Of a stretch of DNA of 64,000 nucleotides, positions 1 through 64,000 are shown piece after piece. Source of the stretch: Ostreococcus lucimarinus. Taxonomy: Eukaryota. Position 1 is the stretch's first letter, and every line of letters begins with the position of its first letter. The translations under genes were made by a program, and so were the position numbers. Location of the stretch: the NCBI GenBank assembly GCA_000092065.1, contig CP000592.1; one strand, written 5' to 3'. The notes below the pieces were generated by a model. That model saw nothing but the letters and a program-made list of their open reading frames with translations, ran no database searches and was not told where the DNA came from.

Positions 1-665
1 TCGTCGCGGCTTATGAGCTCGTTGGAAAATGTCAAACCACGCATCAATCCTCGCTTTTTCAACCAGAAGATGGCGCAGAAAGATCCGCTGAAGAAAATTC
101 CCTCCACGCACGCGAAACCGACGAGACGCTCGGCGAAACTCGCGTCGCTACCGATCCATTTGAGCGCCCAATCCGCCTTCTTTGCCACGGTGGGCACCGT
201 GTGAATCGCCCGAAACAAGTCGGATTTCTTCTTTGGATCCTTAATGTACGTGTCCAAGAGCAACGAATACATCTCGCTGTGAATGTTTTCGATCGCGAGC
301 TGAAAGCCATAAAACGATCGAGCCTCCGGGAGCTGCACATCCGTCATGAACCGAGAGCATAAATTCTCCAACACGATGCCGTCGCTCGCGGCGAAAAACG
401 CCAACACGTGCGATATAAAGTGTTGCTCGTTATCGTTCAATGTGATCCAATCTCTGTAATCGTACGTCAAGTCGACCTCCTCCGCCGTCCAAAAACTCGC
501 CTCCGCCTTCTTATACATCTCCCAAACCTTCGCGTGCTTGATCGGAAACAAACAAAACCGATCGGGATTGTCTCGCAACAGCGGCTCCGCCGCGTCTCGC
601 TCCCGCGACGCCGTCGCCCGCGCCCTCGCCGCCTCCTGATCCGCCCTCGCCGCCCACGGCGACAT
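1..665 (-). CDS. RNR2: Ribonucleotide reductase small subunit R2. Partial: the C-terminal part runs past the window start. Start codon is ATG 665..663.
   Basis: Reverse-strand translation is continuous: [10 protein letters not shown]...[40 protein letters not shown]...[13 protein letters not shown]...[29 protein letters not shown]...[36 protein letters not shown]. These are the classic R2 di-iron and tyrosyl-radical motifs. The frame is open to position 1, so this ORF is not in the track. Confidence 0.9.
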
Positions 666-1351
666 CGCCGCTATGCGTTCCGCCACCTCCTCCAGCTCCA
701 AGTGCGTGCTCGACGCGCTCAGCGATTCGCTGCTCGACGTCCTTCGCGCGCGTCTCGCCGCCGCCTCTTCGCCGTCGCCCCCCCCTTTCGCCGCGTCCTC
801 GCCCACCGCCGCGTCTCCCGTCCCGTCCGCGCGCGCCTTCCCGCGCAACCACGTCCTCGGGTGCAAGTCCTCCACCGAATCCTTCACGTTCGTCATCATC
901 GCAAGCCTCGCGCGCGTTCGCCCCGTGCCCGCGCGTTCGATCGTCGCGCGCGAATCCCGTCGGAATTCCCTCCCGTCGCGCCGCCTCGCCGCGCGATCGC
1001 GACGCCGGTCGCGCGGATTCGCGTCGCGATCGCGTCGTCGTCGCGCGCTCTCGCGTCGTCGCGTCGCGTCGTCGCGTCGCGTCGTCGGCCGTCGAGGAAT
1101 CGCGACGACGACGGACGCGACGACGCGAATCGTCGACGCCGCGCGCGATCGCCGTCATAAATGGGTCTTTCGTGTGCCGAAATACGTACATCGATCCCTT
1201 GTCGAATCGTGACTCGAGAGAAGTCCCCCGGGCCGTCTCATGGTCCGTGTGCGTCTGACCGCACGCGAGTGAGACCGCGCGCGATCGCGAACGCGCGATC
1301 GCCGCGATCGACGCGCGCGACGTCTCGACGCGCCTCGATCGCGGCGTCGAC

Positions 1352-1524
1352 ATGGCGAAGGTCCCCGCGCGACTGCGAAGCGTGACGTACAGCCTGTCGC
1401 CCATGCGCACGGGCGTCATGCACGGCCTGTTCAAGGATTGGGCGTCGGGCATGGCGACGCGCGTCAAGGAGAACGCGGTCGACGCGGGCGTGTTCTGCGC
1501 GCTGCCGCTCGGCGCGACGGTGTG
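1352..1524 (+). CDS. QCR8: Ubiquinol-cytochrome c reductase (bc1 complex) subunit 8 (QCR8/UQCRQ), exon 1.
   Basis: ORF 1352 begins MAKVPARLRSVTYSLSPMRTGVMHGLFKDWASGMATRVKENAVDAGVFCALPLGATVW. A GTGCGT donor lies at 1525..1530 after a TG partial codon. Confidence 0.8.
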
Positions 1525-1769
1525 GTGCGTCGAAGCGAGACGACGACGACGCGAAACGGTGACGCGACGACGACGCGCGACGACGACGCGACAAAACGGG
1601 ACGGGACGGATGAGGGATCGCGGGGCAGAGGCGTAGGGTCGCCGGAGCGCGACGACGGGGGGGGCGAGCGAGAAGACACGACCGCGAACGATCGGTCAGG
1701 GCGCGTCGAGGGGGTGGTGCGCGCGAACGCGTGACTGACGAACGCGCGTTCGATCGCGATCGAACGCAG

Positions 1770-1818
1770 GTACGCGTTGAATTACAAGGAAAATGAAAAG
1801 TTGGAGCACCGATATTAA
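1770..1818 (+). CDS. QCR8: QCR8 exon 2. The 245-nt intron 1525..1769 has a GTGACTGAC branch at about 1731 and a CAG acceptor at 1767..1769.
   Basis: The splice joins TG+G to give W, then YALNYKENEKLEHRY and a stop. The spliced 73-aa product matches the conserved plant QCR8 pattern (...SP...G..KD...........W.....LV.P..G..WYA.YFKE.EKLEHRF). Confidence 0.75.
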
Positions 1819-1899
1819 ATTCGAGCGGCGCGCGCGAGCGAAGGGGTCGAGCGAACGACCGACGTCGCTCGCGCGGTAGAGCGCGTCTTAATTTAGAAT

Positions 1900-1904
1900 T
1901 GTAA
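1900..1904 (+). promoter_or_regulatory. TGTAA putative poly(A) signal, about 80 nt after the QCR8 stop.
   Basis: TGTAA is the chlorophyte poly(A) signal pentamer. The same motif recurs 15-160 nt downstream of several stops in this window. Confidence 0.4.
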
Positions 1905-2040
1905 CGTTTAGAAGGACGCGCGCGCGCGCGGTGGTCGCGACGTCGCGCGCGTGATCGAACCGCGGCGCGAGGGACCCTCGAGCGCGCGGCGCGCGCGGCG
2001 CGCGCCGAGCCGCACTCGCCGGCGCGCGTCGACGTCCCGG

Positions 2041-4218
2041 ATGTCGGACTCGGTCGCGCCCGGTAAGGATGACGACGACGCCGATGGGTTCTACGAGGAA
2101 GCGCCGCGCGAAGGCGGCGTCGGCGACGTCGCGCGCGAGGAAAACGGCGAGCGAAACCGCGCGTGGCCCGGTGTTGACGTGCAACAGCTCTCGCAAGCCT
2201 TCGCGCGCGTCGCGGGGTCGTTCGGGCGAGACACGATGGGCGTGCGTAGCCCGCAGTTCAGCGAGGAAGCGCACGAGGCGGCGTACGCGGCGGCGCGGGC
2301 GGATTATCAGGACGAACGGTTCGAGGCTGACCTGGCGCGCGCGATAAGCGCGTCGCTTGGGGACGAACAGCGCGACGCGCGGACGTCCACCGGCAGCGCG
2401 AACGAGAAAGGCGGGGATGAAGAGGCAGCCTTATTGCTCGAGGCGCGGCGACAGAGCTTGCGAGAGCGTTTCAGTGGGAGCGCGATGGCGGAACGGTTTT
2501 GGTCGACGTACTCGCTCAACTTTAGCGAGCGATTGGCCGACGGCTTTTTCTACCCGCATCCGAGCGATTGGGGGACGTTGAACGCCAAGGGGGGGAGATT
2601 ACCGAAATTCGAGTCGTTGCGCGCGGTGGAGGATTACCAGGGAGATCGCGAGGTGGTCATCGTTGATCGATGCGGCGACGTCTCGTTGGAAGAGTTTATG
2701 GCGTATTGTTTTGACGAAATTGGCCACATCGAGGATAGGTGTGACGCATCGCCTGAGCTCGCACGCCTCGTCGCCGAGCGCATGGGGGGCGCCGCGGAAA
2801 GCGACGACGCGCTGCGAGAGACCTGGGAAAGCGAGCGAGCGCGTTTGATCGAGGAACACGGTAGCTTGATTTTTCCAGTGGGATCAATGAAAGTGGGTTT
2901 GCAACGACATCGCGCCATTTTGTTCAAAGCCGTGGCAGACTTCCTTGAAATTCCTTCGCAGCTGTTGCGTGGGAAATTTTATTGCGGAGACGAGGAGGCG
3001 GTGATGATCATTGTGATGTGCGGTGGTATGAAGCGAATGCTTAATTTGATGCATGAGCCGGGTCGTATGCAGACTCCGTACAACTCAGATTCGACGCCGC
3101 CATCGAACGCTGGATCGACGTACGCGCCTACCGACAGCGGTCGAGAGTCACCAGACGTATTGGTGACACCATCTCGAGCGGAGGATACTAGAGAAGGCCA
3201 ACGTTTCGGCGTGATGTCTCCGGAAGACTTGCAAACGCCAGAGCAACCGAAGACTCCTTTGCGCCTCCAAGTCGCGGTCGATCTCACCATTGATCCGTCA
3301 CAAATTTTACTCGGAGAGCGCATCGGGATAGGTTCTTTCGGCGAAGTTCACCGAGCACTCTGGCGCGGTACAGAGGTTGCGGTGAAGAGATTTCTCGACC
3401 AGGATATTTCAAAAAATCTCCTCGACGACGTGACGTTTGAGGTAGACATCATGCGACGTCTGCGACATCCGAACGTCATCTTACTCATGGGCGCGGTCAC
3501 AGTACCTGGAAACCTATCCATCGTTACCGAGTTTTTGCACCGTGGATCACTTTTCAAACTTTTACATCGCGAACAAAGTCCAGCGCTGAAAGCGGCATTG
3601 GACAACCGTCGCAGGATGAGGATGGTCATGGATGTCATTCGCGGCATGCACTACTTGCACTCGTTTGAGCCGATGATAGTGCATCGCGACTTGAAGTCTC
3701 CAAACCTTCTCGTCGATAAGAGTTTTGTCGTGAAAGTGTGTGACTTTGGTTTATCGAGAATGAAGCGTAACACGTATCTCAGCTCAAAGACAAATGCGGG
3801 CACGCCGGAGTGGATGGCGCCCGAGGTGCTACGAAATGATGACAGCGACGAAAAGGCGGACATCTATTCGTTTGGGGTAATTTTATGGGAACTTGCCACG
3901 ATGCAAGAGCCTTGGTCAGGCTTGAATCCGATGCAAGTTGTCGGAGCGGTCGGTTTTGCGGGTAAGCAGCTCGAGATTCCAGCGGATATGGACGAAGTCA
4001 TCGCGAAGATGTGCCGCGATTGTTGGAAGACCAATCCTCGTGAGCGCCCGAGCTTTGAAGATTTGGCGACAGAAATGCGATCTGTACCCAAAGCTCCTAG
4101 TTTAGCGCAGAGCGATTCGAACGGAGCTATTAAGGAGCGAAGTCGACTCTCCGTGCCTCCGGTGCCGGTGTCCGAGCCACGGGGCGACTGGGAAGACGAG
4201 CGGTCGCGTGGTTGGTAA
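2041..4218 (+). CDS. Raf-like MAPKKK Ser/Thr kinase with an N-terminal EDR1/CTR1-type domain.
   Basis: EDR1 domain: FWSTYSLNFSERLADGFFYPHPSDWG...RHRAILFKAVADFLEIPSQLLRGKFYCG. Kinase motifs: GIGSFGEVHRALWRGTEVAVKRF, HRDLKSPNLLVD, DFGLSR, TPEWMAPE. First in-frame ATG is at 2041. The upstream part of ORF 1951 is R-rich and GTG-initiated. Confidence 0.85.
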   Translation: MSDSVAPGKDDDDADGFYEEAPREGGVGDVAREENGERNRAWPGVDVQQLSQAFARVAGSFGRDTMGVRSPQFSEEAHEAAYAAARADYQDERFEADLARAISASLGDEQRDARTSTGSANEKGGDEEAALLLEARRQSLRERFSGSAMAERFWSTYSLNFSERLADGFFYPHPSDWGTLNAKGGRLPKFESLRAVEDYQGDREVVIVDRCGDVSLEEFMAYCFDEIGHIEDRCDASPELARLVAERMGGAAESDDALRETWESERARLIEEHGSLIFPVGSMKVGLQRHRAILFKAVADFLEIPSQLLRGKFYCGDEEAVMIIVMCGGMKRMLNLMHEPGRMQTPYNSDSTPPSNAGSTYAPTDSGRESPDVLVTPSRAEDTREGQRFGVMSPEDLQTPEQPKTPLRLQVAVDLTIDPSQILLGERIGIGSFGEVHRALWRGTEVAVKRFLDQDISKNLLDDVTFEVDIMRRLRHPNVILLMGAVTVPGNLSIVTEFLHRGSLFKLLHREQSPALKAALDNRRRMRMVMDVIRGMHYLHSFEPMIVHRDLKSPNLLVDKSFVVKVCDFGLSRMKRNTYLSSKTNAGTPEWMAPEVLRNDDSDEKADIYSFGVILWELATMQEPWSGLNPMQVVGAVGFAGKQLEIPADMDEVIAKMCRDCWKTNPRERPSFEDLATEMRSVPKAPSLAQSDSNGAIKERSRLSVPPVPVSEPRGDWEDERSRGW

Positions 4219-4232
4219 TTGTACAGTGATAT

Positions 4233-4237
4233 TGTAA
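4233..4237 (+). promoter_or_regulatory. TGTAA poly(A) signal 15 nt after the kinase stop. The convergent carboxypeptidase stop is only 25 nt away.
   Basis: Sequence attgTGTAAcac. The two stops at 4218 and 4244 imply overlapping 3' UTRs. Confidence 0.4.
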
Positions 4238-4243
4238 CACGTT

Positions 4244-6001
4244 CTAGTAATCAATGTATTTCGCTTGTTGCGCCTCGACGACCCAATGTTGCATTTCTTT
4301 TTGAAACTCTTCATCGTTCATCGTTTCGAGCTTTGCGTTTGTGGGCATGAGTGGTGAAAAGGCCTCGTTGAAGAGGAGTTTTTTGATAAGCAACAAGCCC
4401 GTCTGCGGTCGAAACTGCGGCACCATGTGACCAGAGCCGTGCACGGTCGCAAAGGACAGGTTGTTTTCGTAGTCAATGACGTGACCGGCAAACTGCGGCC
4501 CAGCGTCTCTCGTGGCGAGGTTCGGACCATATAGTAACGGCTTTTCTTCGAGAAGAAATGCGGGTACGCCCGAGGCGTTCACGAAGTAGGCTCGCTGAGA
4601 GCCACCCTCGAGCTCTTTGAATCCGAGCTTGATTATGGCTGCGCGCGTACCTTCATACGATACGCACGGGTCGGTATCGCCGTTGAAAACGATCGTTCGT
4701 TCGAGTCTCGGCGCGAGCGTGCGGTAGAAATCAATCATGCTCGGCGTGTGTTTGTCCGCGCCCTCGTTACACGCCGCCCATACGCTGCTATACGACCAAT
4801 TTTCAGTTGGACCGGGCCAAGCTTTGGCGGGAGATTTCTCAACGTTGAGCGCTTTGCGGACATCATCACGCATCATCCATTGTGTCATCATATAATCAAG
4901 CGTGCCTGGAACGAACTCTCCGCCCTCTGCCATGGCTGCCGGCCCGAACAACGTGAGATCGTTCAGCCACGCGTAACGCCAGTCCTGAGAAAAGCCGTTG
5001 CTCGTTTGCCATAGAAACTTACGATGCGCGACGAGACACTCGGGCGAGCCTTTTCCCTTAGAGACCTCATCCGCGAAAATCTCTAGCAAAGACGTCGACT
5101 TGCGCTTCGCGGCGCCGCTCCATTCGCCGCGCATCAACGGCGACGCGTATCGATGTTCGCACTGATGCCAGAGCAAGTCGAACTCCTTGTCCGGGACGAA
5201 CCCATACTTGTGCCCGTACCACAACATAGACATTGAATTCCTCTGTGAATCGTTATCCGTGCACGGATCCCCCGTAGCGATGCCCGCGAGCGGAATCTTT
5301 GCGTCGTCGCTCGTCTGCGCGTCGTTGAAATCCAACAGTTCCCGCGCCAATGTCGGCACGTACACCCCCGCATACGACTCACCGGTGACGTAAAACTTAT
5401 TTGACCGTAGCTCTGGAAATTTTCGATGGAAGAAATCCACCACCGCCGCCGCCGCGTCTCGCGCCGCGCTCACGTCGTCGTTCGAGCAGTCGCCGCCAAC
5501 CGTCATCTCTTGGCAATAGCTCCATCCCACCCCCGCGGGCGACTCCAACGCCACCAAATTCGCATACTTCGTCCAAGCGAACGGATTTTCCATCAACCCA
5601 CCGCTCGCGTTCACCAACAGCGGGCCTTGTTCTTGCAGAAATCCGAGAATTGAGCTCGATCCCGGGCCTCCGTTCATCCACAACAGCGTGGGCGCGCGCG
5701 TCCAGTCGCCGTCGCGCTTCGCGGCGAACCAGTAGTGCAGCGCCGTCCCCGGCGTCGACGCCGACGCATCGAGAAATCCAGAATACTGCGTCGACGGCGG
5801 CGCGCCGTATCCCGGCAGCGTCGTCACCGCGTCGCCGTCGCGCGCCATCGCTCCTCCGCGCTCTTCGCGCCGTAATTCGACGCTCGCGCGCGTCCCTCGC
5901 GTCGTCGCGCGCGCGTCGCACGCCCCCGGCGCGACGACCGCGCACGCGAAGAGCGCCACCGCCGTCGCGCGCGTCGCGCGCGCGCGTCGCGTCGTCGTCA
6001 T
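4244..6001 (-). CDS. Serine carboxypeptidase (peptidase S10) with an N-terminal signal peptide.
   Basis: WMNGGPGSSS...GESYAGVYVP...DPC...HGSGHMVP. This is the S10 catalytic Ser-Asp-His context. Single ORF of 585 aa. Confidence 0.85.
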   Translation of the reverse strand: MTTTRRARATRATAVALFACAVVAPGACDARATTRGTRASVELRREERGGAMARDGDAVTTLPGYGAPPSTQYSGFLDASASTPGTALHYWFAAKRDGDWTRAPTLLWMNGGPGSSSILGFLQEQGPLLVNASGGLMENPFAWTKYANLVALESPAGVGWSYCQEMTVGGDCSNDDVSAARDAAAAVVDFFHRKFPELRSNKFYVTGESYAGVYVPTLARELLDFNDAQTSDDAKIPLAGIATGDPCTDNDSQRNSMSMLWYGHKYGFVPDKEFDLLWHQCEHRYASPLMRGEWSGAAKRKSTSLLEIFADEVSKGKGSPECLVAHRKFLWQTSNGFSQDWRYAWLNDLTLFGPAAMAEGGEFVPGTLDYMMTQWMMRDDVRKALNVEKSPAKAWPGPTENWSYSSVWAACNEGADKHTPSMIDFYRTLAPRLERTIVFNGDTDPCVSYEGTRAAIIKLGFKELEGGSQRAYFVNASGVPAFLLEEKPLLYGPNLATRDAGPQFAGHVIDYENNLSFATVHGSGHMVPQFRPQTGLLLIKKLLFNEAFSPLMPTNAKLETMNDEEFQKEMQHWVVEAQQAKYIDY

Positions 6002-6118
6002 GCCGCTCGAAGACGCGAAGTGACGCGATGCGGCGACGCGTCAGACGCCGACGCGCGAACCGACGCGCGCGCGCGAACGCACGCGCGCGAACGCACGCGC
6101 GTCGCGCGCGCGCGCCCG

Positions 6119-6284
6119 ATGTCCGCGGACGAGGACGAGGCGCTGCGCCTGGCGCGCGCGCTGCCCGTGAGAGATCGCGTCGCGCACGCGCACTGGAAGG
6201 CTCGAGTCGAATGTTACGACGCGATTGCGCAGCGATGCGCGCGCGCGAGAGCGATGGAGGACGACGCGGACGTCGTCGCGTTCG
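6119..6284 (+). CDS. XMAP215/MOR1/ch-TOG microtubule polymerase, exon 1.
   Basis: MSADEDEALRLARALPVRDRVAHAHWKARVECYDAIAQRCA...DADVVAFG matches the XMAP215 N-terminus (LPWEDRLLHKNWKVRNEA...). A GTGCGT donor lies at 6285. Confidence 0.65.
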
Positions 6285-6413
6285 GTGCGTGCGCGATGCG
6301 ACGTCGATGGGCGCGGGAGCGCGCGCGGAGACGGTGTCGCGGGAGCGATGAAGCGCGGAGGGGGATTTAAACAGCGACTGACAGCTGGAAAACGCGAACG
6401 TCGACGAACGCAG

Positions 6414-9400
6414 GAGATTGTGCGGTGAAAGCGTGCGCCGATGGGAACGCGGCGGCGCTCGACGCGGGCTTAGATGCCGTGCGAGCGATGCTGACGATCG
6501 CGGACGTGAGCTACGCGGAGAAGGTGGCCGAGGACATGCTGGGGAATTTGACGACGAAGGGTCTGGGCGGACGACCGAAGGCGGCGGAGCGAGCGACGGA
6601 GTGTTGCATGCTGTTGATTGAGTTGGAACAGTGCGATGCGGTGTTGGACGCGTTATTAAAGGCGAGCTTGAATAGGATACCGAAACTCGCGCTCGCGGCG
6701 ACGAACGCGGTGTTGATGGCGGTGACGTCGTTTGGCACGCCAAAGGTGGTGCCGGCGAGCGCGATTTTGAAGGGGCTGACGCCGTTGTTCGACGCCAAGG
6801 ATGCCAAGGTTCGCTCGACGGCGAAAGATATCACGGTGGAGATGACGAAATGGTTAGGAGCGCAAGCGGTGAAGCGCGATTTGATAGATAAGATGCGGGA
6901 GGCTATGCAAGCAGACGTGAACAAAGCCATCTCGAGCGTCGAGGCGAACGCTCGACCGACGCGATTTTTGCGCAAAGATCAAGCGGCGCAAGATTCCGCG
7001 ATGGCTTCCACATCCGGCGACGATGGGAGCGCTGTCGTGGTACAAAAGCCCTCACAGGACACAGAGACGACGACGACGACGGCGCCGGTTGCTGCACCTG
7101 ACGCGTACGATTATTCCGAACCGGAGAGCATTCTTCCGCTTCTCGAGAAACCGGCCGAAGGGGAAAATCCAAAGTTTTGGGACGGCATAGTCAGTAAGAA
7201 GTGGCAGGAACGTCTCTATGCGCTTCAAACGCTCACGAAACTCGCGAGCGCGCCGAAGTTGTCGTCGGGCGATTACGGAGACGTATCCAAAGCTTTGAAG
7301 CAAGTCATCACAAAAGATAGCAACGTGGCGTGCATCGCCGAGGCCGCGAGAGCCGCTGCAGCGCTGGCAAAGGGCGCACGAAAAGAATGGACCCGAGACG
7401 CTCGTATACTTTTACCCGGTATGCTCGATAAGTTGAAAGACAAGACTGCAGCCGTCATCGCGGCCATTCAGGATGCACTGAGTGAGTCTGTCAAGTATTG
7501 TTTTGAGCTCGCAGAGATTGTCGACGAAGTGTGCGCGGCGCTGGCGCACAAAGTTCCCAAAGTTCAGATCGAAACGCTCAAGTGGCTGGAGAGAACGTTC
7601 GAGTATATGACTCGCTCTTCATTGAGTAGTTTGCACAAGGTTATTGTCCCTCCCATTGTGAAATGCACGAGTGCGTCGAACGCGGATGCGAGAAACGGCG
7701 CGCTGCAGACGCTCGCAACTTGCGCGAAAGCGAGTGGTGGTATGAAGTCGATCGAGTTCTTATTGATGGATATCGATGCTGGAAAAAAGTCTAAAATCGA
7801 AGAATTGATGTCGGGTGCGCCGAAAGCTGGTGTATTGGCGCCGAATCCACCGTCTGTGCAACAATCGAGTATGATTGGAAAAGTAGCGCCGCCGGCGAGC
7901 GGCAGCGTCGAGCGCGCGATGAGCGTGAAGCCATCAGATATGACGGGCACAGCGAAGAGACAAACCATCGCTGTCAAAGCTTCCACTGAGGAAGTTATCG
8001 TTGAATTAGCGCCAACAATATCGAAAGATGATGCCGAAGCGCGCATTGTCGCGCTTTTGAGTGAGGAAGTCATACACAACTTGAAGAGCGCGGATTGGAA
8101 AGCTCGACTTGCGGGAATGTCGTCTGTCGTCGAAATAGTGACAACACTGAAAGACACGTCTGGTGACGCGTGTGATGCGCTCGTGATTGGTCTTGCATCG
8201 TTCCCTGGATGGAGCGATAGCAACTTCCAAGTCATGGATAAAATGTTTGAGACTCTAAAAATTTTGAGCGCTCAGCCTTGCTTCGAGTACAGGCACGTTG
8301 CGGCCGCGCTTGACGTTCTCGGCGAAAAACTTAGCTGTTTTAAGCTCGGTACTCGAGCGAGTGACAGTTTGCTGGCGTTTTCAGAGGCTTTAGGACCGCG
8401 GATCATCATGTCACGTCTTCGAGAGAAGACTGGAAATTCCAAGGCTCCAAAAGTCGTTGTCGGCGCTTTGAACTGGGCAAGTTCGACTGTGGAAGAGTTC
8501 GGCGTGGAGTGTTTAGACACGGATATGATGGTAGCCTGGGGTCGAGATGCGCTAGAAACGCCAAATCCCATGATAAAAGGCGGTGGGGCGAAGCTGCTTG
8601 GCGCCTTACACGCGGGCATCGGTCCGAGCGTTAAGGACTCGCTTGCCGGCTTGAAAGACGCACAGTTGCGTAGTTTAGAAGTGGAGTTTGCGCGTAATCC
8701 GTTCGAAGGTGAGATAAAGGCAAAGAGGCAAGTCAGAATGCCGTCATCTGTACCATGTGCGTCGCGTGCCGCTTCGATACCTAGTACTACGAATGCGCCA
8801 CCGCCGAACGCGGCGGTCGTTGAAGCTCCGCGAGCCGACATAAGCGCGAAAATCAACGACAGCTTTCTGAGCAACATGAATGATTCCAACTGGAAGACCC
8901 GCGCGGCGGCTTTGGAAGAACTTGGAAACATTTTGAGAGGCGCAAATAATCGCATTACACCGACCGGAGGCGATTTGTTCAAGGCGCTCAACGCGCGGTT
9001 TGCAGATTCCAATAGAATGCTCGCCGTCACGGCGCTCAACATCGCCGGCGAGCTCGCTCTCGCTATCGGATCGCCCATCGATAAAGTTGGTCGAGGAACT
9101 TTATGTGACATCGTCAAGTACTTTGGTGACAGCAAGAAAAACGTGCGCGAGGCAGCGTTGAAAGCGTGCACGTGTTGGGTAACTTCGGCGGGGCTTGCAA
9201 AAGTTTTACCAACGATGGCGGAAAAGTTTCAAGAGTACTCTGCGAAAATCACAGCCGAGGGTAAAAAAGAAGCGATAGAGTGGTGCATGGAAACGTATGG
9301 CCGAGACCAATGCGCTGACGATGTGATTCACTGCAGTGCTGTGCACTTTGCCGCTGTTGGATTGAATGACAAGGCGACGGAATCAAGAAAGGCGAGCGCG

Positions 9401-12139
9401 GCGTTGATGGAAGCCATCTCGTCAAAAGTCGACGCCGACAAAGTGCTCACCATGGCGAAATCGCTCGGTAAGGAATTGAAAATCGCGCTCGAAGCGCACT
9501 TAAATCGTTCCAAACCGGCGACGAATATGAAAAGTGCAGCCATGGCGGTCATGGCGACGAATGCGTTGAAAGGGTCAGCGGCTGCCAGGAATGCGGCGCG
9601 TAAAGCCGCCGCGCTGGGTGGCGGCGTCGCAAAGTCAACCGATGCCCCCGTCATGGTACAAAGTGGTCCTGTTTTCCTCATCGACGCCGACAAAGCAGTT
9701 CGTATTCGCAAGTATCCGCGCAAGGCGATGAAGTTTGAGACTTTACGTGACGAGGATCTGATGTTATTGTCTGAGGACGTGAAATCTGCGAGTCGAGCGT
9801 ACTTTCGAGCCGACGTGCATAAAATGATGTTCACGAACGATGTCAAAGCGCGACTCGCGGCGCTCGACTCTATCGATGAGGCAATCAAGTCCGATGAAGC
9901 TGAATTGGTCAACAGCTTTGACTTATTACTTCGTTGGCTCATGCTACTCATCAGCGAGGCGAGTCCAAACACGCAAGTAATGAATCGAGTCCTCGACGTG
10001 GTTTTAGATTCACTTCACGCCGCGAGCGATTTGGATTACAAGATCGTCGAACAGGAAGCTGCCATATTACTTCCAGTGATCGTAGAGAAGTCTGGTCACA
10101 GTATTGAGAGCGTTCGTGAAAAGTTTCGATCGATTTATCGCGCCGTTCCGACTGTGTACTTGGCGTCAAAATTTGTCGGCTACCTCACCACGGGTGTCGT
10201 GGAAACGAAGAGCTCGCGGACGCGCGCCGAATGCCTCGAAGAAATAGGCCGACTCATTGAGCGTCATGGTTTATTGGTGTGTCTCAGAGAGGATAAGACA
10301 TTACAGGAAGTTGCCAAGTTAGTCGAGACTCGTGATATGAGTCTGAGAAACTGCGCTTTGAATTGCCTCGCTTCGGCGTACAAAGTCGCCGGCGACGGCG
10401 TCTGGAAACGCGTCGGCAAAGTCTCTAACGAGCAAGTTAAGGACGTCATAAGCGACAAGTTTGCTAGAGTTGCTCGGGAAATGAGTCTCAGTAACGAAGG
10501 TACTCCCGGAGATTGGCTCAAGTTTGATCCAATTCCAATCGCGAGCGCGTTGGATGGCGCGTCGTTGAGTAAAAGCGTCGATGCGTCCACTTTTGCCACG
10601 GCAAAACTCGCCGACATGATGTCTTCTGCGTCGATTCGCGAGAACTATTCTACATTTCAGGAAGGAAAAAGTTTGGTGTCGCAATCTATGCACGTATTAC
10701 CCTCACGAACGCCTTTTGCTTTGCGTCAGGAAGAGACGACGCCGGATGTCGAAATGTCGAGCGCCCCCGCACCCGTCGTCCCCGACGTGTTCGTTGGCGC
10801 AAACACGCCAAAGGCGCCGTCTAAGCCCGTCGTCTCTATCACAAAAGATCTCAACGAGTCGACTTGGTCTAAAGCGTTGAAGAGAGTGAATGACGTCGAC
10901 GAAAGCGTCGCCGTTGAAGCAATGAAGAGTGTGTGCCACGAGATCGTGAGGGCAAAAGAGGACGTCGTCGCGCACGCAGCCATGGTCGGTGACATTGACG
11001 GATTGGTGCATTCCTTGGCTAAGCGCATAGAGCATGTGTTCGTTACTGCCATCGCATCGCCGGCGAAGGGTACGCGTGCGTGCAGATACATTCTGAATGC
11101 ATTGATGCAAGTCCATCAAGATAGAGCCTTCGCGACGGCGATCACTGAACCCACGCAGCGTGCGTTCATCAAGCAATTATTGCTCATTCTTCTCGACGAA
11201 CGCGTTTTGACGCTCGAAGACGGAGAATCCTTGATCAAGGCTGCAAATATGTTGATGATTGCGATGATGGAGAACTGCACGCGGTCGTATTCCTTCGTAG
11301 CGTTCTTGACGTTGCTGCACGATCGCCCGCTCAACGTCCCGGCGCATTTCGACGGGTTACTCGTAAAGTGTCTCATCAAACTCACTCGGTCGATGCAACT
11401 ATCGTTCGACAACGTACATATCCCGACAGTACTTGGAGGCATTCATACATATCTGGTAGCGATCGGTATCGATGAAATCAACGCGCGCGCCAAGGTAGAG
11501 GACCAAGGTTTGCGCGCGGTGAAGACGTTGCTGCACACGATCACCACGCGCGTCGGAGAAGATGTCTTCAAATACTGCACCAGCGTTCCGCCTCGCTCCG
11601 CTGTGCCGTCGCCGATGATTTACTCCTTCATCGACGTCAACTTGATGGCGCCCAAGTCGAACGCCACGCCGTCCGCGAAGTCATCTAGCAAGTTGCAAAC
11701 GAGCCCTGGGGTGAATGCAAAGAGTCGGTTGGTGGCCATCTTTAAAAAGATTGGTGAAAAGCAAACCACGAGTCAAGGCTTGGAAGAGCTGTATTTGTTC
11801 ACTCAAGAACATCCCGAGGAGGACTTAACGCCTCAGCTCGAGCGCACGAGTGAAGCGTTTCAGATGTACATCAAGCGTGGCTTACAAAAAGTCGAAGCAG
11901 CGCGTTTACGAAAGAGTCCGTCAAACCTCGCGGGGGCGGCGCCGATTCCGTCTCCGGTGGCGGAGGCGAAATCGAGCGCCGCAGCGTATCGAGAACGTCT
12001 CGCGCAGATCCAAGATAACGTTGGTGCCGACGTCGCGGCGCCGACAAAAGTCGTCGACGTGGACGAAGCCATGACAGATCTCCAACGTTTGCGGCAAAGA
12101 ATGAATTCAATCAACGCCAAAGCCGCGGGGACGATGTAA
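6414..12139 (+). CDS. XMAP215/MOR1 exon 2, carrying the TOG domains 1-5 and the C-terminal region. The 129-nt intron is 6285..6413 (ACTGAC branch, CAG acceptor).
   Basis: The join G|GA gives FG|DCAVKACADGNAAALDAGLDAV, matching FGHLFRKTVADSNAPVQEKALDA. A continuous 1904-aa ORF follows with repeated HEAT/TOG signatures (KWQERLYALQ, NWKTRAAALEEL, and others). Confidence 0.85.
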
Positions 12140-12155
12140 AGCCCATCGAACGATG

Positions 12156-12160
12156 TGTAA
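12156..12160 (+). promoter_or_regulatory. TGTAA poly(A) signal in the XMAP215 3' UTR. The 126-nt convergent spacer also contains the GGPPS signal, seen as TTACA on the plus strand at about 12217.
   Basis: Sequence cgatgTGTAAtaataatt. The XMAP215 stop itself sits inside atgTAA. Confidence 0.35.
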
Positions 12161-12266
12161 TAATAATTAGATTTTCGATTTGATGCTTAAAATCTTGTGC
12201 CGTCGCATTACAATGTGCACACGCCGTGTGTTACGCGTCATCGCAGGCGTCGTCTAAAATTTGCCA

Positions 12267-13313
12267 TTAGTTCTTTCTGTTTTGAATGTAATCCGCCAAA
12301 CCGATGAGCGGCTTGACCTTCACCGGGTCAAAGCCCTCTAACTCTTGCTTTGCCTTACTAATGAGATCCGCCGCGATGCGCTTGGACTCTTCCATGCCGA
12401 CCAGACTGGGATAGGTGGACTTGCCGACGGCCATATCCTTACCCGCGGTCTTCCCGAGCTCTTCGCTCGTCGCCGTGCAGTCGAGAATGTCGTCGACGAC
12501 TTGAAACGCCAAACCAATGTTTTGCGCGTATCGCTCCAGCTTCCCGATCTGCTCTTCGCTCGCCCCCCCGAGAATGGCACCAGCCGTGACGCTCACCTCG
12601 AGCAACGCTCCCGTCTTGTGTGCGTGAATGTACTTCAAGGTATCAATCGTCACCGTGCCCTCGTCCGCGCCCTCGGACATGATATCCACGACTTGTCCGC
12701 CGACCAACCCCTCGCTCCCGACGCACTTTCCGACGTCGACGATCACTCGAAGCACTTTATCCGCGCTCACCCCTTTCGTTTCTCTTCCGATGTACTCAAA
12801 CGCGTGACTCAACAGCGCGTCACCGGCCAAAATCGCCATCTCCTCTCCGTACACCTTGTGATTCGTCGGCTTGCCGCGGCGAAAGTCGTCGTTATCCATG
12901 CTCGGCAAATCGTCGTGGATCAGCGACATGGTGTGAATCATCTCCAGCGCGCACGCCGTCGGCATCGCCACCTCCATCGTCCCCCCCACGAGTTCGCACG
13001 CCGCCAAGCACAGCGCCGGTCGAATCCTTTTCCCTCCCGCCAGCAGCGAATATCGCATGCTCTCGCTCAGGCGTTCCGGATAATGCATCGGCACCGACGC
13101 GTCCAGCGCGCGTTCGATCTCCGCGTTCACGTTCTTGATGTACGCGTTAAATTCTTGTTCGCTCGACACGTCCGGCGTCGCGCTCACCGCGCGCACGCGT
13201 CCCATCACCCGTCCGCGCGCGCCCGCGCGATCGCCGCGCGTCGGTCGCGCCCCGCGCGAGGGCGCGACGCGCGCGCGCCCCCCCATCGCGCGCGTCGCCG
13301 CCGTCGTCGTCAT
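12267..13313 (-). CDS. GGPPS: Geranylgeranyl diphosphate synthase (polyprenyl synthetase), probably with a plastid transit peptide.
   Basis: [26 protein letters not shown] is the first DDxxD motif. FQVVDDILD is the second. Confidence 0.85.
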
Positions 13314-13575
13314 CCCCTAACCGCCCGTTCGCGAGCGCGCTTTGAGATTAAAAATATTCCCCTCGAACGCGCGCCGCCGTCGTCGCGCGCGTCGCGAATT
13401 CGCGTCGCCCGTCGTCGCGCGCGTCGCGTCGTCGCGCGTCCGACGCCGCCCTCGCGTCGCCCGGCGCGTCGTCGCGTCGCCCGGCGCGGGTTTTTTTTGA
13501 CGGCCCGTCGACCCCCTCGGCGCTGAGTCACGACCCGTCACGCGGGGCGCGATCGACGCCTTATCTGACGCACCG

Positions 13576-13650
13576 TTGTACCAGCTCGTATCAGCTCGTA
13601 TCAGCTCGTATCAGCTCGTATCAGCTCGTATCAGCTCGTATCAGCTGGTC
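13576..13650. repeat. Tandem 10-nt minisatellite (TCAGCTCGTA) with about 7 copies, in the GGPPS/purD bidirectional promoter.
   Basis: Five perfect copies at 13591..13640 plus flanking variant copies. Confidence 0.9.
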
Positions 13651-13690
13651 ACTACTGTTTACCCATACGATTGGCACGTTCGGACATTCG

Positions 13691-13740
13691 GCTGATACCG
13701 TACTAGTACGCTGATACGGTATCAGGAAACTGCCGATACC
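13691..13740. promoter_or_regulatory. AT-rich island with four GATAC(C/G) motifs, including the perfect 15-nt palindrome CTGATACGGTATCAG at 13711..13725. Candidate shared promoter element.
   Basis: Sequence gctGATACCGtactagtacgctGATACGGTATCaggaaactgccGATACCgg. It lies between divergent ATGs at 13313 and 13795. Confidence 0.3.
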
Positions 13741-13794
13741 GGATTCAAGCACCCCTAATCTGACGCCTCGATCGCGCGATCGACGGCGCGATCG

Positions 13795-13894
13795 ATGGGA
13801 TACGGCGCGCGATCGAGGATGGGGTTTCGTACTTTCGCACGCGCGCGCGGCGGTTCGAACGGCGCGCGCGACGGACCGCGGCGCGCGCGGCCGA

Positions 13895-13933
<39 letters not shown>

Positions 13934-15435
13934 TGACGACGGCGATGGGTTCGGCGCGGTGCGCGGTGCTGGGACGCGCGCGCGCGACGACGCGCGCGAC
14001 GATGACGACGACGACGACGGCGCGGACGCGCGCGGGACGAGGGACGCGAGCGACGCGGACGGCGCGGACGACGCGCGTCGTGCGGTTCGTCGCGACGCGG
14101 GCGACGCGGGACGGCGTCGCGCGGGCGTCGAGCGCGAAGACGAACGTGCTCGTCGTGGGGGGGGGGGGGAGGGAGCACGCGCTGTGCTGGAGGTTGGCGT
14201 CGAGCGCGAGCGCGGGGACGCTGTATTGCGCGCCGGGAAACGCGGGGATCGCGCGCGAGCGCGGCGTGGAGACGGTGACGCTGAATGAGAGCGATCACGC
14301 GGCGGTGGTGGGGTTCTGTCGAGAGCGATCGATCGGGCTGGTGGTGGTCGGACCCGAGGCGCCGCTCGTGGACGGGTTGGCGGACGCGCTCGCGGCGGCG
14401 GGCGTGCCGGTGTTCGGGCCGAGCAAGAGCGCGGCGCGGTTGGAGGGATCGAAGGCGTTTATGAAGGATTTGTGCGCCAAGTATAAGATTCCGACCGCGG
14501 AGTACGCCAAGTTTACGGACGCGGCGAAGGCGAAGGCGTACATCGAGTCCAAGGGCGCGCCCATCGTCGTCAAGACGGATGGCTTAGCCGCGGGTAAGGG
14601 CGTGATCGTGGCCATGGAGATCGAAGACGCGTTGAACGCGGTCGATGATATGCTTTCGGGCGCCATGTTCGGCAGCGCCGGCGAGGAAATCGTCGTGGAG
14701 GAGTTTTTGGACGGCGAGGAGGCGTCCTTTTTCGCCGTCGTCGGCGGCGGCAAAGCCGTGGCGCTGGCGAGCGCGCAAGACCACAAGCGCGTGGGCGACG
14801 GCGATACCGGCTTGAACACGGGTGGTATGGGTGCGTACTCTCCCGCTCCCGTCGTCACGCCCGAGATCACGGACGTGGTGATGCGAGACATCATCAAGCC
14901 GACGGTGGACGGCATGGCTGCCGAAGGGTGCCCGTTCACGGGTGTCATTTTCGCCGGATTGATGATCTCCAAGGATGGCACGGTGAAACTTTTGGAGCAC
15001 AACATCAGATTCGGTGATCCCGAGTGCCAAGTTTTGATGGCGCGACTCACGAGCGACCTGACGGCGCTCCTTCTCGCCGCCGCCACGGGGACGCTCGAAA
15101 ACGCCGAGGTGACGTGGTCCGACGACTCCGCCGTCGTCGTCGTCATGGCTGCCGAAGGCTATCCGGGCTCGTACGCCAAGGGCGAAAAAATCACCAACCT
15201 CGACGCCGCGGGCGCGATCGACGGGGTGAAAGTCCTTCACGCCGGCACCGCTTCCGACGCCGACGGCGACGTCGTCTCCAGCGGCGGACGCGTCCTCGGC
15301 GTCACCGCCTACGGATCCTCCATCACCGAAGCCGCCGAGCGCGCGTACGAGGCCGTGGACGTCATCGAATGGCCGGGCGGTTTCACTCGCAGAGACATCG
15401 GCTGGCGCGCCATCGCCCGCGAAAAGGCTCGATAA
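13795..15435 (+). CDS. purD: Phosphoribosylamine-glycine ligase (GAR synthetase, PurD) with an N-terminal S/T/R/A-rich extension of about 130 aa, probably a transit peptide.
   Basis: [19 protein letters not shown]-grasp motifs ([15 protein letters not shown]), and C-terminal [11 protein letters not shown]. The true ATG may be internal. Confidence 0.85.
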
Positions 15436-15483
15436 TATCAATAATTAAACGCCTCCCTCGCGTAACCGACGCGTCCGCAGAGC

Positions 15484-16062
15484 ATGACGTCGCGCCGCGC
15501 CGCCGCCGCCGTCGTCGTCTCTCATCCCGCCGTCTCCCGGCGCGCGCGCCGCGGCGGCGAATCTGCGACCGCGCGTCGCGCGTCCACGGCCTCGCGCGCG
15601 TCGCGCGTCGGCGTCGAGCGCATCGCCGCGCTCACGTCGCTGTCCGCGGAAACGCTCGAGCGGCTCGACGCCGAATCGCTCGACGCTCGACGCATCGTCG
15701 CTCGGCTCGTGCTGCTGCGCGCGCTCGTGGGCGACGAGAGCGACGTCTCGCACATGATCGCCGTCGAGCCGCGCTTGCTGTCGCAGCGCGCGAACGACGA
15801 GGATTTTGAGCGCAGGGCGCGGGACGCGTTGGAGGCGCTGGAGCGGCGCGTGCGCTGGGACAACGTGCGGAAGTTTTTGATCGAACGCGAGCCCGGGCTG
15901 CTGTTGGGAGACGGCGGACGTCCGCGACTGGACGAAATTAGGGACTTTGCGAGCGAGCACGAGGCGAATCTGAGCGCCATCGCGGGCGACGGAACGTCGT
16001 GGCTCGACGTCGGCGGACAAAGGTTCGTGGAGAATTTTCTCGTGAGCCACTACTACGATTGA
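15484..16062 (+). CDS. Hypothetical protein, possibly mTERF-like, with an R/A-rich presequence.
   Basis: 192-aa ORF with GC3-biased codons typical of the window and a non-degenerate C-terminal half (VEPRLLSQ...ERRVRWDNVRKFLIEREPGLLL). The overlapping minus ORF is more R/A-degenerate. Confidence 0.4.
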   Translation: MTSRRAAAAVVVSHPAVSRRARRGGESATARRASTASRASRVGVERIAALTSLSAETLERLDAESLDARRIVARLVLLRALVGDESDVSHMIAVEPRLLSQRANDEDFERRARDALEALERRVRWDNVRKFLIEREPGLLLGDGGRPRLDEIRDFASEHEANLSAIAGDGTSWLDVGGQRFVENFLVSHYYD

Positions 16063-16117
16063 TGTCATCTCGTGTACTACATACAAGCTAGCGTATACAA
16101 ACAAATCCCCCTCCCTC

Positions 16118-17890
16118 CTAAAATTCTTCCATCTTTCGCACCGTTCTGTCGCGTTTCGCGCGTGCCTCGATGAATTCGGCGCGCGCGCGCGCGAGCGCGG
16201 AATTGACGCTGTTCAAACCGTTGAATTGACGGGCGCCGCGCGGCGAATCGGCCACCATGAAGGGACTGTTCGGCGCCGTCGCCGAACGCCGGCGAATGAC
16301 GACGAATTCTTCGCCATCCGATTCTTCGTCCGAGACTTCGTGAACGTGCAGTTTTTTCGTGCTCGTCGACGCGCCGTTCGCGCGCGCGAAGCGCGAGGAG
16401 ACCCTGGGCGGCGTGCGCGCGACGTGCTCGAGCATCGCGTGTTCGCGAACGCTGTTGCGTCTCGCGTCTTGCTCGAGCAACGCGTTGATCTCGCCCGTGA
16501 GCTCGTTCGAGCGTTTTTCAGTCTCTTGAAGCCTGACGCGCGCGTCCTTTTCGCGCGCGTACGCTCGATCCAACTCGCGTCGCAGCGCGTTTCTCTCTTC
16601 CTCCAGCGCCCCGAGGCGCGAGTCGAGCGACTCGATGTACGCCTCGGCTTCCGCCTGCTTGGCTCGCATCTCCTGCAAGCTGCGCTGATGCGCCTCGGAC
16701 GCGCTCGCCATGGCGTTGCTCACGTGCATGGAGGCTTGCGCCGACGCCGCGTCCATGGCGTCAATCTCTTGGAGCAAACCTTCGACGCGCGCTTCGCTCG
16801 CCGCGAGCTGTTCCTCGAGCTTGTCTTTGAGCTGACGCTGTTTATCGAGCGTTTCGTTCAAGCGCGCGCCTTCGGACGCGAGGTCCTCCGCGCGACGCTT
16901 CAGCGTCGCGATTTCCGCGTCCTTCTCTCGCGCGGACAGGGAGAGACGACGCGTCTCCTGATCCGCGTCTTCTTGAGATCGCTCGAGTCGTCGCAGCTCG
17001 ACTTCCAGCTTGTTGACCACGACGCTGCGCTCCTCTAAAACCGTCTCCATCTCGGCGCGAAGCTCCGCGGACTCTCGCCGCGACGCGTTCAACTGCTCGC
17101 GCAGCTCGCTTTCGATCGCGTCGCTGCTTTCGGCGAGCGTGTGCATCCGCCTTTGCACCTCGGCCAACGTCTCCTGTAACTCGCGTCGCTCGGCTTCAAT
17201 CTCGCGCATCTCGGCGCCTCGGCTTCGTCCGCTCTTCACGTCCGGCGTCCTGTAGAGCTTTTTACCACCGCTGCTCGGCGACGAGCGCTCGAGCGCCATG
17301 TCTTCGAGCAATCGCTCCACCTCCGCCCGCAGCCGCGCTTCGTACGCCTCGACGTCATCCGACGACGGCGGTCGCGCCCTCGCGTACGCCAACTTTGTCT
17401 CGTAATCCGCGCACGCCGCGACGTGCGCGTCCAAAACCGCCGTCAGCAAATCCCCCACGCGCTCCCGCGTCGTCCCATCGCGCTCGATCCAAATCATCGG
17501 ATCGTTCTCCGCCGCGCGCGCGACGTCCGCCTCCACCAATCCGCGCTCGGCGCACGCCGTCGCGAACGCCGTCGCCGCGCGACACACGTCCTCCAGCGCT
17601 CCCTCCGCCGTCGCGCACCGCGCTAACGCTTCCGCCTCGCGCGCCGACGCGCGCTCGCGCTCTTCCGCTGACCGTTCACCGTCCGCGCGCGCCCGCGCGA
17701 GGCGCTCGCCCGCGGCCTCGGCGTCGTCCCTCGCCGCGTCGCGCTCGAGCGCCCTGGCGCGTCGCTCGAGCGCGAGCGCGCGCTCGAGCTCGTCCGCGCG
17801 CGTCGTCGCGCGCGCCCGCGTCGTCGGCGGGTCCGCGGCGACCGTCGCGTCGACGCGGTCGCCGCGACGCCGCGTCGACGGCCATCGCAT
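16118..17890 (-). CDS. Long coiled-coil protein of about 590 aa. The start is uncertain. ORF 16118..18313 extends into the alpha-tubulin first exon on the other strand, so it was trimmed to the in-frame ATG at 17890.
   Basis: Heptad-rich, E/R/L/A composition throughout ([40 protein letters not shown]...). No enzymatic motif. Confidence 0.55.
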
Positions 17891-18123
17891 CGCGACGCGA
17901 TGTGCGGGCGCGGCCTCAATCGACGGGTCGTGACTCAGCGACGAGGGACTCGAGGGGGACCACCGCGACTTCGAACGGCCCGCGAACGCCTCGAGCGGCA
18001 CTTCTCGAAGCGCGTCATCGCCGCAGCGACCTCGAATCGCTCGCCGACGACCGCGTGCGCCTCGACGAATCGGTCGGTGACGCGAATTTACGCGCGCGTG
18101 CGACGGACCGAACGACCGACGCC

Positions 18124-18221
18124 ATGCGCGAGGTGATCTCCATTCACATCGGCCAAGCCGGGATCCAGACGGGGAACTCGTGCTGGGAGCTGTACTGCCT
18201 CGAACACGGGATCCAGCCGGA
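18124..18221 (+). CDS. TUA: Alpha-tubulin exon 1 ([32 protein letters not shown] plus GA).
   Basis: Canonical tubulin N-terminus. GTGCGT donor at 18222. Confidence 0.95.
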
Positions 18222-18381
18222 GTGCGTCGAGCGAGCGGCGACGCGATGGACGCGATGACGCGCGATGGATGACCCGGAACGCGCGTCGACGACGATGCGT
18301 TCCATTCATTCATTCATTCGCGCGCGCAGACGCGCGTTTTTGACTGTTGGAAATTTGAACGGGACGACGACGCGGGACTGA

Positions 18382-19659
<1,278 letters not shown>

Positions 19660-19821
19660 TCGCCGCCGCCCCGTCGCGTGGCGGCGCTCGCTGGCGGCGC
19701 CGTCGCGGTAACGCGAGTCAGCGCCGCCTACCGCACTCGATACGATGATACGATGACCCGAAACAATGTCGGGCATAACAAAACGAGCACGACGCTCGCG
19801 AGATCCGCGCGACCGCGTCGA

Positions 19822-19826
19822 TGTAA
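19822..19826 (+). promoter_or_regulatory. TGTAA poly(A) signal in the alpha-tubulin 3' UTR.
   Basis: Sequence cgatgTGTAAcgc, about 160 nt after the stop. Confidence 0.35.
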
Positions 19827-19903
19827 CGCTACAATTTCACTCACCTTTACCTCGCGAGGTCGCCGTCCGGGTTCGTCCCACTAAAAATTTCAGACATTTT
19901 CCC

Positions 19904-19927
19904 ATCCCACTACAAGCGTAGTGGGAT
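19904..19927. other. Perfect 10-bp hairpin (ATCCCACTAC-AAGC-GTAGTGGGAT). The 3' arm contains the ATG at 19926.
   Basis: The inverted repeat can be read directly. A third CCCACTA copy lies at about 19877. Confidence 0.6.
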
Positions 19928-21395
19928 GAATCAGACACTTTCGAAAATCGCGCGCCACGACGCGACGCGCGCGCCGAACGTGCTCAAACCGTTCGTCTCC
20001 ATCGTTTCACGCCGTCCTCGAACCCCGCCGGAGTTCGTCGTCAGATTTTCCGGACAGATTTTCCGGACGGGTCTCCGCACAGCGCGCGTCATCGGCGCCC
20101 ATCGCGCGATGACGCTCGCCGACGCCGCGCGCGCGTGCGTCCCGACGCCCGCCGACGCCTCGTCCGACGACTTCGCGTCGGCCGCGTTCGACCGTCTGCG
20201 CGCGCTGCGCGACGGCGCGCGCGATTTGGAACCGGCGCGCGCGTCGGCGATTCGTCGGATGCCGACGAATCGCGAAGCCTCCGGATCGGCGCGGCTCGTG
20301 GAAGAGATCTCGTCCGACGACGTCGCGCCGACGTCCGAGTCCGAGTCCGCGCTCGCGCTGCTCGCGTGCGCGGCGCACGGCGCGCTCGGCGACGGCGACG
20401 TCCCGAGGTGGTCGAACGCGCGACTGAGCGCGCTCGCGGCGGAGACGTACGACGACGGATTCAAAGCCAGAGGTCCCGACGCCGTGATCGATAGTTTTTT
20501 GGAGGCGTACGGGCGCGCGGACGCGCCGGCGGCGCCGGCGGCGTCGTTCGGGGCGAACGCGGAGTCGGACGCGCGCGCCGCGGAGATCGCGGCGCGGCAA
20601 CTGTCGTGGTGCTTGGAGCGAGACGAGTTGTATCTGGGAAGCCCGTCGAGGACGCGCGAGGTCGTGGCGGTCGCGATGCCGCGCGTGTTGAGAGCGTTGG
20701 ATTACCCGTCGGAAGGGGTGAGGACGAGCGGCGCGATGTCTGCGAGGGCGCTGTCGAGGCGCGCGACGGGATTCGATTGGCGCGCGGGACCGGGCGCCGT
20801 GTTGCTCGACGCGTGTCGGTCCGCATTGATAGGCGCGAGCGCGGAGGTTTGGCCGCACGCCTTGGACGTCGCGTGCGCGTTGACGGGCGTCGTCGCGAGG
20901 GACGCGGGAATCGAGGAATATCGCAAGACGTTCTCGCGAGCCATCGACTGCGCGCGCTTGCGCGGGACGGAGACGGCGTACGCCGCGCCGCTGCTCGCGT
21001 CGTTTCCGAATTTGATTCGCGACGCGAAGGCGTGCGTCGCGGTGCACCTCGATCGTTTGCTCCCGCTTTTGTGCGCGTACATGCAATCGCACAAGGACGA
21101 CGTCGCCGTCGGCGCGGCGTCGCTCGTCGCGCTCGTCGTCGAAAACGCCTGGCCGCGCGCGCGCGCGCACTGCGAGTCGATGTGGCCGCACGTGAAGCGC
21201 GCGTACGCCGAAGCGGACGGTCGATCAGCGGTGAGCTGCGATAAATTACGCGCCGAGCTCGAACGCGTCGTCGAACTCGTGCAACTCGCGGCGGGGGGGG
21301 AATTCACGCGAGTGTGGAAGAGCGACGAAGACGTTCCGGCGCACGCCGTCGGTTTGGTTCGATTCCTCGCCGCGCTCCCGGCGACGCGCGCGTAG
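19926..21395 (+). CDS. Hypothetical Ala/Leu-rich helical-repeat (HEAT/ARM-like) protein. An alternative start is at 20109 (MTLADAARAC).
   Basis: 489-aa ORF with non-degenerate segments (IEEYRKTFSRAIDCARLRGTETAYAAPLLASFPNLIRDAKACVAVHLDRLLPLLCAYMQSHKDD). The antisense ORF 20007..21191 is pure R-rich low complexity. Confidence 0.5.
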   Translation: MNQTLSKIARHDATRAPNVLKPFVSIVSRRPRTPPEFVVRFSGQIFRTGLRTARVIGAHRAMTLADAARACVPTPADASSDDFASAAFDRLRALRDGARDLEPARASAIRRMPTNREASGSARLVEEISSDDVAPTSESESALALLACAAHGALGDGDVPRWSNARLSALAAETYDDGFKARGPDAVIDSFLEAYGRADAPAAPAASFGANAESDARAAEIAARQLSWCLERDELYLGSPSRTREVVAVAMPRVLRALDYPSEGVRTSGAMSARALSRRATGFDWRAGPGAVLLDACRSALIGASAEVWPHALDVACALTGVVARDAGIEEYRKTFSRAIDCARLRGTETAYAAPLLASFPNLIRDAKACVAVHLDRLLPLLCAYMQSHKDDVAVGAASLVALVVENAWPRARAHCESMWPHVKRAYAEADGRSAVSCDKLRAELERVVELVQLAAGGEFTRVWKSDEDVPAHAVGLVRFLAALPATRA

Positions 21396-21520
21396 CTCAG
21401 ACGAACCACCACCACCGCCCTGTACATCATACTGTAACATACTACTAGCGCGTACAAGTGTAATTACAACTGCCCGACTGATTGCCGGTGAAACGGGGGC
21501 GCTCGATTCGACGCGTCGCG

Positions 21521-22930
21521 TCACTCGTGCAGCAATTTCAAGTTTAAATTCGGAAATCCGCTCGCGCCCTTGTGCTTTGCGAACAAGCGCGCCACCTCGC
21601 GGTAATACGCCGCGTGAGCGATCTCAACGTCGCTCTCCCTCGCTCGTCCCGCGTCATCGGGCTCGGGAAGCGACATCGGGTCGCCGACGACGAACGTGAG
21701 CGGCACTCGGGCCGGAATCGGGAGAATGCCGAGGTAGCCCACCGCTAAAAGCGGCGTCGCGACGCGAAAGCGTCTGTACAAATATCGACCGGGGTGCCGC
21801 AAGAGATTGCGCCAGCTGCTACTCTCGCCGAAACACACGACGGGCACGAGACGCGCTTTTTCTTCGATGGCGAGTCGAACGAACCCGCGATGTTTCGTGC
21901 AGAGCGTGATGGTCTCCTCCTTCAATCCGCCGACGTGCTCGCACATCTCGCCCTGACCGCCCGGACACACGACGACCGCGCGCTCGTGACGAAGCGTCGA
22001 ACGAAATATTTCTTGCGACACGCTGCGCACGCCCAACCACGCGGCGAGCTCTCGCACGAACGGCGGCTTGAAAAGAACGCTCGCGGCCAACGTCACGGGC
22101 TTGACGTTTTCAAAGCGACGACCAAACTGAGGTAAAAAGTGAAACCACACGGCGCCCGCCGGAATGAGCGAGTGCGGGTGATAGGCAAAGACGAGAGGCG
22201 TCGAGCCCGCGCCGTGCGCGCCGTCGTGAATCATGCGCACGCTCCCGTGCCACGCCTTCGCCGCGCCCTCTATCCATCGCGACGACCACGCTCGAAACGC
22301 GTCCCACTTCCGGCGCCCGCGCTCGAGATCGCGCTGCAAGAAATACGTGCTCGCGTACAGAACAACGATGGACGCCAGCGCTCCCGACGACCCGAGCGCG
22401 TACACCGTCGCCAGCGTCGCGAAAATCACCGCGTGCGGCGCGTGCAACACGTGCGCGATGGACAACAGCGTCGCGACGCGCGCGACGTCTCTAAAATCCA
22501 AACCTTCCCTTCCCCTCGCCGCGCCTCGCCCCGCCTCGCCCTCGTCCTGGACGTCGAAGAACGCCAGCGACGCCGCCACCGCCGCCTCGCTCGCGACGCT
22601 CAGTCCCAGGCTCGTCCAACTCAGCGCCGCCACCGCCAGTCGCCGCTCGCGCGTCCCGTCGTCCCTCGCGTCCCTCGCGTCTCGCCACACCAGCGTCCCG
22701 CACGCCATCACGCACGCCAGCGACGCGCTCGCCAGCGTCCATCCGATCGCTTGCGCCAGCGTGAACCTCCACGATCGTCCTCGCGCGAACGGTTGCCACG
22801 CGCGCCATCCTCGTCCTCCGAACAGCGCGCCACCGACGCCAAAGTTCGTGATCGCCACCGCGAGCAGGCACGCGAGCGCGCCCGCGGACGGCGCGCGCCA
22901 ATCGATCGCCGCGTCCGCGGGCGCGCGCAT
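21521..22930 (-). CDS. DGAT2: DGAT2/MGAT-family acyl-CoA:diacylglycerol acyltransferase with a multi-TM N-terminal extension of about 250 aa.
   Basis: FAYHPHSLIPAGAVW (an HPHG-type motif), FENVKPVTLAASVLFKPPFVRE, RAVVVCPGGQGE, GFVRLAIEEKARLVPVVCFGE. ORF 21521..23380 was trimmed to the ATG at 22930 (MRAPADAAIDW...), upstream of which it overlaps Ulp1. Confidence 0.8.
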   Translation of the reverse strand: MRAPADAAIDWRAPSAGALACLLAVAITNFGVGGALFGGRGWRAWQPFARGRSWRFTLAQAIGWTLASASLACVMACGTLVWRDARDARDDGTRERRLAVAALSWTSLGLSVASEAAVAASLAFFDVQDEGEAGRGAARGREGLDFRDVARVATLLSIAHVLHAPHAVIFATLATVYALGSSGALASIVVLYASTYFLQRDLERGRRKWDAFRAWSSRWIEGAAKAWHGSVRMIHDGAHGAGSTPLVFAYHPHSLIPAGAVWFHFLPQFGRRFENVKPVTLAASVLFKPPFVRELAAWLGVRSVSQEIFRSTLRHERAVVVCPGGQGEMCEHVGGLKEETITLCTKHRGFVRLAIEEKARLVPVVCFGESSSWRNLLRHPGRYLYRRFRVATPLLAVGYLGILPIPARVPLTFVVGDPMSLPEPDDAGRARESDVEIAHAAYYREVARLFAKHKGASGFPNLNLKLLHE

Positions 22931-22961
22931 CGACCGCTCGCGCGTCGACGTGTGCGCGGCG

Positions 22962-23008
22962 TTCCGATTCCGATTCGATTCCGATTCGATTCGATTCGAT
23001 TCGATTCG
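22962..23008. repeat. (CCGATT/CGATT)n microsatellite of about 9 units, 32 nt upstream of the DGAT2 ATG and 88 nt upstream of the Ulp1 ATG.
   Basis: Sequence ttccgattccgattcgattccgattcgattcgattcgattcgattcg. Confidence 0.9.
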
Positions 23009-23095
23009 CGCGCGTCGCGTCGCGACGGACGCACACGGCGCCGCGCGGGCGCGCCGCGCGGGCGCGACGGCGACGACCTCGCGCGCGATCGCGCG

Positions 23096-25681
23096 ATGGC
23101 CGTCGACGAGGACGACGACGAGGACGCGCGCGACGAGGACGGATCGATCGCGAACTCGGACGCGCTCGAGACGCGACGACGGAGGACGCGCGACGACGAC
23201 GACGGGACGACGACGACGAGGACGACGACGACGATGGACGCGCGGATGCGGCGCGCGAGGCGCGAGCACGAGAAAATCGCGCGAACGTACGCGGAGGCGC
23301 ACGAGAACGTGGGGACGAGGGAAAACGGGACGACGCGCGACGCCGACGCGCTGCGAAGGGAACGCGTCAAGACGAGTCATCTGATAGCCAAGGTGAACGA
23401 AACGAAAGTCGGCGCGAACGCGACGCTGGTGAGAAGGAAGGAGTATTTAGACCGGATGATCGCGAACGCGGAGGAACGGGAGGCGTTGATGGAGGACGGC
23501 GGATCGGAGGCGCGAGGCGGAGGCGCGGCGACGACGACGACGCGCCGGGACGCGCCGCAGGAATGGACGACGATGGGGCAGATGGCGGAGAGAAAGTCGC
23601 CGGCGAAGTCGCTGAGGGAGCGCGATGCGAGAGATTTCCAGCCGGAAAAGTATAGATTTGACGACGAAAAGGCGTCGCCGAGCGCGGCGGAGGCTGTCAA
23701 CGGGTTGAGCAGAGCGTTGGACGACATAGACGGAGATTTAGGGTCGATGTCGTCTCTGTCGCCCGATAGATATCCAGGACGAAAAGAAACGGCGAGTTGG
23801 GACACGTTAGCGCGACAACCGACGTCGCACGGCAGTAGACAGTTGGACGCCGCGCTCGGGCGCGCGGGGGCTCCCGAGGCGAAGTCGACGCCGACGACGA
23901 TTTCGACGTACTTTAAGAAGAGCGCGGGTGCGACGCAGCCGACGACGACGACCGCCGCTGTGGACGATTTCGCCGCTGCTGCGACCGACAAGAGTCGCGA
24001 GCGTCTGCCGATGTCGCCGCCGCCGCCCAAGCGTCGAGCGAAGTCGACGCGCGGCGACCCGGCGTCTCCCATGGTGGTGGATCTTCTGGAGACGAGCGAC
24101 GAGGAGAACCCGTTGGAGAACGAGTCAAGAGGGGTGCAAAGCTTGGATCCAGTGAGTCTTACGAGCGAGAATGGTGAAATTCGCCGATCGACGCGCTCGA
24201 GTAGGTATCGCTCGCTGCAGAACACCGTCGGCAACTTGGCGACGGATTACCCAGACTCGAAGACGAAGGGGTCGGTGCAAATCACTCTCGGCGACTTGGA
24301 GCACCTCAGAGACGGCGAGATGCTGAACGATCAGTGCGTGGACTTTTATTTGAAGTACATTCAAGTGGAAATGTTGGGCGCGAACGCGTTTGAGATATTA
24401 GACAAGGTGCACATTTTTAACAGCTTTTTCTATCAAAAGCTCGCGCAAAAGCACGATAGAGATCGAAGCAACGTCGACGCCGCGACGGCATCGCACGCAC
24501 GCGTGAAGAATTGGACCAAGGGTGTGGATATCTTTACGAAAAGCTTTCTCATGATTCCCGTGCACAGCAATTTGCATTGGTCTTTAGTCATCGTTTGCTA
24601 TCCAAACGGTACTGATGAGCGCCAACCGATGATGCTCCATCTCGACAGCATGACGCAACATGGCGGGCACAACTCAGAAGTCGTGTCGAAGACGGTCCGG
24701 CGTTACCTGAGCAAAGAATGGAAAACGCAAAAGGGCGACGACACTGAATCAAAATTCGACGCTCGATACATGCCAACGTATCGCGTCAATGTTCCGAGAC
24801 AAAACAATGGTTGCGACTGCGGCGTTTTCATTTTGGCCTTTCTCGAAAAGTTTTTAACCGAACAACCCGAGATTTTGAAGAAGAGCGATGTTCAACGCGC
24901 GGCGCAAAAGCGCTCGTTTGGAATGGACGATGCGGGCAAGTTTCTACGAAAGAACTGGTTTCCCAACGAGTTCGTGGACGAATTGCGCGCCAAGTTGAGT
25001 CTCCTCGTCATCCAGCGCATTCAGGCTTCGCTCGCGGAAAACGACGCGTCAAAGCTCATTCTCAACGCGGCAAATGAAGAGCAAATGAAAGACTATGAGC
25101 ATCGGCAGTGGCGAACGAAACAAGCGGTTTCAAAGGCTGAGCGTGACCGTAAGAAGAGAATGGAAGCCATGGAAGCGGAGCGAAGACGCAAGCTCGAGCC
25201 GCAAGACCTCTCTGACGACGACGACGCCAAAACCAAAGCCTCCGACGCCAAGGATGTAGACTTTGAGATTTCTCGCGAAGTCAGGGTGAAGAAACAGCCG
25301 ACGAAGACTAGGCAGACGCAGATATTCTCGGGATCCCACTGGAACAAGGCGAGAGAGAAAGAACCCGTGCGCGAGGAGACTCGCGACGAGAAGCCATTCG
25401 AACCCTTCGCGGGCCCGTCGTACAAAATCGGGCGACACACGCGCGCGCGTGCGCCTTCTCCGAGCGCTGATTGGACGAGCGGAACGACCCGTCCCAAGTA
25501 TGGTAACGCCAACCTTTTGAAACGAGCGGAACGATCGCGAGCGAAGCAAAACGGGGAAGAGGAACGGAGCGCCGCCGACGACGAATCCCCGGGCCAGGCC
25601 AAGGCGAAGCTCAACGACGCGAATGAAAAACTTTCCGAGAGAATCAAGGGGATGACGTCTCGAGTGTTCTCGACGAAATAG
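23096..25681 (+). CDS. SUMO-specific protease (Ulp1/SENP, peptidase C48) with a long acidic/basic disordered N-terminus.
   Basis: C-terminal catalytic domain: VDIFTKSFLMIPVHSNLHWSLVIVCYP...LHLDSM...QNNGCDCGVFILAFLEKF (the His/Asp/Cys triad context). ORF 22139 was trimmed to the first ATG not overlapping DGAT2. Confidence 0.8.
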   Translation: MAVDEDDDEDARDEDGSIANSDALETRRRRTRDDDDGTTTTRTTTTMDARMRRARREHEKIARTYAEAHENVGTRENGTTRDADALRRERVKTSHLIAKVNETKVGANATLVRRKEYLDRMIANAEEREALMEDGGSEARGGGAATTTTRRDAPQEWTTMGQMAERKSPAKSLRERDARDFQPEKYRFDDEKASPSAAEAVNGLSRALDDIDGDLGSMSSLSPDRYPGRKETASWDTLARQPTSHGSRQLDAALGRAGAPEAKSTPTTISTYFKKSAGATQPTTTTAAVDDFAAAATDKSRERLPMSPPPPKRRAKSTRGDPASPMVVDLLETSDEENPLENESRGVQSLDPVSLTSENGEIRRSTRSSRYRSLQNTVGNLATDYPDSKTKGSVQITLGDLEHLRDGEMLNDQCVDFYLKYIQVEMLGANAFEILDKVHIFNSFFYQKLAQKHDRDRSNVDAATASHARVKNWTKGVDIFTKSFLMIPVHSNLHWSLVIVCYPNGTDERQPMMLHLDSMTQHGGHNSEVVSKTVRRYLSKEWKTQKGDDTESKFDARYMPTYRVNVPRQNNGCDCGVFILAFLEKFLTEQPEILKKSDVQRAAQKRSFGMDDAGKFLRKNWFPNEFVDELRAKLSLLVIQRIQASLAENDASKLILNAANEEQMKDYEHRQWRTKQAVSKAERDRKKRMEAMEAERRRKLEPQDLSDDDDAKTKASDAKDVDFEISREVRVKKQPTKTRQTQIFSGSHWNKAREKEPVREETRDEKPFEPFAGPSYKIGRHTRARAPSPSADWTSGTTRPKYGNANLLKRAERSRAKQNGEEERSAADDESPGQAKAKLNDANEKLSERIKGMTSRVFSTK

Positions 25682-25799
25682 AAAGAAACGCGCGCCAAGC
25701 ATTCAGCGAGCGATGTTTACGCGGCGCTCGTCCTAGCGATAGATATGTGATTGATGATTGACGTTGTTTGACGCGACGCCCGCCACACGTCGCCTCGCC

Positions 25800-26189
25800 A
25801 TGCGCGCCGTCCTCCAACGCCTCGCGTCTCGCGCGATCCTCCGCGCCGGACCCGCGCGCAGGCCGCTCGATCGTGCGCTCGCATCGTCATCGTCCTCAGA
25901 CGATCCCGCGCGCGCGATGCGCCCCATGCCCGAAGGCGCCGCGCCCGTCGTCGACGAAGACATGCCCAAACAGGATGAGGAAGAACTTCGACGACGACGC
26001 GCGCAGGCGCTGAAATCGTGGCTGGAGGATGAGTTGGGAACCGAGAAGACGGCGCTCATGGCGGTGTTGGCGAAACACCGGGTGCAGATACCCGGAGGGG
26101 GGGACGAGGCGAAGGCGCTGCTGGAGGAGTTGTTGGAGTGGAAAGCCGAGGGCGTCGTAAACGCGCGTTCGACGGACGCCGCGGATTAG
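25800..26189 (+). CDS. Small hypothetical protein of about 129 aa with an organellar-type presequence.
   Basis: MRAVLQRLASRAILRAGPARRPL...LKSWLEDELGTEKTALMAVLAKHRVQIPGGGDEAKALLEELLEWKAEGV. The frame is GC3-rich. No family recognised. Confidence 0.35.
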   Translation: MRAVLQRLASRAILRAGPARRPLDRALASSSSSDDPARAMRPMPEGAAPVVDEDMPKQDEEELRRRRAQALKSWLEDELGTEKTALMAVLAKHRVQIPGGGDEAKALLEELLEWKAEGVVNARSTDAAD

Positions 26190-26253
26190 ACTTGATTAGG
26201 AGTTGTGAATTGATTAGCTAGTGACTCTACATACAATCTACGACGATCGCGTC

Positions 26254-28779
26254 CTACGCGATCGATGGGTGCTCGACGCGATGTTGGGGTGCGTGAGCGT
26301 ACAAGGTGGTGCGTTGAAGCGGAACGCGGCCGGCGGCTTCGATGATTCGACGCATTTCGCGCGCGTCGATTTCTTGCCCAAACGTCGCACCAGCGGCGCG
26401 AGTGATGGATTCATTCATGAGTGTACCGCCCATATCGTTGCATCCAGCGTGCAGGAGAAGTGAGGCGAGCTCGGGACCCATTTTTACCCAGCTCGCCTGA
26501 ATGTTCGTGATTCCCGCCGGTCCCAGCACGAGACGCGCGACGGCGTGCATCAGGATGCACTCGCGCAGCGTTGGACCTTTCCGAGACGCGCCGAAACGAT
26601 ACGTCGGCGCCTCGAAATGCACGAAAGGTAGTGGTACGAACTCCGTGAATCCACCCGTCTTGAGATGCAAATCGCGAATGGAGACGAGATGTCGCGCCCA
26701 CGCGCGCGGGCCGTCGGCGTCAATGTGACCGAACATGATGGTGCTCGTCGTTGGCACGCCCACAAAGTGAGCGTCTTCGACGACATCGAGCCATTCTTTC
26801 GCGGTGAGTTTATCTGGACAGAGTGTTTCGCGAACTTGGTCGTCCAAAACCTCGGCAGCAGTACCTGGGAGCGATCCCAGCCCTGCATCCTTGAGTTTAC
26901 GCAAGTATTCGCGAGCGCTCAGACCGAGAGTCTGCGCTCCGTGAGCGATTTCGAGCGGTGAAAAGGCGTGAATGTGTATGTCCGGTGCCCCTCGTTTCGC
27001 AGCTCCGATAAAAGCCATATAATCTTCGCCTGTGAACGAGGGATGAATGCCGCCTTGCATGCAGACTTCGCTCGCACCACGCTCCCAAGCCTCGGCCGTT
27101 CGCCTTGCGACTTCGTCCAAGTCGAGCAGGTACGGCGAACCGCGAAGTTCTTCTGCAGCCTTTCCCTTGGAAAACGAACAAAACGTGCACGCCAACGTGC
27201 AGATATTCGTATAGTTAATGTTTCTATTGTTCACAAACGTAACGGTATCACCACACTGCTGCTCTCGCAAAGTATTCGCGGCCTCGCACACCTTGTCGAA
27301 ATCGGCGCCTCTCGCTTGTAAGCACGTCACGATGTCGTCCAACTCATAGTTTCCGTCCACTATGGCGGCTATGGCGGCCAGAACTTCGCTCGATATACGC
27401 CTCTTGGTACCACGACAAGGAACAGAGCCATTCACGCCGACGATATCCACAAACTCTTTCTTTTCATCATCCGGACGTCCTGGCGACCATGTCGTACCGC
27501 GAACGAGAAACTCGCTGTCGGCGAGTTTGCGAAGATACGGCGAAACTTTGTCGTCAAGCCAAACTGCGGATCCCCCGACGCTCACTCGATCATCGTCTAC
27601 CCTCAAGTACTTAGGGTGCACTGGCAGTCTCGGGACGAGCGCGAAACCTTCATCGGCGCACACGGTGGCGAGCTCTTCTATGTGCGGCCATGGCGCCTCG
27701 GCGTTGACGTGGTCCGGCGTGACGCCCGGCGAGATTCCTCCCCAATCATTCGCACCGGCGCGCAAAAGGGCGCGCCAGCCAGCCTCTTCGCCTGGTGTAA
27801 GATTCGGTGGCGCCTGTATAATCATGTCTGCGCCAAAAATTAGGCGAGCTGCGCTCACCGTCCACGTCAACTCTTCCAGCGGAGGATTTGGAAAATCAGC
27901 CATCGCGGTGCCGGGTTTCGATAAGAAATTCTGTATGATGAGCTCTTGAATGTGTCCGTGCTTGGCATGTACATCGCGAAGCGCCAGAAGTGCATCGATA
28001 CGCTCTTCGCGAGTCTCGCCGATCCCAATCAATAATCCAGACGTGAACGGGATGCGCTCCTCTCCCGCGAGCTCGATGCACCGCAGGCGCGTCTTCGGTC
28101 GCTTTGTCTCACACCCGTCGTGCGCCATTCCCGGCCCCAATAACCGCTCGCTCGTCGTCTCCAACATCAACCCTTGCGACGCGCTCACGCGTCGTAGCAT
28201 CCTCAACTCGTCTCTCGTCAACACACCCGCGTTTACGTGCGGCAACAACCCCGTCTCTCGCAACACCGCCTCGCACGCCTTTGCCGCGTACTCCGCCGTG
28301 CTCGCGCATCCCAACTCCCTCAATCCCTCTCGCGCATCCTCCCGCGTCGCCTCGGGTCGATCACCAAACGTCAACAAACACTCCGTCGCCCCCGCCGCCG
28401 CGCCTCGTCGCGCCACGTCGACGATTTCCTCGAGCGTCATGTACACGCGCTTTCCAGCCGCGCTCGGTTCGTAGTCGACGAACGCGCAGTATCCGCACGA
28501 GTCCCGACACGCGCGCGTGAGCGGAACGAACACCTTGGGCGAGTACGTCACGACGTTTGCATTCGTCGTTCGCGGCGACGACGACGACGCGTCCCGGTTG
28601 AGGCGTCGGACGTCGTCGAGTAAATCATCAGCCGACTTTGTCACCAAGGCGTAGGCGGCGACGTCGTCGAGGACGGCGACGCGCGCGACGGCTGCGCGAG
28701 GACGGTGATGCGCGCGTTGGACGCGCGCGCGTGCGCGCCACGCGCGAGGACGCGCGACGTCGGCGAGCGTCTCGCGCAT
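26254..28779 (-). CDS. Bifunctional FO synthase (7,8-didemethyl-8-hydroxy-5-deazariboflavin synthase), a CofG+CofH fusion of FbiC type.
   Basis: Two radical-SAM modules in one 841-aa ORF: VTYSPKVFVPLTRACRDSCGYCAF (CofG, CxxxCxxC) and VNNRNINYTNICTLACTFCSFS (CofH). Confidence 0.85.
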   Translation of the reverse strand: MRETLADVARPRAWRARARVQRAHHRPRAAVARVAVLDDVAAYALVTKSADDLLDDVRRLNRDASSSSPRTTNANVVTYSPKVFVPLTRACRDSCGYCAFVDYEPSAAGKRVYMTLEEIVDVARRGAAAGATECLLTFGDRPEATREDAREGLRELGCASTAEYAAKACEAVLRETGLLPHVNAGVLTRDELRMLRRVSASQGLMLETTSERLLGPGMAHDGCETKRPKTRLRCIELAGEERIPFTSGLLIGIGETREERIDALLALRDVHAKHGHIQELIIQNFLSKPGTAMADFPNPPLEELTWTVSAARLIFGADMIIQAPPNLTPGEEAGWRALLRAGANDWGGISPGVTPDHVNAEAPWPHIEELATVCADEGFALVPRLPVHPKYLRVDDDRVSVGGSAVWLDDKVSPYLRKLADSEFLVRGTTWSPGRPDDEKKEFVDIVGVNGSVPCRGTKRRISSEVLAAIAAIVDGNYELDDIVTCLQARGADFDKVCEAANTLREQQCGDTVTFVNNRNINYTNICTLACTFCSFSKGKAAEELRGSPYLLDLDEVARRTAEAWERGASEVCMQGGIHPSFTGEDYMAFIGAAKRGAPDIHIHAFSPLEIAHGAQTLGLSAREYLRKLKDAGLGSLPGTAAEVLDDQVRETLCPDKLTAKEWLDVVEDAHFVGVPTTSTIMFGHIDADGPRAWARHLVSIRDLHLKTGGFTEFVPLPFVHFEAPTYRFGASRKGPTLRECILMHAVARLVLGPAGITNIQASWVKMGPELASLLLHAGCNDMGGTLMNESITRAAGATFGQEIDAREMRRIIEAAGRVPLQRTTLYAHAPQHRVEHPSIA

Positions 28780-28872
28780 GAAGACGACGACGCGCGGCGG
28801 TCTGGCGCCCGGGCTTCGGGCGAGTCGGACGCCGGCGCGCCGGCGCGGGCTCGAAAATGTGTAAATGTACAG

Positions 28873-30144
28873 TTACAACCCTTCGAGGGCGATGGACGCG
28901 CGCGACGCCACTTCGATGGCTTCGCCTAATCCTTTCGTCGTCTTCATCAGATCCATGGCTTTGCGCACGAGCTCGTGGGCGGTAAATTTTCGGGCTGGAA
29001 GCTTTCGAGCGACGAGCTGCATCAAGTCGTCGTTCTTTTTGCACGCCATGACCTGCGAACGCATGCTCACCAAAGCCGCGGCGACGACGTGTAGGAACAG
29101 TCTCGCGCCACCTCCTGCGAGTGTGCCGTTGGCTCTGGATGTGGGTTCGTGATCGCCGCCGGCAATCAACATGTCCCACAAAAGACCAATCTCGGCGTCG
29201 GCGAGTTCTCGCGACATCAACACGACGACGGGTCTAAAAGCAAACATGCACTCCTGCGCGTTGAGAAACTTCAAGTGCTTATGCAGAGGTGGATCTGCAA
29301 TTCTAATTATCTCACTCAGCACTCGCAATCGATCGCTCACGCCCTCTTGACCTTTCGACGCCGACGGCGCGCTCTCGTGCGGATTGATGAGAAAGTGACA
29401 TCGATACGAACCTCCCATAAATTTCGCAAAGCACCAAAACGCCTCGGACTCGTTACTAATATCGCGAAGAAATACCGCGGCTAAATCGTTCATTCCTTGC
29501 GTATAGCCTATCACTGGATCCAAAATAGCGTACGCCTCCAGAATTCTCGTCAAGCGTTGACGTTGCGCCAGTCTCCATTCCATCTTCAATTCGTCTTCGT
29601 CGTCGCCGCTCAGGATCCCGCTCTCCCAATCCCGCGCGAACGTACCGTAGGTGAACGTCGTCCGCGGCGCGTCTGCAGCGATGATCCTCGACGCCTCAGT
29701 GAACGATGCGAGATCGCTCGGCAAATTCGCCAATCCTTTGACCGGTTTTGTAAGCCACCCCTCCAGCTCTGCGCATCGCCTTAGAAACTCGCCGTATTGC
29801 TCGCGTCTCGATCGTTTCCCTTGCTCGTGCTCCACGCTCGTGTTCGAGCATTTCCGCACCCCAAGCAACACCGGCCACACCTCCGCTCGCAACGAGTGCG
29901 GAATTCCTCCATCGAGCGCGCCTTTGCGCACTTCCGCGAGCGACGCGATGCGTCCGTCTTGGTCCGTCGCCGCGTACCACGTCTCGTGCGCGAGCTTTTT
30001 CTTCTTCATCGATCCACCGCGCGCGTCTCGGGCAAAGTAAGACGCGTACACCGACGCGCTCGCGAGGGCGAGAGCGAGACCAGTGCTCGCGACGGCGGCA
30101 CTCGCGAGCGCAACCTTCAAGGCGCGCGAATCTTCGGACGCCAT
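28873..30144 (-). CDS. TBC-domain Rab GTPase-activating protein with an N-terminal hydrophobic anchor.
   Basis: YTQGMNDLAAVFL (the YxQGM motif), IIRIADPPLHKHL (Arg-finger region), and N-terminal LKVALASAAVASTGLALALASASV. Confidence 0.75.
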   Translation of the reverse strand: MASEDSRALKVALASAAVASTGLALALASASVYASYFARDARGGSMKKKKLAHETWYAATDQDGRIASLAEVRKGALDGGIPHSLRAEVWPVLLGVRKCSNTSVEHEQGKRSRREQYGEFLRRCAELEGWLTKPVKGLANLPSDLASFTEASRIIAADAPRTTFTYGTFARDWESGILSGDDEDELKMEWRLAQRQRLTRILEAYAILDPVIGYTQGMNDLAAVFLRDISNESEAFWCFAKFMGGSYRCHFLINPHESAPSASKGQEGVSDRLRVLSEIIRIADPPLHKHLKFLNAQECMFAFRPVVVLMSRELADAEIGLLWDMLIAGGDHEPTSRANGTLAGGGARLFLHVVAAALVSMRSQVMACKKNDDLMQLVARKLPARKFTAHELVRKAMDLMKTTKGLGEAIEVASRASIALEGL

Positions 30145-30350
30145 GGCGACGGTGGTGGATTACCGTTGGCGACACAAACTTTTGCGATGACGCGAGCGTG
30201 GGGGCGCGCGCGACGCGATGCGACGCGCGAGGTCGATGTGGCGATGACCTCGACGCCTCAAAGCGCTTCTCGGTGTCCAGCGTCGAGGGAAGGCGTCGAT
30301 ATGTGCGGCGACGGCTCGCGGTACGTTCTGTCAAGTACAGCGCTAGACTA

Positions 30351-31580
30351 CTACGTTCTACGCATCGGTTCGGCGTCGAGAGGACAGCTTAAAGATTGAT
30401 TGGATTGACCCGTAACGCGAATACCGCCGCGCATCGGTCCGGGCTCGACGGTGCCGAAGCGTTCCGCGAATATTTCGGGAAGCGGCATGGCGCCGACGCG
30501 CTCGTTCGGGGAAACCCACATTCGGACGAGGTGCCTCGGCTCGGCGCCTTCGTTTTTGAAGGCGCTTCGAGCGTGTAAAGTGGTGTGATTATGAAGCCAT
30601 TGAATATCACCCGGTTCAAGGGTCATGTCCAGACGCAATTCGTCCGAACACGCGAGCGCGTCCAAATGATCGAGCGCCGCGGTTTGCGTTTTACTCAACT
30701 CAACGCCCGTCAGCGCCACCGCGGAGTTGATGAATGAACGGTCGTATATTGCCGCGCACCTGCCTTCGTGCGCGTGAAAAATAGGTATTTTATACGTCGC
30801 TTCCTTGCCGACCGGAACTTCTCCTTTGCGCGAGACGACGAACTCTTTTTGAAGCGTGGCCGCGCTTTCTGGAAAGCGCTCGACGAGAGCGTTCCAAATC
30901 GCCACCGAAGACGTCACCTGACTGTGCCCCCCTTCCGTCGCTTGACTCAGACAAAGTAATCCCACGATATCCGCAGAATCAGTGTGATACGGTTGCGCTG
31001 CACTCGTCGTGTATAAACGCGTGAGCGGATCGTTCGGATCGCCCCCAAGGTCTTTCACGTGGCCCACGACGTGCCCCAGTTTGTTTTGCGGCACGCACGT
31101 GCCCATGTACCGACCCATGGCGTAAAACGCCGCGCAGCGCTCCCAACTAGAATATCTATGCACGGGAAAATTTCGCATCAGGGCAAAACCTCGCCCGTGG
31201 ACGAGCTCTCGTCCCATGTCTTCGAGCGTCGGCCCGAGCGTCGGCAGAGAAAAGTTTTCTGGACCGAGTTCGACGATTTCCCGCACCCCGTTCGCCTTGG
31301 TGCGCGCTAAGGCGTCGTCAATCTCCCGCACGTGTTCATGCGAAAGCTCAATCGTCCACTCGTACGACCGCTGCGCCATATCGGGCCCGCGCCACGCCCC
31401 ATCGAACGTTTCGAGTGCGCTCGCCGATGGTTCAGCTAACGCCGAGGCGCGACTTTCGAGGCGCCTACGCGCGAAACGCGATCGCGTCGGTGGTCTCGCG
31501 GCGACGAATGACGATGAATTACTTGTCGTCGTCGTCGTCGTCGTCCGCGCACACGAGCGCATATCGCACGCGACGCGCAT
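30351..31580 (-). CDS. TauD/TfdA-family Fe(II)/2-oxoglutarate dioxygenase, gamma-butyrobetaine-hydroxylase-like.
   Basis: QPYHTDSADIVGLLCL (the HxD motif), WLHNHTTLHARSAF (distal His/Arg). Confidence 0.7.
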   Translation of the reverse strand: MRVACDMRSCARTTTTTTTSNSSSFVAARPPTRSRFARRRLESRASALAEPSASALETFDGAWRGPDMAQRSYEWTIELSHEHVREIDDALARTKANGVREIVELGPENFSLPTLGPTLEDMGRELVHGRGFALMRNFPVHRYSSWERCAAFYAMGRYMGTCVPQNKLGHVVGHVKDLGGDPNDPLTRLYTTSAAQPYHTDSADIVGLLCLSQATEGGHSQVTSSVAIWNALVERFPESAATLQKEFVVSRKGEVPVGKEATYKIPIFHAHEGRCAAIYDRSFINSAVALTGVELSKTQTAALDHLDALACSDELRLDMTLEPGDIQWLHNHTTLHARSAFKNEGAEPRHLVRMWVSPNERVGAMPLPEIFAERFGTVEPGPMRGGIRVTGQSNQSLSCPLDAEPMRRT

Positions 31581-31801
31581 TCCTCAGTCGAGGGGCGGCG
31601 AGGCGCGCTCTGTCGACGGAACCGCGCGCGACGCGACGAGTCATTTCGACGAGCGGTGATTTAACCAAACAAATATCCATTTGTCACATTTGCACTAATT
31701 CCACTCACTACGCGGTTCTCTCGACGCACGTCGCCCATCGCGGTTCTAAACCGAGAGGCGCTACGCCTGTCCCAAACGCCCCAAAAGTCGACTGAACGAC
31801 C

Positions 31802-31999
31802 TTACGCCTCCGTCGCGACAGCGGTCGTGTAGATGTGCTGCTTGGAGTGAAGGACGAGCGGCTTGATCAAACCCTTCGCCAAAAGGATGGCGATACCCTT
31901 GCGCGCGAGGGAGCACGTGATGCGAAGGCGATCGCACAAGATGGAAATAGTAATCATCTTGTACTTCGGCACCTCGGCGAGGAGCTTGTCGTACGTGGA
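31802..31999 (-). CDS. RPS25: RPS25 exon 3 (STYDKLLAEVPKYKMITISILCDRLRITCSLARKGIAILLAKGLIKPLVLHSKQHIYTTAVATEA, then stop). Intron 2 is 32000..32223, 224 nt.
   Basis: CTGACTGA branch, CAG acceptor. The spliced 109-aa protein is colinear with eukaryotic eS25. Confidence 0.85.
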   Translation of the reverse strand, partial: STYDKLLAEVPKYKMITISILCDRLRITCSLARKGIAILLAKGLIKPLVLHSKQHIYTTAVATEA

Positions 32000-32223
32000 C
32001 TGCGAGATTTAAAGCGAACGCATCAGTCAGTCACGAGTTCGCGCGCCGCGTCAACGCGTCGTCATCCTCATTGCGATCCTTTGAGCGCGCATCGTTCGTC
32101 GTCACCGCGCGTCGCCCTCGTTCAAAGACGTCCCGCGCGCGCGCCGCGCCGCGCCTAGGGCTTGGTCCTCCGTCCCGCCGTCGCCCGCGCCTTCGTCCGA
32201 GCTTCACCGTCGATCGCACGCAC

Positions 32224-32280
32224 CTGTTCGAACAACACTTGGTTATTGGCCTTCTCCTTCATCTTCCCCTTGGACCATTT
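32224..32280 (-). CDS. RPS25: RPS25 exon 2 (KWSKGKMKEKANNQVLFEQ). Intron 1 is 32281..32554, 274 nt.
   Basis: TAG acceptor, GTGCGT donor. Matches the RPS25 pattern [20 protein letters not shown]. Confidence 0.85.
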
Positions 32281-32554
32281 CTATCGTTCGCGAACACGAT
32301 TCGTCGTCGTCGTCAGTCCTCCGTCCTCGCGTCGATCGCCCGCGCGCGCCCCGCGCCATCGTCGCGCCGCGCGCGTCGCCCTCGATCGCGCTCGATCGAG
32401 CGCGACGCCGGTCCCGGACGCATTAAAATCCCACCGCCGTCCGTTCGCCCGCCGATCGCCGCGCCGGCGCGTCCGCGCCGACGCCCCGCGACGCGCGCGT
32501 CCCGTTCGTCTTTAGGGTCTCCGCGGATCGCGCCTCGCCGTCGCGCGCGCGCAC

Positions 32555-32629
32555 CTTGGCCTTCTTCTTCCCGCCGGCCATGGCCTTGGCGGCCTTGGCG
32601 GCCTTCGATTCGGGGGCTTTAGGCGGCAT
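32555..32629 (-). CDS. RPS25: 40S ribosomal protein S25, exon 1 ([25 protein letters not shown]).
   Basis: Start codon ATG 32629..32627. GTGCGC donor follows. Confidence 0.85.
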
Positions 32630-32881
32630 GTCTTCGCTCTACGTCCGTCGTGCGCGCGCGCGTGGGAAAGGCGGTTCGCGCGCGTCGCGCCTCGCCCGCG
32701 AGGCCGGCGCGGCCGATGGTTCGTGTTTGGTCTCGCGATCCGTCGATCGCGCGCGCGACGCTCGATCGTCGCCGCGTCGATCGCGCGCGGCGCGTCGACC
32801 TCGACGCGTCGATCGATCGACCGCATCGTCGATCGATCGACGACCCGCGCGTCGGTCGACGCGGCGTCGGCACCGCGCGAC

Positions 32882-32911
<30 letters not shown>

Positions 32912-32912
<1 letters not shown>

Positions 32913-34246
32913 TGGACGACGATCGCGGACGACGCGGGCGAGGACGACGACGACGACGAGGCGGCGTGCGAGGCGGTGACGCGCTGCGCGCGCTCGGCCT
33001 CGGGCTCGGACTCGTCGCGACGGGGGCGCGCGCGGCGCGACGCGCGGGCGCGTTTGAAACGACCGAAACGACCTCGACGATGGCCGATGCGTTTTGGACG
33101 GTGGCGACGAACGCGATCGAACGCGCGTGGGCGCCGAGAACGCAGAGCGCGACGGTGACGCCGCGCGATGCGTTCGGCGCGGCACGGGCGACGGCGACGG
33201 CGCGAGAGGTCGGTGAGGCGGACGCGGCGACGCTCGCGCGTCGGTTTGAGCGCTGGTGCGTCGAACACGGAGTGGAGGAATATCTGCGAGACGGAGAGGA
33301 GTACGCGAAGCGATTGGCGATTTTCGTGGAGAACGCGGCGTTTGTGGTGGAGCACAACGCCAAGTACGTTTTGGGAGAGATTTCGCATTGGGTGGCGTTG
33401 AACGCCCTCGCGGCGACGACGCGGGAGGAGTTCAAGCGCATGCTCGGGTACAAGCCCGAGTTGCGCGACGCGACGCAAACCGTCGGAGCCACGCGCGATG
33501 CGGACGAATACAAGGCGAACTGGAAGTATGCCAGCGTCGAGCCACTGGAAAACGTCGATTGGGTCGAACGCGGCGCCGTGACGGCGCCGAAGAACCAAGG
33601 ACAGTGCGGCTCGTGCTGGGCGTTTTCGACGACGGGCGCGATCGAGGGCATCAATCAAATTCGTACTGGCAGGCTCGTGTCGCTCTCTGAACAAGAGCTC
33701 GTGTCGTGTTCGACCCAGAACATGGCGTGCAACGGTGGACTCATGGATAACGCGTTCAAATGGGTGCAAAAGAACGGCGGAATTGACTCTGAATTTCAGT
33801 ACCCTTACGCCGCGGAGAAGCTCTCGTGCAACAAATTCAAGCTTCAACTCCACGTCGCCACCATCGACGGGTTCGAGGACGTACCTCCGGGAGATGAGAA
33901 AGAGCTCGAGAAAGCTGTGTCGCAACAACCTGTTAGCATCGCCATCGAGGCCGACACAAAAGCGTTTATGCTCTACCAAGGCGGCGTTTTCGATTCCAAA
34001 GAGTGCGGTTCTCAAGTCGATCACGGCGTTCTCGTCGTCGGTTACGGCTACGACGATCATCCCAACGCAACGGAAGCGACGCACCATCACCACAAAAACC
34101 ACCACAGGCACTTCTGGAAAGTCAAGAACTCGTGGGGCAATCAGTGGGGCGAAGGTGGTTTCATTCGCATGGCTCGACGAATCAGCGCTGAAACGGGTCA
34201 GTGCGGAATCACGACGGCACCATCCTTCCCGACGAAGAGCGCGTGA
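32912..34246 (+). CDS. Papain-family (cathepsin L-like) cysteine protease with a signal peptide, an I29 propeptide and a His-rich C-terminal insert.
   Basis: [12 protein letters not shown]...FVVEHNAKY (I29 domain), [17 protein letters not shown] (catalytic Cys), [11 protein letters not shown] (His), [15 protein letters not shown]. Insert: [17 protein letters not shown]. Confidence 0.85.
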
Positions 34247-34615
34247 TTTCTACTTTACAAAGACGATACGATTTTCATACTTGTACGATACGATTCTGTA
34301 AACTAAAACGATACCATACGTCGATGTTGTGATACAATTACGCTTTGATTCTTGCAAATTTCCTTCTAGGTTGTTCTATTTCCTTAGCTCGTAACGCCTA
34401 CAGTTCGTCAAATCGTCAGTCAAGCTGGTGAGATCGGTGCGTGATTTCTCCCAGCACATTCGCGGCACACGCGCGAGGAAGCTCAGAAGGATCCATTGGT
34501 ATTTACTAGTTTCACCGAGCTTGCTCTCACCGTAGTAGTGCGAAAACGAGCGCAATCATCATCGCTTCCTCGCGTTGGATCGATCTCAACGACGACGATG
34601 ACGACGACATCAGGA

Positions 34616-34685
34616 AAGGCTCAGTCCTATCGATCGTTTATCATGGGTAATCAGGATTAGCATGATTATAAGTCATCATCGCCTC
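34616..34685 (-). ncRNA. Candidate C/D-box snoRNA of about 70 nt, 105 nt downstream of the LSm1 stop on the same strand.
   Basis: Minus strand reads gaGGC-ATGATGA-cttataatcatgctaatc-CTGA-ttacccATGATAaacgatcgatagga-CTGA-GCCTT. The boxes are a canonical C box (AUGAUGA), D' (CUGA), a degenerate C' (AUGAUA) and D (CUGA). A 4-5 bp terminal stem (GAGGC/GCCTT) brings C and D together. Confidence 0.35.
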
Positions 34686-34789
34686 TGTTCCGTCTTCGTC
34701 GTCCTCGTCGTCGCCGTCGAGCGATCGTCGCGTCTTCAATCTCCACACGCACCTCTCGTCGTCCCATGCGCCCCCTTTGCGTTCGATCA

Positions 34790-35170
34790 TCACTCATCTA
34801 AAAAGTCCATTCGTTTCAAGATGTCTCCCTTCATCGCCTCCGCGGTCTGATCCGCCTCCCTCGCCCGTATGATCTCCGCGTTGTCCACCTCAATCAACCC
34901 TTCCGTGCCGTCCAAGTCCCCGTTCGCCCCGACGTCGCCCATGAGCACGACGTTCTCGCCTCGCACGATGTACAATCCGAGTGGGATATCGCTGAACATC
35001 TTTCCGACGATGATGCGCTCGACCGCGCTCTCGAGGACGATGTTTGCGAATTGGTCGAACGATCGCAGCGTGCCGATGATGTTCGAGCCGTCGCGCAGCG
35101 CGACGAGCAGGCGCTTGTCCAGGTTCTCCACCAGGCTCGCCACCGCGCTGAGATGCCACGTGTCCGTCAT
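34790..35170 (-). CDS. LSM1: U6 snRNA-associated Sm-like protein LSm1.
   Basis: LLVALRDGSNIIGTLRSFDQFANIVLESAVERIIVGKMFSDIPLGLYIVRGENVVLMG matches the LSm1 Sm1/Sm2 motifs. Confidence 0.85.
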   Translation of the reverse strand: MTDTWHLSAVASLVENLDKRLLVALRDGSNIIGTLRSFDQFANIVLESAVERIIVGKMFSDIPLGLYIVRGENVVLMGDVGANGDLDGTEGLIEVDNAEIIRAREADQTAEAMKGDILKRMDFLDE

Positions 35171-35266
35171 CGCGCGGCTCGTGCGCGCGGTCGCGAGGGA
35201 CGCGAGACGGAGCGCGAGATGCGTCGCGCGCGCGGGAGTGCGGCGCGACAGTGTCGCGCGCGCGTC

Positions 35267-35405
35267 ATGGACGACGCGCGACGGGGCGAGAACGAGGTCG
35301 AGGCGGGGACGAGGACGACGGTCGAGTACGATGACGCGTCGGACGGGGAGTCGTTCGGCGCGTTCGCGACGCCCGCGCGCGCGTTCGCGGATGGGACGAC
35401 GGAAA

Positions 35406-35448
<43 letters not shown>

Positions 35449-35992
35449 TTTCGGGGATTTCGCGACGCCGGCGACGACGATGAAAACGGTCACGACGCCG
35501 GTGATGCGTGACGAACCGCCGCCGACGCCGCCGCCGACGACGACGACGGGCGGTGGGGAGTTTGATTTGATTGCTTTGACGAACGAAGGCGAGTTCGCCG
35601 AGGCGGCGCGGCGGTTGTTGAAGAGAGGGAAGGCTCGATCGACGAACGACGGCGCCGAAAAGGAGTCGTTCGGCGGGTTAGGTACGGCAGCGGTCGTAGG
35701 CGATGGACGGTTCACGAAGGAGGCGTTCGATCGCTTTAGAGACAACGTCAAACGCGAGGCGAGCGCGGAGGCGTCTGCGTCCGAGGAGGACGAGGAAGAG
35801 ACGTCCGTGGATGACGCAGCACCGAGAGAAATCTTGGCAGAGTTTGATTTGATTTCTCTCGAGTCAGCACCGAAAGTCGCCGAGTCGACTCCGAGTATGG
35901 ATCCGTTCGCTGGATTTGGCGACATCGCCGTGGAGTCTCCATCGCCACCGCAAAACGCCGACAATGACGATGAATTTGGCGATTTTGTATAG
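35267..35992 (+). CDS. Acidic disordered protein with a D15 run and repeated [DE]FG[AD]F and clathrin-box-like motifs. Probably a clathrin/AP-1 accessory protein.
   Basis: SFGAFATP, DDDDFGDFATP, DPFAGFGDI and a C-terminal DEFGDFV. Also two EFDLI(A/S)L segments and (GAC)15 at 35408..35452. The first ATG not overlapping LSm1 is 35267. Confidence 0.45.
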
Positions 35993-36024
35993 ACATTAGA
36001 GCTGTTGTATGCTATAGTAGTGGA

Positions 36025-39000
36025 TTAGACTTTGACTGAGCGCAGCGCGAGAAGTTCATTGAGACACGTGGTATGCGCTTCCGTGAGATTCAACACTTCT
36101 CTTTCAACATTTGAGATGTCTTTTTTAATCTCTCGCAGCTCACGCGCATTCTCCAGCTCTTGTACCTTGAGCTTGTCGCGTAAATCTTCTGTGCCTTGAC
36201 CATTATTCACAACCTTGTCTAAATCTTCCAGAACGATGAGCTTTCCAAACTTTCGGATCTGAGTCTCAGAGTATTTGCGTTGCAGACTCTGAAATTCTTT
36301 CGCCTTAGCGGAACGTTGCGCGATGAGCGAGGAGTGCTCTCGCTTTAACTCCTGCTGCTGACGTTTCAATTTTAAGACTTCTGCATCCCACTCTACGACT
36401 TTATTCTCAAGTTCTGCTAAGCGAGTCTTGGAGAAAATAATCATGTCGTCCATGTCGCCTTGACTCGTCTCGACGCAGCTCACCGGCAACACGAATGCAG
36501 TCCTGAGCCCGTTCAAACTTTGCTGCTTTACCTTCTCAAAAGCATCCGCATCTCTCTCGAGTACCCGTACGTTTTCCTCCAAACTTCGCAACTTTTTCAG
36601 TGCGGCATCGTGAATCTTTTTCTTCCCATCCAATGCCCGTTGTATTTCAGTTATTGCGTCCATGGCTTCGATTCTTTGCAAACGAAGATCGCACACGCGC
36701 TCGTAGACAGCACTGTCGCAACCTTTTGGGCAAGTGTCGCCATTTTCTTCGTCTGACGACGAATAGTACGAATCATCGTCAAAATCAGAGTCTAAGTCGG
36801 AATCGGAGTCACCTTTGTCGCTCTTTTGTTCGGTTTTATTGACGACGCGTTTGTGGAAAACTTTGAGCAATGCCGCTCGCGGGACGCCTGGAATCATGAA
36901 TTTGTCAAATGTCGCCTCGATTTCCGCTTTTACTCCGTTCTGCCCCTCTAATTTGGTCTGTTGATCGTTTACGGCCGTCTGGGCATTTTCTACCGCCGCA
37001 CGAGCGGTTTCGACCTCTTCCTTTGCTTGCCGTTGAGCATTTTGCATTTCGGTGTTCTTCACGTCATATTCAGGCATGACGCTCAGCTCGCGATGCACTA
37101 CAATACGAAAAAGTTCAATGACTTTACTTCGCGCGATGATATCTGCTTTTAGATGGCATAGCGAGATAAGATCTTCATCGGTGACAGCGTCCTTCGCATC
37201 GATGCAATCAAACTCTCGATTGAACCGGCTCTGGTTGCCGCGTAGTTGACCATCGACATATCTCAATTCGGAAAGTTTACCCTCCGTCGTTAATTTGTCT
37301 TCAGGTGGTACACGTGAATCCGGAACGCAACGCAATGGAAACCCATCGCCAAGATTGTCGCGTTTCAACGCTTCGCTGTCGTCTGTTTGGTCTTTCAAAG
37401 GCTCTGCCTTCTCCAATTTTCTCAACTCTTCGTTCCTCCGTAATCTTTCGAAGCGCCGTCGAGCCTCTGAACTCATTTCAGAGCCTTCGATGCTCTGTCT
37501 TTCGTGCGCATTTTCACTTATGCAAGTATTTTGCACATGAACGACACGCATCTCTTGTTCGCATTCATGAACTGTCGCCTCTGCGACCGTAGTTGTCTGC
37601 CAATCACCCTCGCTTCCAGCGCGCAACGCAAAAGATGAGCACGTCAAAGCTTCGCTAGATGAATGAATCATACGAGGAAGGGCCATTATTTTGTCGTAAT
37701 AACTTTTTTGCAGTTGATTTGAGACAGATTCAGCACACATAACTGAGCTTTGAAGCTTGTCGTGAGTCGCTTTTAACCAGTGTACTGAATCCTCGCGAAT
37801 TCGGCGCATTTGTGTATCGTCTACGAGAAGTTCTGCGCCAGAGATTCGCATCTCTCGAGGAAGTTTTGCATTTTCTTCAATGATGACATTGAATTCATCT
37901 CGACAGAGCGCCACCAAGCTCGAGAGTCGTATAAGTGCTGCCGCTTCTTCCTCGCTCAATTCCTTCGCGCGTTCTCGCTGCAGTACCTCTTCGATGGACG
38001 CGCACTGTGCGGAGAGTGTGTCGATCGCTTCGACTTCTGGATAGATGCACAGCGCCTCGTCGATTGAAGAGTGTGTGTTTGATGGAGAAGCATCGCTTAA
38101 CGCGTGTACTTCAAAAGATCCCGATTTACAGATTTTAACGCAGTAAGAATTATCATACGTTATCGCGCTGAAAGATTCATCAACGGCGTTCTTGGTTTCT
38201 ACATCGGTGGTAATACGAGGAGTGACATCGATTTCGTACGAATCTTTACGAGACTCACCCAAGTCACGATGGACGGCAAAGCAGTGCATCTCGTCCTCGA
38301 TTTGAGCACCAAAAATACTTTCACCATCCCAAAATATCTTCTTCGGGCGAGCACTCAGGCGTATGAAACCAATTGGCTCAAATTGCAACGTCGATGCGAA
38401 GGAAGATGAACTGAAAATAAACACAGTATTATTAGCAGCAGCGATTGCCAAATACTCACCATCAGAACTCCATGTGAACTGCTCGACGGCATGCGCGTGT
38501 GGCTTGAGCGCGAGAGCCAAGCGCCAAGAGGACGTGTTTCTCACGAGAACGCGAACGACACCATCGGCAAATCCAACGACGATACATCTCCCATCTTCAT
38601 TGACATTCAAAGGTACGTTAGTAAGTGCCGTCGCCGAACAGCTGAACCGACTTTTGTAGAGAAACGCACGGGATAAATAATCATAGCAGTGCACTTCTCC
38701 GATATTGTCGCAAGTGATCAAGTGAGTACTGTTCAGCGAAGTCTCGCATGCAGTGATGACACCACTGTGCGCAGAAACAACAGGACGCTCCATATCATCA
38801 TCGTCCAAAGAACACACTAACCCTCGCCCGCTGTCTTGAATGAATAACTTATTTTCAAGCGCGCAAATGTGGCGGATATTGGCTCCATCGATTGAGCGCT
38901 CTGAGATGGGTTTCATACAAACCACCCCTTTGCTTTGCGACGATATGACGCGACGAATCTCGTCAATATTCCATTCTCGAACCCACCCATCATCGCCCGC

Positions 39001-39798
39001 CGTGAGAATCACTGAACCGTTGTTGATATAAATCATCGTCTCGATCGAACCGCCGTGGCAGTCTTCATCGTCGCTCGACGCGTTTGCTCGCATTATTTTG
39101 TACTGAACGCGCCCATCGACCCAGATTAGTAGAGCGCCATACTCTGTGCTCGTCAAAATCATATCATTAAAGGGTAACTCCAACACGCACGTGATATTGG
39201 ACAGAGGTTCGCCGTTGAACTTTCCAAGAGTACCTTGTAACTTCAATCCAGTAAACGTCTTGACCATCTGCCAAAACTGAATGTGACCAGCGCCGTGAGT
39301 GATCATTCGCTCCGAGTTAGCGCCTAGGAAGGATAAGTCAAACACTTCTTGTCCATACGCTTTGGCACGAAGGACTGTCTTTGCTGTCTTCCAGTCCCAC
39401 AAAGTGAGCCAATAGTCTGGGAGCCCACTCACGCTCGCGAGAAGCTGTCCGTCTGGAGAAAATTTTCCAGTCGAGTAACACGCCGCGGCGCCGCCGTGAA
39501 TCGTGTTTACGAGCTCAAGTGAAGGGTAACTATATATTGATATTCGGGGCGCCGCACCATTCTCGCCGATCGCAATGTGCGTGCCATCTCCATCCACGGC
39601 GACCAAGCCGATATTGCCCCCCTCCGCGCTCCGCAGGTACGTCTGCCTTTGTGTTTTCACGTCTCGCAAGGTCAAGAGATTTCCAACAGTGTACGCCACG
39701 ACTGAATCGCGTACTCGAGTCAAGTTGCCCCGTCGCTTGAAATCAAATCCAAAGCTGCACGCCAGGCAACCATGCTCGAGAGACTTATTTTTAGCCAT
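36025..39798 (-). CDS. Large WD40-repeat plus coiled-coil protein, 1257 aa, resembling cilia/flagella-associated protein CFAP43/CFAP44.
   Basis: N-terminal WD40 beta-propeller signatures (LTLWDW, ITHGAGHIQFWQ, LTAGDDGWVREWN) followed by about 500 aa of coiled coil. Single uninterrupted ORF at about 50% GC. Confidence 0.7.
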   Translation of the reverse strand: MAKNKSLEHGCLACSFGFDFKRRGNLTRVRDSVVAYTVGNLLTLRDVKTQRQTYLRSAEGGNIGLVAVDGDGTHIAIGENGAAPRISIYSYPSLELVNTIHGGAAACYSTGKFSPDGQLLASVSGLPDYWLTLWDWKTAKTVLRAKAYGQEVFDLSFLGANSERMITHGAGHIQFWQMVKTFTGLKLQGTLGKFNGEPLSNITCVLELPFNDMILTSTEYGALLIWVDGRVQYKIMRANASSDDEDCHGGSIETMIYINNGSVILTAGDDGWVREWNIDEIRRVISSQSKGVVCMKPISERSIDGANIRHICALENKLFIQDSGRGLVCSLDDDDMERPVVSAHSGVITACETSLNSTHLITCDNIGEVHCYDYLSRAFLYKSRFSCSATALTNVPLNVNEDGRCIVVGFADGVVRVLVRNTSSWRLALALKPHAHAVEQFTWSSDGEYLAIAAANNTVFIFSSSSFASTLQFEPIGFIRLSARPKKIFWDGESIFGAQIEDEMHCFAVHRDLGESRKDSYEIDVTPRITTDVETKNAVDESFSAITYDNSYCVKICKSGSFEVHALSDASPSNTHSSIDEALCIYPEVEAIDTLSAQCASIEEVLQRERAKELSEEEAAALIRLSSLVALCRDEFNVIIEENAKLPREMRISGAELLVDDTQMRRIREDSVHWLKATHDKLQSSVMCAESVSNQLQKSYYDKIMALPRMIHSSSEALTCSSFALRAGSEGDWQTTTVAEATVHECEQEMRVVHVQNTCISENAHERQSIEGSEMSSEARRRFERLRRNEELRKLEKAEPLKDQTDDSEALKRDNLGDGFPLRCVPDSRVPPEDKLTTEGKLSELRYVDGQLRGNQSRFNREFDCIDAKDAVTDEDLISLCHLKADIIARSKVIELFRIVVHRELSVMPEYDVKNTEMQNAQRQAKEEVETARAAVENAQTAVNDQQTKLEGQNGVKAEIEATFDKFMIPGVPRAALLKVFHKRVVNKTEQKSDKGDSDSDLDSDFDDDSYYSSSDEENGDTCPKGCDSAVYERVCDLRLQRIEAMDAITEIQRALDGKKKIHDAALKKLRSLEENVRVLERDADAFEKVKQQSLNGLRTAFVLPVSCVETSQGDMDDMIIFSKTRLAELENKVVEWDAEVLKLKRQQQELKREHSSLIAQRSAKAKEFQSLQRKYSETQIRKFGKLIVLEDLDKVVNNGQGTEDLRDKLKVQELENARELREIKKDISNVEREVLNLTEAHTTCLNELLALRSVKV

Positions 39799-39987
39799 AA
39801 CTTGAGAGGTGCGAGCAAACTCTGTTCAAGACTCACACGGGGCGATGCGATCCGTACGCGCGCGTGAGTGTATCGTGTGTGCGCGCGCGCGTTTGCTGTC
39901 ACTACTTCTTTTGCGCCACGTACGGCGTCGTCGAGTGCAGAATCATTTATGCTTGTATTACAAAATAACCGACGTCGGCTCGGGCGC

Positions 39988-41223
39988 TCACTTCCCCGAC
40001 ATTTCTGCGTTCAATTCAGCAAGCTTTTCTTCTTGTTCCAAAGCCTGCATGCCCCCGATCGCACCCTTGATGTCGCCGTCTAAGAAATTTTGAAGAGAGA
40101 AGTTAGCGCCGATGCGATGGTCCGACACGCGGCTATCTTTCCAGTTGTACGTTCTAATTTTTTCCGACCGAGACCCCGAGCCGACTTGCGATTTACGCTT
40201 GTCCGATACCGCTTTGCGCTGCTCTTCGAGCTGCAACTCAAATAATTTCGCGCGAAGAATTTGCATGGCACGAATGCGATTCTTCATTTGTGTACGTTCT
40301 TCCGTGCAGAACACGCGAATGCCGGTCGGCTTGTGCATCAGGTCGATAGCGGTTTCGACTTTGTTGACGTTTTGCCCACCCGCACCGCCGCTTCTGGCGG
40401 TGGAAATATCGAGGTCATTGTCGTCAATCTTCACCTCGACTTCGTCGACTTCAGGCATCACCGCGACCGTGGCCGTGGAAGTTTGAATGCGTCCTTGAGT
40501 TTCCGTCGCCGGCACGCGCTGCACGCGATGCACACCGGCTTCCCACTTGAGACTGCTGTACACGTCGTCGCCCTTTATCTCCACGACGATTTCCTTATAC
40601 CCGCCGGCGTCCGCCGGGTTGTTCGTCACGACCGACGTTTGCCATCCCTCGCGCTCGGCGAATCGCATATACATTCGATATAAATCCCCAGCCCAAATAC
40701 CAGCCTCATCCCCGCCAGTACCGGCGCGAATCTCGAGCATGATGTTCTTCTCGTCGAGCGGGTCCTTCGGCAGCAGCGCCAACGTCATGGTCTCCACCAG
40801 CGCATCACTCTCCGTCGTCAGCGCATCGATCTCTTCCTTCGCCATCGCCACCATCTCATCATCCCCAGCCGCATCCTTCGCCATCGCGCGCGCCTCGCTA
40901 ATCTCTTTCATGCACTCCTTGTACCGCGCGTACTGCTCCACCACGCTCGTCAGCTCCCCGAGCGCCTTGCTCAGCTTTTGAAACTCCTTCGGATCGCCCG
41001 TCACGCTCGGATCCGCCATGCGCTCGCTGATCTCGCCGTGCGTCCGCGTCGTCGCCTCGAGTTTTTGCACCAGAAACTCCGGAATGTCCACCGCGCGCGT
41101 TCGCACCCCTCGCCGCGTCGTCGTCGTCCCGCGCGCCGGCGCTCGTCCACCGTCCCGAGCGTTTTTCGCGCGCGCGTTCGCGCGCGACGCCGCGTTCGTC
41201 GCCGGCGACGCGCGCGCCATCAT
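39988..41223 (-). CDS. prfA: Organellar peptide chain release factor 1 (PrfA-type) with an N-terminal presequence.
   Basis: [36 protein letters not shown] (GGQ motif) and the RF1 PxT region ([16 protein letters not shown]). ORF trimmed to the [10 protein letters not shown] start. Confidence 0.85.
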
Positions 41224-41557
41224 GTCGTCCGCGCGTCGTCGCGCGTTCGATCGAGCGAGCGATCGATCGCGCGCGCGCGTCCGCGAGTGTCGCGGCGCCG
41301 TCGCCCGACGCGCCCTGAGCGCCAAAACCCCGAGCCGTCGCCGTCCCCGACGCGCGCCGTCCTCGAACCCGAGGTCGGGTTCGGGCGATTCGGACGATTC
41401 GGACGGTTGGTTTCGGGCGCGCCGGTGGTTGATGGTTGACCGCGCGCGCGACGCGCGAGAGGACCGCGCGCGGACGACGACGACGGACGCGACGACGACG
41501 CGCGACGACGACGCGAGAAACGACGACGACCGACGGTAAAAGCGCGCGATCGACGAC

Positions 41558-41861
41558 ATGACGCCCGCGGTGACGCGCGAGGACGCGCGCGAGAAAGTCC
41601 CCACGGTGTCGCTCGAACTGTACGCGAAAGATTTCGAAAAGTTTGTCCACGACCTGGGAGAGGCGTACGAGCGATACGGATTCGTCATCTTGGAAAATCA
41701 TGGGATCGATCTGGAACTCATCGAACGCGCGATGGAACGCTCGAAGGCGTTCTTTGCGTGCGATGAGGAATGTAAGAAGAAGTACACGCTGCGCGGGTTG
41801 GGCGGCGCGCGCGGGTACACGGCGTTCGGAGTGGAGACGGCGAAGGGAGCGAACGCGCCTG
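41558..41861 (+). CDS. 2OG-Fe(II) oxygenase (DOXC/IPNS-like), exon 1.
   Basis: MTPAVTRED...[28 protein letters not shown]...[11 protein letters not shown] plus G. GTGCGT donor at 41862. Confidence 0.75.
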
Positions 41862-41990
41862 GTGCGTGAAGGCGATGCGAAAAGTGATACTTTTTTGTTT
41901 TGATGCGTCGCGCTATAGCGCGTGTGATGGATTCGACGACGCGATTCGTTTGACTGACGCGAAGGATAACGTCGCCTCTCGCGCGCGCAG

Positions 41991-42658
41991 ATTTGAAAGA
42001 GTTTTGGCACCTCGGGCGAGACTTGCCGGCGGGCCATAAGTACGAGTCGACGATGCCGCCGAATGTGGATGACGTGGTGGAAGTCGAAGGGTTTAGCGAA
42101 GTGAATAAGCAAATCTTCAACGCTCTAGATGAGCTCGGGAATTGCGTGCTCGAGGCGCTGGCGGTGCATCTGGAACAACCGCGCGAGTATTTCGCAGATA
42201 AGACGAACGAAGGCAACAGTATTTTGCGTATCATTCACTATCCACCAATTCCGCCTGATGCTGCGGGGCGCGTGCGCGCTGGTGCGCACGAGGATATCAA
42301 TCTCATCACGCTCCTGCTCGGCGCCGACGAGGGTGGTTTGCAACTCTTGGGAAAGGATGGAGAGTGGCTCGAAGTCAACCCGCCTCCCGGATGCGTGACG
42401 TGCAACATCGGTGACATGCTGCAACGCCTGTCGAATCACAAGCTTCCTTCGACGACGCACCGTGTCGTGAATCCTCCCGCGGAACGGGCGCACATTCCTC
42501 GATATTCCATGCCATTCTTTTTACATCCAAATCCAGACTTCGTCATCAAAACGCTGGAGTCGTGCATTTCGGATCAGTATCCCAATCGCTATCCAGAGCC
42601 CATTAGCTCTGATGAATACTTGCAGCAACGCCTTCGAGAGATTAAACTCAAATCATGA
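41991..42658 (+). CDS. 2OG-Fe(II) oxygenase exon 2. The 129-nt intron is 41862..41990 (TGACTGAC branch, CAG acceptor).
   Basis: The join G|AT gives D, then LKEFWHLGRD...RAGAHEDINLITLLL (the HxD motif)...NHKLPSTTHRVVNP (His and RxS). Confidence 0.75.
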
Positions 42659-42764
42659 GTCCAAACGGATACATTTAGCACGCTGAACGATGCACATAGA
42701 AATAATAGCGCTACGACAAAATTTCATTTTGTAATGATGATGGTACATTGATCACACATTATCA

Positions 42765-43424
42765 CTAGTTCACGAGGTGTGCCGCGATCGTATCGTCTTC
42801 GATGATAAGATTTTCCATTTGCGGTGTCTCGTCGGCTTCTATAGCGCGGCAGATGTGAGTTTTGATGTCAAACTCATCGAGAAATTCATGAACCGTGAAG
42901 AGAAACTTCCTAGCATTTGCGACGATGCGAGTAAGACATTTGTCCATATTCACCGTATTCGGCTCTGCGTTCTCGAGAAGCTCGTAAGTGATGCGCGCGA
43001 TCGCGTTGACGACTGCGCTTTCGTCATAATCTTTGATTTCGAGATCGCTCGCGCTCTTTCCTTCGCCGCTGCCTACGACAGTTTGCAGGTCACTGAATAC
43101 TCTTTCGACGCCCTCTTCCGAAGAACACACATACGACGTCCAACGGTGAGAACTCCTGAGTGACTTCAGCACGCAGTCAATTTTTTTCGATGTATTTTCT
43201 AGCACGAGCAACGTGGAAGACTCGTATCGAATCATCAATCCTGTGTTTCCACAAACGTCTGTGACGCGCGCCTCGAGAGACTCGGATTCCCCGGAATCGT
43301 CCTCTATCGACTGACAAAACAGGAACACTCGGCACAAATAATCTGCAGGGTCTGAGCTAGCGTTGCGCTCTAGTCTTTCTTTCGCCGCCAGAATCACCGC
43401 AGGATCGCAATCGAACGATACCAT
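42765..43424 (-). CDS. Hypothetical protein of 219 aa with no recognised family.
   Basis: Non-repetitive ORF at about 50% GC with balanced composition (MVSFDCDPAVILAAKERLERNASSDPADYLCRVFLFCQSIEDD...). Confidence 0.5.
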   Translation of the reverse strand: MVSFDCDPAVILAAKERLERNASSDPADYLCRVFLFCQSIEDDSGESESLEARVTDVCGNTGLMIRYESSTLLVLENTSKKIDCVLKSLRSSHRWTSYVCSSEEGVERVFSDLQTVVGSGEGKSASDLEIKDYDESAVVNAIARITYELLENAEPNTVNMDKCLTRIVANARKFLFTVHEFLDEFDIKTHICRAIEADETPQMENLIIEDDTIAAHLVN

Positions 43425-43466
43425 GATGGTTTCGCTAAAAATAAATCCAACGCCGCAGCAGCACGT

Positions 43467-44255
43467 TTAACGCGGAATGATGAAGAGTCTTTCGCTCGGT
43501 TTACGATTCTTCAGCGAGTGAAAGTAATACACGTCTCCTTGTATCGCGCCAAAATCACCTTCAAACGTCGTGTGAAGCTCTGGGACAGTAAGAAGTTCTC
43601 GCAAGGACTCGCTCGAAGTGTCCAACCAAGCCAACAACGCGCAGGAGTCCAGAGATAACCAAAGCACGTTGCGTTGGCTCATGCCTTTTTCGTCCAAACA
43701 CAATGTGGAGTCGCATTGGCATTTTCCTAGATCAATGGGGAAGTTTTCATCGTCCTTCGCCGGATACTCTTTCGCGTGAAACAAGATTCCGAGTCGAACC
43801 ACAGACGACTCGTTCGTCGCCCGCCAAGCAAACGCGTGCGCATGAAACAGATCGAACCGATTTAGCGACGTCGAGGAAGACGATGACGCTGTTTCAAATA
43901 ATTCGACCATGTAAGCGTTGCTCTTGCGATCGCGCATCCGTCGTCCGTATCGTTCTTGCGTCAACTCGCACCCTCGACTCGCCGCGTTCTCGACATTTGG
44001 CACCGCGCGGTGGCGCCAATGCAGCCCATCACCCCATACCCCGGGCGCACGTACCATCGCGCACGGCGCCGGAGGCACACGCACAATCTTTCGCACGCCC
44101 TCGATGTCGTTCGTTCCTCGCGCGAGCGCATCCAACAGCTTTTGCGCGCTCGAGCGCCGTCGCTCTTCGCTCGACCCATCGGCGCGCGCACCGCGGACGC
44201 GCACGACGCGCGCGCGCGGCTTCACCGAAATCCACGTGGATATCGTCATTTGCAT
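43467..44255 (-). CDS. Hypothetical protein of about 263 aa. The upstream part of ORF 43467..44597 is S-rich and overlaps the F-box gene region.
   Basis: C-terminal two-thirds is protein-like (…NAYMVELFETASS…LGILFHAKEYPAKDDENFPIDLGKCQCDSTLCLDEKG…GDVYYFHSLKNRKPSERLFIIPR). Start set at MQMTISTW. Confidence 0.4.
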   Translation of the reverse strand: MQMTISTWISVKPRARVVRVRGARADGSSEERRRSSAQKLLDALARGTNDIEGVRKIVRVPPAPCAMVRAPGVWGDGLHWRHRAVPNVENAASRGCELTQERYGRRMRDRKSNAYMVELFETASSSSSTSLNRFDLFHAHAFAWRATNESSVVRLGILFHAKEYPAKDDENFPIDLGKCQCDSTLCLDEKGMSQRNVLWLSLDSCALLAWLDTSSESLRELLTVPELHTTFEGDFGAIQGDVYYFHSLKNRKPSERLFIIPR

Positions 44256-44263
44256 GGACTTTC

Positions 44264-44293
44264 GCGGCGCGGCGCGGCGCGGCGCGGCGCGGT
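44264..44293. repeat. (CGCGG)6 pentanucleotide repeat, 9 nt upstream of the minus-strand ATG at 44255.
   Basis: Sequence cgcggcgcggcgcggcgcggcgcggcgcgg. Confidence 0.9.
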
Positions 44294-44391
44294 TACTTCG
44301 TCGGTTCCATCGCGCGTCGGCGTGTACTGATGTAACGACCGCGCTCGCGGAGCGCCACTCGCGGTCGTGCGACGACGTGGCGTCGCGAGCG

Positions 44392-45282
44392 ATGGAGACG
44401 AGCGCGACGGACGGCGACGGCGACGATGACGACGACTTGGAGGCCGAAATCACGCGCATGATGCTAGAACGACGCGACGATGACGGCGAGAACGCGAAGA
44501 AGCGACCGAGAGTCAGTCGTGCTGCCGACGAAGGCGCGGTCGAGGAGGCAGAGGCTGGGCCTTTTTCGACGCTGCACGACGACGTCGTGTCGCTCATCCT
44601 GCGCTTCCTCGCACCGAACGAATTAACTTCCCTCGCGCAGACGTGTAAATTTTTCGCTGCGCGCTGCGATCAAGACTTCCTATGGAGGCAGTGCTACTTG
44701 GAGAGGTTCGGGAACACAAAGCAGGCGCAAGGAAACGGGATGAAGAAGCTATATCTTGCGGCGGACGCGATGGAAATCAATAGAGAACGTACAAAAGCGC
44801 CCGCAGGCTTCGAGAAAATATGCGCCGAGGCTTGCGCGGCGAAGCGTTCACGCCAAAATGCAGTCCTCGCACCTTTGTGTGAACAGCTAGCGACGGACCG
44901 CGCCGCGAGCGAATGGAAGTCACATAGACAATTTGCCACCGACGCCGACTCGCACGTGTGCAGTCGCCGCGCTGGTTGTTCATACGCCGAATTACCGAGT
45001 AATGTGTTCGTCTGTGAACGCACGGGTAAGGTGCACGTGTGCGATGACACATGTTCAGAGCGCTACTTGGATACTGAAATCGGTACCGAGATATGCGAGG
45101 TTTCTGGGCGAGTCCTGGACACCGTTGCCGCGGATGACGAAGATGAAGATCCACAAGCTGCTGCAGAGCAAGACCAGCATTACTTCGAAAAAGGTTACTT
45201 CGGTCGTGCTTTCGAAGTTGGTTACGGCTGCGACAATGAAGCAGAACTCGCGACGGCGCTCTGGGGAGGCCGACGCTATTGA
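44392..45282 (+). CDS. F-box protein with a C-terminal Cys/His-rich region.
   Basis: F-box: LHDDVVSLILRFLAPNELTSLAQTCKFFAARCDQDFLWRQCY. C-terminus: HVCSRRAGCSYAEL...CERTGKVHVCDDTCSERY. Start chosen as METSATDGD. ORF 43918 upstream overlaps the minus-strand gene. Confidence 0.65.
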   Translation: METSATDGDGDDDDDLEAEITRMMLERRDDDGENAKKRPRVSRAADEGAVEEAEAGPFSTLHDDVVSLILRFLAPNELTSLAQTCKFFAARCDQDFLWRQCYLERFGNTKQAQGNGMKKLYLAADAMEINRERTKAPAGFEKICAEACAAKRSRQNAVLAPLCEQLATDRAASEWKSHRQFATDADSHVCSRRAGCSYAELPSNVFVCERTGKVHVCDDTCSERYLDTEIGTEICEVSGRVLDTVAADDEDEDPQAAAEQDQHYFEKGYFGRAFEVGYGCDNEAELATALWGGRRY

Positions 45283-45515
45283 CAAATTCCTAGTCGCATT
45301 AGGTTTAGAGTTTAGCAAAAAGAACTGCAAAAAATCATTTCTTTCGTTTAATCGCGTTTCCTCGAGATCTCTCGGCGCGTTCGGACACGAGCGCACGGTT
45401 CGCGAAACAACGACAGCCGCGCGCAAATTCAAAACTCTTCACAACCCAGCGCATGCACGCGCGGTGTTTGCGCGTGCCTTACTCGTTCATCCACCCTCGT
45501 CGCTCGTCGTCGGTC

Positions 45516-46424
45516 ATGAGTGACTTAAAGCGCAAAGAGCGTCCAATCACGAGCTTTTTCAAGCCCGTCAACGCGCGCGCGAGCGGGGCGGACGAGAACA
45601 CGTCCGATGGCGTGGCTCAAGATGTGAAAAAGTTGAAGGAAAACATGCCGGTGATCGCGGCGACGCCCACGGACGTCGTCAAGACGCCGATGACGACGAG
45701 TGGGGTGTCATCACCGTCGCAGCACGCCTACGCGAGTTTGCTCAAAGATGAACAATGGCGAAAGGTCCTCGCCCAAGAGTTCACCAAGCCGTATTGGGAT
45801 AAACTGGAAAAATTTTTAGAGAGCGAAGAAAAGGCGCGCGCCAAGATTTTCCCACCGAAGCAGCATGTGTTTCGTGCGTTCGATTCATGCGCGATGGAAG
45901 ACGTTAAGGTGGTGATCATCGGTCAAGATCCCTATCACGACGATGGACAAGCGATGGGATTGTGCTTTTCCGTGCCGAGGGGCGTCAAGGTACCGTCGAG
46001 TTTGCACAATATTTATAAGGAGTTGAAATCGGATTTGAACTGTAAGATCCCGATGCACGGAGATTTGGATAAGTGGGCGAAACAAGGGGTGTTCTTGTTA
46101 AACGTGTCTCTCACTGTTCGAGCGCATCAAGCGAACAGTCACTCCAAGAAGGGTTGGGAAAATTTCACAGACGCGGCGATTCGCGAAATTGCGAAAAATA
46201 GAAAAGGTTTGGTATTTTTACTGTGGGGAAAGAATGCGCAAGAGAAGGAAAAGTTGATCTCTAAGCAAAACAATCATTTGATTCTCAAGTGTCCGCATCC
46301 GTCTGGTTTGTCGGCGCACAGAGGTTTCTTCGGCTCAAAGCACTTTTCTCAGTGCAACAAATTTATCGAATCGAACGGCGGCGAACCAATCGATTGGCAA
46401 ATCGAGGGACCGTACAGGAATTAA
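45516..46424 (+). CDS. UNG: Uracil-DNA glycosylase (family 1 UNG) with an N-terminal PIP-box-like motif.
   Basis: VVIIGQDPYHDDGQAMGLCFSV (water-activating Asp), HPSGLSAHRGFFG (His), and N-terminal RPITSFFKP resembling the UNG2 PCNA-binding QxxLxxFF. Confidence 0.9.
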   Translation: MSDLKRKERPITSFFKPVNARASGADENTSDGVAQDVKKLKENMPVIAATPTDVVKTPMTTSGVSSPSQHAYASLLKDEQWRKVLAQEFTKPYWDKLEKFLESEEKARAKIFPPKQHVFRAFDSCAMEDVKVVIIGQDPYHDDGQAMGLCFSVPRGVKVPSSLHNIYKELKSDLNCKIPMHGDLDKWAKQGVFLLNVSLTVRAHQANSHSKKGWENFTDAAIREIAKNRKGLVFLLWGKNAQEKEKLISKQNNHLILKCPHPSGLSAHRGFFGSKHFSQCNKFIESNGGEPIDWQIEGPYRN

Positions 46425-46460
46425 GGCTTGTTTGTAATGTTGTTTTAATTCACATATTCG

Positions 46461-47505
46461 CTATCGTTCGACTAATTTTGTTATCGTCTCAACTACTTCG
46501 TTGAGTGTGTGCGACACGCTTATTACGTTTGCATTCCAGACAGAGACGGGATCGTCGTGAGACGGCGACACGTTGTCAAAGTACACAAAACGATCAACTT
46601 GGTCTATGTATCCTTGCACACGCTGATCGTAGATCAACTTCGCCGCCAACTTCTCTGCCTCAGCATCACTCACACCCAAAATTTCCCCAAGATGATCGAA
46701 ACTTATGTTCTCGTATGCATACTTCATGCTCTCTAAATTGTGTTCCATAATAGCCTGCTCAAACGCAGACACGCCGTCGGCGCGAACTTCGACATGATGC
46801 GGACTTAGGAAGGTCTGGAATTCTTTCGCTTCATCTGCTCTGATGATGCGTCTGAATTCAATCTTCTCAAGAAACGGGTAAACGGGTAATTCTCTCACGT
46901 TCGTATCTAGCCGAAACGAACGAAGCAAACGATCTCTCTGAACAGAGGAGGAAAGAATCGCACACACAACTGCGCGCGTCATCGTTCCTGCGTCGCTTTG
47001 ATTTTCTAGTCGAGACATTTCGGTATAGCGCAACGCAGCATCCATAAACTTGCCCACTCTATCAGAAACTTTTGCCCAGCACGCATGGTATTCATGCAGC
47101 AGCTCGGGCTTTTTTTGAAGCTCAGCCGGCAGCTGCGAGAGCAACGCGTGCGTCTTGTTTACGTGCTTCTCTGCCTTGTCCAATTCATTCGCTTCCAAGT
47201 ACATGTTCGCGGTTTCAAGCGTTATCTTGAGCTTGTACTCACCCGAACCCGCACTTGAGGGTTGCACTTCGATTCCCGCCAGCACGTCAGCGGCCTCGGA
47301 CCAATTCTTTGCCTCAGCTAACCGTCTCGCCAACGCCTCACGCACCGGCCACACACTCTCCTCAAACGATACCAGTCGCGGTTGCGTCTTCGCCAACACC
47401 GCCGCCGCCAATCTCTTATGCGTCGTCGCATCTAAATTTATGAAAGTTTTCGACACTTGTGCTATGATCTCTCGCGATATCGCCAGCGGTACGCTATCCG
47501 AAACG
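46461..47505 (-). CDS. CSN4: COP9 signalosome subunit 4 (CSN4, PCI domain), exon 2.
   Basis: RLVSFEESVWPVREALARRLAEAKNWSEAADVLAGIEVQ and AIMEHNLESMKYAYENISFDHLGEILGV align with CSN4. Confidence 0.8.
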
Positions 47506-47651
47506 ACTACTCGTCGAAGAATCAATCGATTGGTTACGCGCCGTCGTCAGTCTCCGGTCTCCGTTCGCGTCCCGTCCCGTCGCGTCCCGTCGCGTCGCAT
47601 CGCGTCGCGTCGCGTCGCGTCATCGCGTCGTCGCGTCGTTATCGCACGCAC

Positions 47652-47820
47652 TGTGATCCATGAACGCCTCGAATCCGTCCTCGACGTCCATCGAGGTCGA
47701 CGTCGTCTCGACCGATGCCATCACCTCTCGCGCCAACGCTTCGTACGCCCTTTGACGCGCCGCGGAATCGTGTTCGAGCGTGATGGCGCGCAGGCGATCA
47801 TCGAGCGACATCGACGTCAT
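47652..47820 (-). CDS. CSN4: CSN4 exon 1 (MTSMSLDDRLRAITLEHDSAARQRAYEALAREVMASVETTSTSMDVEDGFEAFMDH plus A). The 146-nt intron 47506..47651 has a GTGCGT donor, a GAGACTGAC branch and a TAG acceptor.
   Basis: The join A|TC gives I, then VSDSVPLAISREII, restoring the CSN4 pattern (...EAMVNENVSLVISRQLL). The intron contains a (CGCGTC)n repeat. Confidence 0.65.
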
Positions 47821-47868
47821 CCACCTCGCGCGTCCTCGCGCGCGTCGCGCGCGCGTGTGTCGGGACGC

Positions 47869-47925
47869 GTTCGATTCGATTCGATTCGATTCCGGTTCGG
47901 TTCGGTTCGGTTCGGTTCGGTCTGT
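47869..47925. repeat. Compound pentanucleotide microsatellite (CGATT) with about 5 units followed by (CGGTT) with about 6 units, 50-105 nt upstream of the CSN4 ATG.
   Basis: Sequence gttcgattcgattcgattcgattccggttcggttcggttcggttcggttcggtc. Confidence 0.9.
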
Positions 47926-48214
47926 CGGTCCGACGCCGCGGCGTTCCCAGAGCGCGACGGGCGACGGGCGACGGGCGAGCGCGCGAGCGAGGCGCGCGAG
48001 CGAGTCAAACGCGCGTCTCGCGCGTCGCGCCCGTCGCGCGTCGAACGCGATGCCGCGCGCGCGGTCGTCGCGCGTCGAACGCGCGACGCGGTCGTTTAAA
48101 GATGACGAGCCGCGGGGACGTCGAGAGGGATCGGAGGCGAACGAGCGCGGCGACGAGACGCGCGAGGGCGAGAAACGACGATGGAGTCGAAGATTTCAAA
48201 GCGCGTCGCGCGCG

Positions 48215-50578
48215 ATGGTGATGGTAATCGCCCTGACGTGCGCGCTCGAGACGCCGAGAGGAGCGCGCGCGGGGAACGCGTTCGCCAGGCAAACGCCGGT
48301 CGGGGACTTGGGATTCCTCGGCGTGCCGGGACCGCCGGGAAGAAGCGGACACAAGGCGGTGGTGACGGATGATTCGCAAATGTTCATCTTCGGCGGACGC
48401 GCGAAGTCGACGAACGGGGATTTTTTGAACGACTTTTGGATGTACGACTGGGAGACGGGCTCGTGGGTGGCGTACACGCCAAACGAATTGTTGTGCGATC
48501 AGTGTTCAACGTGTCAGGACACGGGAGCAACGTGTTACGATTGGACGGGATTGCGACCTTATAGCGAGCCGACGCTGAAGGAAGGGAAAAATAGGAAGGA
48601 GCGTTCGATACCGAGCGGGCGAATCCATCACGGGATGGCGCTCACGCTCAACCGCGAGACTGGGATTCGGGATACCATCATCATGTATGGAGGCGAGAGC
48701 ATCGATTGCACTGATTACTGCGACGATGTTTGGCACTACAATATTCCGAACAATCTATGGAGCAAAAGATCCTTCACCGGACAGGAACAGCGACCCGTGA
48801 GACGATGGAAGCACGCCATGACGGATTACTACGACGCTGTCTTCTTATTTGGAGGACACTCGCAAAGATTACTCTCGACGACTGCGAATGCGGCGAACCA
48901 GACCAACGATACATCGTTTTATTACGACACTGATGTCGTTTATGACGGCACTAGGCCGTTATTCATGGAAGATCTTTGGGTTTACAACGCTACGAATCGC
49001 CAGTGGGAGTACCTCGAGCCTTCATGCACGACGTGTTCTAGTACCACGACAGAGAGTGACGGTACGGCGGACCGAGATTTATACGGCCCTCGTGGCCGAA
49101 CTGGTGCAAGCCTGGTGAGCTATGAAGACTCTTTGTACCTTTTTGGCGGCTACTCCTATGGAGGTGAATCAAACTTCAAAGAGCTGTATCCCGTACCCAA
49201 GAATGAAACGATCCGTCAGTTGCTGTACCCATCGCTGGAGAGTAAGTATTTTCTTAACGACCTTTGGCGGTACGACATTTTGACAAACTCTTGGACTGAG
49301 TTAATGCCGAGAACAAATTACACTGCGAAACCTGAGCGGAGGCACGGACATTCTGCCACAGTTGTGTTGAAAGATTCTGTCGCGGTGATGCTCATTCAGG
49401 GAGGTCGCACGTGGGAAGACGAAATCGGAGATATGTGGCAGTATAACATTTCATCCAACGTGTGGACTGAGATCGTTCCAGAAGGTGATTATCCCTCACG
49501 ACGAGAAGGATCGACAATGGTCTCTGTTGGTCAGACTTCGACATTTAGATCTGGTTCATCACGTCAGGCTGGTCGCGCGTTGATATTCGGAGGTCATGGT
49601 TGTCTGAAAGGCAAGACATATGCTGAAGCTGTGGCCGCTGCAGCCGCTGCAAGTACGGGTACGGTCGGTAGAACATATGTGGACGATCTTTCTGGGGTGA
49701 CTGTGGACTGGCAAAGCAAGTATAGTGTAACTACGACGGGTAAGCTTGTGATAAACGGCGTGACGATGGAAGACGCCAGCGATCCTACATTTTTGGCTGT
49801 TGAAGATGGAACAACACAAGTGCAAACAGTCACGAGCTATGGTGAGACGGTTTGTACTGAAGAACTCAGTGATCTTTGGCAGTATCTTCCAGATGAATGC
49901 CCGAACGATTGCAGTCGATCTGGTACGTGTAGCTTCAACACGTGCATGTGCTCAAAAGGGTATTACGGCAACGATTGCTCGTTGCCAGAGTGTCCTCAGT
50001 CAAATTGCACATTTGATAGCGTTGGACGTAAAATGGTGTGTAATCACTGCAGTGGCCGAGGTGAGTGTAGTAACGGTGTGTGCGTGAACTGCGCTTACCC
50101 GTCGAGTGGCACCTATTGCGAAATTAAAGTTGGTTTGTGTACGACATGCGAGTGTTACGAAGACAACGGTGAAGAACCCCCGGAGGGCTTGGACTGTGGT
50201 TTGGTGTTGGTTTGCCCGAAGAATCCTTCTGTTCCAAGTTCTGCAGAGTGCTCGGGCAACGGTATTTGTGTAGAAGGCGTGTGTAACTGCTATCCTGGGT
50301 TCACTGAAAGCATGGTGGTTACTCGAGTCGGCGACGCTCGATTTCCTGCCAATCTCGACGTGAATGGCACAGTTGTTCCCGCCCCAGAATGCGGTTATGA
50401 TGAGACGGCGCCCAACAAGTACAACAAAGCTCTAGTGACAGATGCGTGTATACCGACGTACATCAAAGATTGTGGTGACTTTCTGTACGAGATGGCGGGT
50501 TCAAGAAGGACTGCTGGACTCGGCGTCGCCGCACTCATAGCGATACTGACGTTTCAAGCATTGGTCGACCTCGGGTAA
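48215..50578 (+). CDS. Type I membrane protein with a signal peptide, Kelch-repeat beta-propeller and EGF/tenascin-like Cys-rich repeats (attractin/MEGF-like).
   Basis: Signal peptide MVMVIALTCALETPRGARA. Kelch-type repeats (GHKAVVTDDSQMFIFGG, HHGMALT...IIMYGG, RWKHAMTD...VFLFGG, HGHSATVV). Cys-rich repeats CSRSGTCSFNTCMCSKGYYGNDC.. and CSGNGICVEGVCNCYPGF. C-terminal TM: AGLGVAALIAILTFQALV. Confidence 0.75.
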   Translation: MVMVIALTCALETPRGARAGNAFARQTPVGDLGFLGVPGPPGRSGHKAVVTDDSQMFIFGGRAKSTNGDFLNDFWMYDWETGSWVAYTPNELLCDQCSTCQDTGATCYDWTGLRPYSEPTLKEGKNRKERSIPSGRIHHGMALTLNRETGIRDTIIMYGGESIDCTDYCDDVWHYNIPNNLWSKRSFTGQEQRPVRRWKHAMTDYYDAVFLFGGHSQRLLSTTANAANQTNDTSFYYDTDVVYDGTRPLFMEDLWVYNATNRQWEYLEPSCTTCSSTTTESDGTADRDLYGPRGRTGASLVSYEDSLYLFGGYSYGGESNFKELYPVPKNETIRQLLYPSLESKYFLNDLWRYDILTNSWTELMPRTNYTAKPERRHGHSATVVLKDSVAVMLIQGGRTWEDEIGDMWQYNISSNVWTEIVPEGDYPSRREGSTMVSVGQTSTFRSGSSRQAGRALIFGGHGCLKGKTYAEAVAAAAAASTGTVGRTYVDDLSGVTVDWQSKYSVTTTGKLVINGVTMEDASDPTFLAVEDGTTQVQTVTSYGETVCTEELSDLWQYLPDECPNDCSRSGTCSFNTCMCSKGYYGNDCSLPECPQSNCTFDSVGRKMVCNHCSGRGECSNGVCVNCAYPSSGTYCEIKVGLCTTCECYEDNGEEPPEGLDCGLVLVCPKNPSVPSSAECSGNGICVEGVCNCYPGFTESMVVTRVGDARFPANLDVNGTVVPAPECGYDETAPNKYNKALVTDACIPTYIKDCGDFLYEMAGSRRTAGLGVAALIAILTFQALVDLG

Positions 50579-50818
50579 ATCATTACTACTAGAAGCTAGC
50601 AAACCATAATGTGATGAATTCTCGAAACTTAGAAGATTTTGACCCCTGCACGAGGGAGATTCGTCGTGCACGTCGCAGCGACCCGCTCGAGACAAAGATT
50701 GCCTAGCACCAAAGCAACAGACGTCACAGTGTGAGGGGCGGCGAAGCGCTAGCGCCGCGTGTGTGACTCGATAAAGACGAAAGAGTCGGTCTCGCACAGT
50801 CCTTAGCCTCACGCTGCG

Positions 50819-51742
50819 ATGACGACGCTGGAGGCGAGCTCTAACGAACGCCGCGCCGGCGCCGCTGAAACGATTTCTGAACAGCTCCTCGTTGAGGAAC
50901 TGGTGTCGTCGGAGTCCGAGGGCGACAACGTTCGCTCGGTTGACATACAAGCCATTGCGCGTCGAGTGCAGCGAGCGAATAGGACTCTGTCCGCTGAAAC
51001 CGCGGCCACGATCAGTGGAGAGCAGGAAGAGAAACTTGCCCTCGCTGCAGTGCATCTTTGGCGGGCAAAGATGCACGTGCGGCTTTCAAATCTTTACTCG
51101 GAGAAGGCCTGGGATAGCAAAAAGTTTCCACGTAAATTTTATTTGAAGTACAGGGGCTTCGGACCGACACATCAGCGTAGCGACTTGGTTGAATTTAGAA
51201 AGCTCTACTTGCGGTGTGCGTTATCCAGCTCCGAGCGTGCCGTTGAATTGGCACCGTTCTCCTACGAATGCGTGATGTTGAAGGCATGCATATTGTGTCT
51301 ACTCATTAGTTTCGGAGGATATATGCGCGACATTTACTGCGAGAAAGCGTTGACGAGTTGCCGGCGAGCAATGTCGCTGCACCGCATGCCGCAAATTGCC
51401 GACAACAGAGAAAGAGCCATCCTGTACAACTCTACGCAAGATAGAACGAGCGCGCAGGCGACGGAATCAAGCCGATCGGATGCACGTATGGCGTCCTTGT
51501 GGAATATGGCCATTTTCGCCGCTCACACAGTCGCGACGAAACGAGGGTCTTGGGATGCGGATACGTTGTGGGCTGACAGACAAAATTCACTCGGTTCAGG
51601 CACATCGTGTGAGCTGCCATCAGGCGATTTACCGACGAGCTCGCTCGAAGAACTCGTTTCATGGAACATGTGGGGTAATAATTGGACTGGTTTGGGAGAG
51701 AATAGCACGCTGCAGGATGTACTCGCTGACTGCAAGGAATAG
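50819..51742 (+). CDS. Hypothetical protein, 307 aa.
   Basis: ORF at about 52% GC with complex composition (…KFPRKFYLKYRGFGPTHQRSDLVEFRKLYLRCALSSSERAVELAPFSYECVMLKACILCLL…). No family recognised. Confidence 0.4.
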   Translation: MTTLEASSNERRAGAAETISEQLLVEELVSSESEGDNVRSVDIQAIARRVQRANRTLSAETAATISGEQEEKLALAAVHLWRAKMHVRLSNLYSEKAWDSKKFPRKFYLKYRGFGPTHQRSDLVEFRKLYLRCALSSSERAVELAPFSYECVMLKACILCLLISFGGYMRDIYCEKALTSCRRAMSLHRMPQIADNRERAILYNSTQDRTSAQATESSRSDARMASLWNMAIFAAHTVATKRGSWDADTLWADRQNSLGSGTSCELPSGDLPTSSLEELVSWNMWGNNWTGLGENSTLQDVLADCKE

Positions 51743-52285
51743 ATAGATATCTGATTTAATTTAGATGTATTATTAGTAGCACTCATTTTCGATCGATACG
51801 CGCATCATCGCGGAAGTTCGACAGGATCGCAACAATAAACTCTTGTATACATTTTATCCCGTATTTTCGATCGAAATCAAGAGCAAAACGCATCGTGCCA
51901 AGGTACAAATACAAATTAAAGTTTGGGCGATGGTCAAAATAAATAATTTAATTCAACAGCTATCGGCGAATAAGTCGCCGAAAGAGATCTCAATGAAGCC
52001 ACGGAGGCGAACTTCTCCTCGTATTGTCAGACTGACGCTTGTAACGCTGATTCTCCGCGTCGTCGTGCATTGAGGCGTCGATATGAGCGATCGAGTTGTT
52101 AATTATTCTCACCTGACGAACATTAATTAAAAAAGTAATTCCGATCTTCGTGTTATCGAGAATCGCACGTCAAATCTCGATGCAGACGCCCACGAACGCA
52201 CGTCAGCGACGATAGCGCAAAAAACTTAACGGAAATGACGGAAACGGGCGAAGGAGTAAAGCAATTACTTTCGATATTTATTTAA

Positions 52286-52619
<334 letters not shown>

Positions 52620-52630
52620 TCAAGAAATTA

Positions 52631-53125
<495 letters not shown>

Positions 53126-53190
53126 TCATCGAGTAAAGAATATCGGACGTCAGTCGAAACTCAACAAATGCCGTCAAACGGGACGCGTAC

Positions 53191-53263
53191 CTCGCTTATG
53201 ACACTCTTGGAAGATGTTGTCATTCATCGCTATGTTGTTTCTCCAAAATTCCACCTTGTATTT
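53191..53263 (-). CDS. GDP-L-fucose synthase exon 3 (KYKVEFWRNNIAMNDNIFQECHKR plus G). Intron 2 is 53264..53360.
   Basis: CAG acceptor and GTACGC donor. Matches [23 protein letters not shown]. Confidence 0.8.
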
Positions 53264-53318
53264 CTGTCGTGATGAGCGTGCATCGGTCAGTCCTCGATCG
53301 CTGGCGAGATTTCAATCA

Positions 53319-53468
<150 letters not shown>

Positions 53469-53585
53469 CTATGCGTGGAAACGGCATCGTTCCGTCAGTC
53501 ATTTCTCTCGTCCTTCGCCGCGTCGATCGCTCGTGCACGTCTTCGAGCGACGAGACGCTCGCTCTTCGCGCCGCACGTCACGCAC

Positions 53586-53702
53586 TTTGGACGAGGCGAA
53601 TATCCACTCCTCGTTCTCCGGTCGTTCGCCCGCGATGACTTCGCGGATGGCGCTTCCGACGAGACCGCTTCCACCGGTCACGAGCACCACCTTTTTCGTC
53701 AT
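53586..53702 (-). CDS. GDP-L-fucose synthase (GDP-4-keto-6-deoxymannose 3,5-epimerase-4-reductase, FX/GER1), exon 1 of 6.
   Basis: MTKKVVLVTGGSGLVGSAIREVIAGERPENEEWIFASSK (Rossmann GxxGxxG motif). GTGCGT donor. Confidence 0.85.
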
Positions 53703-53865
53703 CGCCACCGATCTCGACGCGCGCGCGCGAGTCCGGTGACGCGCCCCGATGTTCGCATCCAGCCGCCCGGGTCGCCGGCGCGTTTGGCGCGCGACTGATT
53801 GCGATTCGGCGTCACCGCGCGCGTCCGCGCCGCAGTGCGCGGCGCGAGACGCGCGGTCGGGAACG

Positions 53866-54936
53866 ATGGGCGACGAAGGCGACGCAATCGTCCCGACCGA
53901 CGCCGCGGCGACGAAGAAGGCGTCGTTCGGCGGCGGTGGGTTCAAGAAACGCGGCGCGAACGCGCGCGCGAACGCGCGAAAGCGCGCGGCGGCGTCGAGT
54001 TCGGACGACGACGACGGCGGTGGTGGTGGGTTCGATGACGGCGAAGACGAACAGAACGTCGGGCGTAAGAAGCGGAGTCAAGGCATCGTGGCATCCTCGC
54101 GCGATGGTAAAGGCAAGTACGAGAGGTTCGCATTTGAAGGTTCGAAGACGGTGCGGGCGCGCGGAGACATGGGGGCGACGGCGGAACTAGAGATCGATAC
54201 GAGCAAGGAGATGGATGGACGAGCGATGCGAGAACAGGTGCTGAAACAAGCCATCGACCGCGCCGATGGATTCGAGGACGACAAGAAGTATCGCGGGACG
54301 AATGCGTACGTGGACTATCGAGCCGGGTTCCGTCGCGAGCAGACGATTTCGAGCGAGAAGGGCCGAGGGGCGCACGGTCCGATGCGAGCGGCGACGAATA
54401 TTCGGTCGACTTTCGTCATGGACTACAAACCAGACATTTGCAAAGACTACAAGCAAACCGGTTTCTGTGGATGGGGCGACGCGTGCAAGTTTTTACACGA
54501 TAGAGGAGATTACAAACAAGGCTGGCAGCTCGACAAGGATTGGGAGCAAAAAGAACAGGCGCGCAAAGCGGCCGAAGCTCGCATGGCCAAGCTCGGCGAA
54601 GATGGCGTCGCGGAAGAGTCCGATGAAGAGTATGTCAACGACATCCCCGAATCTTGCGCGATTTGCGACACCTCCTGGCTCGAAGCGAAGTTTCCAGTCG
54701 CGACGGCGTGCGGACACTTTTTTTGCGAGCGCTGCGCGTTGCAACACAACGCCAAGCAAACGACGTGTTTCACGTGCGACAAAGAGACTGGAGGCACGTT
54801 TAACGCCGCTAAAGAAATCATCAAGCGCGTGAAAGAGTGCAAGGCCACCGGACGCGCGTGGGGGATGCGACAAAAGAAGGAAAAGCGCGCCGACGACAAG
54901 GCGCAATCCAATCAAGCGGGTTGGGTGCTCGGTTAA
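53866..54936 (+). CDS. CWC24: RNF113/Cwc24-type splicing factor (CCCH zinc finger plus RING finger).
   Basis: CKDYKQTGFCGWGDACKFLHDRGDYKQGWQLDKDW (CCCH) and CAICDTSWLEAKFPVATACGHFFCERCALQH...CFTCDK (C3HC4 RING). Confidence 0.85.
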   Translation: MGDEGDAIVPTDAAATKKASFGGGGFKKRGANARANARKRAAASSSDDDDGGGGGFDDGEDEQNVGRKKRSQGIVASSRDGKGKYERFAFEGSKTVRARGDMGATAELEIDTSKEMDGRAMREQVLKQAIDRADGFEDDKKYRGTNAYVDYRAGFRREQTISSEKGRGAHGPMRAATNIRSTFVMDYKPDICKDYKQTGFCGWGDACKFLHDRGDYKQGWQLDKDWEQKEQARKAAEARMAKLGEDGVAEESDEEYVNDIPESCAICDTSWLEAKFPVATACGHFFCERCALQHNAKQTTCFTCDKETGGTFNAAKEIIKRVKECKATGRAWGMRQKKEKRADDKAQSNQAGWVLG

Positions 54937-55015
54937 TAGTCACTAGTTAGAGTACGTTGATAAAAACAAGCAGCTAAGGCGGCGCAAATAACACAATCTT
55001 CGACGCGCTCGAACG

Positions 55016-55405
55016 TCACTTCGACGCTTCCTCCGGCGTCAGCGTCACCATTTCGTTCACCGCGTGCACTTGGTCTTGCAGTTCCATCCAAATGCACTTG
55101 TACACCATGCGTTGTCTATTCACCGAACTCTTCCCCTCGAACGCCTTGGACACGACTTTGATCGACACGTGTCGCGCGTTCCCGCTCTCGTCTCGCACGT
55201 CCACCGCGTCAGCCTCTAAGCCTTCCGCGATTTTCCCTCGCATCTGTTCCACGAGCGCGCTCGTGATGTTATTGCCCTCCCCCCCGCTCGCGAACGTTCG
55301 CGTCGCGCGCGCGGTCGCTCGCGCGGTCCGCGCGCACGCACCGCGCGCGCGCGCCGCGTGATTCACCCCCGCCGTCACCGCCGGTCGCACCAGCGCTCGC
55401 CACAT
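55016..55405 (-). CDS. BOLA: BolA-like protein with an N-terminal presequence.
   Basis: ITSALVEQMRGKIAEGLEADAVDVRDESGNARHVSIKVVSKAFEGKSSVNRQRMVYKCIWMELQDQVHAVNEMVTLTPEE is the BolA fold signature (H-x-x-V...HA). ORF 55016..56041 was trimmed to MWRALVRP because its upstream part runs through a tandem repeat and overlaps the hydrolase gene. Confidence 0.75.
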   Translation of the reverse strand: MWRALVRPAVTAGVNHAARARGACARTARATARATRTFASGGEGNNITSALVEQMRGKIAEGLEADAVDVRDESGNARHVSIKVVSKAFEGKSSVNRQRMVYKCIWMELQDQVHAVNEMVTLTPEEASK

Positions 55406-55508
55406 CGTCGTCGTCGTCGTCGTCGCGGGTGTGACGTCGAAGTTCGTAAACCCCCGTCCGGGCGCCCCGAATCGAACGTCCCGGCGCGATTGCCGAAATC
55501 GGGAAAAA

Positions 55509-55650
55509 TCGAACAATCGAACAGTCGAAAAGTCGAACAATCGAACAGTCGAAACATCGAAAAGTCGAACAATCGAAAAGTCGAAACATCGAACAGTCGA
55601 AAAGTCGAACAATCGAAAAGTCGAAACATCGAACAGTCGAAAAGTCGAAC
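55509..55650. repeat. Tandem 8-nt repeat (TCGAANNN) of about 18 units with a 24/48-nt higher-order period. It lies 100-245 nt upstream of the BolA ATG and about 107 nt upstream of the hydrolase ATG.
   Basis: Sequence tcgaacaatcgaacagtcgaaaagtcgaacaatcgaacagtcgaaacatcgaaaag... All six frames stay open across it, so the long ORFs in the track through this region are artefacts. Confidence 0.9.
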
Positions 55651-55756
55651 CGGCGTGCCCGGGCCCGGGTGCGGGTGCGGCCGTCGCGGACGACGACGAC
55701 CCACTTTGCGACGACGGTCGCGGTGCAGACGGCGTCGCGGCGTCGGGAACCCGACG

Positions 55757-56803
55757 ATGATGCTTCGTCGCGCGGCGACGACGTCGCGCGGCGCGGCGCG
55801 GCGCGAGCGCGCGTCCGCGGGACGACGACGTCGCGCGCGCGCGATGCCGACGCGGAGGCGAACGCGCGCGACCGCGGAGGCGTCGACGAGCGATGAGGAG
55901 GTGAAATATCACACGTGGCGAGGCCATCGCGTGGGGTATCGCGCGAGCGGCGATGAAGGGCGGGCGATCGTCCTCATTCACGGGTTCGGGGTGTCGAGCT
56001 TTCAGTTTAGAGATAACGTGCGCGCGCTCGGCGAACGCCATCGAGTGTACGCGTTGGATTTAGTGGGATTCGGAACGAGTGATCAACCAGACGTACCGTA
56101 CGCGATGGAATTTTGGAGAGATCAAGTGATCGACTTCGTGGAAAACGTCGTGGGCGAGCCGGCGGTGCTGGTGGGGAACAGCATCGGCTCGCTCGCGGCG
56201 GTGCACGTGGCGGCCGAGTCGCCGAAGACGACGGCGGGCATCGCCCTCATCAACTGCGCGGGGGGGATGAATAACAAAGTCAAACGCTTAGATGGAGATT
56301 TTGATGGATATGGGTGGCAATACAAGGCCGTGGTACCCATTTTCAGCGTCGTGTTGGCCATCATAGACGCGGTGTTGAAGGTGGAGCCGATCGCGAAACC
56401 GCTCTTTGAAAGCGTGAGAGGCGAAGAAAATGTGCGCGGCGCGCTCGCAAATGTGTACATGAATCCCAGTCGCGTCGATGACGGGTTGGTGAACTCTATT
56501 TGCGGCGCGGCGAACAGAGAAGGCGCGTTCAAGGCGTTCGTGAACATCTTAACGGGTCCCGCCGGGCCGCGTCCCGAGGAACTCATGCCTCGCGTCGCGT
56601 GTCCGATGCTCATCTTGTGGGGAAGCAAAGACACCATCACCCCGCTCGATTTCCCGCTCGGTCAATACTTTCTCAACCTTCCGAAAACACGACAGACGTC
56701 GCGAACGGACTTCATACAGTTTGAAGGCGAAGGACACTGCGTGCAAGACGACAATCCAAAACTCGTCAACGACGCGTTGACCGATTGGGTCGCCGCGCTT
56801 TAG
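55757..56803 (+). CDS. Alpha/beta-hydrolase fold protein (pheophytinase/chlorophyll-dephytylase-like) with an R/T/A-rich presequence.
   Basis: IVLIHGFGVSSFQFRDNV (HG oxyanion motif), GNSIGS (the GxSxG nucleophile elbow), and a C-terminal EGEGHCVQDD His. Confidence 0.75.
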   Translation: MMLRRAATTSRGAARRERASAGRRRRARAMPTRRRTRATAEASTSDEEVKYHTWRGHRVGYRASGDEGRAIVLIHGFGVSSFQFRDNVRALGERHRVYALDLVGFGTSDQPDVPYAMEFWRDQVIDFVENVVGEPAVLVGNSIGSLAAVHVAAESPKTTAGIALINCAGGMNNKVKRLDGDFDGYGWQYKAVVPIFSVVLAIIDAVLKVEPIAKPLFESVRGEENVRGALANVYMNPSRVDDGLVNSICGAANREGAFKAFVNILTGPAGPRPEELMPRVACPMLILWGSKDTITPLDFPLGQYFLNLPKTRQTSRTDFIQFEGEGHCVQDDNPKLVNDALTDWVAAL

Positions 56804-56876
56804 GACGCGACACTAGACGCTGTATGTATATGATGAAGCTCGCTGTATCGTACACAATCGACTAAATTCCAAACCA

Positions 56877-56898
56877 CGCGCGCGCGCGCGCGCGCGCG
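56877..56898. repeat. (CG)11 alternating purine-pyrimidine tract with Z-DNA potential, in a convergent 3' spacer.
   Basis: Sequence cgcgcgcgcgcgcgcgcgcgcg. A shorter (GC)9 run is at 62307..62325. Confidence 0.9.
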
Positions 56899-56903
56899 GC
56901 GCC

Positions 56904-57323
56904 TCAGGTCGCGCCCGCGCTCTCGACGACGACGACGTCGACGTCGTCGTGCGCCCCCTGCAACAACAGCTCCCCCGCGAACGTCAACTTTCCTCGCTTC
57001 TTCGCCGCTCGCAGCGTCCCGTTCAGCGCCTCGAACGTGTTCGCCACCTCATCGTCGCGCACGAGCGCGCCGAACTTCACCTGCGTCGCGCGATCGCGCG
57101 ACATCGCGCCGTCAGTCGCGCGCGACGCAAAGAGTCGTTTCGCGCGCGCGCGTCGCGCCGTTCGTCGTCGCGCGCGCCTTGCACGTCCCGCCCGCGTCGA
57201 CGTCGCCGAGTCGTCGCACGGCGTCGACGAGGGCGTCGACTTCACCGTCCACGTCCATGACGGCCGCACCGCGCGCGACGCCGTGCCGACGCGACGGCCG
57301 CGCGCGCGTCGCGCGCGTCGCAT
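56904..57323 (-). CDS. Small hypothetical protein, 139 aa, with an R-rich presequence and a compact C-terminal domain.
   Basis: C-terminal 65 aa is non-degenerate (MSRDRATQVKFGALVRDDEVANTFEALNGTLRAAKKRGKLTFAGELLLQGAHDDVDVVVVES). No family recognised. Confidence 0.3.
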   Translation of the reverse strand: MRRARRARGRRVGTASRAVRPSWTWTVKSTPSSTPCDDSATSTRAGRARRARRRTARRARAKRLFASRATDGAMSRDRATQVKFGALVRDDEVANTFEALNGTLRAAKKRGKLTFAGELLLQGAHDDVDVVVVESAGAT

Positions 57324-57473
57324 CCCGTCGCGCGCGTCGCATCCGTCGGTCCGTCGTCCGCCGTCTCGCCCGTCGGCACCGCCCCGCGAGGGACTCGCCC
57401 GAGGGTCGCGAACCGCGAAATTTTAGCCGAACGTGACGTGGCGGGCGAGGATGAAGGACGTGAATGAGAATGA

Positions 57474-59729
57474 ATGAAACGCGTGGGTCCGATGATGACG
57501 CGCGCCCGACCGACAGTCCGAGGCGCGCGCGCGGCGACGGTGCGTCGTGGGAGCGACATGACGGCGCGCGACGCCGCGCGCGACGCGGAGGCGGCGGAAT
57601 CGCGCGAAAGCGACGCGCGGGGGGGGGATTCCGAACGCCCGGGGACGCCCGGACGGGACGACGACGACGACGCGCGCGATGGGATTTGGAACACGGCTGA
57701 GTTGCATCAGAGACTGATGCACTTGAACGTACACTCGAGCACGTCGAGCACGAGCTCGAGAAAGTCGGGCGATCCGAGCGCGAGCGGAGACGGGCTGCAG
57801 ACGACGACGAGCGGGTCCGCGAGCGGCGCGGGGGCGTCGAGCGGGACGCCGACGGGGGTGCTGCCGACGAAGTTGACGTCGAAAATGACGACAAAGGAGG
57901 TGAAATTCGGTGCTCAGAGTTTTGATTCGCTGAATCAGTACATATTGATCAAGGATCTCGGACGAGGATCGCATTCAAAGGTGAAGTTGGCGATGAATCA
58001 ACAGGATAATCAGCTCTACGCGGTGAAGTGGACGGACTCTCGAGTGAACTCCTGGAAAGCCGTTCGCAAGGAGATTGCCGTGCTGAAGAAGTTGCATCAT
58101 CCAAACATTCGTACTTTACACGAGGTCATCGATGACGAGTTCAAAAAGGAACTCATCTTAGTCTTGGAGTATTGCCAAACGGGACCCATTTTCACGCGTT
58201 TCAGCACGGTGGCGGTGGACGAAAAGGTTTTACTAGGATACGCTCGCGACATCGTGCTCGGATTGGATTACTTGCATTCGCTGCACATCGCGCACATGGA
58301 TCTTAAACCAGAAAATATGCTTCTGTGCACCGATGGCGAAGTCAAGCTCGCAGACTTTGGCGTGAGTTTCATACACGACTTGGTTTCGTCCGACGGCGTT
58401 GAGAAACGACTTGTGGGTACGCCGGCGTTTTTAGCGCCCGAAGTTCTTTCGGAAGACGGTTACGACCCATTCAAGGCAGATATATGGTCCCTGGGGGTGT
58501 GTTTCTACAATATGGCTATGGGCAAACTGCCGTTCCCAGGCAAGACGGTGTACCAAATCGTCGCAAAAGCGCGCGCAAACGAATTAGTATTCGACGAAGA
58601 CGCGCCGCTCTCAGAAAATTTCAAGGATCTTTTGCGCAACATGATGTGCGTTGACCCCGCGAAACGGCTGGATATTGCTGGCGTGATGCAGCATCTTTGG
58701 ATCACGCGCGATGGGGAAGAGCCTCTCGCGCGACCTCTCACCGAGCTGCCGCACGCCATCGTGGAGCTCACCGAGGAAGAAATCGCGAGCGCCATCAGAA
58801 CCGATCCGCTTGCCGCTTTATTGCAGCCTTCCTTCAACTTGGTGGAGTTCAACGATGGCGATATTCTTATGCACAAAGGTGCTATCGGTGAAGTGATGTA
58901 TTTCATCAACAAAGGTCACTGTGAGGTGTTGATGGACGCGATCGGAGTTGATTTAGACACCATCGATCGAGAACGCGAGACGGACGTTTTGGTCGTGCGA
59001 GAGGCTGGAGAGATTGTGGGGGAAATTGCGTTCCTTAAAGCGATGCAAGGGATCCGAGAGAAGTCGCACGTGCACGGCTATCGCACAGCGACAGTCAGGG
59101 CGAAGGGGCCGGTTGAGTGCCTCGCTGTAACCGTCCAAGACATGTTGACGGCGCTCGGTAAGGACGAACTTTCTCGAGTACGCCTCGTGCGCAGTGCGAG
59201 TTTCAAACTCGACCAAAACGAGGAGGTTCGCCTGCAGCTCAACATGAGAACCTCTAGAACGAGCAATGACTCGGACAGGAGCGAAGAAGCGCATCCTTTT
59301 AATCCGACTCGGAGGATCAGTGTGCTGTACGCCGAGGATAGCATGCCGACGCAGATGATTGTCAAAGCCTTTTTGAGGAAACTTGGCGACGTCGACGTAA
59401 CGATCGCCGCCGACGGGAAAAAGGCATTGGATGCGCATAAATCTATGAACTCTAACTTTGACTTGATTCTCATGGATTGTCAAATGCCTGTGATGGATGG
59501 TTTGGAAGCGACGACGCGCATTCGCGAACTCGACTCCGCCAAATCTGTGGTACCCATCGTGGGCGTGTCTTCTGGTGTTGAAGGAATGAGTGAAAAAGAG
59601 TGCCGCGACGTCGGGATGAATGACTTCGTCCTCAAACCACTGAACGTGCGGAAGTTGACAGATGTCATTCGCAAGACGCTACCTGAGCTCTTCGTCGAAG
59701 ATCCAGTTTCAAAAGACGAGAGAATCTGA
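57474..59729 (+). CDS. Multidomain signalling protein: a non-RD Ser/Thr kinase (CaMKK/AMPK-like) fused to a cyclic-nucleotide-binding domain and a two-component receiver (REC) domain.
   Basis: Kinase: LGRGSHSKVKLA, YAVKW, HMDLKPENML (Met replaces the HRD Arg), KLADFG, GTPAFLAPE. CNB: FNDGDILMHKGAIGEVMYFINKGHCEV...GEIAFL...RTATVRA. REC: VLYAEDSMP...DLILMDCQMPVMDGLEAT...VGVSSG...VLKPL. Confidence 0.8.
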   Translation: MKRVGPMMTRARPTVRGARAATVRRGSDMTARDAARDAEAAESRESDARGGDSERPGTPGRDDDDDARDGIWNTAELHQRLMHLNVHSSTSSTSSRKSGDPSASGDGLQTTTSGSASGAGASSGTPTGVLPTKLTSKMTTKEVKFGAQSFDSLNQYILIKDLGRGSHSKVKLAMNQQDNQLYAVKWTDSRVNSWKAVRKEIAVLKKLHHPNIRTLHEVIDDEFKKELILVLEYCQTGPIFTRFSTVAVDEKVLLGYARDIVLGLDYLHSLHIAHMDLKPENMLLCTDGEVKLADFGVSFIHDLVSSDGVEKRLVGTPAFLAPEVLSEDGYDPFKADIWSLGVCFYNMAMGKLPFPGKTVYQIVAKARANELVFDEDAPLSENFKDLLRNMMCVDPAKRLDIAGVMQHLWITRDGEEPLARPLTELPHAIVELTEEEIASAIRTDPLAALLQPSFNLVEFNDGDILMHKGAIGEVMYFINKGHCEVLMDAIGVDLDTIDRERETDVLVVREAGEIVGEIAFLKAMQGIREKSHVHGYRTATVRAKGPVECLAVTVQDMLTALGKDELSRVRLVRSASFKLDQNEEVRLQLNMRTSRTSNDSDRSEEAHPFNPTRRISVLYAEDSMPTQMIVKAFLRKLGDVDVTIAADGKKALDAHKSMNSNFDLILMDCQMPVMDGLEATTRIRELDSAKSVVPIVGVSSGVEGMSEKECRDVGMNDFVLKPLNVRKLTDVIRKTLPELFVEDPVSKDERI

Positions 59730-59768
59730 TTTATTAAAATGTAATGTACAATGAAAGCGCGAGCATTT

Positions 59769-60461
59769 TTATTGTTTCGTTTTCGCCATCTTCTTCGGCA
59801 TCGTCAGCGCCGCGGCACTCCACAGTGCGCTCTCGAGCTTGGCTGGTGTGAGGTCATCTGCGCCGAGATCGTCGCATTTACGGTGCAGAGCTTTCATAAA
59901 CTCGTGATACCGCGCTGCGGAGTATCTATCATTTCCCCCGTTTCCGACGACGACGGCAAGCGCCTCGTCGCTAAAGAATGGAAACCGCTCGTCGCCGACC
60001 GCCATGAGAATCGACGCCGTGGCTGGTCCGCATCCTTTCAGCGCGATGAATGGTGCCATAGCATCGACGATTTTACCCTTACTATTTCTTTTGCCCCCTT
60101 CGCTCGCGTGTGCGAGTCGATACGCCTCTCGACTCGCGCTCTCCACGTCGCGTTCCGACAACGCTTGCGCGTACTTCATCAACCCAGGTCTCGTTTTCCC
60201 TCGCGCCAGCTTCCACTCCACCACGCGCACGTACTCATCCTTTTTTATGTATCCCCAATCATCGCTCGTCGCGCTCGTCGCGCGTCTTTGCGCGATGGTT
60301 TTCGGAAGTTCTTTGCGCACGAACGCATCCAACTTGGATAACCGCTCGCCTAGATTCAACGCTCGCAAGCGCTCGTCGTACGCCGCCGCGTGCGCTCGCC
60401 ACTGTTCTCGATCCCCGCCGTTCCAAAGCTTTATCGCGCCCTCGTGCGCGATCGGTGGCAT
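59769..60461 (-). CDS. Hypothetical conserved-looking protein of about 230 aa with an HhH-like GxGPATA motif.
   Basis: …AIKLWNGGDREQWRAHAAAYDERLRAL…FIALKGCGPATASILMAVGDERFPFFSDEA…. Start set at MPPIAHEG to avoid overlapping the carrier gene ATG. Confidence 0.4.
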   Translation of the reverse strand: MPPIAHEGAIKLWNGGDREQWRAHAAAYDERLRALNLGERLSKLDAFVRKELPKTIAQRRATSATSDDWGYIKKDEYVRVVEWKLARGKTRPGLMKYAQALSERDVESASREAYRLAHASEGGKRNSKGKIVDAMAPFIALKGCGPATASILMAVGDERFPFFSDEALAVVVGNGGNDRYSAARYHEFMKALHRKCDDLGADDLTPAKLESALWSAAALTMPKKMAKTKQ

Positions 60462-60525
60462 CGTCGCGCGATCGGGACGACGACGCGGCGCCACACTCTG
60501 ACGCGTCGTCGTCCCGTCTCGTCCC

Positions 60526-61500
60526 ATGGGGCGCGACGCCCGAGGTCAAGCCGCGAAGACGGCGCCCGGGGAGCCGCGATCGGCGCGCGCGAGCGCGGAG
60601 AAGAAGAAGAACCCCGCGGCGAGCTTCATCGGCGGCGCGAGCGCTGGTTTAGTGTCCAGCGCGCTGTTGCAGCCGTTCGAGGTGGTGAAGACGAAGATGC
60701 AAGCCGAAAAGCTGCGAGGCGCGCGCGGGATGGTGAACGTCGCCGCGGACGTGGTCAAAACGAACGGGATGAAAGGGCTCTGGAGCGGCGTCAGCGCGTC
60801 GTGCGTGCGAACCACCGCGGGGGCTGGGTTGTACTTCTTCTTGCTCGAGCGCGTGACGAGGGAGCTCGCGGCGAGTTTTAACAAGGAGAAAGCGACGCCG
60901 TTCGAACGCTCTGCGATGACGTTCGGCGCTGGGTGCTCGGCGAGAATGGTCGCGGCGGTGCTGCTGAACCCTATAACCGTGGTGAAGACGCGGATGGAAT
61001 ACGCAGGGGCGAACGCGGGGGTGCGGCAAGGCATGGTGGCTACGTTTGCGAGCGTGGCGCGGAAAGAGGGCGCCGGGGGGTTGTTTTCGGGGCTCGGAAG
61101 CACGGTCGCTCGAGATGCGCCTTTCTCAGGGCTCAATTTGTTGCTCTTCACCCAGACTCGGCATTTGATGCACGAAGTCGCGCGCATGCAGAACCGCGAA
61201 GCCGGAGCGGCGGACACGTTCATCGCCGGCGCGCTCGCGGGGGCGGGGGCTACGTTTCTCACGCACCCTCCCGATGTCATTCGTACCCGAGTTCAGCTCG
61301 GGCGAATAATGACGCAACAAAGCGGTAGCAAAATGCCAGCCGTATCACTGGCGAAAATTCTCAGGGAAGAGGGTGTTCGCGCGCTGTGGGTCGGTTCGCT
61401 CCCTCGCGTAACGCGCAGAACGTTTCAGCAAGCCATCACGTGGAGCATGTTTGATTTCGTCTCTCGCGCTTTGGGGGGGACGGACATCTTTCAGCGTTAA
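60526..61500 (+). CDS. Mitochondrial carrier protein (SLC25 family) most similar to SLC25A38/Hem25 glycine carriers.
   Basis: Three Mitochondrial-carrier repeats with PFEVVKTKMQ, PITVVKTRME and PPDVIRTRVQ signatures, plus GLFSGLGSTVARDAPFSG. Confidence 0.8.
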   Translation: MGRDARGQAAKTAPGEPRSARASAEKKKNPAASFIGGASAGLVSSALLQPFEVVKTKMQAEKLRGARGMVNVAADVVKTNGMKGLWSGVSASCVRTTAGAGLYFFLLERVTRELAASFNKEKATPFERSAMTFGAGCSARMVAAVLLNPITVVKTRMEYAGANAGVRQGMVATFASVARKEGAGGLFSGLGSTVARDAPFSGLNLLLFTQTRHLMHEVARMQNREAGAADTFIAGALAGAGATFLTHPPDVIRTRVQLGRIMTQQSGSKMPAVSLAKILREEGVRALWVGSLPRVTRRTFQQAITWSMFDFVSRALGGTDIFQR

Positions 61501-61547
61501 TTTCTAGGAAAATCGGTATTATAATGTTAGTGGTAGACGATAGATAC

Positions 61548-62341
61548 TCAAATGTCGATGAACAAATTAGCCCTGACGACGGCGTCGAGCGGCATGCGCA
61601 GACGCCACTCGCGCGATTTTTTGTTCATCCCTTGTCCTTTCTTCGCTGGACGATTCGCCGGCACATCTGCGAGCTTCCATTCGACCTCCGTGTCCGATAT
61701 ATCGGTGACTTCCATCGTCTTCGTCACGTTTGAGGTCGACTCGGGGTTCTCGATCGCTTCCTTGTACGTCACGTCCATGACGAGGTCGCGAAATCGTTCC
61801 AGTTCCCGCGGCACGCGCAAACTCCTCATCGCCCCCGGACTCGCCAACTCCACGGCGACGTCTTCCGGAAATCCACGTTCATCTAGTATCGCGTTATGCG
61901 CGCGGACGATCGTCGTCAATTCATCCAACGTCGGTGATCCGTACTTGTCGTTCAACTTGTCCACGCTCGCCAACACGCGTCGCCGCGACGCGTTCACTTT
62001 AAATGAAAAAATATCATACTCTCCCGCGAACGCATCGCTCGCCAGCGCGTCCCTGAGCGCCTCGAGCGCCATCTCTCCGTAATCCGTCCCCCCCGCATCG
62101 ATCGCTTCGCCTCCCACCTCCAATTCCTCATCCGCCGCCACCTCCTCCTCGACGTCGAAGTCTTCGTCCAGCGCCTCCTCGTCGTCCTCGTCCTCGTCCT
62201 CGTCCGCCGCCGTCCTCCCTCGATTGTTCGACTTCGCCGCGAGCGTCCGCGCGCCCCACCCTCGCCTCGCGCCCTCGATCGCGCCCTCGATCCCGATCCC
62301 GCGCCCGCGCGCGCGCGCGCGCGTCGTCGCCGGCCGCCACA

Positions 62342-62372
<31 letters not shown>

Positions 62373-62462
62373 GCGCGCGCGCGTCGCGAGCCGTCGTCGC
62401 GCGACGACGTCGCCGCATCGCGCGCGCGTCATCACCGCGCGCGCCGTCGCCATCGCTCGCAT
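61548..62462 (-). CDS. RimP-like ribosome maturation factor with an organellar presequence. The start is approximate.
   Basis: …DIFSFKVNASRRRVLASVDKL…VELASPGAMRSLRVPRELERFRDLVMDV… resembles RimP (LEVSSPGldRPL…F.rF.G). The N-terminal part of ORF 61548..62606 is (GAC)n-encoded poly-Thr and overlaps the next gene. Confidence 0.45.
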
Positions 62463-62590
62463 CGTCGCGCGTCGCGACGTCGCGTCGTCGCGATGTCGCG
62501 ACCGAACGCGCCGAACGCGCGACGACGCGACGACGCCGCCGATCGCGACATCGCGACGCCGACGACGCCGACGACCCGAGCGCGACGGCG

Positions 62591-63277
62591 ATGAGCGACG
62601 CGCCACCGACGAGCGACGCCGGTGCGGGACGCGCGCGACGCGTCGGCCTCCTCGAGGCGCTCGCGGGGACGCTCGCGCGATGCGAGGAGCGATTGAACGA
62701 GGTGAACGATAAGTACACGTTCGAGCTGTGCCCGGAGTACAGGCTGAAGATGGGAAAGACGATCGGACGAGCGACGAGGGTGGGGATGACGTACGACGCC
62801 CACGCGCGAAGGTACAGGGTGGCGGTGAAACACGCGGTGAGGGGAGGTAAAGACGAAGACGAAGACGAAGACGAGGACGAGGACGAGGCGACGGCGCGAG
62901 CGAGGCCGATGTTTTGGAAGGCGATGAAGAAGATCGTGTTCGATCCGGAGGAGAAAAGAGTGGAAGTGTTCACGCAGCGATTGTCGTGCGGGCCGCTGTC
63001 GCTTCGAGGGGTCGGAGAGTACGACGTCGAACGAAGCGAGTGGGGACTGCGGTGGCAGCTGCAGACGTTTCACAAGGAAAAGAAACGATTGCGTTCGGCG
63101 GAAGTGAAGCTCACGGAGCGCGTGCGAGGGTGCATGCGTTGGGATGTGTCGAGCGCGGCGCCGGAAGTTGAGGGAAAGGTTGGATCGGGGGAGAAGTTCA
63201 CGTTTGACGTCGACGTGGGATCGTACCACGTCAGCGTTCCGCGTTTAGAGTTGAAGATTGATCTCGACCATATGTGA
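62591..63277 (+). CDS. Hypothetical protein, 228 aa.
   Basis: ORF with a complex C-terminal half (…FWKAMKKIVFDPEEKRVEVFTQRLSCGPLSLRGVGEYDVERSEWGLRWQLQTFHKEKKRL…). No family recognised. Confidence 0.4.
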   Translation: MSDAPPTSDAGAGRARRVGLLEALAGTLARCEERLNEVNDKYTFELCPEYRLKMGKTIGRATRVGMTYDAHARRYRVAVKHAVRGGKDEDEDEDEDEDEATARARPMFWKAMKKIVFDPEEKRVEVFTQRLSCGPLSLRGVGEYDVERSEWGLRWQLQTFHKEKKRLRSAEVKLTERVRGCMRWDVSSAAPEVEGKVGSGEKFTFDVDVGSYHVSVPRLELKIDLDHM

Positions 63278-63345
63278 TGCGTAAGCATAGGTTACAATTT
63301 TTCGCGGTTCGCGTGCGCGACTAAGGCTACGAGTTGCTTCAGAAC

Positions 63346-64000
63346 TCACCCGAAGAGAGTTTTGAAGGCGATGTTCGAACTCATGTCGTCGTACTTGTAC
63401 CCGCAGCCGTCTAAGCACTCCTCAAACACCTCGCGTTCTTCTTCAGCGACTTGCACGCCGAAAAGAACCTGACCGACGCGACCACCGTCGTTGCGGTAAT
63501 GCGTCATTGAGATCGACCACTTAGGACTGATGAACTCGAGGAAGTTTCCGAGCGCGCCCGCGCGTTCGGGAATTTCAACCTTGTACAACCTTTCGTTTTC
63601 AACTCTGCCTTGCCCACCAGTCATGTGGCGAAGGTGAAATTGCGTCGTCGCATCGTTAGACAAGTCGACCGTCTTGAAACCTAACGCTTCCATCCGCTGC
63701 ATCGTGTTCTGAACGTCCTTTAAATCGGAAACCTCGATCGAGTACAGCACGCGCGCGTCCGCCCCTTGCACGCGATATTTAAATTCTGAAATATTGATAT
63801 CCCCGACGGTCTCCACAAATCGCTTGAATTCGCCATTCTTCTCGGGAATGATACTCAAAAGTGTGGCTTCTTCCTTACCCCCTTGATCTGCGATCTCAGA
63901 AATCACGCGAAGACGATCAAAGTTCATGTTCGCCCCCGATGTCACGGCGATGACTTTACCGGTGACGCCGTGCGCTTGGCAATACGCCTTGGCGCCAGCC
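63346..64000 (-). CDS. Threonine dehydratase (IlvA-type), C-terminal ACT-like regulatory region. Partial: the N-terminal catalytic part lies beyond the window end.
   Basis: The reverse frame is open to position 64000 (…AGAKAYCQAHGVTGKVIAVTSGANMNFDRLRVISEIADQGGKEEATLLSIIPEKNGEFKRFV…GALGNFLEF…). This is the typical tandem regulatory domain after the PLP fold. Confidence 0.7.
   Translation of the reverse strand, partial: AGAKAYCQAHGVTGKVIAVTSGANMNFDRLRVISEIADQGGKEEATLLSIIPEKNGEFKRFVETVGDINISEFKYRVQGADARVLYSIEVSDLKDVQNTMQRMEALGFKTVDLSNDATTQFHLRHMTGGQGRVENERLYKVEIPERAGALGNFLEFISPKWSISMTHYRNDGGRVGQVLFGVQVAEEEREVFEECLDGCGYKYDDMSSNIAFKTLFG

Follow-up and report, generated by a model that had tools for sequence, protein, structure and literature searches.

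Gene map and tandem arrays

The sequence analyzed here is a single 64-kb stretch of DNA, hereafter the window, in which four pairs of divergently transcribed genes are separated by short spacers carrying tandem arrays. The window is nuclear DNA of Ostreococcus lucimarinus CCE9901, as established by the 100% identity of its 469 aa DGAT2 product and by the correspondence of its Kelch/EGF-domain product to XP_001420629.1. Its GC content is 58.5%, with a CpG observed/expected ratio of 1.65. A map of 40 genes, assembled from open reading frames, third-position GC and Pfam matches, assigns approximately 86% of the window to coding sequence and defines 39 gene junctions (15 divergent, 15 convergent and 9 tandem), these counts resting on a map that includes a few uncertain small open reading frames. 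Gene orientation on this same map alternates beyond random expectation, with only 9 of the 39 junctions being tandem (binomial P = 0.001 against an expectation of 50% tandem).

The 8.6 kb of non-coding bases in this one 64-kb sample are distributed among divergent (55%), convergent (27%) and tandem (17.5%) spacers, some of the large 'spacers' possibly concealing unrecognized exons. Divergent (5') spacers average 69% GC and are rich in the words CGCGC, CGCGA, CGACG and GATCG, against 45% GC in convergent (3') spacers. A search of the spacers with Rfam returned no non-coding RNA match at the gathering threshold. ARAGORN predicted a 97-nt tRNA-Arg(TCG) on the minus strand at 48024-48120, overlapping the start of the Kelch/EGF-domain gene; Rfam gave no tRNA match on that strand and interval even at E-values up to 1, and the prediction most likely reflects CG-rich simple sequence and not a genuine tRNA.

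A sequence-only reading of the window had proposed that four arrays of short tandem repeats lie in bidirectional promoters. All four (R1 to R4) were recovered at the positions given in Table 1, each within a divergent spacer. They sit in promoter or 5' UTR sequence: 7-97 nt separate them from the minus-strand ATG and 87-128 nt from the plus-strand one, an overall range of 7-128 nt, and each fills 22-42% of its own spacer, the spacers being 136-351 nt long. The proposed ranges for these distances accommodate most of the values, with two of them, 7 and 87 nt, falling just under the respective lower bounds of 10 and 90 nt.

Table 1. Tandem arrays in divergent spacers of the window and the genes flanking R1 to R4.
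Feature	Position	Strand	Description	nt to minus-strand ATG	nt to plus-strand ATG	Context or support
SEQ2 array	13578-13646		(GTATCAGCTC)6.9 minisatellite, near-perfect			Polyprenyl-synthase/GARS divergent spacer; TRF score 131 vs at most 48 in shuffles
DGAT2 (PF03982)	21521-22930	minus	469 aa			100% identity to NCBI O. lucimarinus CCE9901 'predicted protein'
R1	22962-23008		(CCGATT)3/(CGATT)5 plus partial unit; 45% GC; 8.4 copies, 92% matches (TRF)	31 (DGAT2)	87 (Ulp1)	165-nt DGAT2/Ulp1 divergent spacer
Ulp1/SENP-type protease (Peptidase_C48)	23096-25681	plus				Exact protein on 139 contigs; Pfam
Hypothetical gene	43467-44255	minus	262 aa; NCBI form 156 aa, start 43937			Metagenome gene calls (262 aa form)
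R3	44263-44292		Perfect (CGCGG)6; 100% GC; 6 copies, 100% matches (TRF)	7 (hypothetical gene)	99 (F-box)	Hypothetical gene/F-box divergent spacer
F-box gene	44392-45282	plus	ATG 44392 chosen in this analysis			Pfam F-box-like
CSN4 (PCI domain)	46461-47820	minus	Probable intron; first-exon ATG 47811 or 47820			Pfam
R2	47869-47921		(CGATT)4 then (CGGTT)5-6, compound microsatellite; 53% GC; 10.4 copies, 91% matches (TRF)	48 (CSN4)	128 (Kelch-EGF)	CSN4/Kelch-EGF divergent spacer
Heptamer array	47954-47978		(GCGACGG)3.6			Same spacer as R2
Kelch/EGF-domain gene	48050-50578	plus				Exact match to XP_001420629.1; Pfam
BolA	55016-55405	minus				Exact protein on 154 contigs; Pfam BolA
R4	55509-55652		(TCGAANNN)18 minisatellite; 40% GC; 18 units of 8 nt	97 (BolA)	106 (hydrolase)	42% of the 351-nt BolA/hydrolase divergent spacer
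alpha/beta-hydrolase	55757-56803	plus	348 aa			Exact protein on 236 contigs; Pfam

The TRF score of R4 is 213, whereas none of its 50 shuffles scored above 51; TRF also reports it at periods of 16, 24 and 40, with 86% matches at period 24. The start codons from which the distances were measured match proteins in public collections for six of the eight flanking genes. The exceptions are the F-box gene, whose protein starting at 44392 is absent as an exact sequence from the protein collection, and the first exon of CSN4, whose start is based on a metagenome gene call on contig L020. Public start-codon annotation is inconsistent for the hypothetical gene and for the alpha/beta-hydrolase, the latter being recorded at NCBI in a 'partial' form of 280 aa as against 348 aa. 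Prokaryote-style gene callers frequently run open reading frames through the arrays.

An objective array filter, with minima of 90% matches, 3.5 copies and 20 nt, added two arrays in divergent spacers that the sequence-only reading had not listed: a minisatellite between the polyprenyl-synthase and GARS genes, with a motif unrelated to those of R1 to R4, and a heptamer array sharing the spacer of R2 (Table 1). Non-triplet arrays are found also in non-coding DNA other than spacers: a (TCGCG)14.6 tract at 47565-47638 lies between two open reading frame segments of CSN4, probably within the predicted intron of that gene.

Array placement and spacer composition

The position of the arrays just upstream of start codons had been regarded as non-random. 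A 5' bias is indeed strong in the window: TRF repeats cover 32.7% of divergent spacers, against 5.0% of convergent and 7.3% of tandem spacers, and within coding sequences they cover 26.7% of the first 150 nt against 3.8% of the remainder. This bias affects all simple sequence, and shuffles largely reproduce it. Dinucleotide-shuffled spacers show coverages of 7.7% (divergent), 0.5% (convergent) and 1.1% (tandem), so that the excess of observed coverage over composition is alike, 4-9 fold, in all spacer classes, with the proviso that this control is partly circular, as the shuffled spacers contain the bases of the arrays themselves. The 5' repeat bias stems largely from the CpG-rich, low-complexity promoter composition of O. 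lucimarinus. The repeats in the first 150 nt of coding sequences are mostly low-complexity N-termini of the (GAC)n/(CGA)n type.

Non-triplet arrays are unable to persist in coding sequence, and only 8.6 kb of the window is therefore open to them. Under this constraint, the probability that four out of four arrays fall in divergent spacers is P = 0.09. Extending the count to the six clean non-triplet arrays with units of at least 5 nt, which occupy five spacers, all of them divergent, yields P = 0.05. The spacers are also so short that any element placed in them falls 10-250 nt from an ATG. With small spacers shared by two genes in a window that is about 86% coding, array position carries little information. 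The proposal of non-random placement is supported for tandem repeats in the window as a whole; for the four arrays, the placement is near the expectation from geometry (P ~0.09). Overall, the four arrays are confirmed as a sequence observation, and their regulatory interpretation is supported in part only.

The sharp contrast between 5' spacers, which are CpG-rich and full of repeats, and 3' spacers, which are AT-rich and poor in them, could aid gene-start annotation in the Mamiellales.

Orthologous spacers, length variation and origin of the arrays

The orthologous spacers available for comparison came from metagenome-recovered picoalgal genomes and one NCBI assembly. Gene order around DGAT2 and Ulp1 is identical in contigs L003, L006 and L007-9, at protein identities of 48-60%, and R1 is not present in the DGAT2/Ulp1 spacer of any of these contigs. 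Gene order across the region spanning R2 to R4 is fully conserved in L042 (GCA_014466335.1) and L044, in which the Kelch protein retains 63-66% identity, and neither of the two carries R2, R3 or R4 in the corresponding spacers. The BolA/hydrolase spacer of L042 contains just three dispersed TCGAA words. The sequence-only reading had named absence from orthologous promoters as an outcome that would count against it; as regards conservation this is what was found, with none of the four arrays at the orthologous promoters examined in five syntenic relatives. A conserved cis-element was therefore ruled out, and the fast turnover of the arrays, which are missing in relatives and partly variable within the species, indicates likewise that they are not conserved cis-elements.

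L042 and L044 also differ from the window in base composition, with approximately 50% GC and CpG ratios of approximately 1.3, and in 22 kb each they contain one and zero arrays, respectively, when filtered with TRF at a score of at least 40, at least 85% matches and at least 3 copies. Simple-sequence load thus appears to follow GC and CpG richness among these picoalgae. The window itself yields 222 TRF rows at a looser score of 30, a threshold unequal to that behind the counts for the two relatives.

Within O. lucimarinus, array length was compared in environmental contigs chosen by exact protein identity, whose assemblies give consensus sequences in which rare alleles are under-sampled. R2 and R3 are invariant (8-13 assemblies), and R1 and R4 vary. 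The R2 sequence is identical in 8 environmental contigs, to which 5 further contigs can be added on the basis of equal spacer length alone. R3 is unchanged in 8 of 9 contigs; the ninth, L028, changes to another locus within the repeat, a switch that reflects either a misassembly or a rearrangement. R1 is likewise unchanged in 8 of 9 contigs, with L018 carrying one additional CCGATT unit. The largest difference concerns R4, which has 10 units in L019 as against 18 in the window, together with small indels, and several more variants of the spacer near R4 were obtained from environmental open reading frame calls that read through upstream of BolA. R4, and to a lesser extent R1, could accordingly serve as polymorphic markers for O. 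lucimarinus genotypes in metagenomes. Four Logan contigs (L001, L002, L004 and L005) match the window sequence, probably because they derive from its own strain, and are uninformative on polymorphism. This pattern of variation is usual for micro- and minisatellites, and it fits neutral and functional variation alike.

Two observations concern the contigs themselves. Positions 1-250 of L004 and L005 are chimeric, a different gene being fused there to the low-complexity beginning of the Ulp1 coding sequence. At approximately 1960-1990, L028 joins the R3 repeat, read as (CCGCG)n, to sequence upstream of an RPA (REPA_OB) gene, a junction that could mean that another promoter in the genome also carries a (CCGCG)n array.

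Short-read assemblies are prone to break or turn chimeric at simple sequence, as in L028, L004 and L005, and arrays of this kind might in principle be collapsed or chimeric low-complexity sequence, that is, artefacts of assembly or of the window. The same arrays recur, with the same flanks, across numerous independent metagenome assemblies that stem from different samples and projects, which rules out an assembly artefact and leaves a probability close to nil for this explanation as a whole.

The arrays display the defining features of micro- and minisatellites, namely tandem structure, copy-number polymorphism and turnover, and the compound and degenerate units of R2, passing from CGATT to CGGTT, are typical of microsatellite decay. 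The features expected of a binding-site module, promoter enrichment and orthologous conservation, are not displayed. We consider it probable, at roughly 70%, that the arrays are micro- and minisatellites specific to the lineage, ordinary products of slippage that genome compaction has confined to CpG-rich bidirectional promoters. They would have originated through replication slippage and unequal exchange in short, CpG-rich, low-complexity 5' spacers, and would be neutral or nearly so. Their closeness to ATGs would be mainly a matter of geometry and composition, in a window that is about 86% coding and bars non-triplet units from its coding sequences, with divergent spacers supplying over half of the non-coding bases and the simple-sequence-rich portion of the genome. 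Should they influence expression, by way of spacing, 5' UTR length or local AT content, this would be an incidental, tunable by-product, comparable to what is known from tandem repeats in the promoters of yeast, plants and vertebrates. If this reading is correct, microsatellites can survive only in promoters in a genome with almost no spare DNA, and proximity to a start codon is then no evidence of function.

The length alleles admit a different interpretation, in which the arrays are selected 'tuning knobs' whose unit number shifts promoter spacing, nucleosome occupancy or 5' UTR length and thereby generates heritable expression variation. Natural alleles exist at R1 (one added unit) and at R4 (10 versus 18 units, with further variants in the adjacent spacer), and R1 and R4 form AT-rich islands in GC-rich promoters. 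Moreover, an array that occupies 22-42% of its spacer must shift promoter elements whenever its length changes. There is also precedent, yeast promoter repeats having reportedly been found to modify expression by Vinces and colleagues in 2009. Expression-modifying promoter repeats and expression-associated short tandem repeats are known in humans as well (PMC4857002, PMC3566118). Neutral satellites are, however, equally polymorphic, R2 and R3 are constant in 8-13 assemblies and R1 in 8 of 9, and not even the presence of a repeat is conserved at these promoters in relatives. We therefore regard selected tuning as unlikely.

The arrays resemble promoter and 5' UTR tandem repeats described in other eukaryotes. 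Tandem-repeat density is high in the 5' UTRs of land plants and in the 200 nt upstream of their genes (PMC3887541). Human promoters also show a high density of tandem repeats, with promoter microsatellites among them (PMC3566118), and polymorphic promoter repeats modify expression in humans (PMC4857002). The similarities lie in short head-to-tail units clustered right before start codons, in length polymorphism within the species together with quick turnover between species, and in the presence of some arrays that are more AT-rich than their host promoter. In contrast, the spacers of O. lucimarinus are only 136-351 nt long, serve two divergent genes and belong to a sequence of which about 86% is coding; the repeat units are pentamers and octamers that contain CpG, in place of poly(A/T) or dinucleotides; and, unlike the expression-modifying promoter repeats, the O. 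lucimarinus arrays are known here from sequence alone. Our literature search gave no earlier account of these arrays, and none of microsatellites in Ostreococcus promoters.

A second parallel is offered by the simple-sequence contingency loci of bacteria, where phase variation results from repeats located in a promoter or within coding sequence. Here too the repeats are non-triplet and lie near a start codon, where a change in length could alter expression. The O. lucimarinus arrays differ in being eukaryotic and nuclear, in lying outside coding sequence and in following no -10/-35 spacing logic; most of their alleles are fixed in the sample, and they have no link to surface or virulence genes.

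Motif content of the arrays

Three of the four arrays had been described as sharing a TCGA/GATTC core. R1 and R4 do contain TCGA, as does the CGATT half of R2, but GATTC is restricted to R1 and R2. A 7-mer, AATCGAA, is common to R1, R2 and 5 of the 18 units of R4, in the last case on the opposite strand of the window. R3 and the CGGTT half of R2 have nothing in common with the other arrays. A composition-matched random unit contains TCGA with a probability of 0.04 (pentamer) or 0.085 (octamer), and GATTC with a probability of 0.014-0.018. The occurrence of TCGA in three of the six clean arrays, two of them with a CGATT unit, is thus unexpected from composition, in a test that is post hoc. The CGATT unit itself recurs at two independent loci within 64 kb, exceeding the expectation from composition (P ~0.02-0.04 per array). 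R1 and R4, at 40-45% GC, are far more AT-rich than their host spacers of 69% GC, and slippage of local simple sequence alone does not predict this AT-richness.

Two further candidates were tried and rejected. Hairpin-prone units were considered as a cause of the TCGA core, an idea with partial support that does not hold as a general explanation. The G-rich strand of R3 forms a hairpin of -19 kcal/mol (z = -2.4 against shuffles) and the plus strand of R4 also folds better than its shuffles (z = -3.4), but R1 does not, neither of its strands folding better than shuffled sequence (z = +1.2 to +1.4). A telobox-like element was suggested by CCCTA/TAGGG, which is 11-fold more frequent in divergent spacers (5 versus 6 counts), but AACCCTA occurs only once, as expected by chance. 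The telobox-like ACCCTAG is present in the BolA/hydrolase spacers of L042 (approximately 17270-17330) and L044 (approximately 17400-17420), and absent from that of O. lucimarinus.

A common binding site had been offered as one explanation for the recurrent motif. With the arrays excluded, divergent spacers and coding sequence have the same GATTC/GAATC density, 2.34 per kb, and TCGAA densities of 3.97 and 3.68 per kb, respectively; AATCGAA is found at 12 other sites in the window, 9 of them within coding sequence. The motifs are accordingly not enriched in promoters outside the arrays, and the eight flanking genes are functionally unrelated, both of which speak against a common site.

A more specific version of this idea would make the CGATT/TCGAA arrays multimerized sites for one transcription factor, a candidate being a GARP or MYB-related protein, acting as lineage-specific enhancers or silencers for both divergent genes. 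The recurrence of the motif in R1 and R2, the AATCGAA shared with R4 and the low probability of TCGA and GATTC in random units given above are all consistent with such a factor. The binding site of LUX is GATWCG. That of ROC75, a GARP factor of the chlorophyte Chlamydomonas, has the ChIP consensus GATTYKV (PMC7299327). A (CGATT)n array reads GATTCGA every 5 nt, and R1 and the CGATT half of R2 match GATWCG/GATTYKV, a consensus that is both short and degenerate; no match is seen in R3, in the CGGTT half of R2 or in 13 of the 18 units of R4. A (CGATT)n array resembles GARP-family sites (LUX, ROC75) in carrying GATTCGA in every unit, a resemblance that is no more than a lead. Known GARP-family sites, on the other hand, are solitary or few in number and show conservation at clock-regulated promoters, whereas in O. 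lucimarinus the motif is confined to a species-specific tandem array, with no enrichment elsewhere. Single GATTC, TCGAA and AATCGAA words show no enrichment in the 13 other divergent spacers, no array is present at the orthologous promoters of any related species examined, and the flanking genes (lipid synthesis, SUMO protease, signalosome, BolA and hydrolase) are without evident co-regulation. We consider the action of one factor on these arrays improbable, and retain lineage-specific satellites as the preferred reading.

Metagenomes were scanned with TTCGATTCGATTCGATTCGATTC, which identified at least 120 (CGATT)n loci in very diverse organisms; none of the matches listed came from the loci of the window. 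Sixteen of the matches listed are on Mamiellales-like contigs, a class assigned on composition alone (GC of at least 0.52 and CpG ratio of at least 1.45). In 12 of these 16 contigs, a putative ATG follows the array at a distance of no more than 96 nt, whereas 31% of the intergenic bases of the window are so placed (P = 4e-4), with distances biased downward by the use of the first ATG past the array wherever an open reading frame crosses it. In 11 of 14 arrays, drawn from the matches listed and from R1 and R2, the strand reading AATCG faces the nearest gene (P = 0.057). This proximity to ATGs and the weak strand bias in Mamiellales-like contigs are again compatible with a single factor.

They would also be compatible with a broader proposal, in which (CGATT)n/(AATCG)n constitutes a Mamiellales-specific 5'-proximal element, preferentially with AATCG in the sense orientation and no further than approximately 100 nt from the start codon, functioning either as putative GARP-type sites or as an (AAUCG)n element of the 5' UTR. 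As arrays arise, disappear or change in length, they would rewire or tune the expression of gene pairs served by one bidirectional promoter. We regard this proposal as speculative and very improbable. Should the CGATT unit nonetheless bind a factor or tune expression, it would provide a simple system for the study of promoter evolution in the smallest free-living eukaryotes.

Compound tracts similar to R2 were also observed in the metagenome contigs. In L097 (positions 551-640), (CGATT)n is followed directly by (GGATC)n, and in L053 (positions 3451-3540) it is followed by (CCTTT)n.

Follow-up and report, generated by a model that had tools for sequence, protein, structure and literature searches.

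The spacer downstream of LSm1 in Ostreococcus lucimarinus carries, on the minus strand, a set of C, D', C' and D boxes that had been put forward, on the basis of the letters alone, as a box C/D snoRNA candidate. It lies in a 64,000-nucleotide stretch of contig CP000592.1 (assembly GCA_000092065.1), referred to here as the window. The locus raises the question of whether this element is a genuine guide RNA, which nucleotides it would modify, and whether it is an independent gene or a product of the LSm1 transcript.

Read on the minus strand, the element, designated unit 1, is AGAGGC-G-AUGAUGA-CUUAUAAUCAUGCUAAUC-CUGA-UUACCC-AUGAUA-AACGAUCGAUAGGA-CUGA-GCCUUU (34686-34615; Table 1), and the boxes, guides and terminal stem proposed for it are correct in every detail. 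The proposed position, about 105 nt past the LSm1 stop in the same orientation, also matches, as unit 1 begins 105 nt after the stop codon within a 543-nt spacer before a convergent protease gene. The sequence features that define C/D snoRNAs were all found in unit 1: C and D boxes, D' and C' boxes, a terminal stem, and guides with targets. We scanned both strands of the window for RUGAUGA with CUGA 45-130 nt beyond, the whole flanked by a stem of 4 bp or more. Only unit 1 and a second element, unit 2, were obtained, against a chance rate of 0.23 matches per window, or 0.01 with internal D' and C' boxes (200 dinucleotide shuffles). The terminal stem of unit 1 was seen in both the minimum free energy (MFE) and the centroid structure. 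The overall stability of unit 1 is unremarkable, as expected for an RNA whose guides must stay unpaired. On these features, we regard minus 34686-34615 as a genuine box C/D methylation-guide snoRNA of the ordinary, standard type.

Table 1. Features of the LSm1 spacer and its surroundings (positions in the window)
Feature	Position	Strand	Basis or detail
LSm1 coding sequence, 126 aa, stop TGA 34792-34790, proposed host gene	34790..35170	minus	ORF
Putative 3'-UTR intron, 355 nt, enclosing both snoRNAs	34752..34398	minus	published consensus match
Putative intron 5' splice site GTGCGTG	34752-34746	minus	context gagag/GTGCGTGtgg (slash, splice junction)
Extended external hairpin around unit 1	34585..34721	minus	GAC-repeat arm 34721-34697 and GUC-repeat arm 34609-34585
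Unit 1, reported C/D snoRNA, Ot-CDsno96 ortholog, terminal stem included	34615..34686	minus	
Unit 1 terminal stem, 6 bp (one G-U counted)	34686-34681 / 34620-34615	minus	
Unit 1 C box AUGAUGA	34679-34673	minus	sequence
Unit 1 D' guide CUUAUAAUCAUGCUAAUC	34672-34655	minus	core CAUGCUAAU
Unit 1 D' box CUGA	34654-34651	minus	sequence
Unit 1 C' box AUGAUA	34644-34639	minus	sequence
Unit 1 D guide AACGAUCGAUAGGA	34638-34625	minus	core GAUCGAUAG
Unit 1 D box CUGA	34624-34621	minus	sequence
Unit 2, second C/D snoRNA, Ot-CDsno97 ortholog (snoR41Y / SNORD62 / snR41)	34472..34574	minus	11-bp terminal stem
Unit 2 C box	34562-34556	minus	
Unit 2 D guide	34499-34487	minus	
Unit 2 D box	34486-34483	minus	
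Putative intron branch motif GACTGACG, branch A 34416	34421-34414	minus	
Putative intron 3' splice site AG	34399-34398	minus	ttGACTGACGatttgacgaactgtAG ending at 34398
Papain-like cysteine protease gene, convergent, bounds spacer	32723..34246	plus	ORF; Pfam Inhibitor_I29 and Peptidase_C1

Both units have described relatives. The O. tauri snoRNA transcriptome (Bousquet et al. 2020, PMC7671301) gives, in its Supplementary File 3, the sequences of Ot-CDsno96 and Ot-CDsno97, which are located at chr12:277235-277403 of that species. The two RNAs are uncapped and classed as intergenic cluster 9 ('cl 9 - IG'), with abundances of ~600-4800 TPM for Ot-CDsno96 and ~210-390 TPM for Ot-CDsno97 (PMC7671301). 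The targets predicted there are U6.A51 and 18S.A770 for Ot-CDsno96 (orthologs SNORD8/9 and snR53) and 18S.A526 for Ot-CDsno97 (orthologs SNORD62 and At-snoR41Y) (PMC7671301). Unit 1 resembles Ot-CDsno96 in its site downstream of LSm1, its neighbour snoRNA, its guide cores and its boxes, and the two are about equal in length (67-69 nt), whereas they diverge in their flanks and over the 5' part of the D' guide. We assign units 1 and 2 as the orthologs of Ot-CDsno96 and Ot-CDsno97. The identity proposed for unit 1 is supported by the fact that its O. tauri ortholog is an abundant, uncapped RNA of ~67 nt (PMC7671301). Earlier work had already described the family, together with its targets in U6 and 18S, and had reported both that it is expressed in the sister species and that it occurs in O. 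lucimarinus. Ot-CDsno96 was published as intergenic, not intronic, with no 25S target given for its D guide. The sequence-only reading had overlooked unit 2, the intron signals in the spacer and the earlier description of the family.

The printed Ot-CDsno96 sequence shows three differences from O. tauri-like metagenome contigs (L008:3100-3170): its guide has an additional A, a C is missing ahead of the D' box, and the C' box reads CUGAUA in place of GUGAUA. With the C missing, the methylation register would shift by one, against the paper's own U6.A51 prediction (PMC7671301). Either an error in transcription or a difference between strains could account for the discrepancy.

Concerning family membership, no Rfam matches at curated thresholds were found in the window or in eight orthologous loci. 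In a permissive scan of the spacer, unit 1 aligned with snoR53Y (RF01279) at 27 bits (threshold 43) and with U6-53/MBII-28 (RF00377) at 22.3 bits (threshold 36), and unit 2 aligned with snoR41 at 24 bits via the guide ACCAAUGGAUCCUUCUGA. The guide CAUGCUAAUxCUGA is common to unit 1, snoR53Y and U6-53 in these alignments. As the scores are under the Rfam gathering thresholds, unit 1 is filed as a guide-defined functional ortholog and not as a covariance-model member; by its D' guide we place it functionally in the SNORD8/9 - snR53 - snoR53Y group. Arabidopsis snoR53Y has the same D' guide and the same dual targeting of 18S and U6, but the D guide of unit 1 is unrelated and the genomic context different. 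Human SNORD8/SNORD9 (mgU6-53; snoU6-53 in RF00377), which guide U6-Am53, contain the same antisense element and are longer (Rfam model 110 nt). Arabidopsis RiboMeth-seq assigned SnoR53Y to 18S-Am801 and U6-Am48, and the dual use of this guide is therefore experimentally backed in plants.

Orthologous loci were retrieved via LSm1 homologs. In Ostreococcus these represented another clade (L007) and O. tauri-like contigs (L008, L009), and the others were from a low-GC, Bathycoccus-like lineage (L014), two Micromonas lineages (L010/L011 and L012/L013), a Micromonas-like (L048) and a Mantoniella-like (L047) genome, and a deeper lineage (L049). One locus, L050, was excluded from the comparisons (65% LSm1 identity; it lacks the neighbouring protease gene and shows no more than a degenerate unit-2-like element). 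The spacer is ~66% identical over three Ostreococcus clades and contains two nearly invariant islands, which are the two C/D units; the boxes and both guides of unit 1 are invariant in these clades. Unit 1 homologs occupy the same LSm1 spacer in nine Mamiellophyceae lineages, with L050 as the exception, and the synteny with the protease gene is retained in nearly all lineages. The D box CUGA is invariant across all homologs, and every locus but L050 contains the D-guide core GAUCGAUAG. The C box is conserved, with the variants UGAUGU, UGAUGG and UGAUGC in other lineages. The D' box is CUGA throughout Ostreococcus and in L014 and UUGA or AUGA in L047, L048 and L049, and the C' box RUGAUA is conserved within Ostreococcus. 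The D'-guide core CAUGCUAAU is found in most lineages; in the two Micromonas lineages (L010-L013) this U6/18S guide has degenerated while the D guide is retained. The order of units 1 and 2 is swapped in the Micromonas-type loci (L010/L011, L012/L013, L048) and is as in Ostreococcus in L014, L047 and L049. Table S5 of the O. tauri study records both snoRNAs for O. lucimarinus and O. mediterraneus and scores them as missing in Bathycoccus and Micromonas (PMC7671301). The syntenic homologs with the same guide cores (L014, L010, L012, L047-L049) show these absences to be BLASTN false negatives.

The terminal stems change in sequence among lineages yet stay complementary (GAGGC/GCCUU, CGAGAC/GUCUCG, GGGCGAGGC/GUCUCGCCC). 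As the spacing between stem and box varies by 1-2 nt between lineages, a duplex-energy permutation test replaced fixed-register covariation counting. Cognate flanks gave a mean of -12.2 kcal/mol and non-cognate flanks -6.7 kcal/mol, and 0 of 3002 permutations reached the observed mean (nine lineages). The terminal stem of unit 1 is kept by compensatory changes. Together with the conservation of the unit, the shuffle scan and the expression of the ortholog, this effectively refutes the notion that the motif arrangement is due to chance or is a dead snoRNA copy, to which we attach practically no weight.

The targets of the guides were then sought by an ungapped, snoscan-like search against a full rDNA unit and the published O. 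tauri snRNAs. Ostreococcus-type rDNA was found independently of the guides with the presumed sequence of an 18S FISH probe; 5 of 32 matches were rDNA, and two extend through the LSU. The assignment of this rDNA to the genus rests on the probe and on the exact agreement of five site numbers published for O. tauri. Two metagenome contigs, L034 and L036, carry complete or near-complete Ostreococcus-type rDNA units whose 18S sequences show 12 differences over 1770 positions, and in L034 a flank of ~8 kb encodes a RanGAP-like protein and a helicase-like protein.

A comparison with target RNAs had been suggested along with the original proposal, and both guides of unit 1 proved complementary to rRNA or snRNA. 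The D' guide core CAUGCUAAU pairs with Ot-U6 at GAUUA*GCAUG (10 Watson-Crick (WC) pairs and 1 GU) and with 18S at position 770 (9 WC and 1 GU). The D guide pairs with the LSU at GGCCUA*UCGAUCCUUUAG through 10 WC pairs (guide positions 2-11), followed by one mismatch and 4 WC pairs. All three targets place an A opposite guide position 5. The equivalent 18S site in yeast, Am796, is guided by snR53; yeast U6 differs in sequence at the A53-equivalent position, so that snR53 serves 18S only. For unit 2, the D guide ACCAAUGGAUCCUU pairs with 18S-A526 (12 WC and 1 GU), and the 18S positions that we found, 770 and 526, are identical to the published numbers (PMC7671301). Arabidopsis SnoR41Y also serves 25S-Um1067, but no complementarity recurring across the lineages was found for a second guide in unit 2. 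When guides were shuffled, 41, 31 and 5 of 1000 matched the observed scores (31 being the value for the unit 1 D guide, with 10 WC). Each guide-target match is thus only modestly significant when taken alone, and the support comes from the matches, the orthology and the conservation combined.

Using the anchor sites G2647, G2623 and A2472 of the O. tauri study, the LSU target is numbered 25S-A2590 (O. tauri; ~A2758 in yeast). It is distinct from human 28S-Um4306, as a review table equates Um4306 with yeast Um2729. An LSU segment considered as an early guess for the D-guide target, UUCCUAUCAUUG (as in ceN53), was rejected, as only 7 nt fit the real rDNA. The D guide may instead be an orphan, or the guide GAUCGAUAGG may act on an RNA other than 25S, with the match at A2590 being fortuitous. 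Consistent with this, 25S-A2590 has no mapped counterpart in the methylation maps of Arabidopsis, tomato, tobacco or yeast, the site does not appear in the O. tauri snoRNA paper or its supplements, whose authors give no such target (PMC7671301), and the 31 in 1000 shuffled guides mentioned above find a site with 10 WC pairs within the target set. On the other hand, the core of the D guide is the most conserved part of the unit 1 RNA across the class, and the limits of its conservation (positions 2/3 to 11, with position 12 varying) coincide with those of the duplex. The 9-mer complement at 25S-A2590 is its sole occurrence in two rDNA contigs of 13-15 kb, and the next-best site of the guide reaches 6 WC pairs only. 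The target segment itself is universally conserved in the LSU, as seen in the sequences from yeast and Arabidopsis. The pairing falls to 9 bp in two Micromonas lineages. Weighing these points, we consider an orphan guide the less likely case, and that the unit 1 D guide directs 25S-Am2590 is a reasonable, though unproven, prediction that is probably correct.

As for the gene next to unit 1, LSm1 is a member of the cytoplasmic LSm1-7 decay complex and not of the U6-bound LSm2-8 ring. Because LSm1 acts in cytoplasmic mRNA decay, the presence of a U6 guide beside a gene named 'U6 snRNA-associated' is probably a coincidence. The LSm1 protein encoded here (Pfam LSM) is identical to O. lucimarinus CCE9901 XP_001420788.1, 'U6 snRNA-associated Sm-like protein LSm1'. 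Unit 2 lies 40 nt downstream of unit 1, and its end is 85 nt before a putative 3' splice site.

With regard to the origin of the two snoRNAs, the sequence-only reading had left two options, namely that they form a gene of their own or that they are processed from the LSm1 3' UTR. O. lucimarinus introns outside chromosome 2 have an atypical 5' splice consensus, GTGCGTG, and the branch motif ACTGAC is present in 87% of EST-confirmed introns, with the extended form GACTGACG in 66.5% (Irimia and Roy, PMC2483917). In the LSm1 spacer, both signals match the published non-chromosome-2 consensus exactly, on the LSm1 sense strand and on either side of the snoRNA pair. Strict consensus triples occur four times in the window, against 0.23 in shuffles; the other three behave as real coding introns, since removal of each restores an ORF (130-159 open codons). 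The intron of RPS25 in the same window shares these splice signals. In the three Ostreococcus clades, AGAGGUG is invariant between the LSm1 stop and unit 1, and ACTGAC followed by YAG is found after unit 2. With relaxed signals, the snoRNA pair is bracketed in the sense orientation in 9 of 9 lineages and in the antisense orientation in 0 of 9, with a per-locus chance of 0.2-4.5%, probabilities that are optimistic as the patterns were defined after inspection of the data.

These observations bear on the possibility that the pair is an independent, intergenic dicistronic gene with its own promoter and a polycistronic precursor, LSm1 being a mere neighbour. This corresponds to the published class of the O. 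tauri pair ('cl 9 - IG', uncapped; PMC7671301), and intergenic clusters transcribed as polycistrons are frequent in O. tauri and in plants. An independent gene, however, would not account for the exact species-specific 5' splice and branch consensus around the pair, nor for the same layout on the sense strand alone in every lineage. The 5' splice site of several lineages is only 4-38 nt past the LSm1 stop, a distance too short to accommodate a first exon and a promoter of the pair's own, so that such a promoter would need to lie inside the LSm1 coding sequence. Moreover, the linkage to LSm1 persists despite the swapped order of the snoRNAs. We therefore consider an independent gene improbable. 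The most economical reading, and in our view a probable one, has LSm1 as the host gene, with both snoRNAs released from a spliced 3'-UTR intron. Hosting by LSm1 would explain why the linkage has survived the change in snoRNA order, and it fits the uncapped state of the O. tauri snoRNAs. Of the two origins initially offered, processing from the LSm1 3' UTR is thus favoured, specifically by way of a spliced intron, and the independent gene has lost ground. A 2026 O. tauri telomere-to-telomere (T2T) preprint does not discuss UTR introns or cluster 9, and neither UTR introns nor snoRNAs are mentioned in the O. lucimarinus EST paper.

Elsewhere in the window, probable coding introns with GTGCGTG and ACTGAC or GACTGACG are located at +41862-41990, -53585-53469, -47651-47507 and, in RPS25, ~-32223-32001; removing each restores an ORF.

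A further route from the LSm1 transcript has to be considered in view of the stems around the snoRNAs. Unit 1 sits in an extended external hairpin with an MFE of -52.6 kcal/mol (z = -3.3), and 0 of 200 shuffles were as stable. External stems are substrates of Rnt1/RNase III-like processing in yeast. The snoRNAs might accordingly be cut from an unspliced LSm1 3' UTR or read-through transcript by such endonucleases, the intron-like signals being unused, and the long hairpin at unit 1 and the 11-bp stem at unit 2 would be suitable for this. This route leaves the class-wide conservation of the splice signals unexplained, and the long GAC/GUC hairpin was seen only in O. lucimarinus, the extensions in other lineages being shorter (~9 bp). 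We regard it as very unlikely. Under the preferred intronic origin, the GAC/GUC hairpin may act as a stem in the precursor and help snoRNP assembly on a snoRNA far from the branch point.

Taken as a whole, the best explanation, in which we have considerable confidence, is that unit 1 is a guide snoRNA orthologous to Ot-CDsno96, with U6/18S targets, a likely 25S target and a probable origin in an LSm1 intron. As a fibrillarin snoRNP, unit 1 would direct 2'-O-methylation opposite the fifth guide position upstream of the D' or D box. Its D' guide would select the A in GAUUA*GCAUG of U6 (the equivalent of human A53) and in the same motif of 18S (A770), and its D guide would most likely select 25S-A2590 (GGCCUA*UCGAUCC). 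Unit 1 is probably not transcribed on its own and would share the 355-nt LSm1 intron with unit 2, the 18S-A526 guide. After splicing, both snoRNAs would be freed by debranching and then by exonucleolytic trimming up to the terminal stems. The splicing of the intron, the methylation of 25S-A2590 and the processing route are steps that we infer.

More than one snoRNA in a single spliceosomal intron of a protein-coding host, in an uncapped state, is also found in O. tauri clusters 3 and 5 and in rice intronic clusters. Unlike those clusters, the putative LSm1 intron lies wholly after the stop codon, and its arrangement is conserved across the algal class. Animal snoRNA hosts with introns downstream of the stop codon are known targets of nonsense-mediated mRNA decay (NMD). 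We can imagine, as a speculation that we hold to be quite improbable, that LSm1 serves a dual purpose throughout Mamiellophyceae: the 3'-UTR intron would be kept as the only source of two guides, one of them for a lineage-specific 25S-Am2590, and the LSm1 mRNA, being spliced beyond its stop codon, would be marked for NMD. The dosage of a decay factor would then be tied to snoRNA output, forming an autoregulatory loop between mRNA turnover and the modification of the ribosome and spliceosome.

Unit 1 itself adds little to published knowledge. Beyond the O. tauri paper, we infer the probable hosting of the pair by an LSm1 3'-UTR intron and 25S-A2590 as the target of the D guide. The orthologs in Bathycoccus-like, Micromonas and Mantoniella-like genomes are useful for picoalgal annotation. 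If the intron is true, the count of intronic versus independent clusters would change in a very compact genome, and LSm1 would provide an example of a protein-coding snoRNA host with the intron beyond its stop codon. The most conserved guide of unit 1 points to an unmapped, predicted 2'-O-methylation at 25S-A2590.

Follow-up and report, generated by a model that had tools for sequence, protein, structure and literature searches.

REC-CAMK of Ostreococcus lucimarinus: a CaMKK-like kinase with a cyclic-nucleotide-binding domain and a receiver domain as its putative regulatory tail

Ostreococcus and its relatives possess a signalling repertoire that is among the smallest of free-living eukaryotes. 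The locus described here raises the question how a Ser/Thr kinase, a cyclic-nucleotide-binding (CNB) domain and a receiver (REC) domain might work together in one polypeptide of such an organism. The window analysed is a stretch of 64,000 nucleotides from O. lucimarinus (contig CP000592.1). According to the list of its open reading frames, a single ORF without internal stop extends on the plus strand from 57474 to 59729, starts with ATG and encodes 751 amino acids plus a stop codon, and the three Pfam domains Pkinase, cNMP_binding and Response_reg lie within it in one frame. Positions 57717-57846 are identical to the first 130 nt of the published CDS of Ol12g01600 (0 mismatches). Because of this exact match, the ORF is Ol12g01600, the REC-CAMK gene on chromosome 12. 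The initial annotation had described one intronless ORF of 751 amino acids with a kinase, a CNB and a REC domain, and this description holds, as do the motifs quoted for the respective domains (HMDLKPEN, GEIAFL, RTATVRA and LILMDCQMP). The adjoining genes encode an α/β-hydrolase, a Costars protein, an unknown ORF of 252 amino acids, a mitochondrial carrier and BolA, and no functional link between them and REC-CAMK was seen.

The same annotation presented the architecture as a new observation, which it is not. Gene and three-domain architecture are known since 2025, when REC-CAMK was reported as a putative response regulator in all Mamiellales strains examined (ISME J 2025, PMC12704426). It is present there as a single copy per Mamiellales genome examined, its phylogeny follows the species tree, and the members listed are Ol12g01600, ostta12g01580, Od12g02250, Ostme07g01530, Bathy07g03200, Mipuc09g01490 and Mipur06g01570 (PMC12704426). 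The effector is named a 'calmodulin kinase' and the O. lucimarinus model begins at M82; the legend of Supplementary Fig. 3 gives the layout as PT_KIN/cNMP/REC, and the words 'cyclic' and 'cNMP' are absent from the main text (PMC12704426). The O. tauri locus name ostta12g01580 has 0 matches in the main texts of the literature. Since the gene and its architecture have already been published, the observation of the fusion itself adds little. What is added here is a catalytic-loop HMD that is invariant in the clade, an insertion in the phosphate-binding cassette (PBC) of the CNB domain, a receiver of the HPt type, an older family of two-domain kinase-CNB proteins and evidence that the published model is probably truncated at its N-terminus. 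From these details, specific mutations and constructs can be derived with which a biochemical study could begin.

The kinase domain comprises aa 157-410 (57942..58703; PF00069, E 6e-61, 206.6 bits), the CNB domain aa 457-561 (58842..59156; PF00027, E 4.9e-9, 36.5 bits at a gathering cut-off of 27.5) and the receiver aa 617-732 (59322..59669; PF00072, E 5.6e-20, 72 bits at a cut-off of 30.2). Kinase and CNB are joined by an acidic linker that includes the N-terminal CNB helices (aa 411-456, 58704..58841; the helices are predicted with low pLDDT). The segment between CNB and REC (59157..59321) consists of a long helix at about aa 565-593, as predicted by AlphaFold2 (H428-456 of the modelled construct of aa 138-751), and a variable linker. 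Among the three-domain orthologues of the Mamiellophyceae, identity amounts to 54-83% for the kinase, 47-88% for the CNB and 53-81% for the REC domain. The kinase-CNB linker is as highly conserved as the domains (47-89%), and the segment connecting CNB and REC shows 27-74% identity. The similar degree of conservation of the domains and the kinase-CNB linker across the Mamiellophyceae argues that kinase, linker, CNB and REC are each under selection. The AlphaFold2 model of aa 138-751 has a pTM of 0.44 and a mean pLDDT of 67, with values below 50 in the linkers, and contains no confident packing between the domains and no confident docking of the tail to the kinase. For this reason an autoinhibitory contact is without structural support.

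In Ostreococcus, Bathycoccus, Micromonas and Mantoniella there are about 78 homologues with the three-domain architecture, and all three domains are also encoded by transcripts marked complete (MMETSP; Mantoniella and other Mamiellophyceae). Among the best 150 matches from 1.84 billion representative proteins, which were the matches inspected and in which very divergent three-domain cases could be missed, the layout was not found outside the Mamiellophyceae, and scores fall from 624 to 334 bits after the full-length representative of the Mamiellophyceae cluster. The earlier statement that the architecture is uncommon outside algae and protists is too broad. The two-domain kinase-CNB core, by contrast with the full layout, is spread over green plants and algae. 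Proteins from Mesostigma, Chlorokybus, Nephroselmis, a Tetraselmis cluster, Botryococcus and Riccia possess a CaMKK-like kinase followed by a CNB domain and are the nearest relatives outside the Mamiellophyceae among the matches listed (39-47% kinase-domain identity to REC-CAMK for the three that were aligned). They differ from REC-CAMK in having no receiver and in carrying R, G, H or M at the variable position of the HxD motif; the Nephroselmis protein has a PBC of canonical spacing, and in the others the spacing varies. The receiver thus appears to be an addition of the Mamiellophyceae to an older kinase-CNB core.

There are also instructive differences between REC-CAMK and better known kinases of similar composition. 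PKG and PKA share with it a CNB domain with PBC Glu and Arg that is joined to a Ser/Thr kinase. However, PKG and PKA are AGC kinases whose CNB domains precede the kinase or sit on a subunit of their own, whereas REC-CAMK has a CaMKK-like kinase, a single C-terminal CNB domain and a PBC insertion of 5-11 residues. It falls outside the PKG/PKA family. Kinases of Euglena gracilis, Rhabdomonas costata and Cyanophora paradoxa are followed by one or more receivers, but no CNB domain was detected in them, they retain HRD and their layouts are others (KIN-REC-KIN-REC in Euglena). They have a domain combination and not ancestry in common with REC-CAMK. In fungal Rim15, too, a Ser/Thr kinase carries a receiver at its C-terminus. 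Rim15 belongs to the Greatwall family and is counted among the fungal response regulators; its receiver keeps the phospho-acceptor Asp in Basidiomycota and Mucoromycota, while ascomycete receivers carry Glu, Ala or Gly at this site (PMC8510515). Rim15 differs from REC-CAMK in its kinase family and in the absence of a CNB domain, and the two kinase-receiver fusions are independent.

The closest kinase domains of known structure are those of the CaMKKs. The best match in a PDB sequence search is CaMKK2 (6cmj, 7.7e-51); CaMKK2 reaches 176.5 bits and CaMKK1 158 bits, compared to at most 139 for BRSK, CIPK, LKB1 and MARK. In a Foldseek search, ranks 1-19 are all occupied by CaMKK2 or CaMKK1 (TM(target) 0.72-0.78). 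Judged by sequence and predicted fold, the kinase deserves the name CaMKK-like and not AMPK-like, so that only the first half of the previous designation 'CaMKK/AMPK-like' is retained. The functional annotation of family members at JGI reads '[calcium/calmodulin-dependent protein kinase] kinase', and the best named land-plant match with a single kinase domain is a Physcomitrium protein labelled GRIK1. Identity to CaMKK1 and CaMKK2 is 34-37%, with DFGVS and GTPAF(L/M)APE in both. On the other hand, the Arg/Pro-rich insert between β3 and αC of the CaMKKs corresponds to approximately 12 gap positions in the alignment of REC-CAMK to CaMKK2, and the CaMKKs and the moss proteins labelled GRIK1 are RD kinases (HRD), whereas REC-CAMK has HMD. 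Where the CaMKKs carry a C-terminal autoinhibitory and calmodulin-binding helix, REC-CAMK has CNB and REC instead; the linker of aa 411-456 would occupy the position of this segment. The linker is acidic and runs into the CNB domain, and no basic amphipathic calmodulin-binding segment is apparent in it by inspection.

On balance, we favour the view, with somewhat better than even confidence, that REC-CAMK is a CaMKK/GRIK-like kinase with a CNB-REC regulatory tail and serves as an output regulator of a minimal phosphorelay. It would be the output response regulator of a His-Asp phosphorelay leading from LOV-HK and Rhod-HK to HPT, and its tail would gate the kinase in such a way that phosphorylation of the receiver Asp and binding of cAMP or cGMP jointly set the level of Ser/Thr phosphorylation. 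The signal would probably be transmitted by the conserved long helix that joins CNB to REC and by the likewise conserved linker between kinase and CNB. In this scheme we infer the direction of regulation, the ligand binding, the phosphotransfer and the substrates. If receiver and CNB do gate the kinase, REC-CAMK would connect cyclic-nucleotide signalling, Ser/Thr phosphorylation and a light-driven His-Asp phosphorelay in a simple and genetically tractable way, and this connection might extend to energy sensing or to the circadian clock.

The part of this model that depends most on detail is the CNB domain. Its motifs G516-E517-IAFL and R537-TATVRA belong to the PBC (59019..59102), and the R-T-A motif resembles the cassettes of the PKG/HCN type. 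In canonical cassettes the Glu contacts the ribose and the Arg the phosphate of the nucleotide, and every member retrieved carries Glu517 and Arg537. The key residues of the CNB domain survive alignment with 20-80 homologues, and so do those of the receiver (the acidic pair, the Asp, the Ser/Thr and the Lys). The cassette is interrupted, however, by an 11-residue insertion, KAMQGIREKSHVHGY, so that 15 residues separate GEIAFL from RTATVRA as opposed to about 4 in canonical CNB domains. The distance from Glu to Arg is 20 here, 14-20 in the clade and 9 in Nephroselmis, the canonical value being about 9. The AlphaFold2 model places an extended helix at 517-528. With so long an insertion in the PBC, it is plausible but by no means certain that the domain binds cAMP or cGMP, and binding could be altered or lost.

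An alternative would be that the receiver is the sole true input and the CNB domain a ligand-free 'CNB-homology' spacer or autoinhibitory plug, as in KCNH channels, with a PBC remodelled by the insertion. We consider this unlikely, although several observations are in its favour. The insertion varies in length (5-11 residues) and sequence within the clade and is absent in the Nephroselmis relative with its canonical PBC, a second variable and acidic insertion is located in the β4-β5 loop, Bathycoccus has RNA in place of RTA, i.e. Asn for the Thr after the PBC Arg, and the Pfam score is modest, with weak single-sequence matches to the PDB (best 3.5e-4). Against it stand the invariance of PBC Glu and Arg, the latter of which is, to our knowledge, missing in KCNH-type domains, and a family profile that matches the ligand-binding CNB domains of Plasmodium PKG (2.4e-19, three stretches summed), PKA RIIα (2.6e-14), CNGA3 (1.7e-13) and other CNG/HCN channels and aligns through the PBC with the PKG, PKA and CNG domains. 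Moreover, a longer PBC does not keep CNG channels from binding cGMP; the Glu-to-Arg spacing of CNGA1 is 15. Cyclase-like genes and other kinases with cNMP domains in the lineage also speak against a ligand-free domain: the literature reports class III AC-like genes in O. tauri and M. pusilla and five AGC kinases with cNMP domains in O. tauri. For this reason cNMP signalling in the Ostreococcus lineage is plausible. Concerning guanylyl cyclase and cGMP in Ostreococcus, the literature searched offers just these indirect statements on AC-like genes and cNMP-domain AGC kinases.

The receiver contains the complete set of functional residues, namely E621-D622, D668 (LILMD668CQMP), S699, F718 and K721 (followed by PL), and the acidic pair, D668, S699, K721 and the aromatic switch F718 are kept in all three-domain homologues. 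D668 (codon 59475..59477) is the predicted phospho-acceptor, since MD668CQMP aligns with FMDVQMP of SLN1, and MDCQMP occurs in every homologue with a receiver. The best PDB matches are receivers of hybrid histidine kinases, with SLN1 in first place (4.1e-19) and fungal histidine kinases, AHK5 and CKI1 thereafter. Receivers of this type exchange phosphate with HPt proteins, and it is these HPt-interacting receivers that the REC domain of REC-CAMK resembles most.

Possible partners are few. Ostreococcus and its relatives are reported to have two histidine kinases, both of them photoreceptors, one HPt protein and a handful of receiver proteins, and the only two histidine kinases of O. tauri are of the LOV-HK and the Rhod-HK type. 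The search for histidine kinases and HPt proteins that the initial annotation had proposed can be answered from the literature, which lists LOV-HK Ol09g02040, Rhod-HK1 Ol16g01360 and HPT Ol08g04140 for O. lucimarinus. Five other receiver proteins of O. lucimarinus (TOC1a, TOC1b, REC-DOF, REC-WD40 and REC-GARP; PMC12704426) compete for the same HPT. The photoreceptor histidine kinases are only one possible input of REC-CAMK. Among the receiver proteins listed, it is the only one with a protein kinase as output domain.

A more far-reaching version of the favoured model would be that REC-CAMK acts in Mamiellophyceae as a 'kinase kinase' of the CaMKK/GRIK type, through which the two photoreceptor histidine kinases (via HPT and D668) and a cyclic nucleotide directly control energy signalling of the SnRK1/AMPK type or clock proteins, and that the exchange of Arg for Met in the catalytic loop marks a switch from control by the activation loop to control by the CNB-REC tail. 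We regard this as rather unlikely. If it were true, REC-CAMK would be a one-polypeptide bridge from a His-Asp phosphorelay to a Ser/Thr kinase cascade; for O. tauri, a single SnRK1 is reported.

It could also be argued that the receiver is no allosteric switch at all, but a docking or dimerisation module or a phosphate sink, and that a constitutive non-RD kinase is thereby held beside the histidine kinases and HPT, with feedback on the phosphorelay or the clock. The non-RD loop would be compatible with constitutive activity, the REC domain is of the hybrid histidine kinase type, several response regulators depend on one HPT, an arrangement for which bacteria provide examples of sink receivers, and AlphaFold2 predicts no confident intramolecular packing. 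Nevertheless, this reading is quite improbable, as F718 and S699, both of which are needed for a phosphorylation-driven conformational change, are conserved, and the conservation of the CNB-REC helix and the kinase-CNB linker suggests signalling within the molecule.

Coming back to the favoured reading, in which the tail gates an active kinase, the catalytic motifs deserve attention. They comprise G163-R-G-S-H-S-K-V, K185 (AVK), E200, H274-M275-D276-LKPEN with N281, D294-FG and A321-PE, and the Gly loop, K185, E200, D276, N281, DFG and APE are invariant or nearly so in the family alignment. M275 lies opposite the Arg of HRD in human CaMKK2, so that REC-CAMK is a non-RD kinase (H274-M275-D276, 58293..58301). 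The replacement of HRD by HMD with DFG and APE intact had been recognised correctly from the outset. HMD is found in 81 of 81 clade members retrieved, and the relatives without receiver have HRD, HGD, HHD or HMD. A strict link between the origin of HMD and the acquisition of the receiver was considered and rejected, since a relative from the Tetraselmis cluster has HMD without a REC domain and the motif reads HGD or HHD in further chlorophyte relatives.

As the Arg of HRD is replaced by M275, this Arg is not available for its usual clamp on a phosphate of the activation loop. Such a loss agrees with control of the kinase by the CNB-REC tail, yet it does not prove independence from activation-loop phosphorylation. 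The label 'activation-loop-independent', which the initial annotation had derived from the non-RD loop, was an over-inference. Judging from their titles, papers on the non-RD receptor kinase EFR (PMC8463890) and the non-RD kinase PKD (bioRxiv 10.1101/2022.05.05.490744) have activation-loop phosphorylation as their very topic. We predict that the kinase domain is catalytically competent. That it is a pseudokinase or scaffold, for which M275 and the Ser in place of the third Gly of the Gly-rich loop (GRGSHSKV) might be cited, is extremely improbable and was rejected, because K185, E200, D276, N281, D294 and APE are present and invariant across the family, and a kinase that lacks nothing but the HRD Arg can still be active, PKD and EFR being active non-RD kinases.

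The chance that the fusion is an artefact of the gene model, with the domains in separate genes or separated by an undetected intron or stop, is negligible and this explanation was rejected too, since 2,253 nt without a stop carry the three domains in one frame, about 78 homologues, some of them assembled transcripts that are marked complete, show the same continuous architecture, and the disagreement between the 5' ends of the models (751 aa, 670 aa and an O. tauri CDS of about 1,815 nt) is confined to the non-conserved N-terminus. In favour of an artefact one could further cite the deposited Bathycoccus model, in which two kinase segments are missing.

The true N-terminus of the 751-aa protein is uncertain. 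Judged by Met positions, GC3 and orthologue identity, aa 1-156 (57474..57941) form a poorly conserved region that is rich in Ser, Arg and Asp, shows just 12-46% identity to the orthologues and contains the candidate starts M1, M7, M8, M29, M82 (57717) and M138 (57885). The published model of Ol12g01600 starts at M82 and has 670 amino acids, that of the O. tauri orthologue begins at the equivalent of M138, and a 751-aa form that differs in 3 residues is present in a public protein collection that lists NCBI as one of its sources. However, the motif W73-N-T-x-E-L-H-x-R-L, which lies upstream of M82, is kept in 7 Ostreococcus lineages in the alignment. Because of this conservation, the published start is probably too far downstream, and translation would begin before 57717 and yield a longer protein.

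The gene REC-CAMK (Ol12g01600) is a single intronless ORF at 57474-59729 (+) of the window, with 751 codons counted from its ATG and no internal stop, as the initial annotation had described. The Pfam search places a kinase domain (Pkinase, aa 157-410, E 6e-61), a cyclic-nucleotide-binding domain (CNB; cNMP_binding, aa 457-561, E 4.9e-9, 36.5 bits with the gathering cut-off at 27.5) and a two-component receiver (REC; Response_reg, aa 617-732, E 5.6e-20) in one frame on the plus strand, and every motif previously quoted for the three domains was recovered in the ORF. Judged from the sequence, these E-values put the three-domain observation far beyond chance, and the fusion architecture is genuine.

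The architecture is not a new observation, since both the gene and its domain set are already present in the literature (ISME J 2025, PMC12704426). A supplementary table of that paper prints the CDS of Ol12g01600 as 'REC-CAMK' (chromosome 12, 249,717→251,729), and protein kinase, cNMP and REC are among the domains named in the legend to Supplementary Fig. 3. The first 130 nucleotides of the published CDS match window 57717-57846 exactly (130/130, 0 mismatches), and the window therefore belongs to O. lucimarinus chromosome 12, its base 1 corresponding by arithmetic to approximately chr12:192,001. According to the same paper, REC-CAMK is one of three putative response regulators common to every Mamiellales genome that it examined (Bathycoccus, four Ostreococcus and two Micromonas), and plant response regulators with a calmodulin-kinase effector were, to its authors' knowledge, previously unreported. 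In the main text of the paper on the O. tauri kinome there is no discussion of REC-CAMK, and our literature searches did not find a functional experiment on it. The present analysis makes modest additions to the published gene: the clade-invariant HMD motif of the catalytic loop, an insertion in the phosphate-binding cassette (PBC) of the CNB, an HPt-type receiver, a wider kinase-CNB family, a full fusion confined, among the matches listed, to Mamiellophyceae and a published start that is probably truncated. REC-CAMK is an attractive putative signalling node.

A phmmer search with aa 138-751 against 1.84 billion representative proteins listed one full-length three-domain representative (624 bits), followed by three fragments (P0076, P0079 and P0209) and then by scores of at most 334 bits. 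The listed matches were re-scanned with the kinase, CNB and REC separately, and among these best 150 of the 1.84 billion-protein search no kinase-CNB-REC protein was found outside Mamiellophyceae. The earlier statement that the architecture is uncommon outside algae and protists is correct as to its rarity, but the actual spread is narrower, being Mamiellophyceae only among the matches listed. A kinase followed by a C-terminal CNB occurs in several green plants and algae (Mesostigma, Chlorokybus, a Tetraselmis cluster, Nephroselmis, Botryococcus and Riccia). Independent kinase-REC fusions are found in Euglena, Rhabdomonas and Cyanophora, and in fungi the kinase Rim15 is known to end in a receiver (PMC8510515). 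Sequence comparison makes it likely that an old green-lineage kinase-CNB protein gained its receiver in the ancestor of the Mamiellophyceae. Since the kinase (54-83% identity among three-domain orthologues), the kinase-CNB linker (47-89%), the CNB (47-88%) and the REC (53-81%) are similarly conserved across the class, all parts of the protein appear to be under selection. Two Physcomitrium proteins labelled GRIK1 (P0098 and P0101) align over the CNB region of the REC-CAMK family, and a cNMP_binding domain is not detectable in them. This gives a hint that some GRIK-like kinases of land plants derive from a kinase-CNB protein whose CNB has degenerated.

The kinase domain carries the motifs GRGSHSKV (163-170), K185, E200, H274-M275-D276-LKPEN, D294FG and A321PE. 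DFG and APE are thus intact as annotated, and M275 lies opposite the HRD arginine of human CaMKK2 (phmmer, 6cmj, E 7.7e-51), which confirms the replacement of this arginine by methionine. The kinase had been described as CaMKK/AMPK-like, of which the first half is upheld and the second is not. CaMKK2 (176 bits) and CaMKK1 (158 bits) lead the sequence matches, with BRSK, CIPK, LKB1 and MARK at 139 bits or less; both also occupy the top 19 ranks of a Foldseek search with the predicted fold (TM(target) 0.72-0.78), and the JGI functional annotation of family members as CaMK kinases agrees, so we consider the domain CaMKK-like. However, REC-CAMK differs from CaMKK in missing approximately 12 residues of the β3-αC insert and in possessing HMD instead of HRD in the catalytic loop. 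By inspection, the segment that follows the kinase domain is moreover acidic, with no obvious basic helix for calmodulin binding. Loss of the HRD arginine might raise the suspicion of a pseudokinase, but this is unlikely, since all catalytic residues show little or no variation within the family.

HMD is present in 81 of the 81 clade members retrieved (P0001-P0081), and the change from arginine to methionine is therefore fixed in Mamiellophyceae. Among the receiver-less relatives, HRD is found in the proteins of Nephroselmis, Riccia, Mesostigma, Chlorokybus and Physcomitrium (the latter labelled GRIK1), HGD in Botryococcus and three others, HHD in one protein and HMD in the Tetraselmis cluster. 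From these alignments, loss of the HRD arginine is recurrent in the chlorophyte branch and not strictly tied to the gain of the receiver. Independence from the activation loop cannot be concluded from the non-RD motif, since the titles of papers on the non-RD kinases EFR (PMC8463890) and PKD (bioRxiv 10.1101/2022.05.05.490744) refer to activation-loop phosphorylation.

Concerning the CNB (G516-E517-IAFL and R537-TATVRA), the family profile matches the ligand-binding CNBs of Plasmodium PKG (2.4e-19, three stretches summed), PKA RIIα (2.6e-14), CNGA3 (1.7e-13) and HCN2 (approximately 4e-12). In the profile alignment G-E-x-A and R-T-A-[ST] of the family fall on the PBC of PKG, and the PBC glutamate and arginine are invariant in the family alignments, so that the key residues are retained. 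The PBC is non-canonical, with 20 residues from glutamate to arginine in REC-CAMK and 14-20 across the clade, compared to nine in the relative from Nephroselmis (GEMAIFGDGMRTASL). In the AlphaFold2 model, the additional residues lengthen the PBC helix (517-528). The β4-β5 loop contains a further insertion, which is acidic and variable, and Bathycoccus has R-N-A in place of R-T-A. Since a longer PBC is tolerated in CNG channels and threonine or serine after the PBC arginine is found in cGMP and cAMP sites alike, binding of a cyclic nucleotide, be it cAMP or cGMP, is plausible from the sequence. Class III adenylyl cyclase-like genes in the lineage (PMC5159850) and five O. tauri AGC kinases with cNMP domains (PMC4143559) make it likely that cyclic nucleotides serve as messengers there.

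The receiver also retains its key residues: the aromatic switch and all five conserved positions (E621-D622, LILMD668CQMP, S699, F718 and K721-PL) are present, and they are conserved in the three-domain homologues. Among proteins of solved structure, its sequence most resembles the receivers of hybrid histidine kinases (SLN1, 4.1e-19, then fungal HKs, AHK5 and CKI1), and the NCBIfam matches are the receiver regions of TorS, ArcB, BarA and LuxQ. Such receivers pass phosphate to and from HPt domains. Possible partners are already listed in the literature for O. lucimarinus, namely LOV-HK (Ol09g02040), Rhod-HK1 (Ol16g01360) and HPT (Ol08g04140); LOV-HK and Rhod-HK are the only two histidine kinases of O. 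tauri.

The kinase-CNB linker is conserved, and CNB and REC are connected by a long helix in the AlphaFold2 model, whose inter-domain geometry is not reliable (pTM 0.44). The CNB-REC tail, located at the position of the CaMKK autoinhibitory segment, might gate the kinase in response to two inputs, phosphorylation of D668 via LOV-HK/Rhod-HK and HPT, and cNMP binding. Methionine in place of the HRD arginine would fit a kinase controlled by its tail and not by phosphate on the activation loop. Its substrates might, speculatively, include SnRK1 (encoded by a single gene in O. tauri) and clock proteins.

The published Ol12g01600 model starts at M82 (window 57717) and the O. tauri orthologue model later still, at the equivalent of M138; a 751-aa form with three different residues is on record in a public protein collection that draws partly on NCBI. 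Conservation is poor over the first 145 residues (12-46% identity). Yet seven Ostreococcus lineages share the motif W73-N-T-x-E-L-H-x-R-L, which precedes M82 (within window 57474-57716), and in codons 51-100 GC3 is higher than GC1 and GC2; translation therefore probably starts upstream of 57717. The published CDS would then probably be truncated at its N-terminus, with M1, M7, M8 and M29 as candidate starts. The three-domain part of the gene model is not in doubt; approximately 78 homologues share this uninterrupted domain order, among them MMETSP transcripts from Mantoniella and other Mamiellophyceae that are flagged as complete. GC content is 0.63-0.76 in the first 150 codons and 0.45-0.61 in the three-domain codons, the latter below the window average of approximately 0.6.

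Outside Ostreococcus and Bathycoccus, MGPCLS is the N-terminus of several three-domain homologues, likely from Micromonas or relatives, and the Nephroselmis and Botryococcus relatives begin with MGC (N-termini compared: P0056, P0061, P0063, P0066, P0067, P0081, P0086 and P0107). These N-termini resemble myristoylation/palmitoylation motifs, which suggests possible membrane anchoring. Mantoniella begins with MWCCI, Bathycoccus with MSFFSSCFYCF, and the Ostreococcus models have no motif of the myristoylation/palmitoylation type. The deposited Bathycoccus prasinos model (P0075, NCBI) lacks two kinase segments, near β3 and before αD, both of which occur in near-identical metagenomic ORFs (compared with P0023); the gaps are likely falsely predicted introns.

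Directly downstream of the kinase gene and convergent with it lies a 252-aa ORF (59769-60527, -) with no Pfam match at E ≤ 0.01. A Costars-domain gene (56904-57323, -) stands head-to-head with the kinase gene, and since only approximately 150-370 bp separate the possible start codons, both genes probably share a bidirectional promoter. Further upstream, between a BolA-like gene (-) and an α/β-hydrolase gene (+), a tandem array of approximately 18 copies of the 8-nt unit TCGAA[A/C]AG (55503-55650; TRF periods 16, 24 and 40) yields spurious repeat-peptide ORFs on both strands and could be a promoter-region minisatellite.
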